A stretch of DNA of 64,000 nt from Escherichia phage vB_EcoM_KWBSE43-6. The notes beneath the pieces are model-generated. The model was not told the DNA's origin. It made no database searches and saw only the letters and a list, made by a program, of their open reading frames with translations. The first letter of the stretch is position 1, and each line of letters begins with the position of its first letter. The stretch lies in sequence record NC_048186.1. One strand, given 5' to 3'. This document shows, piece after piece, positions 1 to 64,000 of this stretch. A program made the translations under genes and the position numbers.

Positions 1-1083
1 CAGGATACGCTTGGCAACGCTCGTACCCGTGATGTCATGGCCGGACCAACGAACACGGTTATTGCTGATGTCAACCAGGCCTGTCGCAAATTTCTCAATC
101 GCTTCGCGCGGCTTCATCAACGTATACGCCAGTTTGATGTCACGAGATTTAATCGCTTCAACGATTCGGTCATACGACTGGTGGCTGGTCGTGATCGTTT
201 CCGGTTTGCCATCGATGACAATAACGACGCTCTCCGGCAGGATCATGATCTGATGTTCGTTCAGGAACACACTCAGCTCTTTATCGCCGAATTCAGCCTT
301 GGTCTGTTTGTCACCGATTTGCTGTGTTTCTTTCAATTTTACTTTGAAAGTCACGGATGACAGCGCCAGACGCAGGGTGCGACCGAGGATGCTGTCGTAA
401 TAACCAACCCGGCGGCGGGCGTCCATGGAGCCGCGCATCGGATACGTGTCTTCGTCAGGTAAAATAACCGTGATCTCGGAAGTCTCACCTTTGTGACCAT
501 CAACCAGAGCAGATGCCACTTCGGCCAGCGCAACGATTTTATCGCCGTCATTTTTAGAATTCAATTTGTCGGAAGACTCAGACGGTTTCAGCTGATCGCG
601 CGCGATCATAGCCGCTTTGATCCCAGCATAACTGCTGTCGTCCGTATAGCGCAAACACAGGAATTGGTTGTGGTTCTCCATGAACTTGCCGACATACCAC
701 TCTTCGTCGTCTTTTTCATATACAGCCACGCCGCCTTCCAGGACTTCGAATTCTTTCGTGGCGTCCGATTCTTTAATCGGTGAAATGACGGTGATGTTGT
801 TTGCTTGTTTGATGATACGGACCATCAGCGCACGGGCGATAGTTTTGGTGCTGACGCCATAAGCCGATGCCAGGTTGGTGTTGCTTTCCCCGGCGTGGCT
901 CTGAGACTGGATCAGTTCGATCTGTTCGGTTGTCAGCGATTTCAGAGAAGCCGGGTCAACCCCCAGCTCTTGGTCGGACACACGCTGTACCATTGAGCGA
1001 GGAACGCCCAATTCGTTAGCGATAGAATTCTGGCTTTTGCCATCCTTCAACATCCGTAAAATACTTTTTTCGGTAGCAGTCAT
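1..1083 (-). CDS. rIIB-like protein, partial (ORF continues beyond window start; not in ORF track because no in-window stop)
   Basis: Manual translation of reverse strand from ATG at 1083-1081 gives an uninterrupted ORF to position 1 (MTATEKSILRMLKDGKSQNSIANELGVPRSMVQRV...); two HTH-like segments; sits immediately downstream of rIIA as in T4 rIIA-rIIB. Confidence 0.55.
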   Translation of the reverse strand, partial: MTATEKSILRMLKDGKSQNSIANELGVPRSMVQRVSDQELGVDPASLKSLTTEQIELIQSQSHAGESNTNLASAYGVSTKTIARALMVRIIKQANNITVISPIKESDATKEFEVLEGGVAVYEKDDEEWYVGKFMENHNQFLCLRYTDDSSYAGIKAAMIARDQLKPSESSDKLNSKNDGDKIVALAEVASALVDGHKGETSEITVILPDEDTYPMRGSMDARRRVGYYDSILGRTLRLALSSVTFKVKLKETQQIGDKQTKAEFGDKELSVFLNEHQIMILPESVVIVIDGKPETITTSHQSYDRIVEAIKSRDIKLAYTLMKPREAIEKFATGLVDISNNRVRWSGHDITGTSVAKRIL

Positions 1084-1116
1084 CTTGTAGTTCCCACTTT
1101 GTGTTAGACGGGGCTA

Positions 1117-3873
1117 TTATGCCCCGAGAATACGTTTTGAAATAGCGGCGAAGAAACCCTCTTTGTCTTCTTCAATCGGGTTCTGAGCCACAGGCGTATA
1201 CGTCGCCATCAGATGTTTTAGCAAGTTATGGCAATCGACGCGATACCGGTTATATTTCTTTTGGGTCTGCGAAATAGAACGTGTCCAGCTGATTTCGCAA
1301 TAACCGTTGGTTTTCAGCAATTCATTGATGCTGGAAAACAATTGAATCATACGCGCCTGCCCATGGCGGTATTGGTCAAAGTTCTTTTTGATACTAACAT
1401 GGAAATTTAATTTTTCCATCGCCTCGTTAAGATCTTTGACGCCAGATAATCCTTTCTTGTTCTTACTGATTTCCTTCAGATAATCCCATTCAGTTTCCGG
1501 GATTAATTCAATATTATTCTTATCCAGCTGGGATATTCTATCCTTCAGATAAGCAAACTTTTCTGGGATACCTTCGTGAGATTTGGCCAGAAGTGACTCC
1601 GCATACGGGATACGGTTTATGATACAACGAGTTTGCTTTCTTAATGCTAACAGTTCCCGGGCATTCTTAGATTTGAAAGACGGCATATGGCGTTTCAATA
1701 ACATTTCAAATACCGCATCAATTGGCACGAACACTTCCGGGAACTTTTTCATCATCGGAACCGATTTACGGCGGGCAAGGATGACTTTCTTATGGAAGTT
1801 CATGAACCCAAATATGTTGTTCCCCTCATCGTCCATAGGAGTGTTGTGCATACATTCCAAAATGCTCCGGGCAACGTATTCATTAACACGTTTTCCACGA
1901 ATATCATGGATGCTGTTAGTTCCTGATATCTCAATATAAACAATTTGCTTACCAGAATCAATGATACTGGAGATATCTTCAGCAGATAATTCTTTATCCT
2001 TATAGAAACTGAAACGGAACCCTTCGTATGCAAACATCCCTGGATCTTTTTCGACCGGGGGCTTCACATACTGCATATCATGCATGAAGTAAACTTCACT
2101 TGGCACGAGGATTTCCGAAATAACTTCGTAAAACTTATCGGCAAATACCAAATGGTCAATAGTTGTCTCTTGTTTACCAACCCAAGATTCAAAATAGGAT
2201 TGAAGCTCTTCGTGATTCTTGTATGCGCCTTTATGGTTTTGCAATAAATTGCGATTGGTCAGCAAAGAATCATTGGGCTTAACAACGATAACAACATCAT
2301 GATTATTTCGCGCCGTCCTGATTTTCAGATTACGGGCGCGGCTGGAGTTATCGATAATAATAGCAACAGATTTTTTCTCACCAACCCAACCATAAACGTC
2401 ATTCAGCATGAGTGAATCCTTGGTTTCCCAATACCCGGCATCCCAATATATTTCAAGGTAATAAGGATTCCCGGCAGTACGGAATGGAGCGTCAACATCG
2501 ATGTTACGTTCTATATCAGGGGTGCCGTTGTAAACATATTTCCCTTTGTAGAAGCGGGTATCAGCCGGGAAGTCCCGCTCCATCATTTTGCGGAAACCGC
2601 TACCGAACATGTTGGTGAATTCGTCTTTCTTCATATACAACGCCAGCGGGCCTTTGCTGGACGCCAGGTTGAGTTCGGAAATCTTTTCCTGCATAATTTT
2701 ATTCGCCACTTTCTTGAACTGGCGATTCAGGGTTTCGCGAGTGTACTCATCGTAAGACAAGTCTTCACGAGATGGTGGGACATTAAGCTCACCGAGTTCA
2801 AAGAAGGTATAGGATGTCGGGAACTTTTCCAGAATAGAAGAAACGTCTTGTTCCAGTTGTTCCAGATCAATAGGGTATGACACCCCGCCCATGACCGCAT
2901 AGTGGGTATTCCCCGTCCCCTTCGGCTGGATATAGGTATTCCCCACCCGGTTGTTAAAACTGATGTCTTCCCAATCGAAGTTGTATGAGTGATTCGTGAC
3001 TTTCGGGCGCTCGTTGGGCTTCATAACTTTACCAAGACGGATCAGCTCTTCTTCAAACGCACGGAAACGACTGTTCTTGACCGGGACTTTCACAGACAAA
3101 CCATTCCATTCATCTGTGTCTTCCGGCGCAGGTTCGCGGGTTTCTACGTTTTTTGTCACCAGGTCAACGGTCGGGATACGGTTCCCGTTCAGATACATCA
3201 GGAAGCGATAGATCTTCCCTTCATAGCGGGATTCAACAGTGAATGAATCCGACACAGAGAAAGGTGATTTGGAACCCAGACCGAACGCGCCGATCTGGCC
3301 ATCATCGTCTTCTTTGGTACTGTTGAACAAAGTGGTATAAAGCCCAGGGGAACGGATGATTTCGCCATCTTGGGTTTTAAAGACCAATTGTCCACCATAA
3401 TACGAAGAGAAATCGGGCACACCCAGGACTTCAGAACCTTCTGGGATTTCGTCTTCTTTGACGACCATGTTGCCCGCCAGAAGCACTTCATCTTCACGGG
3501 CCAAAATAGGTTCACCCATGATCTGTTCCAGCGAAAGGCCGATACCCCAGTCTTTGATTTCCAGCCATGGCTCGTAATCGTCCGGGAGATGGACTTCTAC
3601 GGGAATGTTAGAAGGAGCCAGATACTTACTGTACAGTTGGGGCATCGGGGACAGAGAGGCGTAATGAGACGGCATCCAGCGCTGTAAACGGTTACGCATG
3701 TTGTGAGCGTCAATCGCATTACAAACGGTCTCACGAAGCGCCGCCGCTTCTTTATAACGATAAAGGCTGGAGAACAACGTTTCAAATAACTTATCGGTCA
3801 TTTTGACGTTGAACACATTACCAGATATAGATGATGAAGAGCGGACGAAGTGCTCTGACTTGCGCATTTTCAT
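1117..3873 (-). CDS. rIIA: rIIA-like protein (GHKL/HATPase-like N-terminal region)
   Basis: 918-aa ORF; motifs LRETVCNAIDAH and GAFGLGSKSPF match the conserved T4 rIIA ATPase-like motifs as recalled; start ATG at 3873 with weak SD. Confidence 0.75.
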   Translation of the reverse strand: MKMRKSEHFVRSSSSISGNVFNVKMTDKLFETLFSSLYRYKEAAALRETVCNAIDAHNMRNRLQRWMPSHYASLSPMPQLYSKYLAPSNIPVEVHLPDDYEPWLEIKDWGIGLSLEQIMGEPILAREDEVLLAGNMVVKEDEIPEGSEVLGVPDFSSYYGGQLVFKTQDGEIIRSPGLYTTLFNSTKEDDDGQIGAFGLGSKSPFSVSDSFTVESRYEGKIYRFLMYLNGNRIPTVDLVTKNVETREPAPEDTDEWNGLSVKVPVKNSRFRAFEEELIRLGKVMKPNERPKVTNHSYNFDWEDISFNNRVGNTYIQPKGTGNTHYAVMGGVSYPIDLEQLEQDVSSILEKFPTSYTFFELGELNVPPSREDLSYDEYTRETLNRQFKKVANKIMQEKISELNLASSKGPLALYMKKDEFTNMFGSGFRKMMERDFPADTRFYKGKYVYNGTPDIERNIDVDAPFRTAGNPYYLEIYWDAGYWETKDSLMLNDVYGWVGEKKSVAIIIDNSSRARNLKIRTARNNHDVVIVVKPNDSLLTNRNLLQNHKGAYKNHEELQSYFESWVGKQETTIDHLVFADKFYEVISEILVPSEVYFMHDMQYVKPPVEKDPGMFAYEGFRFSFYKDKELSAEDISSIIDSGKQIVYIEISGTNSIHDIRGKRVNEYVARSILECMHNTPMDDEGNNIFGFMNFHKKVILARRKSVPMMKKFPEVFVPIDAVFEMLLKRHMPSFKSKNARELLALRKQTRCIINRIPYAESLLAKSHEGIPEKFAYLKDRISQLDKNNIELIPETEWDYLKEISKNKKGLSGVKDLNEAMEKLNFHVSIKKNFDQYRHGQARMIQLFSSINELLKTNGYCEISWTRSISQTQKKYNRYRVDCHNLLKHLMATYTPVAQNPIEEDKEGFFAAISKRILGA

Positions 3874-3940
3874 AACGAAGAAGTCCTATCAGTTTCAAAG
3901 GGATTACACAGAGGTATGATACGTGAAGGTCGTTCAATTG

Positions 3941-3963
3941 AAAAAGCCCCTGAGAAGGGGCTT
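3941..3963 (-). terminator. rho-independent terminator-like hairpin
   Basis: GC stem (agcccct/aggggct) followed by T-run on the minus strand. Confidence 0.5.
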
Positions 3964-3972
3964 TAGTTCATA

Positions 3973-4314
3973 TTATCCAATGAGTGATGCTCGGAAGTCA
4001 AAGGTCGGGCGCGTCGCCCCCGGTTCCAGCACTTCTTCCAGATAACCGACATATTGTTTGACAACTACAGTCGGCTCGGCACGATTGGGCTTGGTTGCAC
4101 TCAGATCCAGAAGGCTGGAAGCCACCTGCTCTACAACAGTGCGCTTGATCTCAAAATGGTAGCGGCTCCCGAAGGCGGCGATCTTGACTTCATTAATTTT
4201 GAAGTCAGACAATTCACTGCTGTTCAACGTACCGATATTCAATTGTGAGCGCAGATGCTCAACAATGTTAGAATAAATGTACTGCGGTGTGATCAGCTGT
4301 TCAATAGAACTCAT
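3973..4314 (-). CDS. hypothetical protein
   Basis: 113-aa ORF, normal composition, in co-oriented early gene array. Confidence 0.5.
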   Translation of the reverse strand: MSSIEQLITPQYIYSNIVEHLRSQLNIGTLNSSELSDFKINEVKIAAFGSRYHFEIKRTVVEQVASSLLDLSATKPNRAEPTVVVKQYVGYLEEVLEPGATRPTFDFRASLIG

Positions 4315-4488
4315 AATATATCCTCTAAATTTCGGGTTCAGGTTTACTTAATCGAGCGAGTTCGGCTCGAAGATACAGAATTTCGTCGGCCATCTGTTTC
4401 CCTTCACCAAACATGACATGACACTTTACCTTCCTCGGCTCCCCTTCAGATATTTCGAGGAGCCGTTCTTCTGTTAAGGTGTCATCAC

Positions 4489-4707
4489 TCATTTACTCTT
4501 CCTTTTGTTCTTTCCATGCGTTTTGGCTTTCTTCGGTCGTTTCACCGATGGTCGACCATGGCCCGGCGTTCCCGGCCCTGAATTGTTGGAATACCAAATA
4601 TCATCACCGCGATGACGTGATTCCTGATAACTACGCGCCAATGCTTGTTCTGCACTGATAACAGCACCAGCCATAGCAATGGCAACTAATGCCTTTTTGG
4701 AATTCAT
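4489..4707 (-). CDS. small protein with N-terminal hydrophobic/signal-like segment and basic C-terminus
   Basis: 72-aa ORF MNSKKALVAIAMAGAVISA...; stop overlaps next gene start. Confidence 0.45.
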   Translation of the reverse strand: MNSKKALVAIAMAGAVISAEQALARSYQESRHRGDDIWYSNNSGPGTPGHGRPSVKRPKKAKTHGKNKRKSK

Positions 4708-5147
4708 TATAATTCTCCTTTGGCGGCATAGGACAACGCCTTGGCGATCATCACAGCCAACTGCATAGAACCATAGTCAAAATCACGTTCCACTAATGCT
4801 CTGATTTCATCACGAGATTGGACTTCTGGACAATTTTTGCTCTGTCGGCGTTCTTCCTGATCGATTAGATCGCGCAGCATCAGACCAGTAAAAGAATATT
4901 CGTCAAAGTTTTCCAGATACTTCTGGATGTTAGAAGCGACGGGAGTTGGTTTCTGTGCTTCTGGTTCTTTCAGCGCCGCCACGATAGCATCAATATCCCA
5001 CAAAGGATTCAACATCAACAATAGGTTGACAGTCTTTCCTGACTCCGAAGTCGGATTCTTTCCCAGTACATTGTACAGGGTCTTCAAGGTTTTGTCAAAT
5101 GTGAGAACCACTTGTGTAAGTTCTTCATAAGTTGGTTTGGTAGGCAT
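4707..5147 (-). CDS. hypothetical protein
   Basis: 146-aa ORF, start/stop coupled with neighbours. Confidence 0.55.
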   Translation of the reverse strand: MPTKPTYEELTQVVLTFDKTLKTLYNVLGKNPTSESGKTVNLLLMLNPLWDIDAIVAALKEPEAQKPTPVASNIQKYLENFDEYSFTGLMLRDLIDQEERRQSKNCPEVQSRDEIRALVERDFDYGSMQLAVMIAKALSYAAKGEL

Positions 5148-5536
5148 TAGCGTTTGCTCCGGCGTTTGTTATTCATTTTAGTAGCCTGGCGTTTGTGGGA
5201 AGCGGTTCCACAAAGACGAGGCGGCTTTTGGTAACGAGCATCTTTCATCATCTGACGCTCGTCTCGGGATGTTTCAATAAAATCATTGTCATCTAATTTG
5301 CGCCTTGACTTCAGGCTGTTGATAAGCTGCTTCACATCAAATTCAGAACAGATTTCATCCAGAATCACGATGCGCTTGTCGTTCTCTTCAAGACGTGCCA
5401 GTTCACGAGCTGACATATGATCTTCGATCGAAATCTGCTTTATTTCCCATTCCGGATGAAGATCTTGTAATGCGGCCTTCATGATAATACTGTGGTGACC
5501 GCCCCCGATGATCACGATCTTTTTGGGTTCTGACAT
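5147..5536 (-). CDS. hypothetical protein
   Basis: 129-aa ORF. Confidence 0.5.
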   Translation of the reverse strand: MSEPKKIVIIGGGHHSIIMKAALQDLHPEWEIKQISIEDHMSARELARLEENDKRIVILDEICSEFDVKQLINSLKSRRKLDDNDFIETSRDERQMMKDARYQKPPRLCGTASHKRQATKMNNKRRSKR

Positions 5537-5601
5537 GATGTTGCTCCAAAGAAAAGGGATAGAGCAATAATACCCTATCCCTGTTTATTGAAGAATTAAG
5601 T

Positions 5602-6021
5602 CTATTCAGCTTGCGTGTAGTTCAAATCGCCGCGCAGATCCTGAATAGGCTGGCCGCCAACTGCCATGATATAGATGGTGTTGATAGTTTCGAACCACGT
5701 CAGTTCGTTAACGTCTTTGGTGTACGGCGTCACTGGAATAGAAGTTTTGACTTCGTTCGTTTCAGTCAGCGGGTGTGCTTCAACCAGAGTAAGGATAGCG
5801 CAGCGCCCAGACGGATGGATAATACCTTCTTTAAACAACACGATCTTTTTGCGAGGATAGGATGCTTCCCCCAGGCATACGGCAAGATGGTGGATCATTT
5901 CTGGCCGGGTTAATAGAGTATCATTCCTGATGATACCTTGTTTAACAGCTGAGATAACGATCTCGTCCAGAATCGCCTGTTGTTGGTGAAGACTCATAGA
6001 TTCGGTAAGTTTTACGCCCAT
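5602..6021 (-). CDS. hypothetical protein
   Basis: ORF track 5602..6090; likely true start MGVKLTESM at 6021 with AAGGG SD upstream, avoiding overlap with upstream gene. Confidence 0.5.
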   Translation of the reverse strand: MGVKLTESMSLHQQQAILDEIVISAVKQGIIRNDTLLTRPEMIHHLAVCLGEASYPRKKIVLFKEGIIHPSGRCAILTLVEAHPLTETNEVKTSIPVTPYTKDVNELTWFETINTIYIMAVGGQPIQDLRGDLNYTQAE

Positions 6022-6025
6022 GATA

Positions 6026-6589
6026 TTACCCTTTGAAGTTAATCGGAGCCTGAACACCAGATTCAAAAGCTGCCTGGGTATGGCTATCACTTACAACCTG
6101 GCAGGTCTTTTCCAGATCCAGACGCGGGAAACCAAACATTCCAGCCACGATGTTGCCCGGGAACTGCTGGAGCCGGGTCTCGTACAACTGGCACGCATCG
6201 AGTTTTTTGGTCTGGCTGATACGGAATTCATCACGGCCCGCGCTGATTACGATCTGGATTTCTTTATACAGAGATGAATCGAACTGAATGTTCTGTTCCT
6301 GGATCCATTGCATCACCGCTTTGGAACCGTCGGCGCCATAGCGGCCTTCAAATGTTCCCTTGATGACTTCCTTCAACCCGTTCTTGTACATGTCCGGGAT
6401 TTGCGCCGTGTCCTGCACTTTCATAGTATAAGAACTCAGATAGTTCTCCGAGTCCTTGTTGAACTTCTTAACATTGTTCTCCAGCTTGTTAAAACCGTTG
6501 AACGTGCTGATAAGAAACCCGGCGATGATTGCGATCAAACCAACGGTAGCACCGACGACGATAAGAGAAGAACTGATACTTTTTGACAT
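6026..6589 (-). CDS. membrane-anchored protein (single N-terminal TM helix)
   Basis: 187-aa ORF with hydrophobic N-terminus SSLIVVGATVGLIAIIAGFLI. Confidence 0.55.
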   Translation of the reverse strand: MSKSISSSLIVVGATVGLIAIIAGFLISTFNGFNKLENNVKKFNKDSENYLSSYTMKVQDTAQIPDMYKNGLKEVIKGTFEGRYGADGSKAVMQWIQEQNIQFDSSLYKEIQIVISAGRDEFRISQTKKLDACQLYETRLQQFPGNIVAGMFGFPRLDLEKTCQVVSDSHTQAAFESGVQAPINFKG

Positions 6590-6605
6590 TTGTGTAGCCT
6601 CTTGT

Positions 6606-7697
6606 TTAGAATGGGAAACGACGATTTAGACTAAAATTATATGGCCCAGCGCCAAGATAGAATAATACACCGAACGGCACACAACCGAGTAAAGACACGA
6701 TCAGGGCTTCCCAGGTCTTCAACTCACGCCATTTCAGATAATCCATCTCCTTCATAGACACCCGGTTGTAGCCCTTGCTGATATTGGTAGCGACTTCTTG
6801 GAAGACTGCTATTCCCATGGGCTGTCCAGTAAGGGATAATCCATTGCGGGAATGCAACTCCATGTTGTTCATGCCATCTGCAAAAGATGTGCTCTTGCCC
6901 CAATTTATCTTCATATCCTTGGTGATATCGGTAACTACGATGACGTCATTCTTCTTGCCGCCCGCCCATGCATACACCAGCCCCTGGAAATATTCAATCG
7001 GCTGGCCTGAAGTTATCACCCAAACGATGTTCACCTGGCGCTCGGCACCCAGAGTTTTCAGAACGCCGTTCAAATAATCATTCCAGTAACCGACAGGAAG
7101 ATTCAAACCAGACATGTTCAAAACCCGGTTGACACGATAGTAATCATAGACCTTTGGGTACGCCGGAATATAATCTTTGAACTTCTCGGCAAACTGTTCA
7201 TCCGAACGGGAGAATAATGAATCCCTGTTTCCAAGAACGTAGTTCTGATACGGATGATCTTGTGCAGCTGGCTCCCCGATCTTCACCTGTGCCCAGCGCG
7301 GCGGCTGGCGCAAACCTTGTCGGTCTATACGCTTAATGGTCAGATCACCGACGGTCGTGTGAACATCCCAGTCAACGTCATAATCATGCTCGTCACAATA
7401 GATCGGGACACAGGACTGGTTGCCTTTACTATCCGTTGAACATGTCTGGCCGCATTGATACTGGTGCTCACACGAGACCTTTTCCCGAGTCTTGCCAGTC
7501 ACATAACCATTAAGGATTTCCACGTCAGCGGCACTCCCCAAGGAGAATGCTGCGTATGCACCCGCTTGTATCAGGCAAGACAAACCAACCCCGATAAGGG
7601 TCGTATAGACCGTCTCCTTAACGTTGTGGTCGGCCTGGTGTCTGACTATGAACGCAACCGCCATTGCCAACGGCAGGATGAAAAAGAGATAGATCAT
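6606..7697 (-). CDS. membrane protein with N- and C-terminal TM segments and Cys-rich central region
   Basis: 363-aa ORF; ATG at 7697 confirmed; hydrophobic ends. Confidence 0.55.
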   Translation of the reverse strand: MIYLFFILPLAMAVAFIVRHQADHNVKETVYTTLIGVGLSCLIQAGAYAAFSLGSAADVEILNGYVTGKTREKVSCEHQYQCGQTCSTDSKGNQSCVPIYCDEHDYDVDWDVHTTVGDLTIKRIDRQGLRQPPRWAQVKIGEPAAQDHPYQNYVLGNRDSLFSRSDEQFAEKFKDYIPAYPKVYDYYRVNRVLNMSGLNLPVGYWNDYLNGVLKTLGAERQVNIVWVITSGQPIEYFQGLVYAWAGGKKNDVIVVTDITKDMKINWGKSTSFADGMNNMELHSRNGLSLTGQPMGIAVFQEVATNISKGYNRVSMKEMDYLKWRELKTWEALIVSLLGCVPFGVLFYLGAGPYNFSLNRRFPF

Positions 7698-8083
7698 AAT
7701 ACACCATCCACGAGTTGGGCTTTCGTCATACCCAACAGTTGTTCTTTGTGTTTTTCATCCGCGCCGTTGGCAACCAAGAGCGCCCAACGTTCTTCATGGT
7801 ACTTCGGGTCCATGGCTTCATCAAACGATAGGTGATGGCGAAACATGATTGAGGCCACAGAATGAAGATTGTGCGCGGTTGCTCTTTGCAAAGTCCGAGT
7901 TGCTGTGATATGCTGTTTTTGATACTCAACGCCCATAAGACGCAATTCACGAATAATACGAATTGGTGACAAATCACCTTTCTCGTAAAGTTCTTTGATA
8001 CGCGATTTCTTAGGGTGTAATTGGCCGTCTGTTTCTTTCATGAACAAATCGTACAAATATTCGACATATTCTGTGTGAGTCAT
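7694..8083 (-). CDS. hypothetical protein
   Basis: 129-aa ORF overlapping next start by 4 nt. Confidence 0.5.
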   Translation of the reverse strand: MTHTEYVEYLYDLFMKETDGQLHPKKSRIKELYEKGDLSPIRIIRELRLMGVEYQKQHITATRTLQRATAHNLHSVASIMFRHHLSFDEAMDPKYHEERWALLVANGADEKHKEQLLGMTKAQLVDGVL

Positions 8084-8163
8084 AATTTTGATCCTTAGCG
8101 ATAAAAAGGGAACGAGCCAAATATAAGCCCATTCCCTTTATTGAAGAAATTGGTATTGCTCAG

Positions 8164-9381
8164 TTATTTCTTCATCAATGACATCAGATTAACACTCTTC
8201 CCAACAGGGGCGGTCTCCTGTTTGCGTTCAATACGCTCTTCAAGTTCCCAACGTGTTCCCTTCTGTAGATGCCAGATATGTAGGGGAACGCCCGTCTCAA
8301 AGAACACAGGCATCTTCCACTTCTGGACGCCTGGGACGTGCCCTGCGGGAGCCTTCTCACATAACAGGGTATCTGGTAGCCAAAGTGAACGCGCCTCCCA
8401 GAGTGCCGCGCAGGAGTACTCCGGCCAAATGCGTTCCATGTAGTCGATTTCGTCCCAGGTACGCTCCGCATCCCACCCGATATAACGAGTGTTCTTCAGA
8501 CGGAAGAATTTCTTCAACCAACACGCGCCAGAGGTCTCAAAGTTCAGACGGTTGATGAACGTCAGGTGACCGAATTCTTCAACGCATTCATGGAATGCCT
8601 TTTCCAAATCGGCTTCCAGGATGTCACACTCTTCATCGGTGATAGGACAGCCGTCGATCTTTTTCTTCCCGTGTTTGGTCACCCAATCATCACGGTTAGA
8701 AAGGAACGCCGCGCCGTTGCGGTTCGATTCGCTACCTTCACGGTCACGCAGCATGAAGCCAGGGACATCGATTTCCCACATGTTACCGAACACCATGTTC
8801 AGGGCTTCCAGGAAGTTCCAGGCGCTCAGACGGCCGAAGTATTTCCAGGACATTGCCGTGTCCCACAACTCAGTAAACTGGTCTTCTTTCATGGTGCATT
8901 CCAGCATCCAACGAAAAGAATCCATCTGAGTTTTACCGCCCAGCCAATCCACATAGGACTGAACACATGGGATCATCTTGGACTTGCGGTAGCGGCAATC
9001 AGTATCGAAGCGCATGCGTTCAAAGTTCAGATTATACCAGTCCGAGAAGCGCTGCATTTCTTCTTTGGTCTGCGGAGGAACCGGGAACTCAGAGTAGATT
9101 GTCCACGGGCCGATCGCATTATAGCAGCAACCCCAAAGAAACGCCATCCAGATCTTGCGCTCGATCTTTTCCAGATTGGTGAGGCCTTCTGTGACTTCAA
9201 TAGCATAATCCATCAGACGCATCTGCTGGTTGTGCTCTTCAGTATAGGACAGCGCTTCTACCCACGCCTTGAGCAGATACATCCGGTTCTCAGGCTTGCG
9301 GTAGTCAACCTTCAGATCAATCGGGTACTTCCATTGCTCAGGGGCTTTATACCCCTGCGGCATTTTAGATAAATGTGCCAT
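8164..9381 (-). CDS. hypothetical enzyme; candidate DNA base-modification transferase (aGPT-pyrophosphorylase-like placement)
   Basis: 405-aa ORF, ATG at 9381 with AAGGA SD; adjacent to P-loop kinase gene; functional call is by context only. Confidence 0.35.
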   Translation of the reverse strand: MAHLSKMPQGYKAPEQWKYPIDLKVDYRKPENRMYLLKAWVEALSYTEEHNQQMRLMDYAIEVTEGLTNLEKIERKIWMAFLWGCCYNAIGPWTIYSEFPVPPQTKEEMQRFSDWYNLNFERMRFDTDCRYRKSKMIPCVQSYVDWLGGKTQMDSFRWMLECTMKEDQFTELWDTAMSWKYFGRLSAWNFLEALNMVFGNMWEIDVPGFMLRDREGSESNRNGAAFLSNRDDWVTKHGKKKIDGCPITDEECDILEADLEKAFHECVEEFGHLTFINRLNFETSGACWLKKFFRLKNTRYIGWDAERTWDEIDYMERIWPEYSCAALWEARSLWLPDTLLCEKAPAGHVPGVQKWKMPVFFETGVPLHIWHLQKGTRWELEERIERKQETAPVGKSVNLMSLMKK

Positions 9382-9384
9382 ACA

Positions 9385-9765
9385 TTAATCCTTTTCGCCG
9401 ACGGAACTTGAAAGTTCTTCATCTCCAGGATGAGGCTGAACTGGCTCCAGTTGCACTTGATCTGCGGTGACCGGGCCGAATGCAGAGTTCCAGATATCGA
9501 CAAAGCGTTTGTCAGAAGTAACAACCCACATACGCTTGGCTTTATTGGAACGGTCAGCAATGAACGCCTGGGCATTGGCGTTAGTACGGACGAGACCGAC
9601 TTGGCGCCACTGACCAAAATCTTTAGACGCCGGGTTAGTGTTCAGCTGAAACTGTGGGATAACCCGGTTGTCTTCCGGATAATAACGGACAGCATTGATC
9701 ATCTTGGCATCGCCCTTATAATCAATAGCGATAGCCACGGCATCGCGGGGAATCAAAATTTTCAT
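9385..9765 (-). CDS. hypothetical protein
   Basis: 126-aa ORF. Confidence 0.5.
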   Translation of the reverse strand: MKILIPRDAVAIAIDYKGDAKMINAVRYYPEDNRVIPQFQLNTNPASKDFGQWRQVGLVRTNANAQAFIADRSNKAKRMWVVTSDKRFVDIWNSAFGPVTADQVQLEPVQPHPGDEELSSSVGEKD

Positions 9766-9766
9766 C

Positions 9767-9970
9767 TCATTTCCTTAAAAATAATTTATAGACAACAGGT
9801 ATCAAGAACGATAAGAAGCCGAACCAGTAAACCACATTCATGGTTTTCTTTTCTGCTTCTGATAGATCAATGAAACCATAATGATATACTATCATGGTTA
9901 ATAATGAGGCTAAACAAGTGATCGCCCCGACCAATAAAATTGCATCCAACCACTTGTTGTTCATCTTCAT
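9767..9970 (-). CDS. small membrane protein (two predicted TM helices)
   Basis: 67-aa ORF, hydrophobic segments. Confidence 0.5.
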   Translation of the reverse strand: MKMNNKWLDAILLVGAITCLASLLTMIVYHYGFIDLSEAEKKTMNVVYWFGFLSFLIPVVYKLFLRK

Positions 9971-10851
9971 TTCCTCAACATCATAGCCAGCACGTTAGAA
10001 CTTTTGGACAGCTGTTTCTTTTCATCAGCAGTCTTCTTGACAGTCGGGCGGCGGGTAGCCTTTTCCGGTACGCGATGCGCCAGCGGGTCTGAACCACCAA
10101 CTTCGCGTGTCATTGGATGGTCTTCGCAATACTTATAGAATTCTTTGAAGACGAACCCAGCGTCACGGACTTCATTGATGATCATGTGATGAATGGCATT
10201 GCCAATGACCCACAGCGGTGCGTCGAATGGCAATTGGGCAACTTCGCTGCCAACGCCGTTCTTTTTGTAGAGGACGTCCTGACCGCTGTATGAATCTACA
10301 ACGACATCCCAGCCCGCCGCCGCCATTTCAGATTTAGACTTTTCAAATTCTTTCTGATAAGACTCATTCCGAGTCCAGCCCGAATCCCCGGCTTCTTTAC
10401 CAGAACGCCCACGGATACGAGCATCATACTGATAACGATCCGGATACGTGAAGTACAACAGCGCCAGTTGCTCAATAGGATAATTGGCAAACAGCCATTC
10501 TGGACGCCATTTATCAGACAGCATCAACGGTTCACCCTCACAGACGAGCGTATATCCCGCGCTGAGATGTTCTTTGACCAGTTCGCGGGCGATATCACCA
10601 GAACCTGTCGCGGCATGGATAGCGTCCATCGAGGTCCACGAGGCAAGACCGGATTTGTTTGACGCAGTATACTGGCCGACAAACATTAATTTCAGTTCAT
10701 CAAAGGCCAGGCCAAACAGGCGCGTTTTATCGCCGATGGTATAAGTGACCTCGCGCGGCTCGAGGCGAGTACGCAGCCATTCTATGAACTGTACCACACG
10801 AGTGCCCTTGCCCGTGCCGCTTGTGCCTTTGATTACAATCAGTTTTGACAT
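9967..10851 (-). CDS. P-loop kinase; candidate 5-hydroxymethyluracil DNA kinase
   Basis: 294-aa ORF; Walker A GTSGTGKGT near N-terminus; ATG at 10851 confirmed. Confidence 0.55.
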   Translation of the reverse strand: MSKLIVIKGTSGTGKGTRVVQFIEWLRTRLEPREVTYTIGDKTRLFGLAFDELKLMFVGQYTASNKSGLASWTSMDAIHAATGSGDIARELVKEHLSAGYTLVCEGEPLMLSDKWRPEWLFANYPIEQLALLYFTYPDRYQYDARIRGRSGKEAGDSGWTRNESYQKEFEKSKSEMAAAGWDVVVDSYSGQDVLYKKNGVGSEVAQLPFDAPLWVIGNAIHHMIINEVRDAGFVFKEFYKYCEDHPMTREVGGSDPLAHRVPEKATRRPTVKKTADEKKQLSKSSNVLAMMLRK

Positions 10852-11222
10852 TAGTTGTCATCCTCAATACGCCATGATACACCGCCAAGCCAAGGCGACC
10901 AGAATACAGCGACCTTCTGGCGACCATATTCTTCGAATTTCACTTTATAACGGTCATCGAAGTCATAGAAAATTTCATCTTCTTCAGAACGTAATAAAGA
11001 ATCTACTGCTAATGAATGAAATTTCTGAGCTGCTCCAACGGGAGTAGGAGTTTCCATCCCCCTGATATAATTGTTTACAGCCGAAACGATCGGATGTACG
11101 ATGCTTTTCGCGGAAACTACAGGCTGAGTTGTAACTTTCAATTCGTTAGACACTTCAGACTCCTTGACGGACAAATTGGTAATGTGCAACCAGGCGGTCA
11201 ACGACTTCTGTAAAATTTTCAC
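10851..11222 (-). CDS. hypothetical protein (start uncertain)
   Basis: 123-aa ORF overlapping upstream gene by about 68 nt. Confidence 0.4.
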   Translation of the reverse strand: MKILQKSLTAWLHITNLSVKESEVSNELKVTTQPVVSAKSIVHPIVSAVNNYIRGMETPTPVGAAQKFHSLAVDSLLRSEEDEIFYDFDDRYKVKFEEYGRQKVAVFWSPWLGGVSWRIEDDN

Positions 11223-11946
11223 GCAGATAGTCGAAGTGGTTGCGGCCTTCTACTGGTTTAACATATATCATATTTTCTGAATCCGAAAGATCCAGTTTTT
11301 CATAATTCCCCTGAGGAACGAAGATGCTGAAAACATTGTTCCAGATGCACGGGTCGACATATTTCGGATTGTCGTCAATCAAAACATCGCCAGCAACCAT
11401 GTGCTTTTCATCCGTGCTGATGAAGCCATTGAAGATGTTCGGGAACTTGCCATACACGAACTGACGTTTGCTGCGTTCGTGCTCGGGTTCACATTTGGTG
11501 ACAGCAACAAATTCCACCATTTCAAACTTCATGAGCAGCGCATCATGCAAGTTGTTCAAGAACTCTACCGCACCGGGCAACGGCTGCATACGGGAGTACA
11601 GATCAGGTTGGCGCCAAAAGTCCATCGGGTCGCGTCCGTTTGACATATAATGGGTCTTACCGCCGATACTGACATATGAATGTGACCATGCCGGATGAGC
11701 ACGTTCACGCATCAGGATTGCCAAATCACCCGCATGGTTCATATAACATTGCTTGGTGATCGGCTGGAATTTAGCAGGGCCAACAATCCCGTCCGGGAGA
11801 CTTGCTTGGGCTTCCAGGTTTCCGTCATTAAACCATTTGACCCAAGGCGATAGACTATCGACGATTGTCAGATCAACGTCCACCAAAACCCGGTACAGGC
11901 CTCCGACCTTTGAGTTCATATCGTATAGGCAAGTCAGGTTGTTCAT
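11155..11946 (-). CDS. HAD-superfamily hydrolase-like protein (possible nucleotidase/phosphatase)
   Basis: 263-aa ORF; DxDxT-type motif VDVDLTIVD near N-terminus. Confidence 0.5.
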   Translation of the reverse strand: MNNLTCLYDMNSKVGGLYRVLVDVDLTIVDSLSPWVKWFNDGNLEAQASLPDGIVGPAKFQPITKQCYMNHAGDLAILMRERAHPAWSHSYVSIGGKTHYMSNGRDPMDFWRQPDLYSRMQPLPGAVEFLNNLHDALLMKFEMVEFVAVTKCEPEHERSKRQFVYGKFPNIFNGFISTDEKHMVAGDVLIDDNPKYVDPCIWNNVFSIFVPQGNYEKLDLSDSENMIYVKPVEGRNHFDYLRENFTEVVDRLVAHYQFVRQGV

Positions 11947-12302
11947 TTATCTTCCTCCACTTTATCATATCCTGTCGCTTTACAACCATCAGCCTGGCAG
12001 TCGCCATACAGGACAACCATGGAGTCTTTTACGAAAGTAGAACAATGATACAGCTCCGTCGTTGGATCGCTGTCATCGTAATTGCAAACGGTCTGGATCG
12101 GGCCGGGAGTAGTACCCTGGAGGGCGGCATGTGCTTTAACCATGTCATCCATTTTGGTCTGAGCCTGGTCTTGGGTGAAGTCCGGCCCGCTGAGATCTGG
12201 TGTGTCCAAGAGAGCAGAGCAAGCAGACAGAGACACTGACAGAGTGAACGCCAGCATGATTTTGTAGAACAGAACGGTTTTATTGAGTTTCATCTTAATC
12301 AC
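11943..12302 (-). CDS. putative lipoprotein
   Basis: 119-aa ORF; signal peptide followed by lipobox-like LSAC. Confidence 0.55.
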   Translation of the reverse strand: MIKMKLNKTVLFYKIMLAFTLSVSLSACSALLDTPDLSGPDFTQDQAQTKMDDMVKAHAALQGTTPGPIQTVCNYDDSDPTTELYHCSTFVKDSMVVLYGDCQADGCKATGYDKVEEDK

Positions 12303-12359
12303 CTATTTTTGTCAAAGGGAAACAACAAGGGGAATTATATCCCCCTGTCGGTTATTGAA

Positions 12360-12647
12360 TTAGTGAGAAGCCAAAGAATTATTGTGGTCTACCATAAATT
12401 GGTAGTTGCCACCGAATTTTTTGACCGCATCAATCTCGTGTTGTCCCCATTGATATTGGTAACGCTGGAACAATTCTCCTGGCACAACTTCAATCTCAAA
12501 CTCAAAGAAGCAGTCTTGGCAGAGAACTTTCCCTTCTTCAGTGAAAGATTTTGCTATCAAAAGCGTCACGTCCGGGCCGGGTCTTCCAAATATATACAAA
12601 TATGGATTCCCCAAAACCACTTCATTACCACGTTGATCAACAATCAT
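12360..12647 (-). CDS. hypothetical protein
   Basis: 95-aa ORF directly downstream of DNA polymerase. Confidence 0.45.
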   Translation of the reverse strand: MIVDQRGNEVVLGNPYLYIFGRPGPDVTLLIAKSFTEEGKVLCQDCFFEFEIEVVPGELFQRYQYQWGQHEIDAVKKFGGNYQFMVDHNNSLASH

Positions 12648-12650
12648 TTT

Positions 12651-15647
12651 CTACCCCTTTTTACCCATCATCGCTAATAAATTGACCCGACGTTTGTGAG
12701 ACCAGCCAACGACCGTCAGTATAGACTGGATCGGTTCGATGAATGACTTCTCAAATGCCGTGTTGTAATCCACCCATTTCGCCATATCCAATTCTTCGGG
12801 GAAGAACTCTGGATAGGCGAAATAGTTCTGACCGAATGGATTACCAGCTTTCAGCAGAACAATGTTGACTTTATCGCCAGATTCTATTAACGGTAAATCG
12901 AGTTCTTCATGTTTCTCCACCAGGCGATTGTAGCCGACGCATGCCTTTGCAGCAAAGTGCGCCCCAGAGATAAAGGATCCGTCAGGAGCCACGCACTTCT
13001 CAATATCAGAGACACCTGATGCCTTCGCAATATCATCGACGCTCAGTTTCATGTACTCATCTTTATACGTCTTGATGAGGTCTTGGACTTCGCTTTCCGT
13101 GCCTAAAAGAATGCGCTCATAGCACTTGATGAGACGTTCACGACACCATTCTGGCGTTGTTGATTTACGCGCCTCAAGACCTTTGAATTTGATCTTCGGC
13201 TTCTCATATTTGATGCCTTCACTGTCATAGACAGCCATGCAATACATCTTCTTGGCACGCCATACTGCAGCAGACGCAATGACTTCACGCTCCCAAACCA
13301 TGCGCTGTTCGTAGCCATTCATCGTATTGCAGAGCATCTGCGCCCATTCATTGGTCTTGGGCTGGTAATTCTCCTTGATCCATTGGTCGATATTATCAAC
13401 GAGTTTGTGGTGATCAGTTTCTCCTTCCCACAATTTCTTGACCAGGCGCTCGATACAGATATAGTTCGAGTCCGTGTCCCCCGCGATAACATAATCCAGG
13501 CCGCTGGTCCCGCACAATCCGTTAAGATAATCGTCAGTGTAACGTTTGTTCCACTTATTGATCAACTGCCCTGAAGTTGTAATCGCTTCCGCAATGTTGA
13601 GGTTAAAGTATTCTTTAAACCAGACGTTAGAGATTGCACCATAACCTGCGTTCATCAAGATCTTCAGACCTTGCTGTAACGTGTCTTGGGCAACGCCAAG
13701 GTCTTCCCATTTGTGCATCACTTCGGACAGGTGATCAAGGTCGATGTTTTTGTGCTCTTCATACCAGTCTTGGTCAAAGTAGCGGGATTTCATCGCGGAT
13801 TCAAGGTGGAAGTCACCCTTAGACATTTCCTTACACCAGCCCGCCCATTGCTCATACTTCAGACCCTTGGCCTTCTCACCTTTACGGTCAGCGTAAATGC
13901 CGCGCATGATCTCAGAGAGGAAGGACATTTTCTCATTACTGAAGAATTGAACGTTTGGTGTAAACGACACGTTGTAACGCACGAGGGTTTCAAACCGGAA
14001 TTCACCCAGGGCAACCAGTTCATCTACAACCTGTAGGCGTTCATCAATCGCGCGGAGCAGTTTGTCATGAAGATTCTTCATATGGCGACGTTTATGCATC
14101 GGCGTCGTCATATCATTCATCTTGACAGCAAGCTCTTCACACATGGCTTCAATGATTTCACGACGGGTGTGTTTATCACCGATAATCGTTTCAGGCCCGA
14201 GGTTGTACTGCTGAATGATGTGTGGGTACAGGGAGTTCAAGTCCTCTGAGAAGACCCAATAATAGATCCCTGGCGCCACTTCCATGACATATGCGCCTTC
14301 AAAGTTTGTCGGCCCATCATAGACGCGCTGGACTTTGGGAACAATCCCCTTTTCGTACAGCTTGTAATAACACATGGCCAACCATGGCGCTACCGTGCCC
14401 AAACCGTCTTCAAAGTTAGATTTGGTGCGATACGCCAGGACAAACATCAGCTGAATGAGACGCAGTTTTTGTTCCAGACGCCAGACGAGTTTGACGTCCT
14501 TAATACCATACCGGGTGTGCTTACAATAATCGTTGAAATACAGATCAAACAGTGATTTGCTCTCACTGTAATCCATCTTCTTCTCACCGAGTTCGCAATA
14601 TGCAATCCAGTCCAAAGAATATCTTTCACGTGTGGTGTACGTGTGCTTCTTATAGACCTGCAGGTAATCCAACATAGGACAACCAACGAACTGATAAGTC
14701 GTGATGTCACCTTTCTTATCCCGGATGATGCGCTTTTTTATCTTACCCCAAGGACTCAGGCGATTAGTGTCGGCTTCACCCAATACTTGCATACAGCGTT
14801 CTACCAGATACGGGCTATCGAATTGCTCAATGTTCCAGCCTGTCCAACCGTCAAAGGCCCGCGCTTCCCAGTAATCAACAAATGACCGCAGCAGATCTTG
14901 TTCGGTGGTGAACTCTTGATATTCTACTTCCAGACCACCGATCTCTTCATCATTTGGGTCATATTTGAACTTATGGCGATCCTTAGAACACGGCATCCCC
15001 CAGACCATATATTTGTTATTGGTCAGATCCTGGAGCTGAATGAGCGTAATCGGGAATGCCGCATTCATGTTCTGGGTGATCTTACCATTTGCGTCAATAA
15101 TGGGGAACTGGTCGGTCACGTTGTTGGAGATAAAGGAGCCGGGGAAATGCTCGCGGACGAACGCATGGTTGGCCAAGATACGTTTATGGAACTGACGGAC
15201 GCGCGCCGCGCTCCCTTTGAACGTCTGTAGTTCTATCGTCGGGTGCGGGAATGGACCTTTAGTCATCTGCCCATCGACCCATCCTGCAGAGAACACTTCG
15301 ATATCAAGATTGGCGATATGAATGTTGTTGTAATCTGGCTGAATCGTACCGGGGAAACTGTGGGCGATGAATTGGTAGGCATAGTCAGTCTGACCGTATA
15401 TCGCCGCGCCTTCTACATCCTTGTATTCCTCCATATAGTTGTCGGCGTCACGCATAGACGCAAACTTTTTAGAAATCAGAGGTTCGTTCAACAGGCCGAC
15501 TTTTTCAACATTAGAATAATCAGCCGTGGGTAAATACAGAGTGGGTTCGAATTTCTTTTTGAGCATGCGACGGTTGCCCATGTCATCTGCAATTCGAACT
15601 AACAGGTCGTTGCCTTGCCGGGCGACGTTAGTATAGAAAACAGTCAT
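12651..15647 (-). CDS. DNA polymerase, family B (T4 gp43-like)
   Basis: N-terminus MTVFYTNVARQGNDLLVRIADD aligns with T4 gp43 as recalled; motifs DIEV (exo), DLNSLYPHI, KILMNAGYG, YVIAGDTDS; true start ATG at 15647 with GGAGA SD (ORF track extends to 15830). Confidence 0.9.
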   Translation of the reverse strand: MTVFYTNVARQGNDLLVRIADDMGNRRMLKKKFEPTLYLPTADYSNVEKVGLLNEPLISKKFASMRDADNYMEEYKDVEGAAIYGQTDYAYQFIAHSFPGTIQPDYNNIHIANLDIEVFSAGWVDGQMTKGPFPHPTIELQTFKGSAARVRQFHKRILANHAFVREHFPGSFISNNVTDQFPIIDANGKITQNMNAAFPITLIQLQDLTNNKYMVWGMPCSKDRHKFKYDPNDEEIGGLEVEYQEFTTEQDLLRSFVDYWEARAFDGWTGWNIEQFDSPYLVERCMQVLGEADTNRLSPWGKIKKRIIRDKKGDITTYQFVGCPMLDYLQVYKKHTYTTRERYSLDWIAYCELGEKKMDYSESKSLFDLYFNDYCKHTRYGIKDVKLVWRLEQKLRLIQLMFVLAYRTKSNFEDGLGTVAPWLAMCYYKLYEKGIVPKVQRVYDGPTNFEGAYVMEVAPGIYYWVFSEDLNSLYPHIIQQYNLGPETIIGDKHTRREIIEAMCEELAVKMNDMTTPMHKRRHMKNLHDKLLRAIDERLQVVDELVALGEFRFETLVRYNVSFTPNVQFFSNEKMSFLSEIMRGIYADRKGEKAKGLKYEQWAGWCKEMSKGDFHLESAMKSRYFDQDWYEEHKNIDLDHLSEVMHKWEDLGVAQDTLQQGLKILMNAGYGAISNVWFKEYFNLNIAEAITTSGQLINKWNKRYTDDYLNGLCGTSGLDYVIAGDTDSNYICIERLVKKLWEGETDHHKLVDNIDQWIKENYQPKTNEWAQMLCNTMNGYEQRMVWEREVIASAAVWRAKKMYCMAVYDSEGIKYEKPKIKFKGLEARKSTTPEWCRERLIKCYERILLGTESEVQDLIKTYKDEYMKLSVDDIAKASGVSDIEKCVAPDGSFISGAHFAAKACVGYNRLVEKHEELDLPLIESGDKVNIVLLKAGNPFGQNYFAYPEFFPEELDMAKWVDYNTAFEKSFIEPIQSILTVVGWSHKRRVNLLAMMGKKG

Positions 15648-15725
15648 TGTATTCTCCAGGTTATCCGTGCCGTTAGCACGTTCCCATAATTTAGCCGAGG
15701 AGGGTTCATTGACCAAGGAGTTTAT

Positions 15726-16298
15726 ATGGCAATCCCCTTGGTAAGCATGATTCCTGGCGCTTTGAAACAGCTCTGGAATCTGGGAACTGATTTGATTCAA
15801 TATAAGCGGGAAATTGTAAGCGCCAAGCACGATGTCAAGTTAGAAGCGATCAAATCGTCTTCCGACTGGGAACTATCTAAGATCACAGAAGTTGGTGGTT
15901 CTTGGAAAGATGAATTCTGGACTATCGTTCTTGCTATCCCCGCGATCCTCGTTATGTTAGCTCCAGTTGTGGAACTGCTTTTGTTCCCCGGTGAATATCA
16001 TAAAGGGGATTTCATCAAAGCAGTAGTCGGTGGCATGCAAGCCCTGGATACCGCGCCTGATTGGTATACTGCTTCATTATTGACAGCAATTAGTGCATCA
16101 TTCGGTATCAAAGGCTACAACCACTTTAAAAGCAACAGCCGCAAGGCGCAAGCTGTCGATGCCCTTAAACAATTCGGCGTCAAAGTGGTTAGCAAAGATC
16201 CCACTGTTGTTACTCAGTCGGGTTCTCCCGATCTTGAGTCTGCTCCCCCAGCTGGGTCTACTGCGACCTCTGGTGCGTGGCCTGATCTGAAGAAATAA
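15726..16298 (+). CDS. membrane protein, hypothetical
   Basis: 190-aa ORF with central TM segment; divergent from polymerase gene. Confidence 0.5.
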   Translation: MAIPLVSMIPGALKQLWNLGTDLIQYKREIVSAKHDVKLEAIKSSSDWELSKITEVGGSWKDEFWTIVLAIPAILVMLAPVVELLLFPGEYHKGDFIKAVVGGMQALDTAPDWYTASLLTAISASFGIKGYNHFKSNSRKAQAVDALKQFGVKVVSKDPTVVTQSGSPDLESAPPAGSTATSGAWPDLKK

Positions 16299-16305
16299 GG
16301 TTCAA

Positions 16306-16329
16306 GGGGCTTCGGCCCCTTTCTTTTGG
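16306..16329 (+). terminator. rho-independent terminator
   Basis: aaggggcttcggcccctt followed by tcttttg. Confidence 0.6.
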
Positions 16330-16338
16330 TGTTAAGGA

Positions 16339-16551
16339 ATGGATGTGGTAAACAAGAGATTGCTCGTCACCCAGGGCGGGGCGACGATAGTAAGAGGCCG
16401 GATTTATGAACAAACTAAACTCGGCTCACACAAAACTAGACTGAAAGTGAAAGCGCCAGATGGTGGTTGGCCCACAAATGTCATTGTTCCCGATGGTCTC
16501 TTAGAACGAGGGTTCGCGACATATCGAGGGGCAGAGTTCAAAATTTATTAA
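16339..16551 (+). CDS. hypothetical small protein
   Basis: 70-aa ORF. Confidence 0.4.
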   Translation: MDVVNKRLLVTQGGATIVRGRIYEQTKLGSHKTRLKVKAPDGGWPTNVIVPDGLLERGFATYRGAEFKIY

Positions 16552-16645
16552 AATATTTATTGAAAAACTTTACTTCTTCAATAACTGACGTATACTTCAA
16601 ATTGTAGTACGAACAAACAACAAATTGAAGAGAAGGAAATACATC

Positions 16646-17173
16646 ATGAAAATTTTAGCAGAAACCGCAAACAAAAACACAGTTTTGTCTGATGCAGGTG
16701 AAGGCCACGTTTTCGGTAACTTCTTCGGTGCTGTGGAAGGCGACAAAATTTCTGCTGGGCGTTACATGGTCGTATATCATCCTATCATGAAAGGCGTTCG
16801 CCAAGAGATGAAACAAAAATTTGACTCCTACGTTGACGCCATGCAGTTCTTCCTGTTCCAGAAGCGCCATGAGCGTTTTGTAGAAGCCAAAGACGCCGGG
16901 CTGGACGATGCAACTGCCGAACTGATTGCCGAAGGAAAAATGACTCTTGAAGCCGCTCTGGGCGATATGGATATGGACGCCGAAGCACATTGGATTGAAT
17001 ATTCCGCATATCAGAACGAATGCGAAGATGATCCGGAAGATGACGGGTTTGATCCAGATCTCCACGGCGGCGAAGACGACAATACCCCTCCTCTGGAAAT
17101 TCTGATGGCAGGTGGTCAGGCCGCTTGGGAATGGCAGAACGAGAAAAATGCCTGGCTGGATAGCCGCCTCTAA
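16646..17173 (+). CDS. hypothetical acidic protein
   Basis: ORF track 16625..17173; ATG at 16646 preceded by GAAGGAAA SD. Confidence 0.55.
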   Translation: MKILAETANKNTVLSDAGEGHVFGNFFGAVEGDKISAGRYMVVYHPIMKGVRQEMKQKFDSYVDAMQFFLFQKRHERFVEAKDAGLDDATAELIAEGKMTLEAALGDMDMDAEAHWIEYSAYQNECEDDPEDDGFDPDLHGGEDDNTPPLEILMAGGQAAWEWQNEKNAWLDSRL

Positions 17174-17231
17174 TATCAGGTAAAGCCCCTCCGGGGGCTT
17201 CTTCCCCAAATTTGAAATGTAGGACTATATC

Positions 17232-17774
17232 ATGACAATACCTAAAACTGCTGTGCGCCTTGCAGTCGAGCCTCTCTTATCACAGGCTGAAGACGCCGCT
17301 GTCATCTCGGCGAACAATATTATTGCCAAAGTGATGACGGATCTTGAATCCCATGGGTGGGACATTAACAAAGCTGCTCCCTGGCCGTCGTCTGTTGGGA
17401 TTCGTTTAGGGCATCCCGATTATAATAAGATGAAGTCAAAGCACACTCTGTATCACTCCCTGGTGAAAATCGTGTCTTCAACATATCAACCGGGACAACC
17501 TGAGATTGTCAAGGCGGATGAAGACCGCCAAAAACGTTTCATTGAAGAAGCCCGCCGGAATGCGGCGTTGCAATATGAGTCGTTCATCTGCAAACTGGAA
17601 GACAAAATCGGAGGGCACAGCGCTGCTACCCTAGAAGGTTCTCATGTCTGGGGATATTCAATCCTGACAGTGACAACCCCAGAGGGAATTCAGCGCTGGA
17701 AGACACAGACGATTGTTAACGTCTCTGTCCTGGGCAAAATCTTCAACCAATATCCTACTCGTCGGGTGAAATAA
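17232..17774 (+). CDS. hypothetical protein
   Basis: 180-aa ORF. Confidence 0.55.
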   Translation: MTIPKTAVRLAVEPLLSQAEDAAVISANNIIAKVMTDLESHGWDINKAAPWPSSVGIRLGHPDYNKMKSKHTLYHSLVKIVSSTYQPGQPEIVKADEDRQKRFIEEARRNAALQYESFICKLEDKIGGHSAATLEGSHVWGYSILTVTTPEGIQRWKTQTIVNVSVLGKIFNQYPTRRVK

Positions 17775-18145
17775 TGAAAAATTTTGCAGAAGAACTTCAA
17801 GACCATATCGATAAGGCGAAGTCTTGGAATGCCATGGGTAACGTAGAAAAGGCTGTTGACATCTTCGTGAAGGCGTTAAAGAAAGATCTGATAACACAAG
17901 CCAAACATGGAGTTGAAATTGATGACATGGGTTATGTTGTCGGTAGTCAATCATTCGACAACATCTATGCGGCATTTCACCAAGCATATAAATCCCCTCA
18001 TTACCCGACCGATTTTCAAGTCAAGAAGTTCAAGAATCTGTTGAGAGCCAGGTTGTTAGACGAAGGACTGAAGTTTGAATTAAGGAAGGATGAACGCACG
18101 GATATTATTACCATGAAATTCACTGTCCACTCTGACAGCATCTAA
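17774..18145 (+). CDS. hypothetical protein
   Basis: 123-aa ORF, start overlaps previous stop. Confidence 0.55.
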   Translation: MKNFAEELQDHIDKAKSWNAMGNVEKAVDIFVKALKKDLITQAKHGVEIDDMGYVVGSQSFDNIYAAFHQAYKSPHYPTDFQVKKFKNLLRARLLDEGLKFELRKDERTDIITMKFTVHSDSI

Positions 18146-18146
18146 A

Positions 18147-18172
18147 AGAAGGGGCTTTCGCCCCTTTTCTTA
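18147..18172. terminator. bidirectional terminator hairpin between convergent genes
   Basis: aaggggctttcgcccctt with T-runs on both strands. Confidence 0.6.
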
Positions 18173-18622
18173 TTCCCAGAAATCATCGTCATCATCGACT
18201 TCCGCCAATTCAGTATCCAGATCTTCATCCGAATACTCCGGCAATTTACCATTCTGTTGCAGGTAAGCGATCTCATCATCTTCCAGCTGCAGGTCGGTGG
18301 CGATAAAAAGTGCATCGCTTTCTTCGTCATGCTCAATGCTGTACGACGTATATTCCATGCCCTGAACGGTAATGATGATGCTGGTCGGATCATCGGGGTC
18401 GACGTGTGCCTCGAAAGGAACTCCATCAATCGGAGCGTCTTCCAGGAAAGTTGCCAGGGCGATAGCAGCACGAACAACGTCGGTGCCTTCTACGGACGCA
18501 TAGATCTCTTCAGCGCCAGTTTCCCCGCGCTCAAAAAACTCTATGGTTGTGCCGTCTTGAACGCCAGTCCATATTGGAGCGTCCAGTATTGATTCAGATT
18601 CGAATAAAGTGGAGATTGCCAT
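18170..18622 (-). CDS. hypothetical acidic protein
   Basis: 150-aa ORF, poly-Asp C-terminus. Confidence 0.5.
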   Translation of the reverse strand: MAISTLFESESILDAPIWTGVQDGTTIEFFERGETGAEEIYASVEGTDVVRAAIALATFLEDAPIDGVPFEAHVDPDDPTSIIITVQGMEYTSYSIEHDEESDALFIATDLQLEDDEIAYLQQNGKLPEYSDEDLDTELAEVDDDDDFWE

Positions 18623-18654
18623 GTCAGTGATCCTCAGTGTGGATTATGGGGTAT

Positions 18655-19122
18655 TTAGGCTTCCCCCGTCCGCACCGCGATACCAGATTTGTATAACACC
18701 ATCTCAACAATCATCGTATCGTCTAGAGAAACAACAGAGTCATAACCCATATCCATCAAAGCACGAGCATTTTCATGAACAGTACCCGGAGGAATATCCA
18801 ATTCCCTCATCTTGTCTTCCCAAACGGATACATTATTGGAATGTAGGACCAGAGTTCTCCGAGGATTCACCCTAAAGACAAGAACATGTGGTTCACCAAA
18901 CTGGCGATAACGAGTAGCATTTTCCGCATACTGAAGAGCGACTTCTGGTTTTCCTGACAGATAGAACCCCGGCCCCATTGTCCCGGCGTCAGTCTGTCCA
19001 AACTTCTTAAAGTCGAATTCATCAAAAACAACATTGGATCCATGATACAACTCCAAATTTGTCATATCTGGGACGGCATCATGATAAAAGAATTCCAAAA
19101 AGGTTTTCATAAAATACCCCAT
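18655..19122 (-). CDS. hypothetical protein; possible ADP-ribosyltransferase-like fold
   Basis: 155-aa ORF; N-terminal YHGS motif followed by GPGFYLS; weak motif-level resemblance only. Confidence 0.4.
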   Translation of the reverse strand: MGYFMKTFLEFFYHDAVPDMTNLELYHGSNVVFDEFDFKKFGQTDAGTMGPGFYLSGKPEVALQYAENATRYRQFGEPHVLVFRVNPRRTLVLHSNNVSVWEDKMRELDIPPGTVHENARALMDMGYDSVVSLDDTMIVEMVLYKSGIAVRTGEA

Positions 19123-19150
19123 ACGGATTGTATGGGGTATTTAGGAGGGA

Positions 19151-19303
19151 TCAGTTACCACCAGGACAGAACACGTTCCCGCAGAGAGGACCGCCATCAT
19201 TATCTCTGCGACCACAAGTGCTACAGAAACCACCATAATTCGGCTTCTGCTTGAGTGGAGAAACGGTTTTCTGTTGTTGAGGGACGACTTTCTTTATTTT
19301 CAT
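19151..19303 (-). CDS. small Cys-rich (zinc-ribbon-like) protein, 50 aa, not in ORF track
   Basis: Manual translation MKIKKVVPQQQKTVSPLKQKPNYGGFCSTCGRRDNDGGPLCGNVFCPGGN; ATG overlaps stop of upstream PLP-enzyme gene (ATGA coupling). Confidence 0.45.
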   Translation of the reverse strand: MKIKKVVPQQQKTVSPLKQKPNYGGFCSTCGRRDNDGGPLCGNVFCPGGN

Positions 19304-20670
19304 TCAGGTTTAAACTCATTCACAGGAACATTTTCAGGGATAACCAACTCAGGACATGCTGCCTTCATCGGTTCTACATACGGCTTACTACCAACGATCC
19401 AGAACAGAGAGTTCTCGTTCAACAACTCTGGTTTGTGTTCCTGGATCCACGTCATTACCTTGCCTTCATAGCGAGGATGAAGTTCAATGTCACCCCATTG
19501 GTATTCCATCAGATCGTTGTAACGAACCCAATTGGTGGTGTGCAAATCCCAGTGATGAACATTAAAGCGCGGAGAACCATCCGCTCTCTCCAGTTCTTTC
19601 GGGTCGTAACGACCTAACAGGCCAAGCAGTGAAACGCTCTTAGGGGACTGCGGAGCGTCCTTCTTACCATACAGATAATCCGGGTTGTCATGATAATGGC
19701 GAGTGAAGTCCACAATGTGCGGTAAATTGGCATATTCACCAATAATGCGCAGACGACTTTCAATGAAGTCAAGGCGATTAGGACCGATGCCGATCAGGTA
19801 CACATTTTTCAGATTCGGTTTCGGGTGCATTGCCAGGCCCGTCAGGATACTGGTGCAAGAGTTGCATGAACCCGCCGGGATGATCAGATCAGTAATATGA
19901 TCCGGAATGTTGGCGACCTGTTCACCACCCAGCATATGGAATCCAGCGATGCGCTCCGGGGAATGCAATTTATGGTCCAGAGTGATCCCATACTCCAGAT
20001 AATACGCCTTTGGATTCTGTTGTTCAATCAGCTTCTTACAGCGAGGCTGAATGGTGCTGTTATAACCAGAACCGACGAAATTGAAGACGCTACCGAACCA
20101 TGCCGACATTGCTACCATGTCATGGTTCATGCAAGTGGTTGGCTTGGTTGCACCCAAGACTGTAGTCGTATGCCCGCCGAAGTGCCGAGAGACTGCCGTC
20201 GCCATAGGGGACTGCGGACTACCAACGACAGTACCATGGATGATATCGGGGGAGCCTCCGGCTTTCAGATGCTCAACCATGAGCCAGATAGCCTGACGGA
20301 GTTTGCTGCCGTTGATACCCTGTTGCCCGTTTGCATAGTTGGACAGCGGCGCGAAGTAATCTTCACGTTTGAACCAAACCTGTTGGTTGGTTACGGGGTT
20401 TGCAACGAGTTCACACGGGGTGTGTTTGTAGAGATAATCTTCCCAGTGAACCAGGTTGCGGTCTAGAGAAAGAGTTTTGAAGATAGTTTTGTTGTGATGT
20501 TGAGAGATAATACCCCCCATCGACGATTCTTCCTTTAACGCATCGCTGACAAATTCTTCAAGGATATCTTGGTTGATACTACTTTCACAGCTTTGGACTG
20601 TAAATGGAGTTGTATTTGTTTCAACAACAGTTTTGATGTCATTTAAAAGTTTCTGGGTTTTATCGTTCAT
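19300..20670 (-). CDS. PLP-dependent enzyme-like protein; candidate DNA hypermodification enzyme
   Basis: 456-aa ORF; ATG at 20670 with GGAGA SD; Gly-rich segments and Lys-containing motif GINGSKLRQ suggest a fold-type II PLP enzyme, motif-level only. Confidence 0.45.
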   Translation of the reverse strand: MNDKTQKLLNDIKTVVETNTTPFTVQSCESSINQDILEEFVSDALKEESSMGGIISQHHNKTIFKTLSLDRNLVHWEDYLYKHTPCELVANPVTNQQVWFKREDYFAPLSNYANGQQGINGSKLRQAIWLMVEHLKAGGSPDIIHGTVVGSPQSPMATAVSRHFGGHTTTVLGATKPTTCMNHDMVAMSAWFGSVFNFVGSGYNSTIQPRCKKLIEQQNPKAYYLEYGITLDHKLHSPERIAGFHMLGGEQVANIPDHITDLIIPAGSCNSCTSILTGLAMHPKPNLKNVYLIGIGPNRLDFIESRLRIIGEYANLPHIVDFTRHYHDNPDYLYGKKDAPQSPKSVSLLGLLGRYDPKELERADGSPRFNVHHWDLHTTNWVRYNDLMEYQWGDIELHPRYEGKVMTWIQEHKPELLNENSLFWIVGSKPYVEPMKAACPELVIPENVPVNEFKPE

Positions 20671-20739
20671 TCTATTTCTCCTGTAGACATTGGCATATCA
20701 TAGCGTATCTACAGGAGTATAGAAAAGGAGAATCTCGAT

Positions 20740-21348
20740 CTACTTCTTCAGAAAAGAAAGTAGACGACGGAAGAATGACTGTTTAGGATTCGATACCGGA
20801 TCTTTTCCAACTACGGAGTCAGTGCTTTTTACGGCACACTTTATCTCTAAAATTGTTTTATTCAAATCAGAGCTATCAACAACAGTCGGTTTCACCGGGA
20901 CTTCACGACTACGAACCATGGTTTCATAGTCGCGGGCGATCTCAATGTATTTCCGGCGCTCAGTGAAGAAATCAACTGCTTTCACTTTCCGGCGGCGGGC
21001 ATGAGAACTCTCTTCACCATAGTAGTCGTAATTGTTACGAACCATCCAGTTTACCGCTTGTTCAAACGTGTTGAACACCAGCATGGGAATACCGTCGCCT
21101 TTCTCAATACAATCCAGTGAAGAGTACCCGACGATGACGGTCATACCTTTCTGGAACAACTTACAGGGGATGGCGTTACCGGGAGTGTTGCGGTCGCGCG
21201 GGACGATATGATCTTCACGGTGAACAAAGTTCGGATACAAGAACTCATTGAGAGTTCCTTTGTAGCCCTTATATGTGTACATACGGACGAATGGAGGAAC
21301 GTCAACTACCACTTCGTTCAGTTCCCAGATAGTAACATTGCGCATCAA
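20740..21348 (-). CDS. hypothetical protein
   Basis: 202-aa ORF. Confidence 0.5.
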   Translation of the reverse strand: MMRNVTIWELNEVVVDVPPFVRMYTYKGYKGTLNEFLYPNFVHREDHIVPRDRNTPGNAIPCKLFQKGMTVIVGYSSLDCIEKGDGIPMLVFNTFEQAVNWMVRNNYDYYGEESSHARRRKVKAVDFFTERRKYIEIARDYETMVRSREVPVKPTVVDSSDLNKTILEIKCAVKSTDSVVGKDPVSNPKQSFFRRLLSFLKK

Positions 21349-21415
21349 TATTTCCTCAAATCAATGTTAGGGGTTTAACGGTTAAATTTTAAACCCCTTT
21401 GTTTGATTGAACAAA

Positions 21416-21934
21416 TTAGATGGTGTTCATATACAATGGTACTACTTGCTCAGCGATGAGAACGATCTCATTAATAGTAAAATCACCACCATAAGAATAC
21501 AACTTCATCTGCGCCCCGTTGGTTGCGAGGTTCCCTGCTTTGTCTACACTGAAAAATGTAATAAAGGAAAGTGTATCCGGTGGGGGTACGCTAGAATCAC
21601 GGCTTTTAGATAACTGGTTACCAGTAGAACCGACAAAATCCAATAGCATTGTCCTGTTGGCAGTAGAACCTGACCATGATCCGATTATATTCACTTTAAC
21701 AGGTAATATAGAGTCTACAGGAAATGCATGGAATTTATGATCAGAAAGTTTGAAGAAAGGAGATAAACCAGTTACAGATGCAGGATGGGGAGTTTTACCA
21801 TCCAATAAAGTCAACAAATCTACTCCGGTACTCCCGGCAGGTAAAGATGCAGTAAGCCCAGAAAATCTTACTTCTACTTTTATACGATGTGTCTGCAGCA
21901 TATTTCCCAAATATGGAGAAATTAAAATAGCCAT
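21416..21934 (-). CDS. hypothetical protein
   Basis: 172-aa ORF. Confidence 0.5.
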   Translation of the reverse strand: MAILISPYLGNMLQTHRIKVEVRFSGLTASLPAGSTGVDLLTLLDGKTPHPASVTGLSPFFKLSDHKFHAFPVDSILPVKVNIIGSWSGSTANRTMLLDFVGSTGNQLSKSRDSSVPPPDTLSFITFFSVDKAGNLATNGAQMKLYSYGGDFTINEIVLIAEQVVPLYMNTI

Positions 21935-21942
21935 AATTCCTC

Positions 21943-22179
21943 CTACGAAACTATTATAACAGAGTTAGCAGACGTTCCTTTAACCCAGCCAATGGTTGGT
22001 GGGGTAAGGACGATGATATTACCCTGATAAATGATATGAGATGCCGCCCCGGAAACGGGCGTCGTGGGGTTGTCGCACAAATACACGGAACCTTGAGTCA
22101 CTTGTAGTGTTTTCAAAGATGTGCCGTCAGAGACTTGAGTCCATGTACTCGCATCTAGAACTATTTTGGCAGTAGCCAT
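21943..22179 (-). CDS. hypothetical small protein
   Basis: ORF track 21943..22356 overlaps a tRNA; true start MATAKIV at 22179 with GGAGG SD. Confidence 0.5.
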   Translation of the reverse strand: MATAKIVLDASTWTQVSDGTSLKTLQVTQGSVYLCDNPTTPVSGAASHIIYQGNIIVLTPPTIGWVKGTSANSVIIVS

Positions 22180-22230
22180 AATACCCTCCAAATACAAGAC
22201 AATGGTATTGTTATTTATACCAACAAAAAA

Positions 22231-22256
22231 GAAGCCCGGTATCCTTACCGGGCTTT
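22231..22256 (-). terminator. rho-independent terminator downstream of tRNA cluster
   Basis: agcccgg...ccgggct stem followed by T-run on minus strand. Confidence 0.55.
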
Positions 22257-22307
22257 GATAAAGACCAAAATCACATGGCCTATTCGCAGTTATGCTACAC
22301 AGATTAT

Positions 22308-22381
22308 TGGAAGGAGCACCAGGATTCGAACCTGAGATCATGGGATCAAAGCCCATTGCCTTACCGCTTGGCTATGCTCCT
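22308..22381 (-). tRNA. tRNA-Gln (anticodon UUG), CCA encoded
   Basis: Manual cloverleaf: acceptor AGGAGCA/TGCTCCT, D-loop GCCAAGCGGTAAGGC, anticodon loop CUUUGAU, T-loop TTCGAAT. Confidence 0.8.
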
Positions 22382-22541
22382 AAAATTGGGAGAGGTACGC
22401 CAGAGTCGAACTGGAAACAGTATTTGACTGGATTATTTGCATTTAGGCCAGTCATCCCCTGTCTTTTGATCTCCACCCCATCTGCGGCCTGGTGCCGGAT
22501 GCACCCAACATTCAGGTTGCGGGAGAACATACCCCTTAATT

Positions 22542-22625
22542 TGGTGAGGGAGGATGGATTCGAACCACCGAAGCCGAAACACCTGATTTACAGTCAGGCC
22601 CATTTGACCACTCTGGTACTCCCCC
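22542..22625 (-). tRNA. tRNA-Tyr (anticodon GUA), long variable arm, CCA encoded
   Basis: Manual fold: anticodon arm CCTGA-CUGUAAA-TCAGG, long variable arm, T-loop TTCGAAT. Confidence 0.75.
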
Positions 22626-23043
22626 GAATTTGGACGGGCTTCTCACCCGATTGTGCATTTGATCTGCCGTAGCCCAACTCCCCGCGTCGTAACGCCGATT
22701 GGTTAACTGGCACCAGTGCCTTCTGGTGTGATCCCTTGGAACTTTACAGGCTTCGCGCCAAACCATTTCTGGTAGTTGGGGCATCGTTTCCGATGTAGGG
22801 TTCCCCCATTTTAACACAGCTGGCTGCAACGCTTACTGTGTTTGTATCAGAGTGTCCGGTGTAGCATTCCGTGAGGTGCGCACTACTGTAGCCTCTACAC
22901 TCTGAATTTGTATGAAGTGGGAATCACTCTCCTGGGTGTCTGTATCCTGCGGCCTTACATTGGCAGCTATCGCGCGATTCGCACTTCCGAAGGCGCTTTG
23001 AGACACTCCACTTCAATTTGATGATGCCACACCACGTCTGGTT

Positions 23044-23114
23044 TGTTGAATCCAGGATTCGAACCTGGGATACCTGCCTTACAGGCGAGTCGCTTTGCCT
23101 CAGCGTTATTCAAC
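23044..23114 (-). tRNA. tRNA, identity uncertain (anticodon loop CUGUAAG, possibly GUA; one mismatch in anticodon stem)
   Basis: Acceptor GTTGAAT/ATTCAAC, T-arm CCAGG-TTCGAAT-CCTGG; anticodon stem imperfect, could be a pseudo-tRNA. Confidence 0.5.
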
Positions 23115-23239
23115 TGGCACCAATTTGGTGGGCGTTACTTTCGTCGGTTTCAGATTCCGTTCGGCTATTGGACGTTGTTCCAAAGAACTTGTCGGTCGCG
23201 TACTTCGTGCTTACTCGCTTTCGTTTCACACCCATTGTC

Positions 23240-23315
23240 TGGCGATGGTGGCAGGACTTGAACCTGCGACATATGGATTAACAGTCCACCGTTCTACCGA
23301 CTGAACTACACCATC
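23240..23315 (-). tRNA. tRNA-Asn (anticodon GUU), CCA encoded
   Basis: Acceptor GATGGTG/CACCATC, D-arm GTTCAGTCGGTAGAAC, anticodon loop CUGUUAA, T-loop TTCAAGT. Confidence 0.8.
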
Positions 23316-23322
23316 ATCAATT

Positions 23323-23409
23323 TGGCGGAAAGTCTGAGATTCGAACTCAGGGGGCATTACACCCGACGATTTTCAAGACCGTTGCCTTAAACCGCTCGGC
23401 CAACTTTCC
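23323..23409 (-). tRNA. tRNA-Ser (anticodon UGA), long variable arm, CCA encoded
   Basis: Acceptor GGAAAGT/ACTTTCC, D-loop GCCGAGCGGTTTAAGGC, anticodon loop CUUGAAA, variable arm CGGGTGTAATGCCCC. Confidence 0.8.
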
Positions 23410-23415
23410 TTTGTA

Positions 23416-23501
23416 TGGTGGAAGATACAGGATTCGAACCTGTGCAACCTTTCGGTTGTACACCTTAGCAGGGTGCTGCAATACCGCTCTGCCAATCTTC
23501 C
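23416..23501 (-). tRNA. tRNA-Ser (anticodon GCU), long variable arm, CCA encoded
   Basis: Acceptor GGAAGAT/ATCTTCC, anticodon loop CUGCUAA, long variable arm, T-loop TTCGAAT. Confidence 0.75.
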
Positions 23502-23692
23502 TATTTATTCGCTTCTATGGCTCGAAGTTGCTTCTCAGCGTCTTCTTTGGATTCATGTGTTCCCAAAACCTTTGTTTTGGTATGGTCCAACACAACCCAA
23601 TGATCACCACGCTTTTCAACAAACTCAACAATTTCTTTGTTGTCAGTCGCAAGACCATCCCATTCAGTTAAGAACTCACCGAACGTTTTCAT
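23501..23692 (-). CDS. small hypothetical protein embedded in tRNA cluster
   Basis: ORF track 23501..23719 (non-ATG start); likely start MMKTFGEF at 23692; protein-like composition. Confidence 0.5.
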   Translation of the reverse strand: MKTFGEFLTEWDGLATDNKEIVEFVEKRGDHWVVLDHTKTKVLGTHESKEDAEKQLRAIEANK

Positions 23693-23919
23693 CATACTCA
23701 CCAATCGTTTATTGAACAACTGGTTTATTTAGGTGCTCCCGAGGCGGTATTTTAATCCCGCGATCCCATCTCGCCTGCCGTAGACCAGAGCTTGTTGGCA
23801 GTCCAACAAATTTGGCGGGGTCTGAGGATTTTCACCTCACCTGCTGGATTGGCCTCCAGCCGTTCTCTCTGGGGACTCGCCGTCCGGACAGCTATCCCTT
23901 AAACTATCGCCCCTTAATA

Positions 23920-23995
23920 TGGTGATCCTGATTGGTTTTGAACCAATGACCAATCGATTATGAGTCGACTGCTCTAACCACTGAGCTACAGGACC
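23920..23995 (-). tRNA. tRNA-Met/Ile-type (anticodon CAU), CCA encoded
   Basis: Acceptor GGTCCTG/CAGGATC, D-arm GCTCAGTGGTTAGAGC, anticodon loop CUCAUAA, T-loop TTCAAAA. Confidence 0.75.
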
Positions 23996-24007
23996 AAAAT
24001 CTTTTAA

Positions 24008-24118
24008 TTCATATTGTCGTGGACAATACCAAGACAGAGGGTTGGAATCTCTTATCCTATAGCGACCCATAAACCGTTTGATCAGTCCGGCCTAAAGGAT
24101 TACCCACGACAATATGAA
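24008..24118 (-). ncRNA. structured element: 15-bp perfect inverted repeat enclosing about 80 nt
   Basis: ttcatattgtcgtgg (24008-24022) is the reverse complement of ccacgacaatatgaa (24104-24118); no ORF; shares 11-mer ATCTCTTATCC with the element at 25175-25295. Confidence 0.35.
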
Positions 24119-25174
24119 CTGTTTACTCTTTGGTCTGGGGGAGGATTTACCTCCCCCATTCCTCCCGGTTTGGGCAGCGATCTCTCACTCAACCAGGGCG
24201 CCGGCAAATTTTAGATCAATTCTACAGGTTTGTAACCGCGCTGTCGCCAAGTCATGTTGCTTCTCCTATCATTATTTGACCGCACATATGGCGGGCCGGG
24301 TTGTAATAGTTGAGTTGTGAACAACCAAGGGCTGCTAGACCTTTTATCCCGTTTGCGCATGATCAGTTCATGCGAGTCTTATCAAGCACCTTACGGCAAC
24401 TCTTCTGGATGTCATCGCCCTGCTGCCAGGCTCATCCCAGGAGTTTATTTTTCCAGGGCTTTCCACTTACAAGTCTTAACCAGACCGGGATACGGGCTTG
24501 TAAGATCGGGTTGGACACAACTTTGAGGACACTGACGACGTCTACTAGTCACCCATAACTGATATTCGGATGCCAGTATCCTCAAAGTTGCAACCAATGT
24601 CGCAACTCGCAGCTTCCATACAGAAGCAACTTGTCCTCTAACGCTCGGACCAAACGAGGCTGGCTGGTTGATTCAGAGCCGCTGGTTGCTCCAGCAAGCA
24701 TGGGTTGATAGCCCGGCAACATAGAATCACCCAAAGATGAAGAACACTCAGTGGTACAAGCCAGGGATACCAATTTCAGGTCCTTTGCGAGTTCTTTAAT
24801 GCTCTTCATTTTGTGAACTTGAGAATACTATACCTGTCTCGGGTTTCCCCTTAGTACGGTCACTCATTGTTCGTCACACCAGGGAGCTACCCTTGATGGC
24901 CCGCTTATTTTGAGTTGTTCCTGGTGCCCACCAGTGTCCGGAATGTATAGGCATCGCAGTCTACAAGGCACTGATCTTTTTCGCCCAGCGCTCTCTCAAG
25001 TTCACAAATCGAAGTGCCCTGACTCAACAGTTGTGGCCCAACATATTGTTATCGTCTACCGGGCTGGCCGTCCACTTTGTAGATCAACCTTTGGGTTTAA
25101 GATAAATTGTCAAGGCACTTCGATTTGGGTGCCCTTCACCTGCCAGGGATCAGGGCTGATGGCAAGACTTCGCT

Positions 25175-25295
25175 CACATCTGGGAGGTATCTCTTATCCG
25201 GATTCGAACCGGATTTATCCTGGCAGAGGAATCTAACCCCTTCACCTTGTCTTCACAAGGACGGTCAACAGACCTCAAGATACCTCCCAGATGTG
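25175..25295 (-). ncRNA. structured element: 18-bp perfect inverted repeat enclosing a T-arm-like hairpin (tRNA-like fragment)
   Basis: cacatctgggaggtatct (25175-25192) vs agatacctcccagatgtg (25278-25295); internal ATCCGG-TTCGAAT-CCGGAT on the minus strand; no canonical cloverleaf. Confidence 0.35.
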
Positions 25296-25299
25296 GAGC

Positions 25300-25390
25300 C
25301 GTTTTAGGGAGTCGAACCCAAATGCTCGGCCAGCGCTGACCTTACATCCCACCTGACTTAGGCAACCCACCTCTGCTTACTCAGGAGCTT
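25300..25390 (-). ncRNA. tRNA-like fragment or tRNA pseudogene (T-arm GGG-TTCGACT-CCC, 3-prime ...GGCTCCA)
   Basis: T-loop motif present but no matching 5-prime acceptor strand found by hand. Confidence 0.25.
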
Positions 25391-25419
25391 ATCCCCTTTA
25401 GACAGTCAGATATAACGGC

Positions 25420-25510
25420 TTTGGGATTGGAGGGAGGAATCGAACCTCCCAGGGTGCTCCCCAAATCAGGGGCTGGCTCACGCCTGAAACCTGTTTAAGC
25501 ACCTGCTCCG
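25420..25510 (-). ncRNA. tRNA-like fragment or tRNA pseudogene (T-arm GGAGG-TTCGATT-CCTCC followed by ...CCCA)
   Basis: T-arm plus CCA-like end, but acceptor and anticodon arms not canonical. Confidence 0.25.
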
Positions 25511-25829
25511 CTCATTGTCGGCGGGAGATTATTAATCACACCCTCCCGCCTATTTTAGTGCGCCGAATTTTGTTATGAGGAATCGGAAGACCTCACTGAC
25601 TTATAGGCTATTACGCCGCCATCAGAACTACATCATCGTTTGCATTTATCTTTGTGGTCAGTTTCTAAAAACCCGCAAAGTCGCGCACAACGAGAACGAA
25701 AACCTGTTTGAGCACAAGACGCCATGTCCTGGATCACATCGAAGTGTTTGTCTAATGCCCAAACAGCTTTTCGCTTCAGTGGGTTAACTATACTTTGTTA
25801 ACCCTTATTGACAAAACTTTAAATTATTT

Positions 25830-25925
25830 TGCGGTGGTCGGAATCGAACCGACAGCTGGTTGAGCGCAGAGTCTTAGGAGAAGGTGCTAACCCGACCATC
25901 ACCAGCAAGCGTCGCACGGGACGCC
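25830..25925 (-). ncRNA. tRNA-like fragment or tRNA pseudogene (T-arm GTCGG-TTCGATT-CCGAC)
   Basis: T-arm present; remainder does not fold into a cloverleaf by hand. Confidence 0.25.
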
Positions 25926-26431
25926 TATCCTCGTCTGCCTATGTTCGCACACCATTCCTGTGCGTTCACCGCAATCTAATTTACCGGAACTTACGCATCC
26001 AGCCTCGCCCTGTTGGCGCTCCTAGAATCCGGGAAGACAGTAGGAACAATTATGTTACCAACAGGAAACCTTTGTGTTGCCCTTTGACGCAACATTATGA
26101 ACCCTCTTTAGAAGACTCATAATGTTGTCGGTGTGATGAGGATTACCAGCCCTCGACCTTCCCATCGTGCGGTGTCGACTCGCCGCCGGGATGCTCTCGT
26201 TCCTCTCCTGTAGATCGATATCAGGCAACCAACAGTGGTAACTTTCTGAGCTAATCACACTTTCAACAGGGAGTTTCGTTCTCCGACGGTCAGTGCGTCC
26301 ACTAACACCAGCAGGGTTACTGCGCTGCCTCTATTCACACAAGCCCCTGAGACTAGGGATTAACTGGTTTCGGGTTCAAGCCTACTCCCACTGTGCTGTT
26401 TCCCTTGAAATTTTATGATACTGCAACACGG

Positions 26432-26605
26432 CTAATTTGAAAAGTCCTCTCCTCTTGAGCAACAGGACCTGAAATCCTGCGGCGAACCTCTGCTCAAAAC
26501 CCGGTGCGCTATCGAAGGCGCTTTGCCAGAGTAAACATCGGGTGTTCCTAGGAGAGTGAAGGCCATCCCGATGATGAGGATAAGGAGTAACGCTATGATT
26601 ATCAT
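26432..26605 (-). CDS. small hydrophobic membrane peptide, 57 aa, not in ORF track
   Basis: Manual translation MIIIALLLILIIGMAFTLLGTPDVYSGKAPS...; strong SD GGGAGGG 7 nt upstream of ATG. Confidence 0.45.
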   Translation of the reverse strand: MIIIALLLILIIGMAFTLLGTPDVYSGKAPSIAHRVLSRGSPQDFRSCCSRGEDFSN

Positions 26606-26662
26606 ACTGTTCCCTCCCTTCCATGCAACTTACTTTACTGTAATTCTGTATTGAATAAAGCG

Positions 26663-27232
26663 TTATTTTACCACAGAAAACTTCACAACCTTCTCTAGGA
26701 TAAACACATATTCCTGAGCAGCTGAATTCGACATATAATGCGTAGACGGAATAGAATGTGAATTCGTTGTTTCGCCCAGATTAACGCGGTCACACCAGCC
26801 ATTGATGGCATTACCGTAGAAGCCGATGATCGCAACGAAGTAGATGCGCTGGCTTTCTGGTTCCAGAACATAGTTGATCGTGAACGCAGTGTCCGTGCGG
26901 ACGGCTTCCAGTTTGATCCCAATACGACATTCCGGCATGTTGGGACGAACATATAAATGACGGAAGCGGTCGCGGCGGGCGGTGGAAGATTGTTCCAGTT
27001 CGTTGCGGAACTCACTCGTGACGTCGATGTTAAATGAAAAGGTGTTGTGTTTCATATCGGAACGAGCAAGGGAAACCGCATTGTCGATAACGCGACGGAA
27101 ATTTACCCCTTTATTTGTCAGGAGTTTAACTTCCTCAGCAATTGTCGTCAAAGAAATTTTGGTGGCTTGTTGTCCTTCATATTTTTCTAACAAAGGAATG
27201 ACGTGTTTCATAACTGCGGTGTTAATGTGCAT
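26663..27232 (-). CDS. hypothetical protein
   Basis: ORF track 26663..27271; likely start MHINTAV at 27232 with GAGGA SD. Confidence 0.55.
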   Translation of the reverse strand: MHINTAVMKHVIPLLEKYEGQQATKISLTTIAEEVKLLTNKGVNFRRVIDNAVSLARSDMKHNTFSFNIDVTSEFRNELEQSSTARRDRFRHLYVRPNMPECRIGIKLEAVRTDTAFTINYVLEPESQRIYFVAIIGFYGNAINGWCDRVNLGETTNSHSIPSTHYMSNSAAQEYVFILEKVVKFSVVK

Positions 27233-27539
27233 AATAAGATCCTCTTGTAGAATTGAAATAAACGCCATCATTATAATAGAACGATTGTTATTGAATATTG
27301 GTCTCTAAATTACAGGAGTGTTTTATTAATAGGCAGAAACTACTTTTCTAACACATCTCTAGACTGTATGCTAACGCTGTGCCCTTCGAGTTGTGAGTGT
27401 CAACGAACAACGAGAAGCAGCCTCCCTGGCTGTGGAAGGGTGCCAGCCCGCACAGGGCGGTCTTACGAGCGAAGCGAGTTGATTAATATATTTGATAATA
27501 ACGCGCGCGAGAGTAAATTCCTTTCTCTGTCTTCAACAG

Positions 27540-27546
27540 CTAAATA
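27540..27546 (+). promoter_or_regulatory. late-promoter-like motif CTAAATA
   Basis: Motif about 40 nt upstream of the baseplate wedge start; same heptamer recurs upstream of at least nine other plus-strand structural genes. Confidence 0.35.
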
Positions 27547-27586
27547 TCTCCAACACCATATTCAAACTTGTGTGACGGAGATCAAC

Positions 27587-29368
27587 ATGGCTACACAAAC
27601 AGTTCCTTCACTCGACGTCAGGGCTTTCGAATACATTATCAAGCAGCGTATGAAAGCTGATCCGACCTTCAAGGATTATGACTTTGAAGGATCTGGTCTC
27701 AGTGCTATCATCCGTCTGCTCGCCTCTGACGCGAATGCTATCGGCTTTATGCAAAACATGCTGAACGGAGAGAGTCACCTCCAATCAGCCCAACAACGTT
27801 CTAATGTTGGTTTGTCATCTGCATTCTTGTCGTACACTCCTGAGAACTATCAGGCGGCGTATATGTATGCAAATGTTAAAGTCACTCCATATGACGCGAC
27901 GACAGCGCCAAGCGAAATCATCATGGATCGCAAGGTTATGTTTGTTGGGGCCAAAGATGGGAAGTCTTACAACTTCACCGTTGAGAAGCCTGTGTCCACA
28001 ACCCTGCGACCAGAAGGATATTATCTTTTTGAGAATGTAAAACTCATTCAGGGTGATTGGCTTTACAAAACGTATGATGTTGAAGGTAGCGCGATCAGTA
28101 CATACAAGATCCCATCTACTAATGTAGATATCAACCATCTGGTTGTCAACGTGCAGGAATCTGAGACTTCTGATGTTTCTTACACATTTGATCGTTATAA
28201 CAGTCCGTTTGATCTGAATCAATACGCTCGTCTTTATTTCGTGGAATTGGGACTTGATGGCTTCTACACTTTTGAATTTGGGGATGGTTATATTTGCCGT
28301 CGTGTTGAAGACGGGAACGTCGTGTTCTTGCAGTATCTGGAGACTTCCGGCGCGGACGGCAACGATATCACTTCAGTTTCATCCGCGACTGCAATCGCTG
28401 GGAACAACCTGGTGGATATCGAACTCGTATCAGAAAGAAGTGCAGGCGGTACTGATCCAGAGTCCATAGAGGATACCAAGCGTCTTGCCCCTCTGAGCTA
28501 TCAGGCGGATGGTGCAGCGGTGGCCGAAACAGACTATGCCTACCTGACAGAGAAACTCTTCTCGAACGTTCTACGGGCTAAAGGCTATGGTGGAGATACG
28601 CTCAATCCACCGGACCCTGGTTATGTTTACATCGCGGTAATCCCAACAGTTGGTGAAACACTTTCCGATGCTGAGAAAGCCGATATCGTGTCTACCCTTG
28701 ACAAATACAATGTCGGTTCTATAACTCCGAAGGTTGTGGATGCTGAAGTCACATATATCCAGGTCAATACCACGATATTCTGGGATCCAACTGCTACAGC
28801 GTATGCTGAAGACGGTTTGAAAACTCTTGTCAAGAAAGGTGTAGTCACCTGGGGAACCAATAATCTTGACAATTTTGATGAGCTGTTTGACAAAGAAGTT
28901 TTGCAAAACGCCATAACAGATATGGAGCGTTCCATCGTTTCCAATATTACTTCTGTCGCATACAAGCGTCACTTCAAACCAGAATATGGTGTTCTTGACA
29001 GCTTCACGTTTGATTTCGGTCGTTCCATCAAATCTGGCTCGGTTGTTATCAACGGGTTCAAGCCGCTTCCAGCTGAAGTTGACTTCACTTATTACATCCG
29101 GGATGTAAATGGTGTTCTCAATATGTACAAGGTCAGCACTTCTGATACGACGAAGGAATATCTGGTGCAGGCTGTTGGTGTCGTTGATTATGCGAATGGC
29201 GTCGTTGAACTTCAGCAGATCACAGTGTCAAACTATGATGAAGGCGGCGCGGCGATTGTCGTGTCTCCGGAAGGATTAAACCAGAACATCCAGGTTACAT
29301 CCAATCAGGTTCTTCGTATTGGTGATGTGACCGTAGACGCGGAGGTCCGCTATGTCCAAAGATCTTAA
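27587..29368 (+). CDS. baseplate wedge protein (T4 gp6-like)
   Basis: Start MATQTVPSLDV with GGAG SD (ORF track start 27368 is an upstream extension); motif DYDFEGS matches the T4 gp6 N-terminal region as recalled. Confidence 0.7.
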   Translation: MATQTVPSLDVRAFEYIIKQRMKADPTFKDYDFEGSGLSAIIRLLASDANAIGFMQNMLNGESHLQSAQQRSNVGLSSAFLSYTPENYQAAYMYANVKVTPYDATTAPSEIIMDRKVMFVGAKDGKSYNFTVEKPVSTTLRPEGYYLFENVKLIQGDWLYKTYDVEGSAISTYKIPSTNVDINHLVVNVQESETSDVSYTFDRYNSPFDLNQYARLYFVELGLDGFYTFEFGDGYICRRVEDGNVVFLQYLETSGADGNDITSVSSATAIAGNNLVDIELVSERSAGGTDPESIEDTKRLAPLSYQADGAAVAETDYAYLTEKLFSNVLRAKGYGGDTLNPPDPGYVYIAVIPTVGETLSDAEKADIVSTLDKYNVGSITPKVVDAEVTYIQVNTTIFWDPTATAYAEDGLKTLVKKGVVTWGTNNLDNFDELFDKEVLQNAITDMERSIVSNITSVAYKRHFKPEYGVLDSFTFDFGRSIKSGSVVINGFKPLPAEVDFTYYIRDVNGVLNMYKVSTSDTTKEYLVQAVGVVDYANGVVELQQITVSNYDEGGAAIVVSPEGLNQNIQVTSNQVLRIGDVTVDAEVRYVQRS

Positions 29369-30203
29369 TAACGGACATCTGGGCGTCAAATATGAGACGC
29401 CGTTGTTCTACCAGAACGATTTCCCTCTGTTCATTGAGTTCATGGATACGTTCTTCAATTGGCTGTATCGCCAAAACGGTTTCACTGAAGAAGAAATCCT
29501 TGCTTACCTGGCGGACACCAGTTGGCTGAATCCGGCTAGTGACGCCAGCCCGCTGATGCAGCTGGTAGACCTGAAGATACAGAAGACGCCCGGTACTGCT
29601 GTGCGTGATATGCTCCTCGACAAATATCTGGTCAGGACATTTGAGCAAATGATGGCGCTTGATACTGAAGAATTGTTGGACTCTGATGGGCGTCCTCTAT
29701 TTTCACCTGAAGACAAGAATTCAAGTATTGATGCCTGGTATAAAGAATTCGGGTTTCAAAGAACGGTTGACAAATCTTTTCCTGAATTTGGGTTCTTTGT
29801 ACCAGAAGGATCTGATGGTCTTATTACAGCGGATGGCAACCAGTTCTCGGTTTATATCGAGGGAACGCGCCGCCGGACATTAGATCACACCCGCTGGCTG
29901 AAATTGTTGAAGCATATCTATAAAATACGGGGAACGCAGAAAGCAATAGAATTGTTCTTCTGGATTTATTTCGGTGTTCCAGTTACTGTATATTATCCGA
30001 AAGAAGATTTGGCTGGTTTGGATGCTAACTTTGATTGTGATGGTGAAGTTGGTCTTCGTGATGATTACTACTATGACGAATACACATATGTCATAAGAAT
30101 ACCTGGCGACGTCGCAGATTTCGAAGGTGTATTCGATCGCGTGTTCCGTCAACACTTCCATCCATCTGGTTTCAAAGTATTCCTCGAAAGCACTAGGAGT
30201 TAA
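29352..30203 (+). CDS. baseplate/tail structural protein, hypothetical
   Basis: 283-aa ORF overlapping the end of the gp6-like gene; placement in baseplate module. Confidence 0.5.
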   Translation: MSKDLNNGHLGVKYETPLFYQNDFPLFIEFMDTFFNWLYRQNGFTEEEILAYLADTSWLNPASDASPLMQLVDLKIQKTPGTAVRDMLLDKYLVRTFEQMMALDTEELLDSDGRPLFSPEDKNSSIDAWYKEFGFQRTVDKSFPEFGFFVPEGSDGLITADGNQFSVYIEGTRRRTLDHTRWLKLLKHIYKIRGTQKAIELFFWIYFGVPVTVYYPKEDLAGLDANFDCDGEVGLRDDYYYDEYTYVIRIPGDVADFEGVFDRVFRQHFHPSGFKVFLESTRS

Positions 30204-30207
30204 GAAA

Positions 30208-31461
30208 ATGGCTGATTATCTGAGCAAATATACAGGCCAGCAGATAGATAGTATTCTAGATGCGGTCGATGGAAAACTGAACAAAACTGATGTCGTGAAC
30301 GATATCACGGTAGATGACGACCTGTCCCCGGCGTCAGCACACCTTACGTTCGTCTTAAAATCTGCTATCGATACAATGAACGATGTTTTGACCAACAAAG
30401 TTGTTCGTACCGATGGGCAAGAACAAACGATAAACGGGAAAAAGACTTTTGCGTCTGTTCTGAATGCAAATGGTGGCATCGTAGTCCCGGCCCAACGCTC
30501 TATAACGATCACGGATGAACCTGCGGCCAACACGGATGCGGTGAACCTCAGCATGTTGAAAAAACATGGGCTGAGCACTGTGGATTCCGTTGGTTCTGGT
30601 TCTGGTCTGAAGATTTCGTTGCTTTCCAATGGTTACAACAAATTGGAAGTCGATCTCTCTAATCTTGTCGTGAGGACAGACACAGCGCTCCCTCAATCGC
30701 TGGCTGTGTATTCACCCACAGGTGGGTCACAAATATGGTCTATGACAAGCCTGTTCAACAGTTTTTTCGCTGACACTCGTTTCAACGACTACGTGAAGGT
30801 CGTGGAATATGATTCAGATATGCTGAACATTGAAACGCAATTCACTAGCGTCAACAACCGCATAAATCTGAAACTGGATACTGCGACATATACGACGAAA
30901 ATGACCAGTCTGGATTCTCAGATAGCGAATTTACAATCTGGGAAAGTGGATAATACGACGTATACGGCGAAAATGACAAGCCTTGACAGTCAAATCAGCG
31001 GCCTGTCTACGAATAAAGTTGACAAATCGACGTATGACACCAAAATGGCTAGTTTAGACGGTCAAATCAGTGATCTGACTACAAACAAAGTCGATGTGTC
31101 GACGTACACTACTGATATGAACGCCTTGAATTTGGCGCTGGCGGGTTCGGTGAAATTGGCTAAAACCAACACCACCAGTGTTTCTGTCCCGGCTTCTGGT
31201 AGTGCTGCGTTACCTGATTTCACTTTGGTGAATCTGTGTCAAATTTTGATTACAGCCAAATGGGGTACATTGGTTGATACGTTCTTGGTCACAATGACGT
31301 ATGACGGTACTCTTCAGGCAACGTCATTGACACAAAAAAGTACGGCGGGGACTTTGTCGTTCGCAGGTTCTGTTGTTTCAGGTAAACTACGCCTGACAAT
31401 GACCAATGCTAATACAACAACCGCAGCATCTGTCGATTATTCACTTCGTGCTTCTTTCTAA
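30208..31461 (+). CDS. tail fibre protein with tandem 24-aa repeats
   Basis: Start MADYLSKYTGQQ with AGGAG SD; three and a fraction tandem repeats YTxKMTSLDSQIxxLxxxKVDxxT. Confidence 0.65.
   Translation: MADYLSKYTGQQIDSILDAVDGKLNKTDVVNDITVDDDLSPASAHLTFVLKSAIDTMNDVLTNKVVRTDGQEQTINGKKTFASVLNANGGIVVPAQRSITITDEPAANTDAVNLSMLKKHGLSTVDSVGSGSGLKISLLSNGYNKLEVDLSNLVVRTDTALPQSLAVYSPTGGSQIWSMTSLFNSFFADTRFNDYVKVVEYDSDMLNIETQFTSVNNRINLKLDTATYTTKMTSLDSQIANLQSGKVDNTTYTAKMTSLDSQISGLSTNKVDKSTYDTKMASLDGQISDLTTNKVDVSTYTTDMNALNLALAGSVKLAKTNTTSVSVPASGSAALPDFTLVNLCQILITAKWGTLVDTFLVTMTYDGTLQATSLTQKSTAGTLSFAGSVVSGKLRLTMTNANTTTAASVDYSLRASF
30889..31140 (+). repeat. tandem in-frame 72-nt repeat (about 3.5 copies) inside tail fibre gene
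   Basis: Copies begin at 30889, 30961, 31033, each starting tatacg/tatgac...aaaatg. Confidence 0.7.
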
Positions 31462-31468
31462 ATCTTAA

Positions 31469-31509
31469 ACTAAATACCCCTAGACGATTACATGTGCTAG
31501 GGGTATTTT
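31469..31509 (+). promoter_or_regulatory. CTAAATA motif embedded in a 12-bp leader hairpin immediately upstream of tailspike start
   Basis: aaatacccctag...ctaggggtattt stem ending 4 nt before ATG 31513; no SD between hairpin and ATG. Confidence 0.4.
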
Positions 31510-31512
31510 CAA

Positions 31513-34500
31513 ATGGCTAATAAACCCACGAAACCAAATTTTCCGCTTGGGCTTGAATCACAAGATCAATCCGTATTTCAAGAAGGTATTCTGAATAATG
31601 GTGTTGTAGAACATGGCCCAGATGCGGTAATGACTGTGCCAGAAACTCCTGACGCATCTGGGGTTCCTTCTGCTGTCCGTTATAACGAAGATGACGACCA
31701 GTTTGAAGGCTATTACAACGAAGGCGGTTGGTTGCCGCTTGGGGGTGGTAACGGTGGGCGCTGGGAACTCCTTCCGCATGCCCCCTCTTCCTTGTTACAG
31801 CTCGGTCGTGCATATCTGGTGGATAACACTGACGGTGCCTCTACGGTGGTTTTCCCTCCCCCTAAACGGGTTGGTGATAGCATCACTGTGTGTGACCTTT
31901 TTGGTAAATTCTCAACTTATCCTCTGACTGTTGACGGTAACGGTAAATCGATCTATGGCTCTGCGGATAGCATGACGATTTCTACCGATAACGTCAGCGC
32001 GACGTTTACGTGGACTGGTGAATCCCGTGGCTGGGTTATTACATCAGGCGTCGGTCTGGGACAAGGCCGGGTTTATAGTCGCGAAATTTACAGCCAAATT
32101 CTGTCAGCGACAACACCATCTATTACCCTGAGCACTCAACCATCTATTGTAGATGTGTATGTTGACGGAAAACGTTTGAAAGAATCCCTGTATACTCTCG
32201 ACGGGTATGAAGTTAAATTCGATCCGGCGCTGGCCTCTGGTTCTGATGTGCAGATTATTCAGTACATCCCAATTCAGCTCGGCGCGGGCGGTGGGGGTTC
32301 TGGTGGAACTGTAATCACCTGGGAATACAACGGCGGCTCAGCTATCGGCGGAGAAACCCAAATCGTGTTGGATGTGGTCGTGGACTCAGTATCTGAGATC
32401 TACATCCGTGGTTCCCGTCAACAGATAGGGCGCGGGTTCACATTTGATCCTGCCACCAGTACGATTACCTTGGCGGATGAACTGGATGCCGGGGATGACG
32501 TTGTCGTCGTTATCAACGGTGACCCAACGGTCTACAACCAAATAGATCGCACTCCTTGGGAAGTTGCTCGGGCGTTTAACGTCTCAAATAACAGCGTCAT
32601 TATGAGCAATGACAGGAATACTACCCTTGACGGGAAAACGATAGTATACGATATTAACAGTCAAAACTCTTGGGAAATTCCTGCTGGTATTCCTGTTGGC
32701 GCTAAAATATCAAGTGTTTCTTCAGGGATTCTTGTGTACACCCCTGGTAACGTCAGTGTCACATTGACATTGTTGACGACGGGTACTACTGTTCTGAAAC
32801 GCCTCGCCAATAGCAATTCTGGTAACGGCGGTGATATGGTTCTTTACAAAGCATCTTCAAATGCTGTGGAAAGAGCTATTTCTATGGCGTTGAAAGATTT
32901 TGTAAACCTCCATGATTATTATCTGTCTTCTGATAACGGAGATTGGTATCCTGCATTTAACAGGGCTTTCCAAGATTCCCAAAATATTTTAGTTCCTTAT
33001 GGTTCTCATGTTGTCAAAACCACGGTTGTTCCACCATCCAATTCAAAAATAATTGGTCTTGGGGAAGCCAGTATCGTTAAATCACCAGATGCGATTGACG
33101 CCGCCGCCACAAACCTCGTTACCGTGTTTCGGGCTACTGGTTCAGATAATATATTGATTTCTGATATTACAATAGATGGTGGTGTTAACGAAGTCAACAC
33201 CGCCAAATCCTTTACACGAACTGTAAGGTTCATTAATTGTACCAACGTGTCGTTGCTGAGGGTTCGAGTATTAAACAACGCGGATTGGTCGACATCGTTC
33301 GAAGGCGGTCATGACTTTACGGTGAAGAATTATTACCAAAGATCGTATCGTTATCAGAACACTGCTATCAATTTGAATGGTGGACGTGATGGCCTACATT
33401 TCATGGATTGTTATAATGTGAATGCAGACGGCCTTGACATAGAATCTGGTGATGATTGCGTGGGTATCACCACTACTGGTACAGATCTTGAAAATATCAC
33501 GATTCGTAACCTGTGGGGTTCATCCAATATTGCTTCTCTCGTTATTTTTAACGAAGAAAAAGATTCTAACGATGTGTACTATTCAGCTAATGTCACTGGA
33601 TTGAATATTAGTGGTATCAGGATCAAGAAAGGCGGCAACGCTCGAAATATCGTCAGGGTTATAGGATACGGTGCCAACACCCAAATCAAAGATGTTTCAA
33701 TCTTGGATGTAAGGGGAAAAGCCTTTAACTCTTATGGTATTTGGGTGCAAGGTAGCGTTGACCATCCAGTAGACACAGTACACATAAGCAATTCAGACGT
33801 TGGTTCACAACAGGCCCACGGCGTTCTGTTGCAGAATATAAAACGTTTGTCCGGTAACGTCTATGGTTATTATGAGGGTGTGAATTCTTCCGCTTCATTT
33901 GTTGGTGTGAACATGGTTTCGATCACTGGTGCGATGTTCACTCCAGGTTCTAGAAGTTCTTACGGGTATGGTGTACAAGTTCTGACCAGTAAAGATATCG
34001 TGCTGACACCTGATATCGAAAGTTGCGGCGCTGGGTTGTTCAGCTCTGCTTCTGGGGGTAATTTACGAATAGTAAACTGTGATGGTGTAACCATACCTTA
34101 TGGCCGTGCCGTCGGGGACGTGGCTGTCAGCTATTGGGGTATCAACTTCGGTGGAAATACAAATTTAGACGTGGGTCTGGAATTCGTGTTTGGTGGGTTT
34201 ACCAACTCGTCTCTCCCGAACTCTTATTATTTAAAAGCCCCAGCAGTTGATATCAAATGGAAAGAAGCGTCTGACGGGACTGTGACTATGAGTATCGCTC
34301 GTGGCGCCAGTATAGTCAGAAACAGCCAAGGCAATTTTACAATAACGTTCAACAATGATATGCGCAGTACATTGTTTTCTTGGCAGGCGACCGCCTATCA
34401 CAATGGCGCGTTACGTTTAGTTCGTCTTGCTTCTGCTGTGGGGACTAAAACGATGACGATACAAGTAACGGATACGGCAAATGCCGCGACGTTCGCTGAT

Positions 34501-34542
34501 TTTATAGAATTGAAAGCGTTTAACACTGCTACAGGATCTTAA
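31513..34542 (+). CDS. tailspike / tail fibre protein with beta-helix (pectate-lyase-like) repeats
   Basis: 1009-aa ORF; Gly-rich linker GAGGGGSGG; repetitive NxSGIRI / DVSILDV beta-helix-like coils. Confidence 0.75.
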   Translation: MANKPTKPNFPLGLESQDQSVFQEGILNNGVVEHGPDAVMTVPETPDASGVPSAVRYNEDDDQFEGYYNEGGWLPLGGGNGGRWELLPHAPSSLLQLGRAYLVDNTDGASTVVFPPPKRVGDSITVCDLFGKFSTYPLTVDGNGKSIYGSADSMTISTDNVSATFTWTGESRGWVITSGVGLGQGRVYSREIYSQILSATTPSITLSTQPSIVDVYVDGKRLKESLYTLDGYEVKFDPALASGSDVQIIQYIPIQLGAGGGGSGGTVITWEYNGGSAIGGETQIVLDVVVDSVSEIYIRGSRQQIGRGFTFDPATSTITLADELDAGDDVVVVINGDPTVYNQIDRTPWEVARAFNVSNNSVIMSNDRNTTLDGKTIVYDINSQNSWEIPAGIPVGAKISSVSSGILVYTPGNVSVTLTLLTTGTTVLKRLANSNSGNGGDMVLYKASSNAVERAISMALKDFVNLHDYYLSSDNGDWYPAFNRAFQDSQNILVPYGSHVVKTTVVPPSNSKIIGLGEASIVKSPDAIDAAATNLVTVFRATGSDNILISDITIDGGVNEVNTAKSFTRTVRFINCTNVSLLRVRVLNNADWSTSFEGGHDFTVKNYYQRSYRYQNTAINLNGGRDGLHFMDCYNVNADGLDIESGDDCVGITTTGTDLENITIRNLWGSSNIASLVIFNEEKDSNDVYYSANVTGLNISGIRIKKGGNARNIVRVIGYGANTQIKDVSILDVRGKAFNSYGIWVQGSVDHPVDTVHISNSDVGSQQAHGVLLQNIKRLSGNVYGYYEGVNSSASFVGVNMVSITGAMFTPGSRSSYGYGVQVLTSKDIVLTPDIESCGAGLFSSASGGNLRIVNCDGVTIPYGRAVGDVAVSYWGINFGGNTNLDVGLEFVFGGFTNSSLPNSYYLKAPAVDIKWKEASDGTVTMSIARGASIVRNSQGNFTITFNNDMRSTLFSWQATAYHNGALRLVRLASAVGTKTMTIQVTDTANAATFADFIELKAFNTATGS

Positions 34543-34543
34543 C

Positions 34544-34780
34544 ATGAATATAAATTGTGTTTTTGTGAAAGACGAAATTCCCCTTGAGAAACAAGATGAC
34601 TTTTTGAAATTATTTTTGGAAAGAATATCATTGGAATTCTCTGATGTCGTGATAACGGCAGAATGGGGAGACGATGAAACTGCTGTCGTTTCAGAGGATT
34701 GTTCTGATTACGTCAAAGCAAATTATCAAAGATTTGTAGACGGTCTTAAACAAGACCTCATTATTTTCGATTATTTCTAA
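34544..34780 (+). CDS. small acidic hypothetical protein
   Basis: 78-aa ORF starting 2 nt after tailspike stop. Confidence 0.45.
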   Translation: MNINCVFVKDEIPLEKQDDFLKLFLERISLEFSDVVITAEWGDDETAVVSEDCSDYVKANYQRFVDGLKQDLIIFDYF

Positions 34781-34819
34781 ACTAAATACCCCATATTGGT
34801 AACGCCTTATGGGGTATTT
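34781..34819 (+). promoter_or_regulatory. CTAAATA motif embedded in an 11-bp leader hairpin immediately upstream of tailspike start
   Basis: aaataccccat...atggggtattt stem ending 4 nt before ATG 34823; no SD; near-identical architecture to 31469-31509. Confidence 0.4.
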
Positions 34820-34822
34820 CAA

Positions 34823-37402
34823 ATGGCCAGAAACATAGAAGAAATTTTCGGTGGGGTAGTCGTAGCACCACACCAGATCCCGTTCACGTACACTTCAACA
34901 AACGGTGGGGAAACTTTTATATCTCTGCCATTTTATCCCATCACCGGGTTCGTTACTATCAACGGTGGTGTACAGGTCCCTCTTGACAATTTCGAAATAG
35001 ACGGAAACACATTAAATCTTGGTCGAGAACTGGATCCAAGTGATGTTGTGTTCTGTTTGTTCGATAAAATCATGTCACCTCAAGATGCCAGTAACAACGC
35101 AGTTCGAGTTTATAAATTCATCTCTGTTGGAGGAGAAACGGAATTCACTCCAGATTTTACGGCGTATGGTGTCCAATCTCTTTATATCAATGGGAAATAC
35201 CAAATAGCTGGTGAGGATTACACATATTCTAAGACAGATGGGAAAGTTTCTTTTACTACCCCATTAGTTACTGGAGTATGGGTTGCAGCTGAGATGAACA
35301 TAAAGCAAAATATCCCCGCTTTAGCTGGCAATAATGGCGCATCACAAATCGGAACAGAATCAGGGCAAAATGTTCAATTAGAACTCGATTCATTCCGTAA
35401 TTTGTTCGGGGAATATGGGTTTAGCATGATAGGGCAAACCACATATCAAGGATTGAGGAATTATAACGGCAATTCCAATTATATGATGATATATGGTAGA
35501 TCCTATCTTCTAGATGGTGGTCATGGTATATTTGATTTAGTTCCTGGCGGTAATGCCATGACAACCCCTGACGATGATTGTGTGCATATTCGAGATACGT
35601 TGGGGCGGTTATGGCGTCGTAGATTTGAAGACAATGTCATAAGAATGAGCTGGGCGGGTGCTAAAAACCAATTAGAAACATCATCACCACAAGATGATGC
35701 TTTCAGGAACTGCCTGCTTGCGGCCAAATCGTTGTCTCCTACTGGTTATCCACAATCAATCATTAAAGGATTAGACCGTGGTGTAGTTTATCTTGCAGAG
35801 CGGCATTATATCCGTTGTGGTAATTTCCCTGAATATATGGCGTGGAAATTGCCACCTACTGGTGGTGGTGACCGTTTTGGGCTGGATCTGCTGTGTGCAT
35901 TGGGAGAAGGGGCGGGGTTCTTTATCGTCCAAGCTAATAACCCATTGTTGCGCGTCCGGGTAGACAACACTGGTATCCCATTCAATGTTTCGAATTATAC
36001 TGATGCCCAACTTGTGAGTATAGTTGAGAACAATTATATCTTACGTTTGGAATCAATGGTGAACGCTCCGGAATTCGACGTTCATCCAGGTAATTATCCC
36101 GGTACTGTTCTTTACAGCACGGGTAAAAAGGATTATTCTGCAGTAACTGCACAATGGCCTGATTTGGTCCAAGTCTTACCGTCTATACAGAACGTCGGTA
36201 ACGCGGTGTTTAACATAAAAAACTGTGGTCGAGATTTTATGTTAACCAATACTGGGGCTGGGTTGGGTCATTTTCATTCCGTTTGGTCACAAAATAACCG
36301 ACTCCCTGGTTATATATCGAACTGCTATGATTTAACGATGACATATGAAGATTATGTCCCACACAACGAAACATCTGGTGGATTGATATTTAGTGAATGT
36401 GGCACTCTTTCTTTAGAAAATATTTTGATTGGCGCAGGTGGGGTAGGACATTTGTGTATATGGGATTGCCGTAACGTCCATATGAACCGTCATATCTCTA
36501 TATGTGGTAATACCACTTGGGCTGCATCTAACCAAGTAGATGATCTTTATGCTTTAGAAATTTGTAACTCCGAAGTTCATATGAGCGGCGTGCATGCTCA
36601 AAACTCTGGTAAATTCGCACGTGTAGGATTCAATTCACAATTAACGGTTGATCACCTTACTGCATGGGATGTTTCAAAATTATTCTTGATGACGAATGAT
36701 TTGACTAAATTGAAATATCGTGGGCAGCGGCAGGCTGTTACAGGGGACCCGAGCCGGATTTATGTGACATCAGGATTCGCTCAAAACCTTAACGCATCTC
36801 AGTTCGGTTGGGCTTGTGCTCCTGTAATAGAAATCGACAGCACAGTTAACGGTGATTTCAAATTTTATTGGAATTGCTGGACCAATAACGTTCATGCAGG
36901 GTATGGATCTGAATCTGAAGCAAATCTTGCTATTATTAGCGTGGCTTCTACAAGTTCTACAGGATCTGTGTCATTCGGCGAAGACGCTAAATTGGAAGGT
37001 AATACGACGAACTACGTCCTTCGTCTTGCAAACAAAAACCAATTGGGGAAAGTGCGCACTCGTCAAACATCTTTCTGTCGTGTACGTTATACCAATGACA
37101 ACTCACAGTCATCTTTTGCAATGCGCGAAGCTGCTCATGACAATGGAACTACTGTGATCCCTATTGACGGAACAACATACAGCTATCCGTACCGCAGACC
37201 TGCTAAATATTTCGTATCTTTAAACGTCCCTGCTGGTGGTGGTTCATGCTCAGTGACATTAAACGGTATGACGATTTTCCAAACTACGGTAGTCGGGACA
37301 CATGGTATAGTTATTGAAATGAAATACCAAGAAACCGTCGTGTTTACGTCATCCAACGTTACTGTATCGAATGCGCAGTGGCGTTATATTTTGGAGGAAT
37401 AA
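34823..37402 (+). CDS. tailspike protein (beta-helix)
   Basis: Start MARNIEEIFGG (ORF track start 34796 is an upstream extension); large beta-rich repetitive protein in tailspike array. Confidence 0.7.
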   Translation: MARNIEEIFGGVVVAPHQIPFTYTSTNGGETFISLPFYPITGFVTINGGVQVPLDNFEIDGNTLNLGRELDPSDVVFCLFDKIMSPQDASNNAVRVYKFISVGGETEFTPDFTAYGVQSLYINGKYQIAGEDYTYSKTDGKVSFTTPLVTGVWVAAEMNIKQNIPALAGNNGASQIGTESGQNVQLELDSFRNLFGEYGFSMIGQTTYQGLRNYNGNSNYMMIYGRSYLLDGGHGIFDLVPGGNAMTTPDDDCVHIRDTLGRLWRRRFEDNVIRMSWAGAKNQLETSSPQDDAFRNCLLAAKSLSPTGYPQSIIKGLDRGVVYLAERHYIRCGNFPEYMAWKLPPTGGGDRFGLDLLCALGEGAGFFIVQANNPLLRVRVDNTGIPFNVSNYTDAQLVSIVENNYILRLESMVNAPEFDVHPGNYPGTVLYSTGKKDYSAVTAQWPDLVQVLPSIQNVGNAVFNIKNCGRDFMLTNTGAGLGHFHSVWSQNNRLPGYISNCYDLTMTYEDYVPHNETSGGLIFSECGTLSLENILIGAGGVGHLCIWDCRNVHMNRHISICGNTTWAASNQVDDLYALEICNSEVHMSGVHAQNSGKFARVGFNSQLTVDHLTAWDVSKLFLMTNDLTKLKYRGQRQAVTGDPSRIYVTSGFAQNLNASQFGWACAPVIEIDSTVNGDFKFYWNCWTNNVHAGYGSESEANLAIISVASTSSTGSVSFGEDAKLEGNTTNYVLRLANKNQLGKVRTRQTSFCRVRYTNDNSQSSFAMREAAHDNGTTVIPIDGTTYSYPYRRPAKYFVSLNVPAGGGSCSVTLNGMTIFQTTVVGTHGIVIEMKYQETVVFTSSNVTVSNAQWRYILEE

Positions 37403-37404
37403 TA

Positions 37405-37704
37405 ATGATTAAAGCAATCAAAGGGGATTTCACTGCTGTAACTTCAGTAGGAGAAATTTCATATCAATACGCTACTGTCCAGACTTTTCGGGGAGATGCA
37501 ACGAGCGTGACCGTAGATGTATTTCTTTCCGATCGCTGGATTATCCAACGGGACGGGATCAATGTGGTAGATGATACTGCGCCTGGATTTTTCAAATCTG
37601 TACAGTTTGCTCCTGATTGGCAGAGCAGTTTGAATATCATAGATCAGGCTTATGAATATTTGAAAAGTCTTCCAGAGTTTTCAAATTCTACTGATGTTGT
37701 ATAA
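37405..37704 (+). CDS. hypothetical small protein
   Basis: Start MIKAIKGDF with GGAGG SD. Confidence 0.5.
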   Translation: MIKAIKGDFTAVTSVGEISYQYATVQTFRGDATSVTVDVFLSDRWIIQRDGINVVDDTAPGFFKSVQFAPDWQSSLNIIDQAYEYLKSLPEFSNSTDVV

Positions 37705-37738
37705 AGTTAAGGGGGCTAGACCCCCTTAACTTATTTTT
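37705..37738. terminator. bidirectional terminator hairpin
   Basis: agttaagggggctagacccccttaact followed by tatttttc. Confidence 0.65.
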
Positions 37739-37976
37739 CTATTTGTACAACAATCCCGTTTTCTTTTAAAACAGCTTCCAATTGCTCAATATGTAGCCTT
37801 AAATTTGAGTAGACGGTCGCTGCGATCAAAATTTCTTCACTTAATTTAACAGGTGAGTGAAGTGCGTCTATGTTAAAATTTCCTCCTGACGCAATAACTT
37901 TTCCATCTTCGTTAAATGTGTAGATGCAAGGATCTGGTTTATTTTTCTTAATCTTTATCAGTATTTCTTGTTTCCC
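37731..37976 (-). CDS. small protein on opposite strand within tailspike cluster
   Basis: ORF track 37731..38096; likely start MGKQEILIK at 37976 with GGAGA SD; flanked by bidirectional terminator. Confidence 0.45.
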   Translation of the reverse strand, partial: GKQEILIKIKKNKPDPCIYTFNEDGKVIASGGNFNIDALHSPVKLSEEILIAATVYSNLRLHIEQLEAVLKENGIVVQIEK

Positions 37977-38049
37977 CATGATACATATCTCCAGCTGACT
38001 ATGATTTGTACAAACATTGTACCCGAAACCGTTCGTTTGGAATAATACA

Positions 38050-38056
38050 CTAAATA
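38050..38056 (+). promoter_or_regulatory. late-promoter-like motif CTAAATA
   Basis: Located 39 nt upstream of ATG 38095. Confidence 0.35.
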
Positions 38057-38094
38057 CAAGAATCAAGCCACAGAAAAACAACAGGAGATTCATC

Positions 38095-40098
38095 ATGAAT
38101 CCGCAATTTAGTCAGCCCGGTGGTTCCGTCTCTAAAGACGTGAACAAACAATCTATCGCACGTGTATTCTCTAAGAAAAAGAGTGATATATCATATTTGA
38201 AAGTTGGTTCTAGCGTTAATGGTTATGCTGTGCTATTCGAGCCGACAACCCAAACGTGTTGGTTTAGAGGGACTGCAACAGGTAATACAGTTTCTTGGAC
38301 TATCAACAATGATATCATGACTTTAGTGACTTCGGGTGGTTCCTTCACTCTGAACAAAGCCCAAGTTTGGGATTCTGTTACACTTTCCGGTGGAAATGCG
38401 ACGAGTTTGATCGGAACACCTTCTGGTGGAACGTTAGCTAATCTGTTATTACGGACTGTGTCTCCTGCTGAATTCGGATTAGAAAACGATCCAACAGGAG
38501 TCAAAGCAGATAAAAATACCATGGCTGTTCAAAAGGCTATTCGTTACCTGAATTCTTTGGGTGGTGGACGTCTCTTGTTCCCTACTGGGCAATACACATT
38601 TTGCTATGGAATTTGGTTGTTTGACAACATTCTGATCGATCTGAACGGTAGCATCTGTACTTTCAAAAACGCAACTTTTCCATTACGCAGTCGGGCATGT
38701 TTTGTTATGGGTTCTTCTTATGAAGTCAACCGTGACAAGGCTATGAGTTTTTATGATGACGGCACCTACATCAACAACCCAAACCCGACCAATACAGCAT
38801 ATGTGAATTTGCCGTTGGGAACGTTTTTGCGTGACAATGTCAATAAAGCGGAAATCAAAAACGCGCATATAATGAATGGGCATATCAAAGCCACGTTTGA
38901 TTCCCCTACTGCAAACGGTGCTTATGCAATAAATATGGCAAATGCGATGTATTGCACAGCACATGATTTATTCTTTACTGGATTCACAGAAGCCATAAAC
39001 ATGGGTTCGGATACTGGTTCTGAAACTCCGTCTTGCCATGGTTGTCTGGCTCATGATCTTTATATCGTTCAGCCTGACCAAAATAAAACTTATTATTCAA
39101 TTGGTTTTATTTCAAACTCCACCAACTGTTCCATTCAACGGGCGATACAATATCTGCCTTGCGCCGCCGGGACAGAGAACGGGTCGGGTGTGGCTACTAA
39201 CGTCGTTGAAGATTGTATTATAGAGGACATATTCATACCTTCTTTGGGTATTACGCAATCTTCTGAAGGGGTTCTTTTAAACAACGCAAAAGGATGTGTT
39301 GTGAGGAACATTTGTGTCCGAAACTGTAAAGTGGTGGTGGCTGTTTATTATGTCAGCACCAGCTATATCAGTGCTGACAAATGGAATCATATTTCTGGCA
39401 TAACTGGCCAAGGCACAGTTGCATTGATCGCAGTGCGCGGAAAATATACCACATTTACCGGATTCGCTGCGGATTCAACGACGCCGTATGAAATATATTT
39501 CGGGACTACAAACGGATCTAACAACCGTATTGAACAAGAACCGGCTAGTATGTATTTCACAGAGACATCAACGGTCAAACAATATTGGTATTGCAATAAC
39601 AACTACATCAAAGGATGGGTCGTCAAATATCTGTATTTGCGGCCAATGAATACACTGGTGAATGACAAATCTGTTGCATTCAACTGGAACATGAACAAAT
39701 CCGTGTCAGCCAACGATGACACCACGTTGTATTTCTTATGGGAAGTTCCTCCGTCCGTGAAGGCTATAAAGGCGGTCAAACTTTTCGCATATTACAATAC
39801 CAACGCAGTGGCTAAAGGAAGTAATATCAAAATAGAAGTTCGTAGGATGATAGCGTTTGATGGTAACGCTAACACGTTGCCGTACATAGAACCTGCCATT
39901 GGTGCAACTTCTACAGCAACGGTGGATCAACAGAATATAGCCATGAGCGCGGTTCATTCCGATACGGTTAGTCCCGGCATGGTAGTAACTGGCGATACTA
40001 CGAATGGCCTGTCGAATAGTGTTGACATTTTGGTTACGTTTGCCAACACGTCCAAAAACTCTTTAATGAAAGAAATGGAAATTACATACCTGGGGTGA
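38095..40098 (+). CDS. tailspike protein with conserved N-terminal module shared with 40429 gene
   Basis: Start MNPQFSQPGGS with AGGAG SD; N-terminal ~90 aa similar to the next tailspike (QTCWFRGTATG vs QTCWYRGTATG). Confidence 0.7.
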   Translation: MNPQFSQPGGSVSKDVNKQSIARVFSKKKSDISYLKVGSSVNGYAVLFEPTTQTCWFRGTATGNTVSWTINNDIMTLVTSGGSFTLNKAQVWDSVTLSGGNATSLIGTPSGGTLANLLLRTVSPAEFGLENDPTGVKADKNTMAVQKAIRYLNSLGGGRLLFPTGQYTFCYGIWLFDNILIDLNGSICTFKNATFPLRSRACFVMGSSYEVNRDKAMSFYDDGTYINNPNPTNTAYVNLPLGTFLRDNVNKAEIKNAHIMNGHIKATFDSPTANGAYAINMANAMYCTAHDLFFTGFTEAINMGSDTGSETPSCHGCLAHDLYIVQPDQNKTYYSIGFISNSTNCSIQRAIQYLPCAAGTENGSGVATNVVEDCIIEDIFIPSLGITQSSEGVLLNNAKGCVVRNICVRNCKVVVAVYYVSTSYISADKWNHISGITGQGTVALIAVRGKYTTFTGFAADSTTPYEIYFGTTNGSNNRIEQEPASMYFTETSTVKQYWYCNNNYIKGWVVKYLYLRPMNTLVNDKSVAFNWNMNKSVSANDDTTLYFLWEVPPSVKAIKAVKLFAYYNTNAVAKGSNIKIEVRRMIAFDGNANTLPYIEPAIGATSTATVDQQNIAMSAVHSDTVSPGMVVTGDTTNGLSNSVDILVTFANTSKNSLMKEMEITYLG

Positions 40099-40101
40099 TT
40101 T

Positions 40102-40347
40102 ATGCAAAATTCGGCTATGCGTGATGCGTTATCTCTATTTTATGCTTTATACGACTATTTGGTAAACAAAGTGGAATTGACAGAAACAGAAGAATCTGTC
40201 AAATCTAAAATAGAACAAGATATGGGGATACGTTGTGATGATTCATTGGATGAGCAAATCCTACAACTGCAATCAGAACTAAACCAAGCAGTTGAAGAGG
40301 GAGAACGTCACCAAATCTTAGATAATGTGGTTGAACTTTTGAAATAA
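40102..40347 (+). CDS. small helical hypothetical protein
   Basis: 81-aa ORF followed by terminator. Confidence 0.45.
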   Translation: MQNSAMRDALSLFYALYDYLVNKVELTETEESVKSKIEQDMGIRCDDSLDEQILQLQSELNQAVEEGERHQILDNVVELLK

Positions 40348-40349
40348 CA

Positions 40350-40375
40350 AAGCCCCTTCGGGGGCTTTTCTTTTG
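40350..40375 (+). terminator. rho-independent terminator
   Basis: agccccttcgggggct followed by tttcttttg. Confidence 0.65.
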
Positions 40376-40381
40376 AACAAA

Positions 40382-40388
40382 CTAAATA
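40382..40388 (+). promoter_or_regulatory. late-promoter-like motif CTAAATA
   Basis: Located about 40 nt upstream of ATG 40429. Confidence 0.35.
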
Positions 40389-40428
40389 CAAGGAGACATT
40401 GTTAGAAAAACAACATGAGGAACCACCC

Positions 40429-42705
40429 ATGAAAACGCAATTTAACCAATCACAAGGCTCAACTTCACGTGAGACGAATAAAGAAGCGATTGCTCGCATC
40501 TTTGGTCTCAAGAAGTCTCAAGTCGGATATCTGTCAACAACCACTCCAATTGATTCGTATGTCATATTGTTTGACAAAGAAACTCAGACGTGTTGGTATC
40601 GAGGTACAGCAACAGGTACTCCAATTTCTTGGAATGTCAATGGTGAATCATTATCTTTGACAACTAATTCTGGAACTTCTATATTAACTAAATCTAAACC
40701 ATGGGATGAATTGAATCAAAAACTATCATCACCACAAGGATTTGGTGCGATAGGCAAATTTTCTTCTTTGATTAATTTAAGAAATCATGAACCCACATAC
40801 CCTGGCGAATCTGTGATTTTAGAAAGAATAGCGTCTGGGAAACCGACAGTTAACGTAGTGCTAAGGCATGATCCTACTGATACCACGTCTGTGGATGACG
40901 ACATAAGCATATTTGTTACACCTGGTGGTGCTCGTTGGAAATTGGATATTAGTGATGGTTATGATATGAGACTGGCAGGGGTTAATGTTGATGGTACAAA
41001 CTTTTCCTCTGCTTTAAATAAAATAGTCAGTGTCATTATTTCAAAAATAGTAGCTAATGGGCGGGTAAATAATGTTGCTCGTCGCATAAAAGTTGTCCCG
41101 ACAAATTTTTTATGTCAATTCTTTTTAACTGATCCTGTTGATTTACCATCAATCGTGTCATGTTCTTTTTATGGGTCACCATTCATAGAATCACAAAACA
41201 TGACGGGACTCTATTCTTTCAGAATAGCCAACCAACCGTTCAGCACGTTGACCAAGGCTATGATGCAAGCAGAAACTTCGTGGCCTAATGGCCCGTTAAA
41301 CCAAGTTATCGGGAATAAAGTTATAAATTCAGGGGATGGCGGGAGAATAACTTTAAGGGGACCCGGATTTTCAGATGGTGTCCCAAGGATAGGTGTTATA
41401 TTAGGTAATGATGTGACCACAGATAAAGACGTGAGGGATTGTAGCGTAGAAGATATGAATATCTTCGGCTTCGACGCTTCTCATACGTTGGGTGGCTATT
41501 TTACCTTTATGGCAGGCTTCCGGAATTGTAACTTCTCGCGTTGTAATGTTGGTATGCGATTACCAAATATCACTGGAAACGCTGGGGAAAGAATGTGGTA
41601 TGATTCTTGCACTTTTGGTAACATGACAAGCCATGCATTACACGTATTTGGGGCTGGTACGTATAGCTTGGTCAACACTTCCATAGACTTCATAGGCGGG
41701 GATATGTTCCATTATGGATCTGATTCTTCTGTGTCTATAGAATTTATTTCAGGCCATATAGAAGGTATACAAGGGTATGATGCCGCGAAAGATACTCCGA
41801 CGAACTATTCTCAGGCCAGGGTTCATATCCATTCTGCCGTTCTGAGAGATCCGAGACAAGGAAGCGGCCAATACAGGGGTATAAGGCAACGTTGGTCTTG
41901 CCCTTCTTCTTCATTTGGGCAAGGACTTTCCGTAATAGACGAATCTATTTCCCCCGGAATGGAGAATACAAAACCGAACACTGCATATCCGTGCTTTATG
42001 GGTAGTCCAAGTAATACTGGTGTTTACATAGAAACCCCGCGAACTGCTAACCGGGGAACGCCGTGGTTGAACAGCTATAGTGATTCTTGTTCCAAGAGAA
42101 TAAATCCGACATATTTCTTTATAACTTCGGCGGGTACTGGGGAGTTAGGTCAGAGTCAATTAGTGTTGGATTATAACTTTTCATACACCAAAACTGGGGA
42201 TGGAATAGTAGAATATGGTGTAGTCGGTGACGCGGATGCAGATGGATTTATACCGTTCAAGATTACTTGTAATGATGTCAATACAGTCATTAATTTGTTC
42301 TGTAATAACCGATCTAAAGCCACCAACGGAAACAAGCCTTTATGGGGAGCTTGCTCAGTTAAATTGGCGAATTCCGTGGGTGATGTCATGATCGCTCCAC
42401 TTAGGGCAACATATTTAGGTTCTACTATCACGTCGATATATAATGACACCACGAAGACGGTAACAAGTACGTTAAATCCTGTTCTTCGTTCAACAAACGT
42501 GGGAGTTGCTCTTAACCTTAGAGATCTGTTGAACGGAAGCGGACTAACAACTAATGACTATCAGGCGACTTATCCTCGATATGTTACTGGTTACTACCAG
42601 GGCAATGATTTCTTTGTCCCCGGTTTCCGCCTTTGGAATTTCACAGGAACCATATATTTGAAATTGCCTATTTGGTGGTTCGAAGGTGATAACTTTGGAG
42701 CATAA
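40429..42705 (+). CDS. tailspike protein with conserved N-terminal module
   Basis: Start MKTQFNQSQG with GAGGAA SD; shares N-terminal module with 38095 gene; Gly/Ser/Asn-rich beta-helix-like body. Confidence 0.7.
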   Translation: MKTQFNQSQGSTSRETNKEAIARIFGLKKSQVGYLSTTTPIDSYVILFDKETQTCWYRGTATGTPISWNVNGESLSLTTNSGTSILTKSKPWDELNQKLSSPQGFGAIGKFSSLINLRNHEPTYPGESVILERIASGKPTVNVVLRHDPTDTTSVDDDISIFVTPGGARWKLDISDGYDMRLAGVNVDGTNFSSALNKIVSVIISKIVANGRVNNVARRIKVVPTNFLCQFFLTDPVDLPSIVSCSFYGSPFIESQNMTGLYSFRIANQPFSTLTKAMMQAETSWPNGPLNQVIGNKVINSGDGGRITLRGPGFSDGVPRIGVILGNDVTTDKDVRDCSVEDMNIFGFDASHTLGGYFTFMAGFRNCNFSRCNVGMRLPNITGNAGERMWYDSCTFGNMTSHALHVFGAGTYSLVNTSIDFIGGDMFHYGSDSSVSIEFISGHIEGIQGYDAAKDTPTNYSQARVHIHSAVLRDPRQGSGQYRGIRQRWSCPSSSFGQGLSVIDESISPGMENTKPNTAYPCFMGSPSNTGVYIETPRTANRGTPWLNSYSDSCSKRINPTYFFITSAGTGELGQSQLVLDYNFSYTKTGDGIVEYGVVGDADADGFIPFKITCNDVNTVINLFCNNRSKATNGNKPLWGACSVKLANSVGDVMIAPLRATYLGSTITSIYNDTTKTVTSTLNPVLRSTNVGVALNLRDLLNGSGLTTNDYQATYPRYVTGYYQGNDFFVPGFRLWNFTGTIYLKLPIWWFEGDNFGA

Positions 42706-42706
42706 T

Positions 42707-42961
42707 ATGTATACCATACATAAAATTCCTTGTGACATAGTCTACAATTCTTTGTTAGAGCATCATAAGTTTTTCATATCTTTAAAGAAAGATTTGGCAA
42801 AGCGTATTAAGAATTCTACGTCAGGATTCAAATATGAAAATTTCAAATTTTGTTATGACAAAGATGATGTAAATCAATATTATCTAAAATTAGATTCAAA
42901 ATGTCGTGACTTTGAAACCCAATTAAACGAAATTTGGTTTCATTCAGTACACCAACAATGA
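42707..42961 (+). CDS. hypothetical small protein
   Basis: ORF track 42686..42961; ATG 42707 has GGAG SD. Confidence 0.4.
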   Translation: MYTIHKIPCDIVYNSLLEHHKFFISLKKDLAKRIKNSTSGFKYENFKFCYDKDDVNQYYLKLDSKCRDFETQLNEIWFHSVHQQ

Positions 42962-42971
42962 GGATTATGGT

Positions 42972-43232
42972 ATGAAATTTAGTATAATTGAAACAGAAGT
43001 TAACCCAGGTTCTGAACTAAGGAATTTCTTAGTCGTTCCTGCAGGAAGTGAAAAAGAAACCGAAGACAATTGGATTCTTTCTTTCAAACATGATTCTGTC
43101 GATACTTTGCAAGAAACCGCTTCTCGTTATCTCATCGCATTCGGTGTCTTGTCCTCGTTGTCACTCAGTTTAGACAACACTGCTATTGTTGAATTGGTGA
43201 AAACTTTAGATAACACTTCAGTTTCAAGTTGA
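42972..43232 (+). CDS. hypothetical small protein
   Basis: 86-aa ORF followed by terminator. Confidence 0.45.
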   Translation: MKFSIIETEVNPGSELRNFLVVPAGSEKETEDNWILSFKHDSVDTLQETASRYLIAFGVLSSLSLSLDNTAIVELVKTLDNTSVSS

Positions 43233-43238
43233 TGCAAT

Positions 43239-43265
43239 TAGCCCCCTCGGGGGCTTTATTCTTCA
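43239..43265 (+). terminator. rho-independent terminator
   Basis: agccccctcgggggct followed by ttattcttc. Confidence 0.6.
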
Positions 43266-43286
43266 TACGATGGGTTGTGTGGTATA

Positions 43287-43293
43287 CTAAATA
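43287..43293 (+). promoter_or_regulatory. late-promoter-like motif CTAAATA
   Basis: Located 35 nt upstream of ATG 43328. Confidence 0.35.
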
Positions 43294-43327
43294 ATTCCAA
43301 GACAAAACTCTATAGATGGAGTACAAA

Positions 43328-46300
43328 ATGCAACAATTGAATCTTAACCGCCGCCCTTATTGGGACGACTGGAATCCAGAGAAGCGTTTCAGCCGCATCC
43401 TGTTCCGCCCAAATCCAATCAAAGTACAGACTCGTGAGCTGAACCAGCTGCAGACTATCCTACAGGATCAAATTGAGAAGATCGGTAATCATCTTTTCAA
43501 AGACGGTTCCATGGTAATCCCAGGCGGTTTGACTATTACCAATTCGGCTGTATCCATGAAGTTCCAGCTGGCGGGTGGGAGCGAATTCACCGACCTGGAA
43601 GGCATTCAAGAACTGTACGTGATTGGCAAAGACAACAACGCCAAGGCCCGTGTATTGTCTCTGGAACGCTACACCAGCGAACCGGATATGATGTTCTGTA
43701 TCCTGGAAATGACCGAGTCCGGCACTGCCGATGGATTCAGCCCGAACGATAATCTATACTTCAACACTTATGATGTGAATGATAACTTCATCCGTATCGG
43801 TTATGGTGTTGCACAGACTGTCGGTGGCTCTATTGTTGCTCGGATGACCAAAGGCGTCTATTTCGTTCGTGGGTTCTTCCTCGACGTTGACGATGATATG
43901 TTGGTTGTCAACAAATATGCAAATAACACCAGCCATCGCGTCGGGTTCAAAGTTACTGAAGAAATCGTGACTGAAGAGCAAGATAGTAGTCTGTTCTCCA
44001 ATGCCCAGGGTACACCGAACACCAAAGCGCCGGGCGCTCATCGCCTTCGTTTGGATCTGAGTCTTCAGGCGTTTGATTATGACGCAGAAGTCGAAGATTT
44101 CGTTGAGCTGGCGAAGATCAAAGACGGTAAAATCCAGTCTATGGTCACCCAATCGACGTACAATATCCTCGAAGACACTATGGCCCAGCGCACCTATGAG
44201 CAAGCTGGTGACTACAACGTGTCTACTCACCAGATCGACCTTCGCGAACACCTGAAAGAAAACAACAATGGTGGGGTATATACTCCGGCCGAAGGTGGCG
44301 ATGAAAGCAAACTGGTTGCGGTAATGAAGCCGGGCATTTCTTATGTCCGTGGTCGTCGTATTGAGAACGTCGGGGAAGAACTCGTCGTCATTGATAAGGC
44401 GCGTGATACAGACCTCCTGAACAACACGCCAGTTGCTGTAGCGACAGGTAATTTCCTGACGACCAAGAACTCTAAAGGTGTTCCTGTTATCAGCCGTAGT
44501 ATTCGCTACAAATTGCTGAATGCTTCTGGTGTTACCCAAGCGACTGCCCTGTGTATCTCCGCCGACCGTACCGGGACGGAATTCCGTCTGTATATGCGTG
44601 ACCTGGTCGTCACTGGTGATATGAGCACGGTCACCAAAGTCGCTTACGAAGAAAGCGGGACCACGATGTTCTCGGCAGCGTTGGAAACTAATCAGTTCTC
44701 ACAAAGTTCATCTATGGATCTCATATTTGAACTGCCTGTCTTTGGCGTGAAAACTTTGGCTCCGACCGGAACGATTGATATCAACTACACCGTCTTGCGT
44801 TCTTACAAAATTACGCTGGATGCGTCAGGTAACGGTTCTATATCTGCACCGCTGGGATACAGTTTTTCTCCGGAATTCTCACTCTACTCCGGAGCGAAAT
44901 CTGACGGAACCGCCGCCCAGATCGATATCTCCAGCAGCCTGTCTCTGACCGGGACACCAGTTGGGTCGGCTCTGCAGATTTCCCTCGGTTCCGGTAATGC
45001 TCTGCAATCTATCAACCTGTTGGCGCTGATGGTACGCACCACTGCTATCATCAAAACCAAAACTGTTACGACTGCTACTGAGACTGTGATCTTCACCAAC
45101 CAGGCCAGCATCCAGCTTGCGAACCATGACGGCTACAAATTGACTTCCGTCAAAAATGCCAATGGTGCTGACGTGACCTCTAACTTCACTCTGGATGGCG
45201 GGCAGCGTGATGCGGCGTACTACAAGTCCAGTCTGATATCGGCCACTGGAGCCATTTCAGGCGCGTATACCGTGGAATACACGTATTTCGCTCACAGTAC
45301 TGGTGACTTCTTTACCGCTGATTCGTATACTTCTATTGATTACAAATCAATCCCGAATTATACGTCGAGCACGTCGGGTACAGTGTATGGTCTGGCCGAC
45401 AGTATAGACTTCCGCCCTAAAATCACCAATGGTGCGTCTGATACTGATATGGTGCGGCCTAACACGGCGATCATCATGGACGTTGAATATTATCTGCCTC
45501 GCATTGATGCTGTGTACCTGGCAGACAACGGCGTTTTCAACGTTGCTCGTGGTATCAGTTCGAACAACCTGGCGGCTCCGGCTATTCCAGCAAACGCCAT
45601 GCGTTTGTACGAACTGTTGATTCCCCCATATACTCCGGATATTGACGATATTCAGATCCGTACTATCGACAACCGCCGCTACACAATGCGGGATATCGGT
45701 AAGCTGGACACCCGTATATCGAACGTCGAGTATTACACAACACTGTCTCAGCTGGAATCTTCGGCTATGACTCAGCAAGTATTCGACCCGGTAACAGGCA
45801 ACCCACGTTACAAAAATGGTATCGCTGCTGATCCGTTCAAAGACTTTCGTCTGATTGATGATCTGTCTTCCGACTGGATGGGTTCCGTAGACACCGACAA
45901 TGGTCGCCTGCGTCCGTTTGTACAACAAAACGCGATTGACCTGGTTCCGGATGGGTGGGACAAGGTTATGGACGGTATGGTCGTGTGCAAATACACACCG
46001 GAAATTTCTGTTAATCAGGAATATGCGACGACGACGATCAACGTCAACCCATATGCTGTGTTTAACTGGACGGGGTTCCTCAAACTCAATCCGACAACAG
46101 ATTACTGGTTTGAAAACTACTACGTTGCCCCTCGTGTTATCAACGAGACGATCAATACCCGTGGTGCTGTCCAAGAAGGTACGGTTTATGGTACATGGCG
46201 GACTGTGTCTGTATCTGAGCGGGTATGGGAACCGCACGGCGCGGGCGGCGTATGGTGGGGATATCGTTATAGAACCACTGTGTCTACACGTGATGTTTCG

Positions 46301-48166
46301 ACTTACACGTACACGGATACAACCACCACTTCACTTTCTGGCGAACAGATTGTTGAAACTCAGGTTATTCCGTACATGCGTTCAATCGAAATCAACTTTG
46401 ACGCCAGCGGCCTGCGCCCGTTCACCAGAATGTATGCATTCTTCTCTGGTCGGGATGTGAATCTGTACTGCAAACCGAACGGCGGGGCATATGGTGCACC
46501 GTTGACGACGGACGCCAACGGTAATCTGAAAGGTGTATTCAAAGTTCCGCAGAATAACACCATTAAATTCAATACTGGTGACAACGTCTTCCGGTTAACT
46601 GACAGCCCGACTGATAGCAAGTCTGCTGATGATACTCTGACGAATGCCGAGATTGTTCATAAGTCCTTTGGTAAGAAACAAGGTATCCAGAAGACCTATG
46701 TTAACACACGTGTCCTGGGTTATACTGTATCGACTAAATCTGAAACAACTTCGTCTGAAGCCGTTGTTGGTCAGTGGCGTGATCCTATCGCACAATCTTT
46801 CATGGTGGCGACCAGCATCGGTGGTGAATACATTGAAGGTGTGGAAGTGTTCTTCTCAAGCAAATCACGTGATGTTCCAGTAACTCTGGAAATCCGTGAG
46901 ATGAGCAATGGCCTTCCGGCAAGTACTGTTATCACCCGGAAAACTTTGAACCCGTCTGACGTCAAAGTATCGAATGACTCTTCCCTCGGGACGAAATTCA
47001 CTTTCGATTATCCAGTATATCTGCAGGCTGGCACAGAGTTTGCTATCGTTCTTCTGGCTAACACCCAGGATTACAATGCTTACATTGCAGAAATGGGTAA
47101 AAAGAATTTGCTGTCGAACGAATATATCGCCAAACAACCGTATACTGGCGTGTTCTTCACCTCGTCAAACGGTTCAACCTGGTCTCCAAACCAAATGGCG
47201 GATATGAAATTCCGTGTGTATCGCTGTAATTTTGCTGCTGCCGACAACGTGGTGACATTTACTCCGAACGCCGGGCCTAAAATCCGTCCTCTTGGTCTGA
47301 ACGTGTTGAACTGCGTCAACGGTTCTACTGTGGTCACAGTTTACGCACCGGGCCATGGTCTTGTTGCGGGCAACTCTGTGACGTTGTCAGAACTGACGGG
47401 CGGCTGCGGCTTTACCGCAGAGCAACTGAATAAAGTTCACACTGTCACGGATGCGAGCTATACTTCATTCAAGATTGATGTTGGCGCAGCTGCGGACAGC
47501 GATGGACAGATTGGTGGTGAAGACGGTTCTTTCTTGGGCAATTACCTGGTAGATATGTTCTATGCCAGCGTGACCAATTCAGCCCTGGAAGGTTCTATAT
47601 TGAAACTGGAATACCGTTATCGTGATTCTACTTCCAATTCTATGTCTGATTGGGCTGAGTTTGAATCTGATACTGATGTTCCTTTGCCAACAGAAGGTAT
47701 TTATCGTCAGGCTGGGGATTTCCAGGTAAGAGCCACCATGACTCGCAGCGCGAGCAATGCGTACACGGCACCAATGATTGATGGTGATGACTTAACCGTG
47801 GTTCTCAACTCGCATGGCGTAGATCCTTTCGAGGACGTTTTCCGCTATGTGACCAAGGACGTAAGTTTTGACAACCCGTGTACAACTTTGAAAATGTACT
47901 TCGGCGCGATGTTGCCTTCTCAGTCCACCATGACTGTACAGGTCAAACTTCTGCGCCCAGGGCAAGAAATGGATTCGATCGAATGGGAAACGGTTACGCC
48001 GAATTCTCCTCTGGTCAACGATGGTTCCGCATTCTTTGAATATGAATACGATAAGACCGTCGACAGCAGCAGTCCATTTTCAGCCCTGAAAGTCAGAGCA
48101 TTAATTCGCGGAAGCCGGATAGCCCCACCTTCCTGCAAAGATTTCCGCTTGATTGCTCTGGCATAA
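43328..48166 (+). CDS. very large virion structural protein (about 1612 aa), baseplate or fibre component
   Basis: Uninterrupted ORF; start MQQLNLNRRPYWDDWN with GGAG SD; Thr/Ser/Gly-rich beta-type composition; position between tailspikes and neck genes. Confidence 0.65.
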   Translation: MQQLNLNRRPYWDDWNPEKRFSRILFRPNPIKVQTRELNQLQTILQDQIEKIGNHLFKDGSMVIPGGLTITNSAVSMKFQLAGGSEFTDLEGIQELYVIGKDNNAKARVLSLERYTSEPDMMFCILEMTESGTADGFSPNDNLYFNTYDVNDNFIRIGYGVAQTVGGSIVARMTKGVYFVRGFFLDVDDDMLVVNKYANNTSHRVGFKVTEEIVTEEQDSSLFSNAQGTPNTKAPGAHRLRLDLSLQAFDYDAEVEDFVELAKIKDGKIQSMVTQSTYNILEDTMAQRTYEQAGDYNVSTHQIDLREHLKENNNGGVYTPAEGGDESKLVAVMKPGISYVRGRRIENVGEELVVIDKARDTDLLNNTPVAVATGNFLTTKNSKGVPVISRSIRYKLLNASGVTQATALCISADRTGTEFRLYMRDLVVTGDMSTVTKVAYEESGTTMFSAALETNQFSQSSSMDLIFELPVFGVKTLAPTGTIDINYTVLRSYKITLDASGNGSISAPLGYSFSPEFSLYSGAKSDGTAAQIDISSSLSLTGTPVGSALQISLGSGNALQSINLLALMVRTTAIIKTKTVTTATETVIFTNQASIQLANHDGYKLTSVKNANGADVTSNFTLDGGQRDAAYYKSSLISATGAISGAYTVEYTYFAHSTGDFFTADSYTSIDYKSIPNYTSSTSGTVYGLADSIDFRPKITNGASDTDMVRPNTAIIMDVEYYLPRIDAVYLADNGVFNVARGISSNNLAAPAIPANAMRLYELLIPPYTPDIDDIQIRTIDNRRYTMRDIGKLDTRISNVEYYTTLSQLESSAMTQQVFDPVTGNPRYKNGIAADPFKDFRLIDDLSSDWMGSVDTDNGRLRPFVQQNAIDLVPDGWDKVMDGMVVCKYTPEISVNQEYATTTINVNPYAVFNWTGFLKLNPTTDYWFENYYVAPRVINETINTRGAVQEGTVYGTWRTVSVSERVWEPHGAGGVWWGYRYRTTVSTRDVSTYTYTDTTTTSLSGEQIVETQVIPYMRSIEINFDASGLRPFTRMYAFFSGRDVNLYCKPNGGAYGAPLTTDANGNLKGVFKVPQNNTIKFNTGDNVFRLTDSPTDSKSADDTLTNAEIVHKSFGKKQGIQKTYVNTRVLGYTVSTKSETTSSEAVVGQWRDPIAQSFMVATSIGGEYIEGVEVFFSSKSRDVPVTLEIREMSNGLPASTVITRKTLNPSDVKVSNDSSLGTKFTFDYPVYLQAGTEFAIVLLANTQDYNAYIAEMGKKNLLSNEYIAKQPYTGVFFTSSNGSTWSPNQMADMKFRVYRCNFAAADNVVTFTPNAGPKIRPLGLNVLNCVNGSTVVTVYAPGHGLVAGNSVTLSELTGGCGFTAEQLNKVHTVTDASYTSFKIDVGAAADSDGQIGGEDGSFLGNYLVDMFYASVTNSALEGSILKLEYRYRDSTSNSMSDWAEFESDTDVPLPTEGIYRQAGDFQVRATMTRSASNAYTAPMIDGDDLTVVLNSHGVDPFEDVFRYVTKDVSFDNPCTTLKMYFGAMLPSQSTMTVQVKLLRPGQEMDSIEWETVTPNSPLVNDGSAFFEYEYDKTVDSSSPFSALKVRALIRGSRIAPPSCKDFRLIALA

Positions 48167-48449
48167 ATAAAATTGAAATGGCGGGGGATTCCCCCGCCCT
48201 CTTGAGAGGATATGTGTATGCGTGGAATGAAAGTACAGGGGCACGCATCAATGGTACGCAGTAGCTCTTGCCCCGGAGCAATCATCTGCACTGACCATGT
48301 TGCTGGAATGGCGGCGCTTCGGTCTCGCCAAGATACTGAACAAAGAGAGGCTAAGATTGCTGCGCAATCGGCCCAAATTGATCAGCTTGAAGCAACCGTT
48401 AAAATGTTGGCAGAAAAACTCGGGATTACAATCCCGGACGGGGGCGAAA

Positions 48450-48788
48450 ATGACAACGCAGAATAACAGCTTGTTTAATGTTAAGGAAATCTTGACTGCT
48501 GCCGTTGCATCTCTATTGGTCTCTTCTGCGACATTCGTATGGTTTATGGGTGGATTAGAAAACCGTGTGAATGTTCTGGAAAAAGACTCTGGGAAAGTTG
48601 ACCAGATTTTGATAAAGGTTAATGATCTCAGCGAAAGAATGGCTGTCATGAACAACGATATATCCTACGTTAAACAAAACATGACTGAATTGAAATTAAA
48701 CAGCAGCAGCCTTTCTGACGACGTTAGAACATTGCGCCTGACTGTTTCAGATCTACAGCGCAAGGAGGGTGATAATGGCCGTCAATAA
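48450..48788 (+). CDS. hypothetical protein with TM segment and coiled-coil
   Basis: ORF track 48297..48788; likely start MTTQNNSLFNV; hydrophobic LTAAVASLLVSSATFVWFMGG. Confidence 0.4.
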   Translation: MTTQNNSLFNVKEILTAAVASLLVSSATFVWFMGGLENRVNVLEKDSGKVDQILIKVNDLSERMAVMNNDISYVKQNMTELKLNSSSLSDDVRTLRLTVSDLQRKEGDNGRQ

Positions 48789-49527
48789 GATTCGGGACAA
48801 AGATTCATTTATGAATTATGTCCTTCGTAAATTGGGTGCGCCTGTCATCCAAATCAACCTCGACAAAACACAAGTTGAAGACGCGGTTGATGATGCTTTA
48901 CAGAAGTTTTGGGAGTACCATCGCGACGGTAGCCAAGATGCATTCTTCCTTTACCAGGTGAAGCAGGAAGACATCGATAAAGGATATATCACCTTTCCAG
49001 AAGATATCGATGACGTTGTCGAAGTTATCCAAGGGCCACCAATTGAATCTATCGGTAACTGGGCAACCCCCCAGTGGCAGATGGCTCAGGCGATGTTAGT
49101 GCCCAAAGCTGCTTTGGTATCTATCCGTCTTATCGATTATGTCTCTATGCAGCAGCGCCTTTCCGATATCACCAGCGTCCTCAATGTCCGCAGGGCATTC
49201 GTCTACAAGAAATTCCAGCGCCGTCTGTACCCTCAATTCTCAGCTGTTATCGACGAAGTCCTGGCGTTCAAGTGCTACCAGAACATCGACCCCACAGCGG
49301 AAGAGAACACAGAAGCATGGAATGACATGTGGCTGAAGGCTTATGCGACCGCATTGGTAAAACGCCGCTGGGCGGAAGTGCTCAAAAAGGCCCGAGGCAT
49401 CCGTCTCCCTGGCGGGATAGAACTGGATGGCGATAGTATGTTCAGCGAGGCCGAGGCCGAGATCGAGCGCCTGGAAGAAGAACTGCGTACTGGTCAGCAG
49501 TATCCCATCGACTTCTTTATGGGATAA
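48775..49527 (+). CDS. neck protein (T4 gp13-like by position)
   Basis: Start MAVNKIRDKD with GAGGG SD; synteny with gp13-gp14-gp15-gp16-gp17 order. Confidence 0.5.
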   Translation: MAVNKIRDKDSFMNYVLRKLGAPVIQINLDKTQVEDAVDDALQKFWEYHRDGSQDAFFLYQVKQEDIDKGYITFPEDIDDVVEVIQGPPIESIGNWATPQWQMAQAMLVPKAALVSIRLIDYVSMQQRLSDITSVLNVRRAFVYKKFQRRLYPQFSAVIDEVLAFKCYQNIDPTAEENTEAWNDMWLKAYATALVKRRWAEVLKKARGIRLPGGIELDGDSMFSEAEAEIERLEEELRTGQQYPIDFFMG

Positions 49528-49529
49528 CA

Positions 49530-49558
49530 AAAAGCCGGGGTTTCCCGGCTTTCTTTTA
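49530..49558. terminator. bidirectional terminator hairpin
   Basis: agccggggtttcccggct with T-runs on both strands. Confidence 0.6.
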
Positions 49559-49768
49559 GAGTTTGATATCCCGAGGGCCGGGTAGCGCAGTCGCCTGAAT
49601 ATACCCATCATGGACGTTATTACTGTCCCACCATTCAATGAAGTCATTCCCGTCAGATTGTTTTACCAAACCGACGATATCATAATCACCACCTGCAATT
49701 TTAGCATCCACACAGATGATTCTTACTCGACTTCCATCACGAGTTTCTTTGATATCTTCTACTTGCAT
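49556..49768 (-). CDS. small protein on opposite strand within neck module
   Basis: 70-aa ORF MQVEDIKETRDGSRVRIICVDAK... with protein-like composition, bracketed by terminator and late promoter motif. Confidence 0.4.
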   Translation of the reverse strand: MQVEDIKETRDGSRVRIICVDAKIAGGDYDIVGLVKQSDGNDFIEWWDSNNVHDGYIQATALPGPRDIKL

Positions 49769-49789
49769 TCATCAATTCCTCAATAGAAT

Positions 49790-49796
49790 TAAACAT
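49790..49796 (+). promoter_or_regulatory. late-promoter-like motif CTAAATA
   Basis: Located 32 nt upstream of ATG 49828. Confidence 0.35.
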
Positions 49797-49827
49797 CGAC
49801 TAAATACCTTCAAAATTGAGGGTATAG

Positions 49828-50471
49828 TCATGGCCACTTCAAAATATTTCAACTACACGAACCACCAAGGCACGCAGAAGTTAATTGATGACCTCGTGGT
49901 GGAGATGATACAATTACGTGGGATCGACGTCAAGTATATTCCACGCGCCATTTATGAAAAATACCCAATTTTAAACGAAGCCGAACATCGTTTCGACCAG
50001 GCGTTTGATATTGAGGTCTATATGCAGGATTATCAGGGCTTCAACACCCAAATGTGGGAGAAGTTCGGTGGTATCCAGCTACAAGATGAGGTGACATTTA
50101 CTATCGCCCGTCGCCGCTTTGCGGAAGTTATTGGTAACGGACCAGGACTGGATCAACAACCTCAGGAAGGGGATCTCATTTATCTTCCGATGGCGAATAA
50201 AATATTCAAGGTCAATAACCCGAATAATGACGAAGACTTCATGCAATTCGGTAAATGGTACACGTATTCATTACCATGTACCTTGTTCCAGTATGGCAAC
50301 GAAGACTTCGATACTGGTGTCCCTGAAATTGATGATATTGATAAACGTCTTCAAGATCTTGAAGGTGATGGGGTTTACCAGGATGCTACTCTCCAAACAG
50401 ACAACCAGTTTGCTGATGAGATCGAAGAAGATCTGGCCCCCAATAATGTCAAAATAGATTTTGGAGAATAA
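49828..50471 (+). CDS. neck protein (T4 gp14-like by position)
   Basis: Start MATSKYFNYT with GAGGG SD (ORF track start 49716 is an upstream extension). Confidence 0.5.
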
Positions 50472-50473
50472 CC

Positions 50474-51172
50474 ATGAGACCTTTTCAGAATTATTTTTAC
50501 CATGGTTCACTCCTGAAATATATCCATGTGTTCAACGCTATTATGTCTGACGTTCAGGTGAAAACTGAGCGCGGTCTTATGAAAGTCCCGTTACACATGG
50601 CTATTGGTCGTCGTAATGACCTGAACCGAAATGTCCCAGCGAATGCATTACCATTTGCGACGATGTCTTTCGGTCAATTTGAAATCAATAAACAGGTAAC
50701 GAATTCGTATCACAACAAATTGGCGACTAATACTGCGACGTCTAAGCAACGAATTCCAATCATCATCGACTTTGAATACAATGTGCGTACAAAGAAGATG
50801 AATGAAATGCTTCAGATCCTCGAACAGATTTATTCTGTTTACACTCCTTCAATAGATTGCCAGATAAAGGACAACGAAACGCTCAAGCAGGATCAGGTTG
50901 TGAAGATCCAATTGATGAGCCATACGATGTCAGATAACTGGGAAGGGGATGCTGCTGAATCTCCTCATGTCGATTGTAATTTCATGTTTCAGCTTCATGG
51001 TGCTATCTATGGCTGGGATTATTGGGTTGATGACGGTTCCGGTACTGGTGATCCAAACGTTATCAAGGAAATAATTATCGAAATGTCTACTGATTTGAAT
51101 ACACCGTGGACGGAATTGCCTCTTTGGTTTACTGTTGACAAAGACGGCGTCCACCATCCAGAGGATGATTGA
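50474..51172 (+). CDS. tail completion / sheath stabiliser protein (T4 gp15-like by position)
   Basis: 232-aa ORF between neck genes and terminase. Confidence 0.5.
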   Translation: MRPFQNYFYHGSLLKYIHVFNAIMSDVQVKTERGLMKVPLHMAIGRRNDLNRNVPANALPFATMSFGQFEINKQVTNSYHNKLATNTATSKQRIPIIIDFEYNVRTKKMNEMLQILEQIYSVYTPSIDCQIKDNETLKQDQVVKIQLMSHTMSDNWEGDAAESPHVDCNFMFQLHGAIYGWDYWVDDGSGTGDPNVIKEIIIEMSTDLNTPWTELPLWFTVDKDGVHHPEDD

Positions 51173-51174
51173 TT

Positions 51175-51861
51175 ATGTCTAATATGTCGGAACGTTTGTT
51201 ACAGACCTTAGATGCTGTCTCAGCACGAGATGAGGTTGCTCAAGATGCGATGAAGAAAACCGCATTGAAGCCCGGTGTTGATTATGATGAAGAAACGGGG
51301 GAGTGGTTAGGTGATCCCCCGGAAGGGTATCAAGGATTCGAGATGCCACCATCATTGTCTGAAGTCGCATCAAAAGAATCAAAAGTTCCTGAATACGAGG
51401 ACACTGACGCCACGACTGACTACAAACGTATTCGTGACACCACATATGCTATGCAAGAAGCCACGATGTTCATGATGGGCAAGGCCGCTGAACTCGCCGC
51501 TTCTACAGAGGCTCCTCGTGCATTCAGCGTCTTCCGCGAGCTGGGTGAACTCATGCGTGGTCTCAATAAAGACTTGATGGAAAACCAGAAAACCATCAAG
51601 GATGTTACTCGCGACAAAGAACCGCCGGGACAGACCACCGTTGAGGTTTCTGAAGATGAAAATGGAACGACTACAGTCAAAGTCGGTAAGACTGCTCGTT
51701 CGTCCAGAGATCTTCTCCAGATGATTGAGAAAGTTCGACGTGATGCCGAAGCCAATCGAAATTCTCGCGTCAACCCCGATGAAGAAGTAATTGACGTCGC
51801 GGAAGAACCAAAACAGGAAGATAAGTCAGAGGGCGAGGACAATGGCGTATCCGAAGCGTGA
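51175..51861 (+). CDS. terminase small subunit (T4 gp16-like by position)
   Basis: ORF track start 51169 is a TTG codon; ATG at 51175 with GAGGA SD; acidic C-terminus; immediately upstream of and overlapping the large terminase. Confidence 0.55.
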   Translation: MSNMSERLLQTLDAVSARDEVAQDAMKKTALKPGVDYDEETGEWLGDPPEGYQGFEMPPSLSEVASKESKVPEYEDTDATTDYKRIRDTTYAMQEATMFMMGKAAELAASTEAPRAFSVFRELGELMRGLNKDLMENQKTIKDVTRDKEPPGQTTVEVSEDENGTTTVKVGKTARSSRDLLQMIEKVRRDAEANRNSRVNPDEEVIDVAEEPKQEDKSEGEDNGVSEA

Positions 51862-54052
51862 AGTCGAATATGCCCCGGTCAAGACGGGGTTTAAAATTGA
51901 AGACGTCAAATTGCGTATGGACCAAACGTTCATGCGCAAGCCGACTGTGCGTGCTCCTCGTGTTGAATTAGTCCTTACTGATGAGCAAGAAGATGAATAT
52001 GTCAAGTGTGCCATGGACGCACACTATTTCGCTGCGAACTATTACAAGATCACCACTATCGACCACGGCTTCATCTTGTTCGATATGCATGATTATCAGA
52101 AGCAATTGTTCCATGATTTCCAGGATCATCGATTCAATGCTGTCGTACAGGCTCGTCAGTCTGGTAAATGTGTTCGGGGCGACTCTGAAGTTTATGTTTA
52201 CGATACTCTCAGCCAGGAAGAGTTCTCTATCACCATAGAGGAGCTTCACAGCCGCTTCGAGGACGTTAACCATGCAGAGCCGTTGAATACCATTGGCAAA
52301 CACAATAAGTTCGTAGATAGCCGCTTCGGCAAACGATACTTTGTGAAGTCTGATAGTGGTTGGGTTCCTGTAATAGCAGCACACAAGACAAAAGAATATG
52401 CAGAATATGTGGTAAAAACTGAAAGTGGTCGGACGATTCATGTCGCGGACGAACATCTATTCTTTAATGAATATAATAGTGAGGTTTTCGCCAAAGATCT
52501 GGAAGCCGGGGATGCCATCATGACGCAAGATGGCCTTGAATGTATTTCTGAAATTTGGGAAACCGGCGAATCTCACCACATGTTTGACCTCCAGGTGAAA
52601 TCATCTGAGCAGCGTTATTACACCAATGGGTTCCTGAGCCATAATACGACAGTGGTGGCGGCATTTCTCCTCTGGTACGCGATGTTCAACTCTGACAAAG
52701 AGATCGCGGTTCTTGCGAACAAAGAGAAACAGGCTATTGAAATCCTGGATCGTATTCGTAAAGCATATCAGGACATGCCATTCTTCGTCCAGCAAGGTTG
52801 TGAGAAATTTGGTTCAACCCTGATTGAATTCGAGAACGGTTCGAAGATCTTTGCATACGCGACTTCCTCGGACTCCATCCGTGGTCGTTCTGTATCTCTC
52901 CTGTATGTGGACGAAGTCGCATTCATCGAAAACGACTTTGAATTCTGGGAATCAACTTTCCCGGCGATCGCCCAGGCAGAGACTTCGAAGTGTATCCTCA
53001 CCAGTACACCAAAAGGTCAGCGCGGGCTGTTTTACGACATCGTCACGAAGGCGAACCCAGAACATCCTCAATACAACGACTTCAATCTTACGGAAGTTCC
53101 TTGGTACAGGGTTCCGGCGTACACCAAAGACCCGAATTGGGAATCCAAACAACGTGCCAAACTTGGCGACGCTCGTTTCGATCAGGAATTCGGTATCAAG
53201 TTCCGTGGTTCTGTCGGTTCATTAATACCGTCGAAATGTCTGGACAAGATGACATCCAAGTTGTATCAGGAGCCGAATGAGTTCACCAAAATCTACAAAC
53301 CCTTTGACAAAACCAGAACATATTTTGGTATTGCGGATACAGGCAAAGGGGTTGAGGGGGACTACTCTGTGCTGACCATATTGGACATCACGGAATATCC
53401 TCATACGATTGCAGCCAAATACCGGAACAACACGATACCGCCGATGATGTATGCATACACGATTGCCGATATGTGTACTCAATACGGTGAATGCCCTGTG
53501 CTTGTAGAGACCAACAATGATGTTGGTGGCCAGGTGATCACAATCCTGTATCAAGAAATTGAATATCCGGAAATCGTGTTTACATCAACGGACAATAAGG
53601 GTACTGGTAAGAAGATCGGCGGTCGTCGTCCTGAACCAGGGATCAACACCAACAAGAAAGTTCGCTCTATCGGTTGTGCTAACCTGAAAGCACTTATCGA
53701 AAGAGAGATGTTGGTAATCGAAGACCAGGATACGATTGATGAACTGAGTACGTTCGTGTTTACTGGGACCCGCTATGAGGCCGATCAGGGTTGTCATGAC
53801 GACTGCGTTATGCCACTTGTTTTATATTCATGGGCTGTAAAACAGGAATGGTTCAGTGATTTAACTGATACCAGCATTTCTCGAGATATGCGCGGTCGTA
53901 TGAATGCGATGGAGCAACACCAAGTCCTCCCGTTTGGGGGCAAATTTACTGGTGATACCCCTCATGAAGTACAGCATATGCCGGGCTTTGGGGGTGTGAA
54001 TGTATTTGATGAACGTTCTGGGATGTCAATGGAAGAGTGGTTCAAGAACTGA
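51842..54052 (+). CDS. terminase large subunit (T4 gp17-like) interrupted by a mini-intein
   Basis: Start MAYPKREVEY; Walker A reads RQSGK|C...HN|TTVVAAF, rejoining to RQSGKTTVVA like T4 QLGKTTVVA as recalled; downstream LLYVDEVAFI resembles T4 MIYIEDCAFI. Confidence 0.9.
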   Translation: MAYPKREVEYAPVKTGFKIEDVKLRMDQTFMRKPTVRAPRVELVLTDEQEDEYVKCAMDAHYFAANYYKITTIDHGFILFDMHDYQKQLFHDFQDHRFNAVVQARQSGKCVRGDSEVYVYDTLSQEEFSITIEELHSRFEDVNHAEPLNTIGKHNKFVDSRFGKRYFVKSDSGWVPVIAAHKTKEYAEYVVKTESGRTIHVADEHLFFNEYNSEVFAKDLEAGDAIMTQDGLECISEIWETGESHHMFDLQVKSSEQRYYTNGFLSHNTTVVAAFLLWYAMFNSDKEIAVLANKEKQAIEILDRIRKAYQDMPFFVQQGCEKFGSTLIEFENGSKIFAYATSSDSIRGRSVSLLYVDEVAFIENDFEFWESTFPAIAQAETSKCILTSTPKGQRGLFYDIVTKANPEHPQYNDFNLTEVPWYRVPAYTKDPNWESKQRAKLGDARFDQEFGIKFRGSVGSLIPSKCLDKMTSKLYQEPNEFTKIYKPFDKTRTYFGIADTGKGVEGDYSVLTILDITEYPHTIAAKYRNNTIPPMMYAYTIADMCTQYGECPVLVETNNDVGGQVITILYQEIEYPEIVFTSTDNKGTGKKIGGRRPEPGINTNKKVRSIGCANLKALIEREMLVIEDQDTIDELSTFVFTGTRYEADQGCHDDCVMPLVLYSWAVKQEWFSDLTDTSISRDMRGRMNAMEQHQVLPFGGKFTGDTPHEVQHMPGFGGVNVFDERSGMSMEEWFKN
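52169..52645 (+). mobile_element. mini-intein (159 aa, Hint domain, no endonuclease domain evident) in terminase P-loop
   Basis: Begins with Cys (CVRGDSEV), ends with HN followed by Thr +1 residue; block F-like MFDLQV...YYTNGFLSHN; removal restores the Walker A motif. Confidence 0.8.
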
Positions 54053-54055
54053 TCA

Positions 54056-54062
54056 CTAAATA
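54056..54062 (+). promoter_or_regulatory. late-promoter-like motif CTAAATA
   Basis: Located 43 nt upstream of sheath ATG 54105. Confidence 0.35.
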
Positions 54063-54104
54063 TCTTTCAAATTGAGCGAAACTCTACCGAGAAGGAATAA
54101 TATT

Positions 54105-56000
54105 ATGGCAACTACAAGCTTCAGCGTTGCGCCGTCTGTACAGTGGACCGAGCGCGATGCCACGCTTCAGACATCTCCGTCCGTTGTTGTTCAGGGCGCG
54201 TCTGCTGGTAAATTCCAATGGGGTGAAGTAGAATTGCCCGTGTTGGTTACTAGCGGTGAGACTGGTCTGGTGAAGAAATTCTTCAAACCGAATGATGATA
54301 CTGCAATCGACTTTCTGGTCATCGCTGACTTTTTGTCGTACAGTTCTGCTGCATGGGTGACCCGTATCGTCGGCCCTACTGCCAAGAACGCCGTGACTAA
54401 AGGTCAGAGCGCTATCCTCATCAAAAACAAACTGGACTTTGAGACCGCAAGTCCTTCGGCTTCTATCACGTGGACTGGTCGTTATCCCGGTTCCCTGGGC
54501 AACGATATTGCCGTTAACATCTGTGATGCAGCGTCATTCCCAACCTGGGAATTCCGTAACAACTTCGCCTATGCTCCTCAGGCTGGTGAATTCCACGTTG
54601 TTGTTGTGGATAAAGTTGGCCGTATCACCGATTCTTCCGGCGCTGTCGGTCAGGTTGATCGTATTTCTATTTCTGGTACTGCTACCGCCGCTGGCGCCAT
54701 CACAGTAGCAGGTGAATCTGTTGCGTACCTGCAGACGGATACCCCAGCAACTCTGGCGGCTAAAATCGGCCTGGAGATGGAAGCACTGACTGATGTTTAT
54801 TCGAGCGTTGTTGTGAAATCGAATACCGTCATTCTGACCCACAAAGCTATCGGCCCGCAGCCTGTTACCACCGTGGTTCCTGATGCCAATGGTCTGACTG
54901 GGACTGCGATCATCACCACTGTTGGCGCATCCGGTACGATCATTGAGAAATATGAACTGATGCAGAATACCCAGGGTTCTAAAAAATCCGACGGCGCGAA
55001 CGCATATTTCAAAGATGTTATCAACAATACTTCGAATTGGGTTTACACCTTCACTAATGCCCTGGCGGCAGGTGTAGTTGAACTCGAAGGTGGTGTTGAT
55101 GATTACGACGTCAACCGTGTCGCTGCTATCGAAGCCCTGAACAACGCCGAAGCATACGATGCCAAACCTGTGTTTGCATACTGCGAAGAGCTGATTGAAC
55201 AGCAGGCGATCATCGATCTGTCGACTAACCGTAAAGACACAGTGTCCTTCGTGTCGCCGCTGCGTGATGTTGTAGTCGGCAACCGTGGTCGTGAAATGGA
55301 TGATGTTGTGGCTTGGCGTGAAAGCCTGGTGCGCGATTCTTCCTATTTCTTTATGGATGACAACTGGGCATACGTTTACGACAAGTACAACGACAAAATG
55401 CGCTGGATCCCGGCGTGTGGTGGTACTGCAGGTCTGTGGGCGCGTACTATTGAGATTGCTGGTATCTATAAGTCCCCGGCGTTCCATAACCGTGGCAAAT
55501 ACAACAACTACAATCGTATGGCATGGTCCGCGTCTTCTGATGAACGTGCTGTGCTGTATCGCAACCAGATCAACAGCATCGTCACCTTCTCCACAGAAGG
55601 CATCGTGCTGTACGGTGATAAGACTGGCCTGACCCGCCCGTCAGCGTTCGATCGCATTAACGTGCGCGGCCTGTTCATCATGGCTGAACAAAACATCGCT
55701 GCCATCGCCAAATACTATCTTGGTGAAAACAACGATGCGTTCACTCGCAGCCTGTTTAGCAACGCCGTTCGTCCTTATATTCGCCAGCTGGCCAACATGG
55801 GCGCGATTTATGACGGTAAAGTGAAGTGCGACGAAGACAATAACCCGGCTGAAGTTATTGCTGCCAACCAGATGGTTGCTGGTATCTGGCTGAAACCAGA
55901 ATACAGCATTAACTGGATTTATTTGGATTTTGCTGCCGTTCGTCCGGACATGGAATTCTCGGAAATCGAATCCGGCGGCGGTATTGTCGCAGCGTCATAA
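54105..56000 (+). CDS. tail sheath protein (T4 gp18-like)
   Basis: Start MATTSFSVAP with GAAGGAA SD; about 631 aa; conserved position upstream of tail tube. Confidence 0.8.
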   Translation: MATTSFSVAPSVQWTERDATLQTSPSVVVQGASAGKFQWGEVELPVLVTSGETGLVKKFFKPNDDTAIDFLVIADFLSYSSAAWVTRIVGPTAKNAVTKGQSAILIKNKLDFETASPSASITWTGRYPGSLGNDIAVNICDAASFPTWEFRNNFAYAPQAGEFHVVVVDKVGRITDSSGAVGQVDRISISGTATAAGAITVAGESVAYLQTDTPATLAAKIGLEMEALTDVYSSVVVKSNTVILTHKAIGPQPVTTVVPDANGLTGTAIITTVGASGTIIEKYELMQNTQGSKKSDGANAYFKDVINNTSNWVYTFTNALAAGVVELEGGVDDYDVNRVAAIEALNNAEAYDAKPVFAYCEELIEQQAIIDLSTNRKDTVSFVSPLRDVVVGNRGREMDDVVAWRESLVRDSSYFFMDDNWAYVYDKYNDKMRWIPACGGTAGLWARTIEIAGIYKSPAFHNRGKYNNYNRMAWSASSDERAVLYRNQINSIVTFSTEGIVLYGDKTGLTRPSAFDRINVRGLFIMAEQNIAAIAKYYLGENNDAFTRSLFSNAVRPYIRQLANMGAIYDGKVKCDEDNNPAEVIAANQMVAGIWLKPEYSINWIYLDFAAVRPDMEFSEIESGGGIVAAS

Positions 56001-56005
56001 GACAC

Positions 56006-56033
56006 CAAACCCCGCTTCGGCGGGGTTTTACTT
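56006..56033 (+). terminator. rho-independent terminator
   Basis: aaaccccgcttcggcggggttt followed by tacttcgg. Confidence 0.55.
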
Positions 56034-56068
56034 CGGGGTAAATAATATCGGCAACCCGGAGATTTGAA

Positions 56069-56524
56069 ATGATATTTGCATACAAAATTGAAATGATATC
56101 TAACAACAAGGTCTACATCGGTGTGACCAATGATCCGCAAAGGCGATATGAGCAACATTTGGCCAATGCATTTCAATATAATGTTGAAAGTGAATTGTAT
56201 GATGCCATGCGCAAATATGGGGCTTCCGCTTTTACTTTCGTGATTATTGCTCAAACCGATGAAGTCCACAAATGGGAATTGGAAAAGCAATTAATTGCTC
56301 AATACGATTCTTATGAATTGGGCTACAACATGAATAAAGGCGGTAACGATGGAAGTCATCTGGTTGGTAAAGCTGCTGCTAAATTGACCTCCACTGGAGA
56401 ACATATTGGTATGGTCTCATTAATTGATCCACGTTGGGATCTCTGTGAGATTGAACCAGTACGGAACAATGTTGATCATGGCTTTGATCTCAGTAAATTG
56501 ACGATCAAAAGATTAACAGACTAA
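56069..56524 (+). CDS. GIY-YIG family endonuclease (Seg-like free-standing homing endonuclease candidate)
   Basis: N-terminal YKIEMISNNKVYIGVTNDPQRRYEQH and downstream YNMNKGG match GIY-YIG motifs; inserted between sheath and tube genes. Confidence 0.7.
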   Translation: MIFAYKIEMISNNKVYIGVTNDPQRRYEQHLANAFQYNVESELYDAMRKYGASAFTFVIIAQTDEVHKWELEKQLIAQYDSYELGYNMNKGGNDGSHLVGKAAAKLTSTGEHIGMVSLIDPRWDLCEIEPVRNNVDHGFDLSKLTIKRLTD

Positions 56525-56558
56525 TTAGAATTGTGTAACTCTTTTTGGAGAATGTATA

Positions 56559-57092
56559 ATGGCTACAGTAAATGAATTTCGCGCGGCCATGTCACGTGGG
56601 GGCGGCGTTCAACGTCAGCACCGCTGGCGTGTGACTGTAAACTTCCCGGCATTCGTAGCGGGTTCTGACACCATTCGTGACGTATCTCTGTTGGCTGTAA
56701 CAACCAACACCCCGACAGGCCAGCTGGGTGAGATTCTCGTTCCGTGGGGTGGCCGTGAACTGCCGTTCCCTGGCGACCGTCGTTTTGAGGCTCTGCCTGT
56801 AACGTTTATCAACGTTGTGGACAACGCCCCGTACAACGCATTTGAAATCTGGCAGCAGTATATCAACGGCAGCAACAACAACCGTGCGTCTGCTAACGCA
56901 GATGATTATTTCCGTGACATCATCATGGAACTGCTGGATGCTAACGACAACGTCACCAAGACCTGGACGCTGCAGGGCGGCTGGCCTCAGAACCTCGGTC
57001 AGCTGGAACTGGATATGTCTGCTATGGACTCCTATACTCAGTTCACTGTTGACCTGCGTTACTTCCAGGCCATTTCGGACAAGTCTCTCTAA
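56559..57092 (+). CDS. tail tube protein (T4 gp19-like)
   Basis: 177 aa; C-terminal GWPQNLGQLELD resembles T4 gp19 LWPTNVGELQLD as recalled. Confidence 0.8.
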   Translation: MATVNEFRAAMSRGGGVQRQHRWRVTVNFPAFVAGSDTIRDVSLLAVTTNTPTGQLGEILVPWGGRELPFPGDRRFEALPVTFINVVDNAPYNAFEIWQQYINGSNNNRASANADDYFRDIIMELLDANDNVTKTWTLQGGWPQNLGQLELDMSAMDSYTQFTVDLRYFQAISDKSL

Positions 57093-57160
57093 CGTTACAC
57101 GTGGTGGGGGAATTTATTTCCCCCTCACTAATTACAAGAAAACGTTGAGGACATATAATC

Positions 57161-58843
57161 ATGGCATACGGCAAAGGTTTCTTTGGTCTGTTCAGCGGCG
57201 GCGGTTTAGTTGACGCCAAAGTTGACACGGACAAATATGTCCAGAGTCAAGAAGAGAAGCTGCTTTCAAAAGCGACTGTTGTAGCTCTGGACGACGCTCA
57301 GGATGGTTCAGTCATCCTCCAGGGCGGGGCCAACACTTACAATTATGTTGGTGTTGAGAGCGAGCTGCTTAATGTCAAACAGCTTGTTGAAGAATATCAG
57401 TCCATGGCTCAGCAGCCTGAAATCCGCAAAGCGGTGGACATCATTATTAACGACGTTGTCACCTGCGAAGAAGATGAAACGCCGGTTACTATCAATCTCG
57501 ATAAAGTTGAAGGCATCAGTGAAGATTTGAAAGAACAAATCACAGAATGCTTCAAAGAGATTATGAATTTGCTGGACTTTGACGACACTGCGTATCAGAA
57601 GATGCGTAAATGGTATGTTGAAGGCCGTCAGGCATATCATGTTGTAACTGACCCGACCAAGCCAGGTAACGGCATTCAGAAGCTGGTCATGCTTGATTCT
57701 CGTTGCATCCGTCCAGTATACGTCGTTGAGAAAACGATGCGAGAAGGCGGCATCGAGGCAATCGAAAAGGTCACTCTCAAGTATTACTACAATCCGAACT
57801 ACAACCGCAACCAATTCACTGGTCAATCTGGGACATCTCAGAACTTCCAGCCGTCTCAACAGGAACTGGTATTTGACGAAGAAAGTATCGTCTATGTTGA
57901 TAGCGGTGAAGATCCTTTGGCAAATGGTGTTGTTCCCGGTCTGCTGAACCCTGCTATCCGCCCGCTCAACAACCTGGTTACGGTTGAGGATGCGACGGTA
58001 ATTTACGCCATCACCCGTGCTCCAGAAAAACGTGCATTCTATCTGGACGTCGGTACTCTCGGTAAGAAATCTGCCGAAGAATACATGACTATGATGATGG
58101 GTAAATTCAAAAACCGTCTGGCGTTTGACCGCAGTACTGGTAAGATTACGGGCAACAGCCATCTGATGGGGATAGCTGAGGACTATTGGTTGCCTCGTCG
58201 TGAAGGTCAGAACGCCACTGAGATTTCAACAGTCGGTGGTGGCGACCAATTAGGACAGATGGACCACGTCAATTACTTCCTTGAAAAACTGTATAGCTCT
58301 CTGTTTATTCCAAAGAGTCGTATCCAGGAAGAAGGGAGCATCAATATTGGCGGTTCTAATTTGGCTGAGATCACCCAGGAAGAACTGCGGTTCAACAAAT
58401 TCTGCGCAGGTTTGCGCCGTCGTTATTCTAAATTCTTCTCTGAATTTTTACGTCGTCAGTTAATTTTGAAAAAGATTACTGACGAACAAGATTGGGTTGA
58501 AAAAATTCAACCGTTCGTTACGTTTGAATTCACCTCAGACAGTTTTATCCGTGAACAGCAAGAAAATGAAATGCTTGCTGGTCGTCTGAGCGCCCTGACC
58601 GGGATTGAGCCTTATATCGGAACATTCTTCTCAATTGATTACGCGATGCGGAACATTATGCGTATGTCTGATGAAGAAATTAAGGCCCAGCAAGAGAAGA
58701 TCAAAGAAGAAAAAGATAAAGGAATGTATCCGAAGGTTCAGGCTGATGAGAGTGGTGGATTTAGTGGACAAGATGTTAGCCCGCTGAAATGGCGACCTGA
58801 AGTTATCCCTTTCCAGGGTACACCCGGCGGAGTAGAAGAGTAA
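57161..58843 (+). CDS. portal vertex protein (T4 gp20-like)
   Basis: 560 aa; segments RKWYVEGRQAYHVV and AITRAPEKRAFYLDVGTL...EDYWLPRREGQ resemble T4 gp20 as recalled. Confidence 0.85.
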   Translation: MAYGKGFFGLFSGGGLVDAKVDTDKYVQSQEEKLLSKATVVALDDAQDGSVILQGGANTYNYVGVESELLNVKQLVEEYQSMAQQPEIRKAVDIIINDVVTCEEDETPVTINLDKVEGISEDLKEQITECFKEIMNLLDFDDTAYQKMRKWYVEGRQAYHVVTDPTKPGNGIQKLVMLDSRCIRPVYVVEKTMREGGIEAIEKVTLKYYYNPNYNRNQFTGQSGTSQNFQPSQQELVFDEESIVYVDSGEDPLANGVVPGLLNPAIRPLNNLVTVEDATVIYAITRAPEKRAFYLDVGTLGKKSAEEYMTMMMGKFKNRLAFDRSTGKITGNSHLMGIAEDYWLPRREGQNATEISTVGGGDQLGQMDHVNYFLEKLYSSLFIPKSRIQEEGSINIGGSNLAEITQEELRFNKFCAGLRRRYSKFFSEFLRRQLILKKITDEQDWVEKIQPFVTFEFTSDSFIREQQENEMLAGRLSALTGIEPYIGTFFSIDYAMRNIMRMSDEEIKAQQEKIKEEKDKGMYPKVQADESGGFSGQDVSPLKWRPEVIPFQGTPGGVEE

Positions 58844-58855
58844 AAATTTTATCAA

Positions 58856-58862
58856 CTAAATA
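58856..58862 (+). promoter_or_regulatory. late-promoter-like motif CTAAATA
   Basis: Located 28 nt upstream of ATG 58890. Confidence 0.35.
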
Positions 58863-58889
58863 TAGAAAATTAACTTCGGAGATACAATC

Positions 58890-59054
58890 ATGAGCGCGAT
58901 CGATATTGTTCGAGCCGTACTGGATGGTGACATCGAAAATGCCACGGCAGAATGTGGTATGGAACTTGATGCCCGCCGTGAAGAACTGATTGCTCAGGGT
59001 ACAGAATACGTTCTGAATTCCCTGGGTGACGATCTCAGCACTGGCGCGGAATAG
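58890..59054 (+). CDS. small acidic protein, 54 aa (prohead core protein candidate), not in ORF track
   Basis: Manual translation MSAIDIVRAVLDGDIENATAECGMELDARREELIAQGTEYVLNSLGDDLSTGAE; GGAG SD; position matches T4 gp67/gp68 slot. Confidence 0.45.
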   Translation: MSAIDIVRAVLDGDIENATAECGMELDARREELIAQGTEYVLNSLGDDLSTGAE

Positions 59055-59063
59055 GTGATTAAT

Positions 59064-59372
59064 ATGGAAATCAAAGAAATTGCCACGTTCGCTGATTTCC
59101 TGGCTTCCCGCATGGACGAACAGAAAGTCATCGATAAAGTGAACGCAAAAGGTAAACGCCGTCGTCGTTTAAAATGCGCTCCTGGATTCAAACTTTCCGC
59201 TGATGGTTCTCGTTGTGAAGTCATGAACGCCAGCGAGCGTCGTACCCGTAAACTGGGCAACCGGAAAGCCATACGCGCTAAAAAACGTATGGGCCTGGGG
59301 TATGAACGCAAAGTGGAGCGGCGTAAAAAGAAAGCCATGAAGTTCCGTAAAATGATGGGACTGAGCAAGTAA
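59064..59372 (+). CDS. basic prohead core protein candidate (gp68-like by position)
   Basis: Start MEIKEIATF; highly basic C-terminal half. Confidence 0.45.
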   Translation: MEIKEIATFADFLASRMDEQKVIDKVNAKGKRRRRLKCAPGFKLSADGSRCEVMNASERRTRKLGNRKAIRAKKRMGLGYERKVERRKKKAMKFRKMMGLSK

Positions 59373-59379
59373 GGAGCAA

Positions 59380-60048
59380 ATGATGAAACTGTTGCGTGAG
59401 ATCACGGCGATAGGAAAGGAACTTCAGATCGGGGAAGCGCAAACTTCCACTGGTGGGAAGGCCATGTTCATCGAAGGTCCGTTTGTGATGTGTAACCAGG
59501 TTAACCGCAACGGGCGCAACTACGACCTTGAAAAAGTCGGTCGCCCTGCTGTGGAAGCATATGACCGGGAATACATTCAAGATCGTCGCGCAATCGGTGA
59601 ACTCAAGCATCCTGACTATCCATTTCCTGATATCGAACATGCCGCCCTCAAAACCGAGTCACTCGTGTGGCAAGGCAACAATGCAATCGGGCGGGCGCGT
59701 ATTTTAAACACCCCCAAAGGTCAGATCATCCGTGCTCTGGCTGATGCGGACTTCAACCTGGCTGTCTCTACACGTGGCCTGGGTGAGACAGTAGAAGTTA
59801 ACGGCTATGATGACGTCAAGCCGGGCTTCATGCTTACCGCTGTTGATGCTGTCGACCGTCCTTCTGGACAAGTTTGTTATGTAAAAGCGGTTCACGAATC
59901 TGTAGACTGGCAACTTGATGAATCCTCTGGTATCTGGATGCCTCGGGACATCAAAGGTCAGGTTGTAGACAATCTGGTTAAACACAATAGCCAGCTTGAA
60001 GACGACTTCCTGCGCCGTCTTGATTTAGCTCTTAAAAAATTGGGTTGA
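59380..60048 (+). CDS. prohead core protease (T4 gp21-like)
   Basis: 222 aa; QVNRNGRNY and GELKHPDYP...GRARIL...STRGLG resemble T4 gp21 as recalled. Confidence 0.85.
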   Translation: MMKLLREITAIGKELQIGEAQTSTGGKAMFIEGPFVMCNQVNRNGRNYDLEKVGRPAVEAYDREYIQDRRAIGELKHPDYPFPDIEHAALKTESLVWQGNNAIGRARILNTPKGQIIRALADADFNLAVSTRGLGETVEVNGYDDVKPGFMLTAVDAVDRPSGQVCYVKAVHESVDWQLDESSGIWMPRDIKGQVVDNLVKHNSQLEDDFLRRLDLALKKLG

Positions 60049-60058
60049 TTTCAGCTCA

Positions 60059-60065
60059 CTAAATA
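60059..60065 (+). promoter_or_regulatory. late-promoter-like motif CTAAATA
   Basis: Located 29 nt upstream of scaffold ATG 60094. Confidence 0.35.
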
Positions 60066-60093
60066 CTGAAAAATCGTTCAGAAGGAAATTATC

Positions 60094-60954
60094 ATGAAAC
60101 CTGAATTACAAAAACTGTTTGAGGGCGTTAATGGCCTCAGCACCGAGTTCCTGGACAAAGTGAGCGGTCTGATGGAGGCTAAAGTCGGCGAAGCCCGTCT
60201 TCAGGCTATCCAAGAGACTGAACATGTTGCCCACCAGGAACGTCTGAAACTGGTGGAAGCGCATCAGCAAGAAATCGCTAACCTGAAAGAAACTCATATT
60301 CAGGAAGTGGCGACCAAAGTTGATGCATTCCTGAATGCCGTGGTTGAAGAATGGGCGAACAAAAATGCTCCGGCTATTGACGCTACCATCAAAACCGAAG
60401 CGGCTGAAAAATTCCTGTCTGGTATGGTCAACGTGCTGAAAGAAGCCAACGTTGAATTTACTGTAGACACCGACGGCCAGATCGCGGCCCTGACTCATCG
60501 TCTGGCGGAAGCAGAAAAACGTGCAAACGTTTCTGAATCCGAGCTGAAACAGATCCGTGAACAAGAAAGTGTCCGCCAGCGCAATAACGTCATTGACGAA
60601 ATTTGCGAAGGCATGGTCAGTACCAAAAAAGAAGTCGTTGTTGGCCTTCTGGAAGGTATTCAATTTTCTGACGCCTCTTCCTTCGGCGCTCGCGTTCGCA
60701 CCTTCCGCAACCTGGTAGAAGGTAACAAAGACGACTTTACTGACAAAGTCGGTAAAGACAACGAAGGCGGTAAATCTTCTGATGATCAGGAAAAAGACAT
60801 CAAAGAAGGCAAAAAACAGAAAAAAGAAGGCGACGATGACGATGATGACGACAACGACAACGACGATGACCCTGATGAAACCGACAAAGAACTGAAAGAG
60901 TCGGTCAGCCGTCAGCTGGAAGAATACCGTCGTATGCGTGGTCTGAAAGGCTAA
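60094..60954 (+). CDS. prohead scaffolding core protein (T4 gp22-like)
   Basis: 286 aa, coiled-coil, highly acidic poly-Asp C-terminal stretch; between protease and major capsid genes. Confidence 0.75.
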   Translation: MKPELQKLFEGVNGLSTEFLDKVSGLMEAKVGEARLQAIQETEHVAHQERLKLVEAHQQEIANLKETHIQEVATKVDAFLNAVVEEWANKNAPAIDATIKTEAAEKFLSGMVNVLKEANVEFTVDTDGQIAALTHRLAEAEKRANVSESELKQIREQESVRQRNNVIDEICEGMVSTKKEVVVGLLEGIQFSDASSFGARVRTFRNLVEGNKDDFTDKVGKDNEGGKSSDDQEKDIKEGKKQKKEGDDDDDDDNDNDDDPDETDKELKESVSRQLEEYRRMRGLKG

Positions 60955-61048
60955 ATTTTGCAGCCACAGCCCTCTATAAAAGGGGGCTTGATTTTGAACG
61001 ACTAAGTAATTTCAACTTAACTGAATATCAATGTAAGGAATGAGCATC

Positions 61049-62371
61049 ATGGCTAAGAAACTTGTTACTGAACAAATGCGCGAAACGTGGCTGCCGGTTC
61101 TGAATGAAGAATCCAAATCTATTCAGCCGCTGTCTGCCGAAAACGTCGCGGTTCGCCTGCTGCAGAACCAGGCCGAATGGAACGCCAAAAACCTGGGCGA
61201 ATCCGAAGCGCCGGGTTCTCTGAACACCACTGTCGGTAAATGGCAACCGGTTCTGATCGATATGGCAAAACGTCTGGCGCCGATCAACATCGCGATGGAC
61301 TTCTTCGGCGTTCAGCCGCTGTCTGGTCCGGACGGTCAGATCTTCGCACTGCGTGCTCGCCAGGGCGTTGCTGACGGTTCTAACACCCAGCAGTCCCGTA
61401 AAGAACTGTTCATGCAGGAAGCCGATTCCGGTTATTCTGGTGACGGTACTGTACAGGCTGGCGACCCGTCTGGCTTCACCCAGGCTGAGATCGAAGGTTC
61501 CGGCGCTGGCACCACCACCATCGGTAAAGGTATGCCGTCGACCGACGCTGAACTGCTGGGCTCTCCGTCCAATCCGTGGGCGCGTGTTGGTATCACCGTT
61601 CAAAAAGCGACCGTTACTGCGAAATCTCGCGGCCTGTACGCTGATTACAGCCACGAACTGCGCCAGGATATGATGGCGATCCACGGCGAAGACGTGGACA
61701 ACATTCTGTCCGACGTGATGGTAACTGAAATTCAGGCGGAAATGAACCGCGAATTCATCCGCACCATGAACTTCAGCGCAGTGCGTTTCAAAAAATTCGG
61801 CACCAACGGTATCGTAGACATCGCTCAAGACATCTCCGGTCGTTGGGCGCTGGAAAAATGGAAATTCCTGACCTTCATCCTGGAAGTTGAAGCGAACGGT
61901 ATCGGCGTCGACACCCGTCGTGGTAAAGGCAACCGTGTTCTGTGTTCCCCGAACGTAGCGTCCGCGCTGGCAATGTCCGGCATGCTGGATTACGCTCCAG
62001 TTCTGCAGGAAAACACCAAGCTGGCGGTTGACCCGACTGGTCAGACCTTTGCGGGCGTTCTGTCCAACGGTATGCGCGTCTATATCGACCCGTATGCAGT
62101 AGCAGAATATATCACCCTGGCGTACAAAGGCGCAACTGCGCTGGATGCTGGTATCTTCTTCGCACCTTACGTGCCGCTGGAAATGTACCGTACCCAGGGT
62201 GAAAGCACCTTCGCACCGCGTATGGCGTTCAAAACCCGTTACGGTATCTGCGCGAACCCGTTCGTACAGATCCCGGCGAACCAAGACCCGCAGGTATACG
62301 TTACTGCCGATGGCATCGCCCAAGACAGCAACCCGTACTTCCGTAAAGGTCTCATCAAATCTCTGTTCTAA
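61049..62371 (+). CDS. major capsid protein (T4 gp23-like)
   Basis: ATG 61049 with AAGGAA SD (track start 61040); AMDFFGVQPLSGPDGQIFALRA, TAKSRGLYADYSHELRQD and FKTRYGICANPF resemble T4 gp23 as recalled. Confidence 0.9.
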   Translation: MAKKLVTEQMRETWLPVLNEESKSIQPLSAENVAVRLLQNQAEWNAKNLGESEAPGSLNTTVGKWQPVLIDMAKRLAPINIAMDFFGVQPLSGPDGQIFALRARQGVADGSNTQQSRKELFMQEADSGYSGDGTVQAGDPSGFTQAEIEGSGAGTTTIGKGMPSTDAELLGSPSNPWARVGITVQKATVTAKSRGLYADYSHELRQDMMAIHGEDVDNILSDVMVTEIQAEMNREFIRTMNFSAVRFKKFGTNGIVDIAQDISGRWALEKWKFLTFILEVEANGIGVDTRRGKGNRVLCSPNVASALAMSGMLDYAPVLQENTKLAVDPTGQTFAGVLSNGMRVYIDPYAVAEYITLAYKGATALDAGIFFAPYVPLEMYRTQGESTFAPRMAFKTRYGICANPFVQIPANQDPQVYVTADGIAQDSNPYFRKGLIKSLF

Positions 62372-62389
62372 TCGGACAGCTGATCTGAA

Positions 62390-62420
62390 TCAAACCCCGC
62401 CATGTGCGGGGTTTTTCTTT
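62390..62420 (+). terminator. strong rho-independent terminator after major capsid gene
   Basis: aaaccccgccatgtgcggggttt followed by ttcttt. Confidence 0.75.
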
Positions 62421-62470
62421 ATACACCCTCAGTGTTATTATATTATGGTCTATCACTGAGGAAACAAAAC

Positions 62471-62716
62471 ATGAATCTGTCAGGAGCAGCAATTGATGTT
62501 CTATACCAACTTTTCTGGTTTGGGCCAAGAGAAGCTGGTGAAATTCCGTCTAAATCTGGTGAGTTGGAATTGTTGTCTAAAGGGTTGTGCGAAAGATTAG
62601 ATCTGGTTTCTACACCCAAAGGCAAAGATACTCATCTCTGCGTTTTGACTCCAAATGGTTACATCCAATCCCGCGCTCTTTTCTTCCATTCCAACAAACA
62701 GGAAATCAAATCATGA
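62471..62716 (+). CDS. hypothetical small protein
   Basis: ORF track 62402..62716; ATG 62471 with GAGGAA SD. Confidence 0.5.
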   Translation: MNLSGAAIDVLYQLFWFGPREAGEIPSKSGELELLSKGLCERLDLVSTPKGKDTHLCVLTPNGYIQSRALFFHSNKQEIKS

Positions 62717-63033
62717 GTATTCAATTAACCATTTCTTCCCTGATCCCAGCGTTCGGCAGCAATCTGGAACAAATCACTTACATCCGTAATCGGCTGGAAG
62801 ATGTGGCGTTCCAATTGGGGTATGTGGAACCTCCTCGGGAAGTAAAAGAAGCGGAGGATGCTGCGGCACCTTCCAACCTCATCGATGCGTATGATGAAAT
62901 CGGGCGTAAAACGAACGTTGTCATACAGCAAATTTTTGAATATATCGGGTTTATAGAAAACGCGCTGGGGAATTCTTACCACCCCCAGTCTGATTCGGTT
63001 AAGGAAATTGTTCCAACATCTAATGGTATTTAA
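62713..63033 (+). CDS. hypothetical protein
   Basis: ORF track 62587..63033; ATG 62713 overlaps previous stop (ATGA). Confidence 0.5.
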   Translation: MSIQLTISSLIPAFGSNLEQITYIRNRLEDVAFQLGYVEPPREVKEAEDAAAPSNLIDAYDEIGRKTNVVIQQIFEYIGFIENALGNSYHPQSDSVKEIVPTSNGI

Positions 63034-63035
63034 AG

Positions 63036-63062
63036 AGAGGGCGCAGTCGCGCCCTTTTATTT
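63036..63062 (+). terminator. rho-independent terminator
   Basis: agggcgcagtcgcgccct followed by tttatttg. Confidence 0.6.
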
Positions 63063-63071
63063 GGGGGTTTT

Positions 63072-63320
63072 ATGTACTCAAATATTTCAAACTCTGAAGC
63101 CCTGTCTTTGGCTAAACGATACCATTGCTTCAAGTCCCGCGCCGGGCATTCCTGGGATAAAAAGGCGTGGATCAAGCAATTACAGATACAAATAGAGATA
63201 ATGGAATCTCTATCCACTCAGTGCGGAAATAACCCATTCGCTGCCCGTTGTCTTGAACAAGAGTATGCAACTCTTAAAATGCAACTGAACACTGCGATGT
63301 CACACGTTTTGCACTCTTAA
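63072..63320 (+). CDS. hypothetical small protein
   Basis: 82-aa ORF. Confidence 0.45.
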   Translation: MYSNISNSEALSLAKRYHCFKSRAGHSWDKKAWIKQLQIQIEIMESLSTQCGNNPFAARCLEQEYATLKMQLNTAMSHVLHS

Positions 63321-63378
63321 CTTTTCAATAAACAGATTTCAATTATTATTCACCCACAATCTAAACGAGGAACAACTG

Positions 63379-63585
63379 ATGGCCCGCGAAGACAATTCAC
63401 AGATTTCTACCAACGCCAACTCAACCTTCAATGAGTGGCACAACACCCTTGAGCGCGTAGCACGTTCTCAAGGTGGTTCAGCTGCTGACGCCGATGCCTG
63501 GCGTGAAGATTATGACAATGGCAAGACTCCGCGCCAGGCATGGGAAGACGAATGGGGATGGGAAGATGCAGACACTAATTCGTAA
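63379..63585 (+). CDS. hypothetical small acidic protein
   Basis: 68-aa ORF. Confidence 0.45.
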   Translation: MAREDNSQISTNANSTFNEWHNTLERVARSQGGSAADADAWREDYDNGKTPRQAWEDEWGWEDADTNS

Positions 63586-63796
63586 AATCTTTCTGGATAA
63601 AAAGGGGATGGAATCAAAGGTCGAAATCATCACGACTCAAAAATTGTTTGAGAAAGGTGAAACTCGATACTATCTTAATGTGTTCCTTTACCTTCCAGAA
63701 TGCAGCCTGAACCGCGATATTACCCAACCGGATGGAACTGTGGTCCGTTGGGAAATAGCCAAACAGGAAGATGTTGAAAAAGACATATCACTTTGA
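63566..63796 (+). CDS. hypothetical small protein
   Basis: ORF track 63473..63796; likely start MQTLIRKIF overlapping previous gene end. Confidence 0.45.
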   Translation: MQTLIRKIFLDKKGMESKVEIITTQKLFEKGETRYYLNVFLYLPECSLNRDITQPDGTVVRWEIAKQEDVEKDISL

Positions 63797-63810
63797 AGCG
63801 AGATCTATAT

Positions 63811-64000
63811 CATGACAAATAAATTCATTTTTCTGGACGTTCGCGGTAAACGATTCTTCAAAACCGATCTGGACGAAAAGACAGAAGGGTTCCAGGGGCG
63901 ATTATCATATTTGTTGCCGACAGGCGATATCGACACCCAAAGATATGTGGCGGATGTACGGGATCTCCTGGATTGTGGTTGGGTTGAAATTCCTAACCCC
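63811..64000 (+). CDS. hypothetical protein, partial (continues beyond window end; not in ORF track)
   Basis: ATG at 63811, open to the window edge (MTNKFIFLDVRGKRFFKTDLDEK...). Confidence 0.4.

Follow-up and report, generated by a model that had tools for sequence, protein, structure and literature searches.

In Escherichia phage vB_EcoM_KWBSE43-6, a free-standing gene that encodes a GIY-YIG nuclease of the I-TevI/Seg type lies in the gap from the tail sheath gene to the tail tube gene. Comparison with related phages shows that this slot, bounded by the sheath terminator and the late promoter of the tube gene, is a hotspot for homing-endonuclease genes in the Ackermannviridae. By alignments, profiles and models, the 151-aa product is a truncated derivative of a Menlow-like endonuclease of about 230 aa that lost its C-terminal helix-turn-helix domain through an old deletion. 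This short form has been kept in the one slot across Kuttervirus, Taipeivirus and Miltonvirus under purifying selection, with its catalytic residues intact. We consider it moderately probable that the protein is still an active nuclease which biases sheath-tube inheritance in mixed infections.

The gene is an ATG-initiated ORF at 56069-56524 on the + strand of the window, by which we mean the whole 64,000-nt stretch of DNA that was analysed, and it was confirmed in the ORF listing of that window. Its translation contains the motifs AYKIE, KVYIGVT, RRYEQH and GYNMNKGG, and its G+C content is about 0.40 compared with about 0.50 in the sheath and tube genes on either side. The locus comprises the following features:

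54072-56000, + strand: tail sheath gene (Pfam Phage_sheath_1C, PHROG 23), the upstream flank
about 56007-56032, + strand: intrinsic terminator hairpin of the sheath gene, AAACCCCGC-TTCG-GCGGGGTTT followed by TTTAC, the left edge of the slot
56031-56061, + strand: possible second hairpin, CTTCGGG / CCCGGAG (56031-56037 paired with 56055-56061), from RNA folding
56058-56061, + strand: ribosome-binding site GGAG of the GIY-YIG gene
56069-56353, + strand: GIY-YIG catalytic domain, residues 1-95 (Pfam, I-TevI alignment, fold)
56354-56473, + strand: single 'DPRW' module, residues 96-135, GKAAAKLTSTGEHIGMVSLIDPRWDLCEIEPV (repeat matches, model)
56474-56524, + strand: C-terminal tail, residues 136-151 and stop codon (pLDDT 47-61, relaxed constraint)
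56521-56527, + strand: late promoter CTAATTA of the tube gene, the right edge of the slot, conserved in empty sites
56547-56550, + strand: ribosome-binding site GGAG of the tube gene
56559-57092, + strand: tail tube gene (PHROG 45, E 4.9e-56), the downstream flank
57161-58843: portal gene, 3' of the tail tube gene

Against Pfam Phage_T4_gp19 the tube gene scored 25.9 bits, which is under the cut-off of 28.2. In the ORF list the sheath gene begins at TTG 54072; judging by a late-promoter motif at 54056 and by the sequence MATTSF..., the true start is probably ATG 54105. Two further features of the window were recorded. Seven tRNA genes are clustered at 22311-23995 on the - strand (Rfam), and the large terminase ORF (51791-54052) holds a 159-aa mini-intein-like insert at 52169-52645 (Cys ... 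His-Asn | Thr). This insert splits an apparent ATPase Walker A loop (QARQSGK | C...SHN | TTVVAAF) and matches Pfam Intein_splicing at 27.9 bits, under the cut-off of 35.8; related terminases on contigs L013 and L014 give the same faint match.

The phage itself is a Klebsiella member of the Ackermannviridae, genus Taipeivirus; the region is 98-99% identical to phages of this group such as phi1_146041, May and 0507-KN2-1. An earlier, sequence-only reading had seen in the locus a typical Seg-type location in a T4-like phage. The free-standing position between core structural genes stood up, whereas the assignment of the phage did not: it belongs to the Ackermannviridae (ViI-like), which carry T4-type morphogenesis genes, and strictly is not T4-like.

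Profile, residue and fold evidence agree on the GIY-YIG catalytic motifs which that reading had picked out of the translation. Pfam GIY-YIG (PF01541) matched residues 3-81 above its cut-off (37.9 bits vs 22.6, E 2.2e-9), and PHROG 5123, 'homing endonuclease with GIY-YIG motif', aligned over the full length of the protein (residues 1-151 on profile positions 1-151 of 152, E 1.8e-88). Residues Y5, Y16, R26, H30, E72 and N87 align with Y6, Y17, R27, H31, E75 and N90 of I-TevI, and all six are invariant in a 50-sequence homologue alignment. The AlphaFold model has a mean pLDDT of 87, rising to >93 for residues 1-90, and Foldseek superimposed it on the I-TevI catalytic domain (PDB 1MK0, 1LN0) with a target-normalised TM of 0.83-0.86 and an rmsd of 1.6-1.9 A. 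Both the sequence and the fold searches of the PDB rank I-TevI first, followed by UvrC and Slx1. PADLOC returned generic homing-endonuclease models only; Pfam SegE_GIY-YIG did not match the 151-aa protein, and neither did any other Seg-specific model.

The same searches bear on the reading that the protein is a nuclease degrading host DNA in the manner of T4 endonuclease II (DenA), a small GIY-YIG enzyme without a separate binding domain. The similar size of 151 aa would suit such a role, and Ackermannviridae DNA carries modified thymidine, which could shield the phage genome. However, I-TevI is the best match in both sequence and fold, and endonuclease II is absent among the 50 Foldseek matches listed. 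Moreover, the gene lies in the late structural block behind a terminator, is missing from many relatives, and has as its sister group typical long homing endonucleases of the same slot. We therefore regard a DenA-like enzyme as very improbable.

As a gene call the ORF is already known and annotated, and its family has a PHROG of its own. Proteins that are 100% identical have been deposited for nine records, several of them Klebsiella phages, under the names 'GIY-YIG endonuclease' or 'homing endonuclease with GIY-YIG motif', and the CBA120 orthologue is annotated as 'putative homing endonuclease SegD'. The annotations of PWKp5, MDA2066 and XDRKpn-1 use 'putative intron endonuclease', and a partial match to TIGR01453, 'group I intron endonuclease', points in the same direction (49.2 bits over positions 3-93 of 215, below the cut-off of 56.05). 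However, no group I intron was found anywhere in the window at Rfam gathering scores, and the record label 'intron endonuclease' is therefore wrong. Sheath and tube are separate, complete genes and the ORF is flanked by a terminator and a promoter, so that an intron-encoded enzyme is refuted and has next to no probability left. Since the flanking ORFs are complete and terminator, promoter and ribosome-binding site are all in place, with no group I intron, the gene is free-standing. Our literature search found no paper on the sheath-tube endonuclease locus; its sole mention was in the endonuclease list of LIMEstone1 (PMC3296691).

The gene fills exactly the gap from the sheath terminator to the tube promoter. 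On the left, the stop codon of the sheath gene (55998-56000) is followed by the terminator hairpin. An 81-nt stretch containing this hairpin folds with -26.5 kcal/mol (z -3.1), the stem was also found by a consensus scan, and an equivalent hairpin is present in both empty and occupied relatives. On the right, the TAA stop of the GIY-YIG gene (56522-56524) falls within the promoter sequence CTAATTA. From its enrichment and position, CTAA[A/T]TA most likely represents the phage's late-promoter motif: CTAAATA occurs 16 times in the window where 6.2 occurrences are expected (2.6-fold; 0 of 100 shuffles reach 16), and of the 13 CTAA[AT]TA sites on the + strand, 9 precede the ATG of a long ORF by 29-49 nt, among them those of sheath (54056), tube (56521) and portal (57128). 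A scan of the region for sigma-70 promoters found none. Upstream of long structural-gene ORFs, + strand copies of the motif were recorded at 31470, 34782, 38050, 40382, 43287, 54056, 56521, 57128, 58856 and 60059.

The possible second hairpin lies directly in front of the gene. Its 3' arm spans the GGAG at 56058-56061 and its loop holds a late-promoter-like GTAAATA (56038-56044). The arms are identical in Serratia phage IME250, where the loop differs; the element is absent in Vi01, and covariation lends it no support. By analogy with T4, which restricts some genes to late translation in a similar manner, one might speculate that this hairpin may act as a late-only translation switch for the GIY-YIG gene.

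At least six states of the slot occur among relatives, which bears out the earlier suggestion of an insertion between sheath and tube genes. In this comparison, 366 phage records carry this tail tube protein, 261 match the sheath-to-portal region by DNA, and 194 hold a copy of the short gene that is at least 80% identical. The slot is empty, with a spacer of 10-78 nt, in Agtrevirus phages Ag3, Gloob, MK-13, P46FS4 and EspM4VN, in Erwinia phage phiEa2809 and in Vibrio phages VAP7 and K474, and universal presence of the gene at this sheath-tube (gp18-gp19) interval is refuted by these Agtrevirus, phiEa2809 and Vibrio sites. The short gene stands alone in most Taipeivirus and Kuttervirus records and in Miltonvirus 3M, the one Miltonvirus phage checked. 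Menlow carries a 230-aa relative in place of the short gene. A second GIY-YIG lineage of 231-235 aa occupies the slot alone in Limestonevirus XF4 and in Agtrevirus phages CECAV050 and ChubbyThor; the two halves of a probe for the Ag3 sheath-tube junction matched ChubbyThor, of the same genus, at 93.9%, separated there by about 735 bp of additional sequence. Members of this second lineage (228-240 aa) also lie directly upstream of the short gene in FKP14, ECML-4 and contigs L014 and L015, and where inspected the tandem genes overlap by ATGA. In Salmonella phage KE31 (Kuttervirus; L011 3633-5833) the short gene is absent and two unrelated genes take its place, namely a 120-aa ORF (PHROG 13016, unknown function) and a 603-aa endonuclease on the reverse strand (PHROG 3339). 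Finally, Klebsiella phage Magnus (L009 1543-1845) has an extra 100-aa ORF between the sheath terminator and the short gene, for which neither a PHROG match nor a known family was found.

An annotation of ECML-4 hints at a decayed copy of 106 aa; tblastn gave an intact 152-aa gene instead. In Vibrio phage VAP7 (L018 2751-4205), whose sheath-tube junction is empty, a reverse-strand homing-endonuclease gene lies between tail tube and portal; neighbouring junctions in the structural block therefore also host endonuclease genes.

In the empty Agtrevirus sites the final ~18 nt of the long-form ORFs are still present, and these sites could be taken for deletions. This interpretation was rejected: the distant, empty phiEa2809 shows the same layout of terminator, CTAAATAG promoter, ribosome-binding site and ATG. 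Because of this layout, the comparison suggests that an empty slot came first and that the promoter belongs to the resident sequence. The homing-endonuclease ORFs run into this promoter sequence and end there, and the long forms end in ...L(I/N)R(I/S)(V/I)*, read from CTAA(T/A)TAGA....

The sequence-only reading had noted that the protein is shorter than typical Seg proteins and that its DNA-binding domain may be reduced, and this proved correct. Along its entire length the 151-aa protein can be aligned with the long proteins of the slot, whose last ~75-80 residues it lacks; in relatives of 230-240 aa these residues include a modelled helix-turn-helix. Its identity is 57% to the Menlow protein, 44% to that of XF4 and 39% to the upstream gene of FKP14. 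A word-indexed protein search yielded 6 clusters only, too few for evolutionary conclusions, and an exhaustive representative search was used. In the neighbour-joining tree the short forms, represented by this window, Vi01, IME250, ECML-4 and contigs L013, L014 and L015, make up one clade that is sister to Menlow and P0008, and the second lineage stands apart. The short form of the Serratia phage 3M, examined afterwards, is 80% identical to that of L014 and 57% to the window protein.

In the model of the Menlow protein (pLDDT 91.6) the part missing from the short form comprises a beta-beta-helix-turn-helix at residues 163-196 and a small unit at the C-terminus. In the fold search only the long form matched I-HmuI, a homing endonuclease bound to DNA (probability 0.99), and of the two only the Menlow long form exceeds the TIGR01453 cut-off, scoring 65 bits across positions 5-203 of 215. 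The helix-turn-helix assignment is based on this model, the I-HmuI match and the TIGR01453 coverage. Searched on their own, the C-terminal ~75 residues of the long form gave nothing meaningful in a profile search of PDB sequences (best match nucleoside diphosphate kinase, E 0.09) and only sub-threshold hints of helix-turn-helix and NUMOD1 in Pfam (E 0.01-0.08). In the simplest history, a single internal deletion would have left the promoter-overlapping 3' end in place. The 3M protein ends in ...KRVSELNRIV*, in frame with the long-form end. The window gene is shifted in frame by one base relative to that end, and its stop therefore lies inside the promoter. From the alignment to the long forms, the tail of residues 136-151 is the remnant of the linker to the deleted domain.

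What the truncated protein retains besides its catalytic domain is one copy of a unit of about 35-40 aa with the consensus G-K-x-A-A-x4-T-G-E-x-L-G-x-V-x3-D-P-R-W-x-T-G-E-I, which we call DPRW and which no Pfam family covers. It models as a beta-hairpin followed by a short helix with a pLDDT of about 87. Three to six tandem copies are found in other phage nuclease-associated proteins (P0009, P0010, P0022, P0055, P0109 and P0125), some of the DPRW-repeat proteins faintly resembling SegE-type GIY-YIG or HNH domains. Because of these tandem copies, DPRW is probably a modular DNA-binding unit, and the repeat may represent a putative DNA-binding module that has so far escaped cataloguing.

Divergence was analysed by the Nei-Gojobori method. 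For the whole gene dN/dS is 0.072 against Vi01 and 0.12 against IME250, compared with 0.02-0.05 in the flanking genes. The dS against Vi01 is ~1.5 in the gene and 1.3-1.4 in the flanks; against IME250 the gene is lower, with 0.59 compared with 0.92-1.1. Broken down by part, the protein gave the following values:

residues 1-95, catalytic domain: dN/dS 0.07-0.14
residues 96-135, DPRW module: dN/dS 0.05-0.07, the most conserved part of the protein
residues 136-151, tail: pN/pS 0.26-1.3, relaxed

Short forms merely 57-73% identical to the window protein hold the same slot on metagenome contigs, and each of the 60 phage records listed covers 99-100% of the protein, with no frameshift seen. Given the dN/dS values, a dS near that of the flanks and the same slot at 57-73% identity, the short gene has diverged largely alongside its neighbours and is maintained by selection, rather than being a decaying remnant. 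It looks like an old, vertically inherited resident and not a recent insertion. The original observation was confirmed and its first interpretation supported, with corrections concerning the phage group and the age of the gene.

One alternative holds that the gene is a dead homing endonuclease which persists because its deletion would harm the adjacent promoter or gain nothing. The loss of the helix-turn-helix domain, the drifting tail and the ability of a second endonuclease to invade alongside are all in line with such an inactive remnant. However, the low dN/dS of catalytic domain and module at a dS of up to 1.5, the retention of all six catalytic residues, the full coverage without frameshifts in the records listed and an architecture kept down to 57% identity speak against it, and we give it little credence.

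Recombination has left traces next to the gene. Taipeivirus genomes are ~99% identical elsewhere, and their differences concentrate in the final ~90 nt of the sheath gene, where they track the slot content. Viewed base by base over the last 240 nt, the sheath variants of FKP14 equal those of L015, both of which carry the same 240-aa endonuclease, and a different pattern is common to Menlow and Magnus. Over the first 150 nt of the tube gene there is no change other than at codon 2 in Menlow. A sliding-window donor search with the sheath 3' tracts of FKP14 and Magnus found no closer match to Agtrevirus or Limestonevirus, and for the FKP14 tract no donor was shown beyond the similarity to L015. 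Such mosaic tracts would fit co-conversion beside an endonuclease cut site, but ordinary recombination could also yield them.

In the favoured explanation of a putatively active nuclease, the protein would be made late in infection and would still cut DNA, with weaker or relaxed target recognition. During mixed infection it would cleave the sheath-tube region of related phages that lack the gene, and repair from the carrier genome would spread the gene together with neighbouring markers, as in intronless homing or marker exclusion. Such spread would explain why selection keeps the gene. The following weighs against it: the helix-turn-helix domain that gives the relatives their site specificity is missing, the dS from Vi01 is close to that of the flanks and points to vertical descent instead of recent mobility, and a second lineage still inserts just upstream of the short gene (FKP14, ECML-4, L014, L015).

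A rival view holds that the gene is a domesticated former homing endonuclease, retained for another benefit to the phage after losing its specificity domain. It might serve as a general nuclease on competitor or host DNA that lacks the phage base modification, or it might bind DNA and exert control close to the tube late promoter. In agreement with this view, vertical descent has long preserved the gene in three or more genera, with strong purifying selection, the DPRW module is the most conserved part, and the ORF overlaps the tube promoter; furthermore, the cycle of invasion, decay and loss predicts that a fixed element decays, and decay is not seen. However, the gene is dispensable, being absent in Agtrevirus, Limestonevirus, phiEa2809 and KE31 and replaced by the long form in Menlow. 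All catalytic residues are kept, which argues against a nuclease-dead regulator, and the closest relatives are all homing-endonuclease families. On balance we think domestication unlikely. Put more specifically, the short gene might no longer be selfish and might encode a nuclease without helix-turn-helix, long kept by enterobacterial Ackermannviridae, that contacts its target via the single DPRW repeat; this proposal is tentative and, in our judgement, somewhat unlikely. If it held, the benefit could be, for example, the exclusion of co-infecting relatives or an action at the overlapped late promoter.

Returning to the favoured reading of a putatively active nuclease in a hotspot, the comparative details are tidy and unsurprising for phage homing endonucleases. 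The locus nevertheless offers a clean natural hotspot in which empty, short, long, tandem and replaced states are all observed, and it is suited to testing whether competition between phages sustains phage homing endonucleases. A truncated endonuclease that has escaped the expected decay, with purifying selection in at least three genera, adds to this interest, and endonuclease ORFs that end inside a resident late promoter are of modest comparative value. On the practical side, phages of this kind feature in phage therapy work on Klebsiella and Salmonella, and mixed infections could move the region between phages.

Among known systems, I-TevI of the T4 td intron shares with the window protein the catalytic fold, the Y, Y, R, H, E and N residues and a modular build in which an N-terminal nuclease is followed by a linker. 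I-TevI has a zinc finger and a minor-groove helix. Unlike I-TevI, the window gene does not lie in an intron, lacks a C-terminal helix-turn-helix and stays under the TIGR01453 cut-off; it carries the DPRW module, which no Pfam family covers. The T4 genes SegA-G resemble the window gene in being free-standing GIY-YIG genes between conserved genes, present or absent among relatives and with mosaic flanks. In contrast to the Seg type, the window protein has no helix-turn-helix/NUMOD C-terminal DNA-binding domain, is left with one DPRW module and matches no Seg-specific model.

Within the slot, the window protein with its 151 aa is shorter than the other GIY-YIG proteins of 228-240 aa. The 230-aa Menlow type (CPT_Menlow_063; P0008) represents the sister lineage, being 57-61% identical over residues 1-150, located in the same slot and encoded by an ORF that ends in the same promoter sequence; it differs in keeping the beta-beta-helix-turn-helix and, with it, the pass in TIGR01453 (65 bits) and the match to I-HmuI. 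The Limestonevirus endonuclease upstream of the tail tube ('F-LimII' in XF4) shares slot and superfamily with 39-44% identity, including the DPRW module. It differs as a separate lineage of 228-240 aa with a C-terminal domain, which is found on the upstream side wherever it occurs together with the short gene. For LIMEstone1, ORF145 F-LimVIII, described as Hef-like, is listed at this position (PMC3296691).

A naturally truncated homing endonuclease is also known from T4, namely I-TevIII (PMC1865063), which provides an earlier example of a phage endonuclease gene persisting as the shortened version of a full-length relative. I-TevIII belongs to another nuclease family and is intron-encoded, and its carrier, the T4 nrdB intron, is not mobile (PMC1865063). 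The window gene, in contrast to I-TevIII, is under strong purifying selection.
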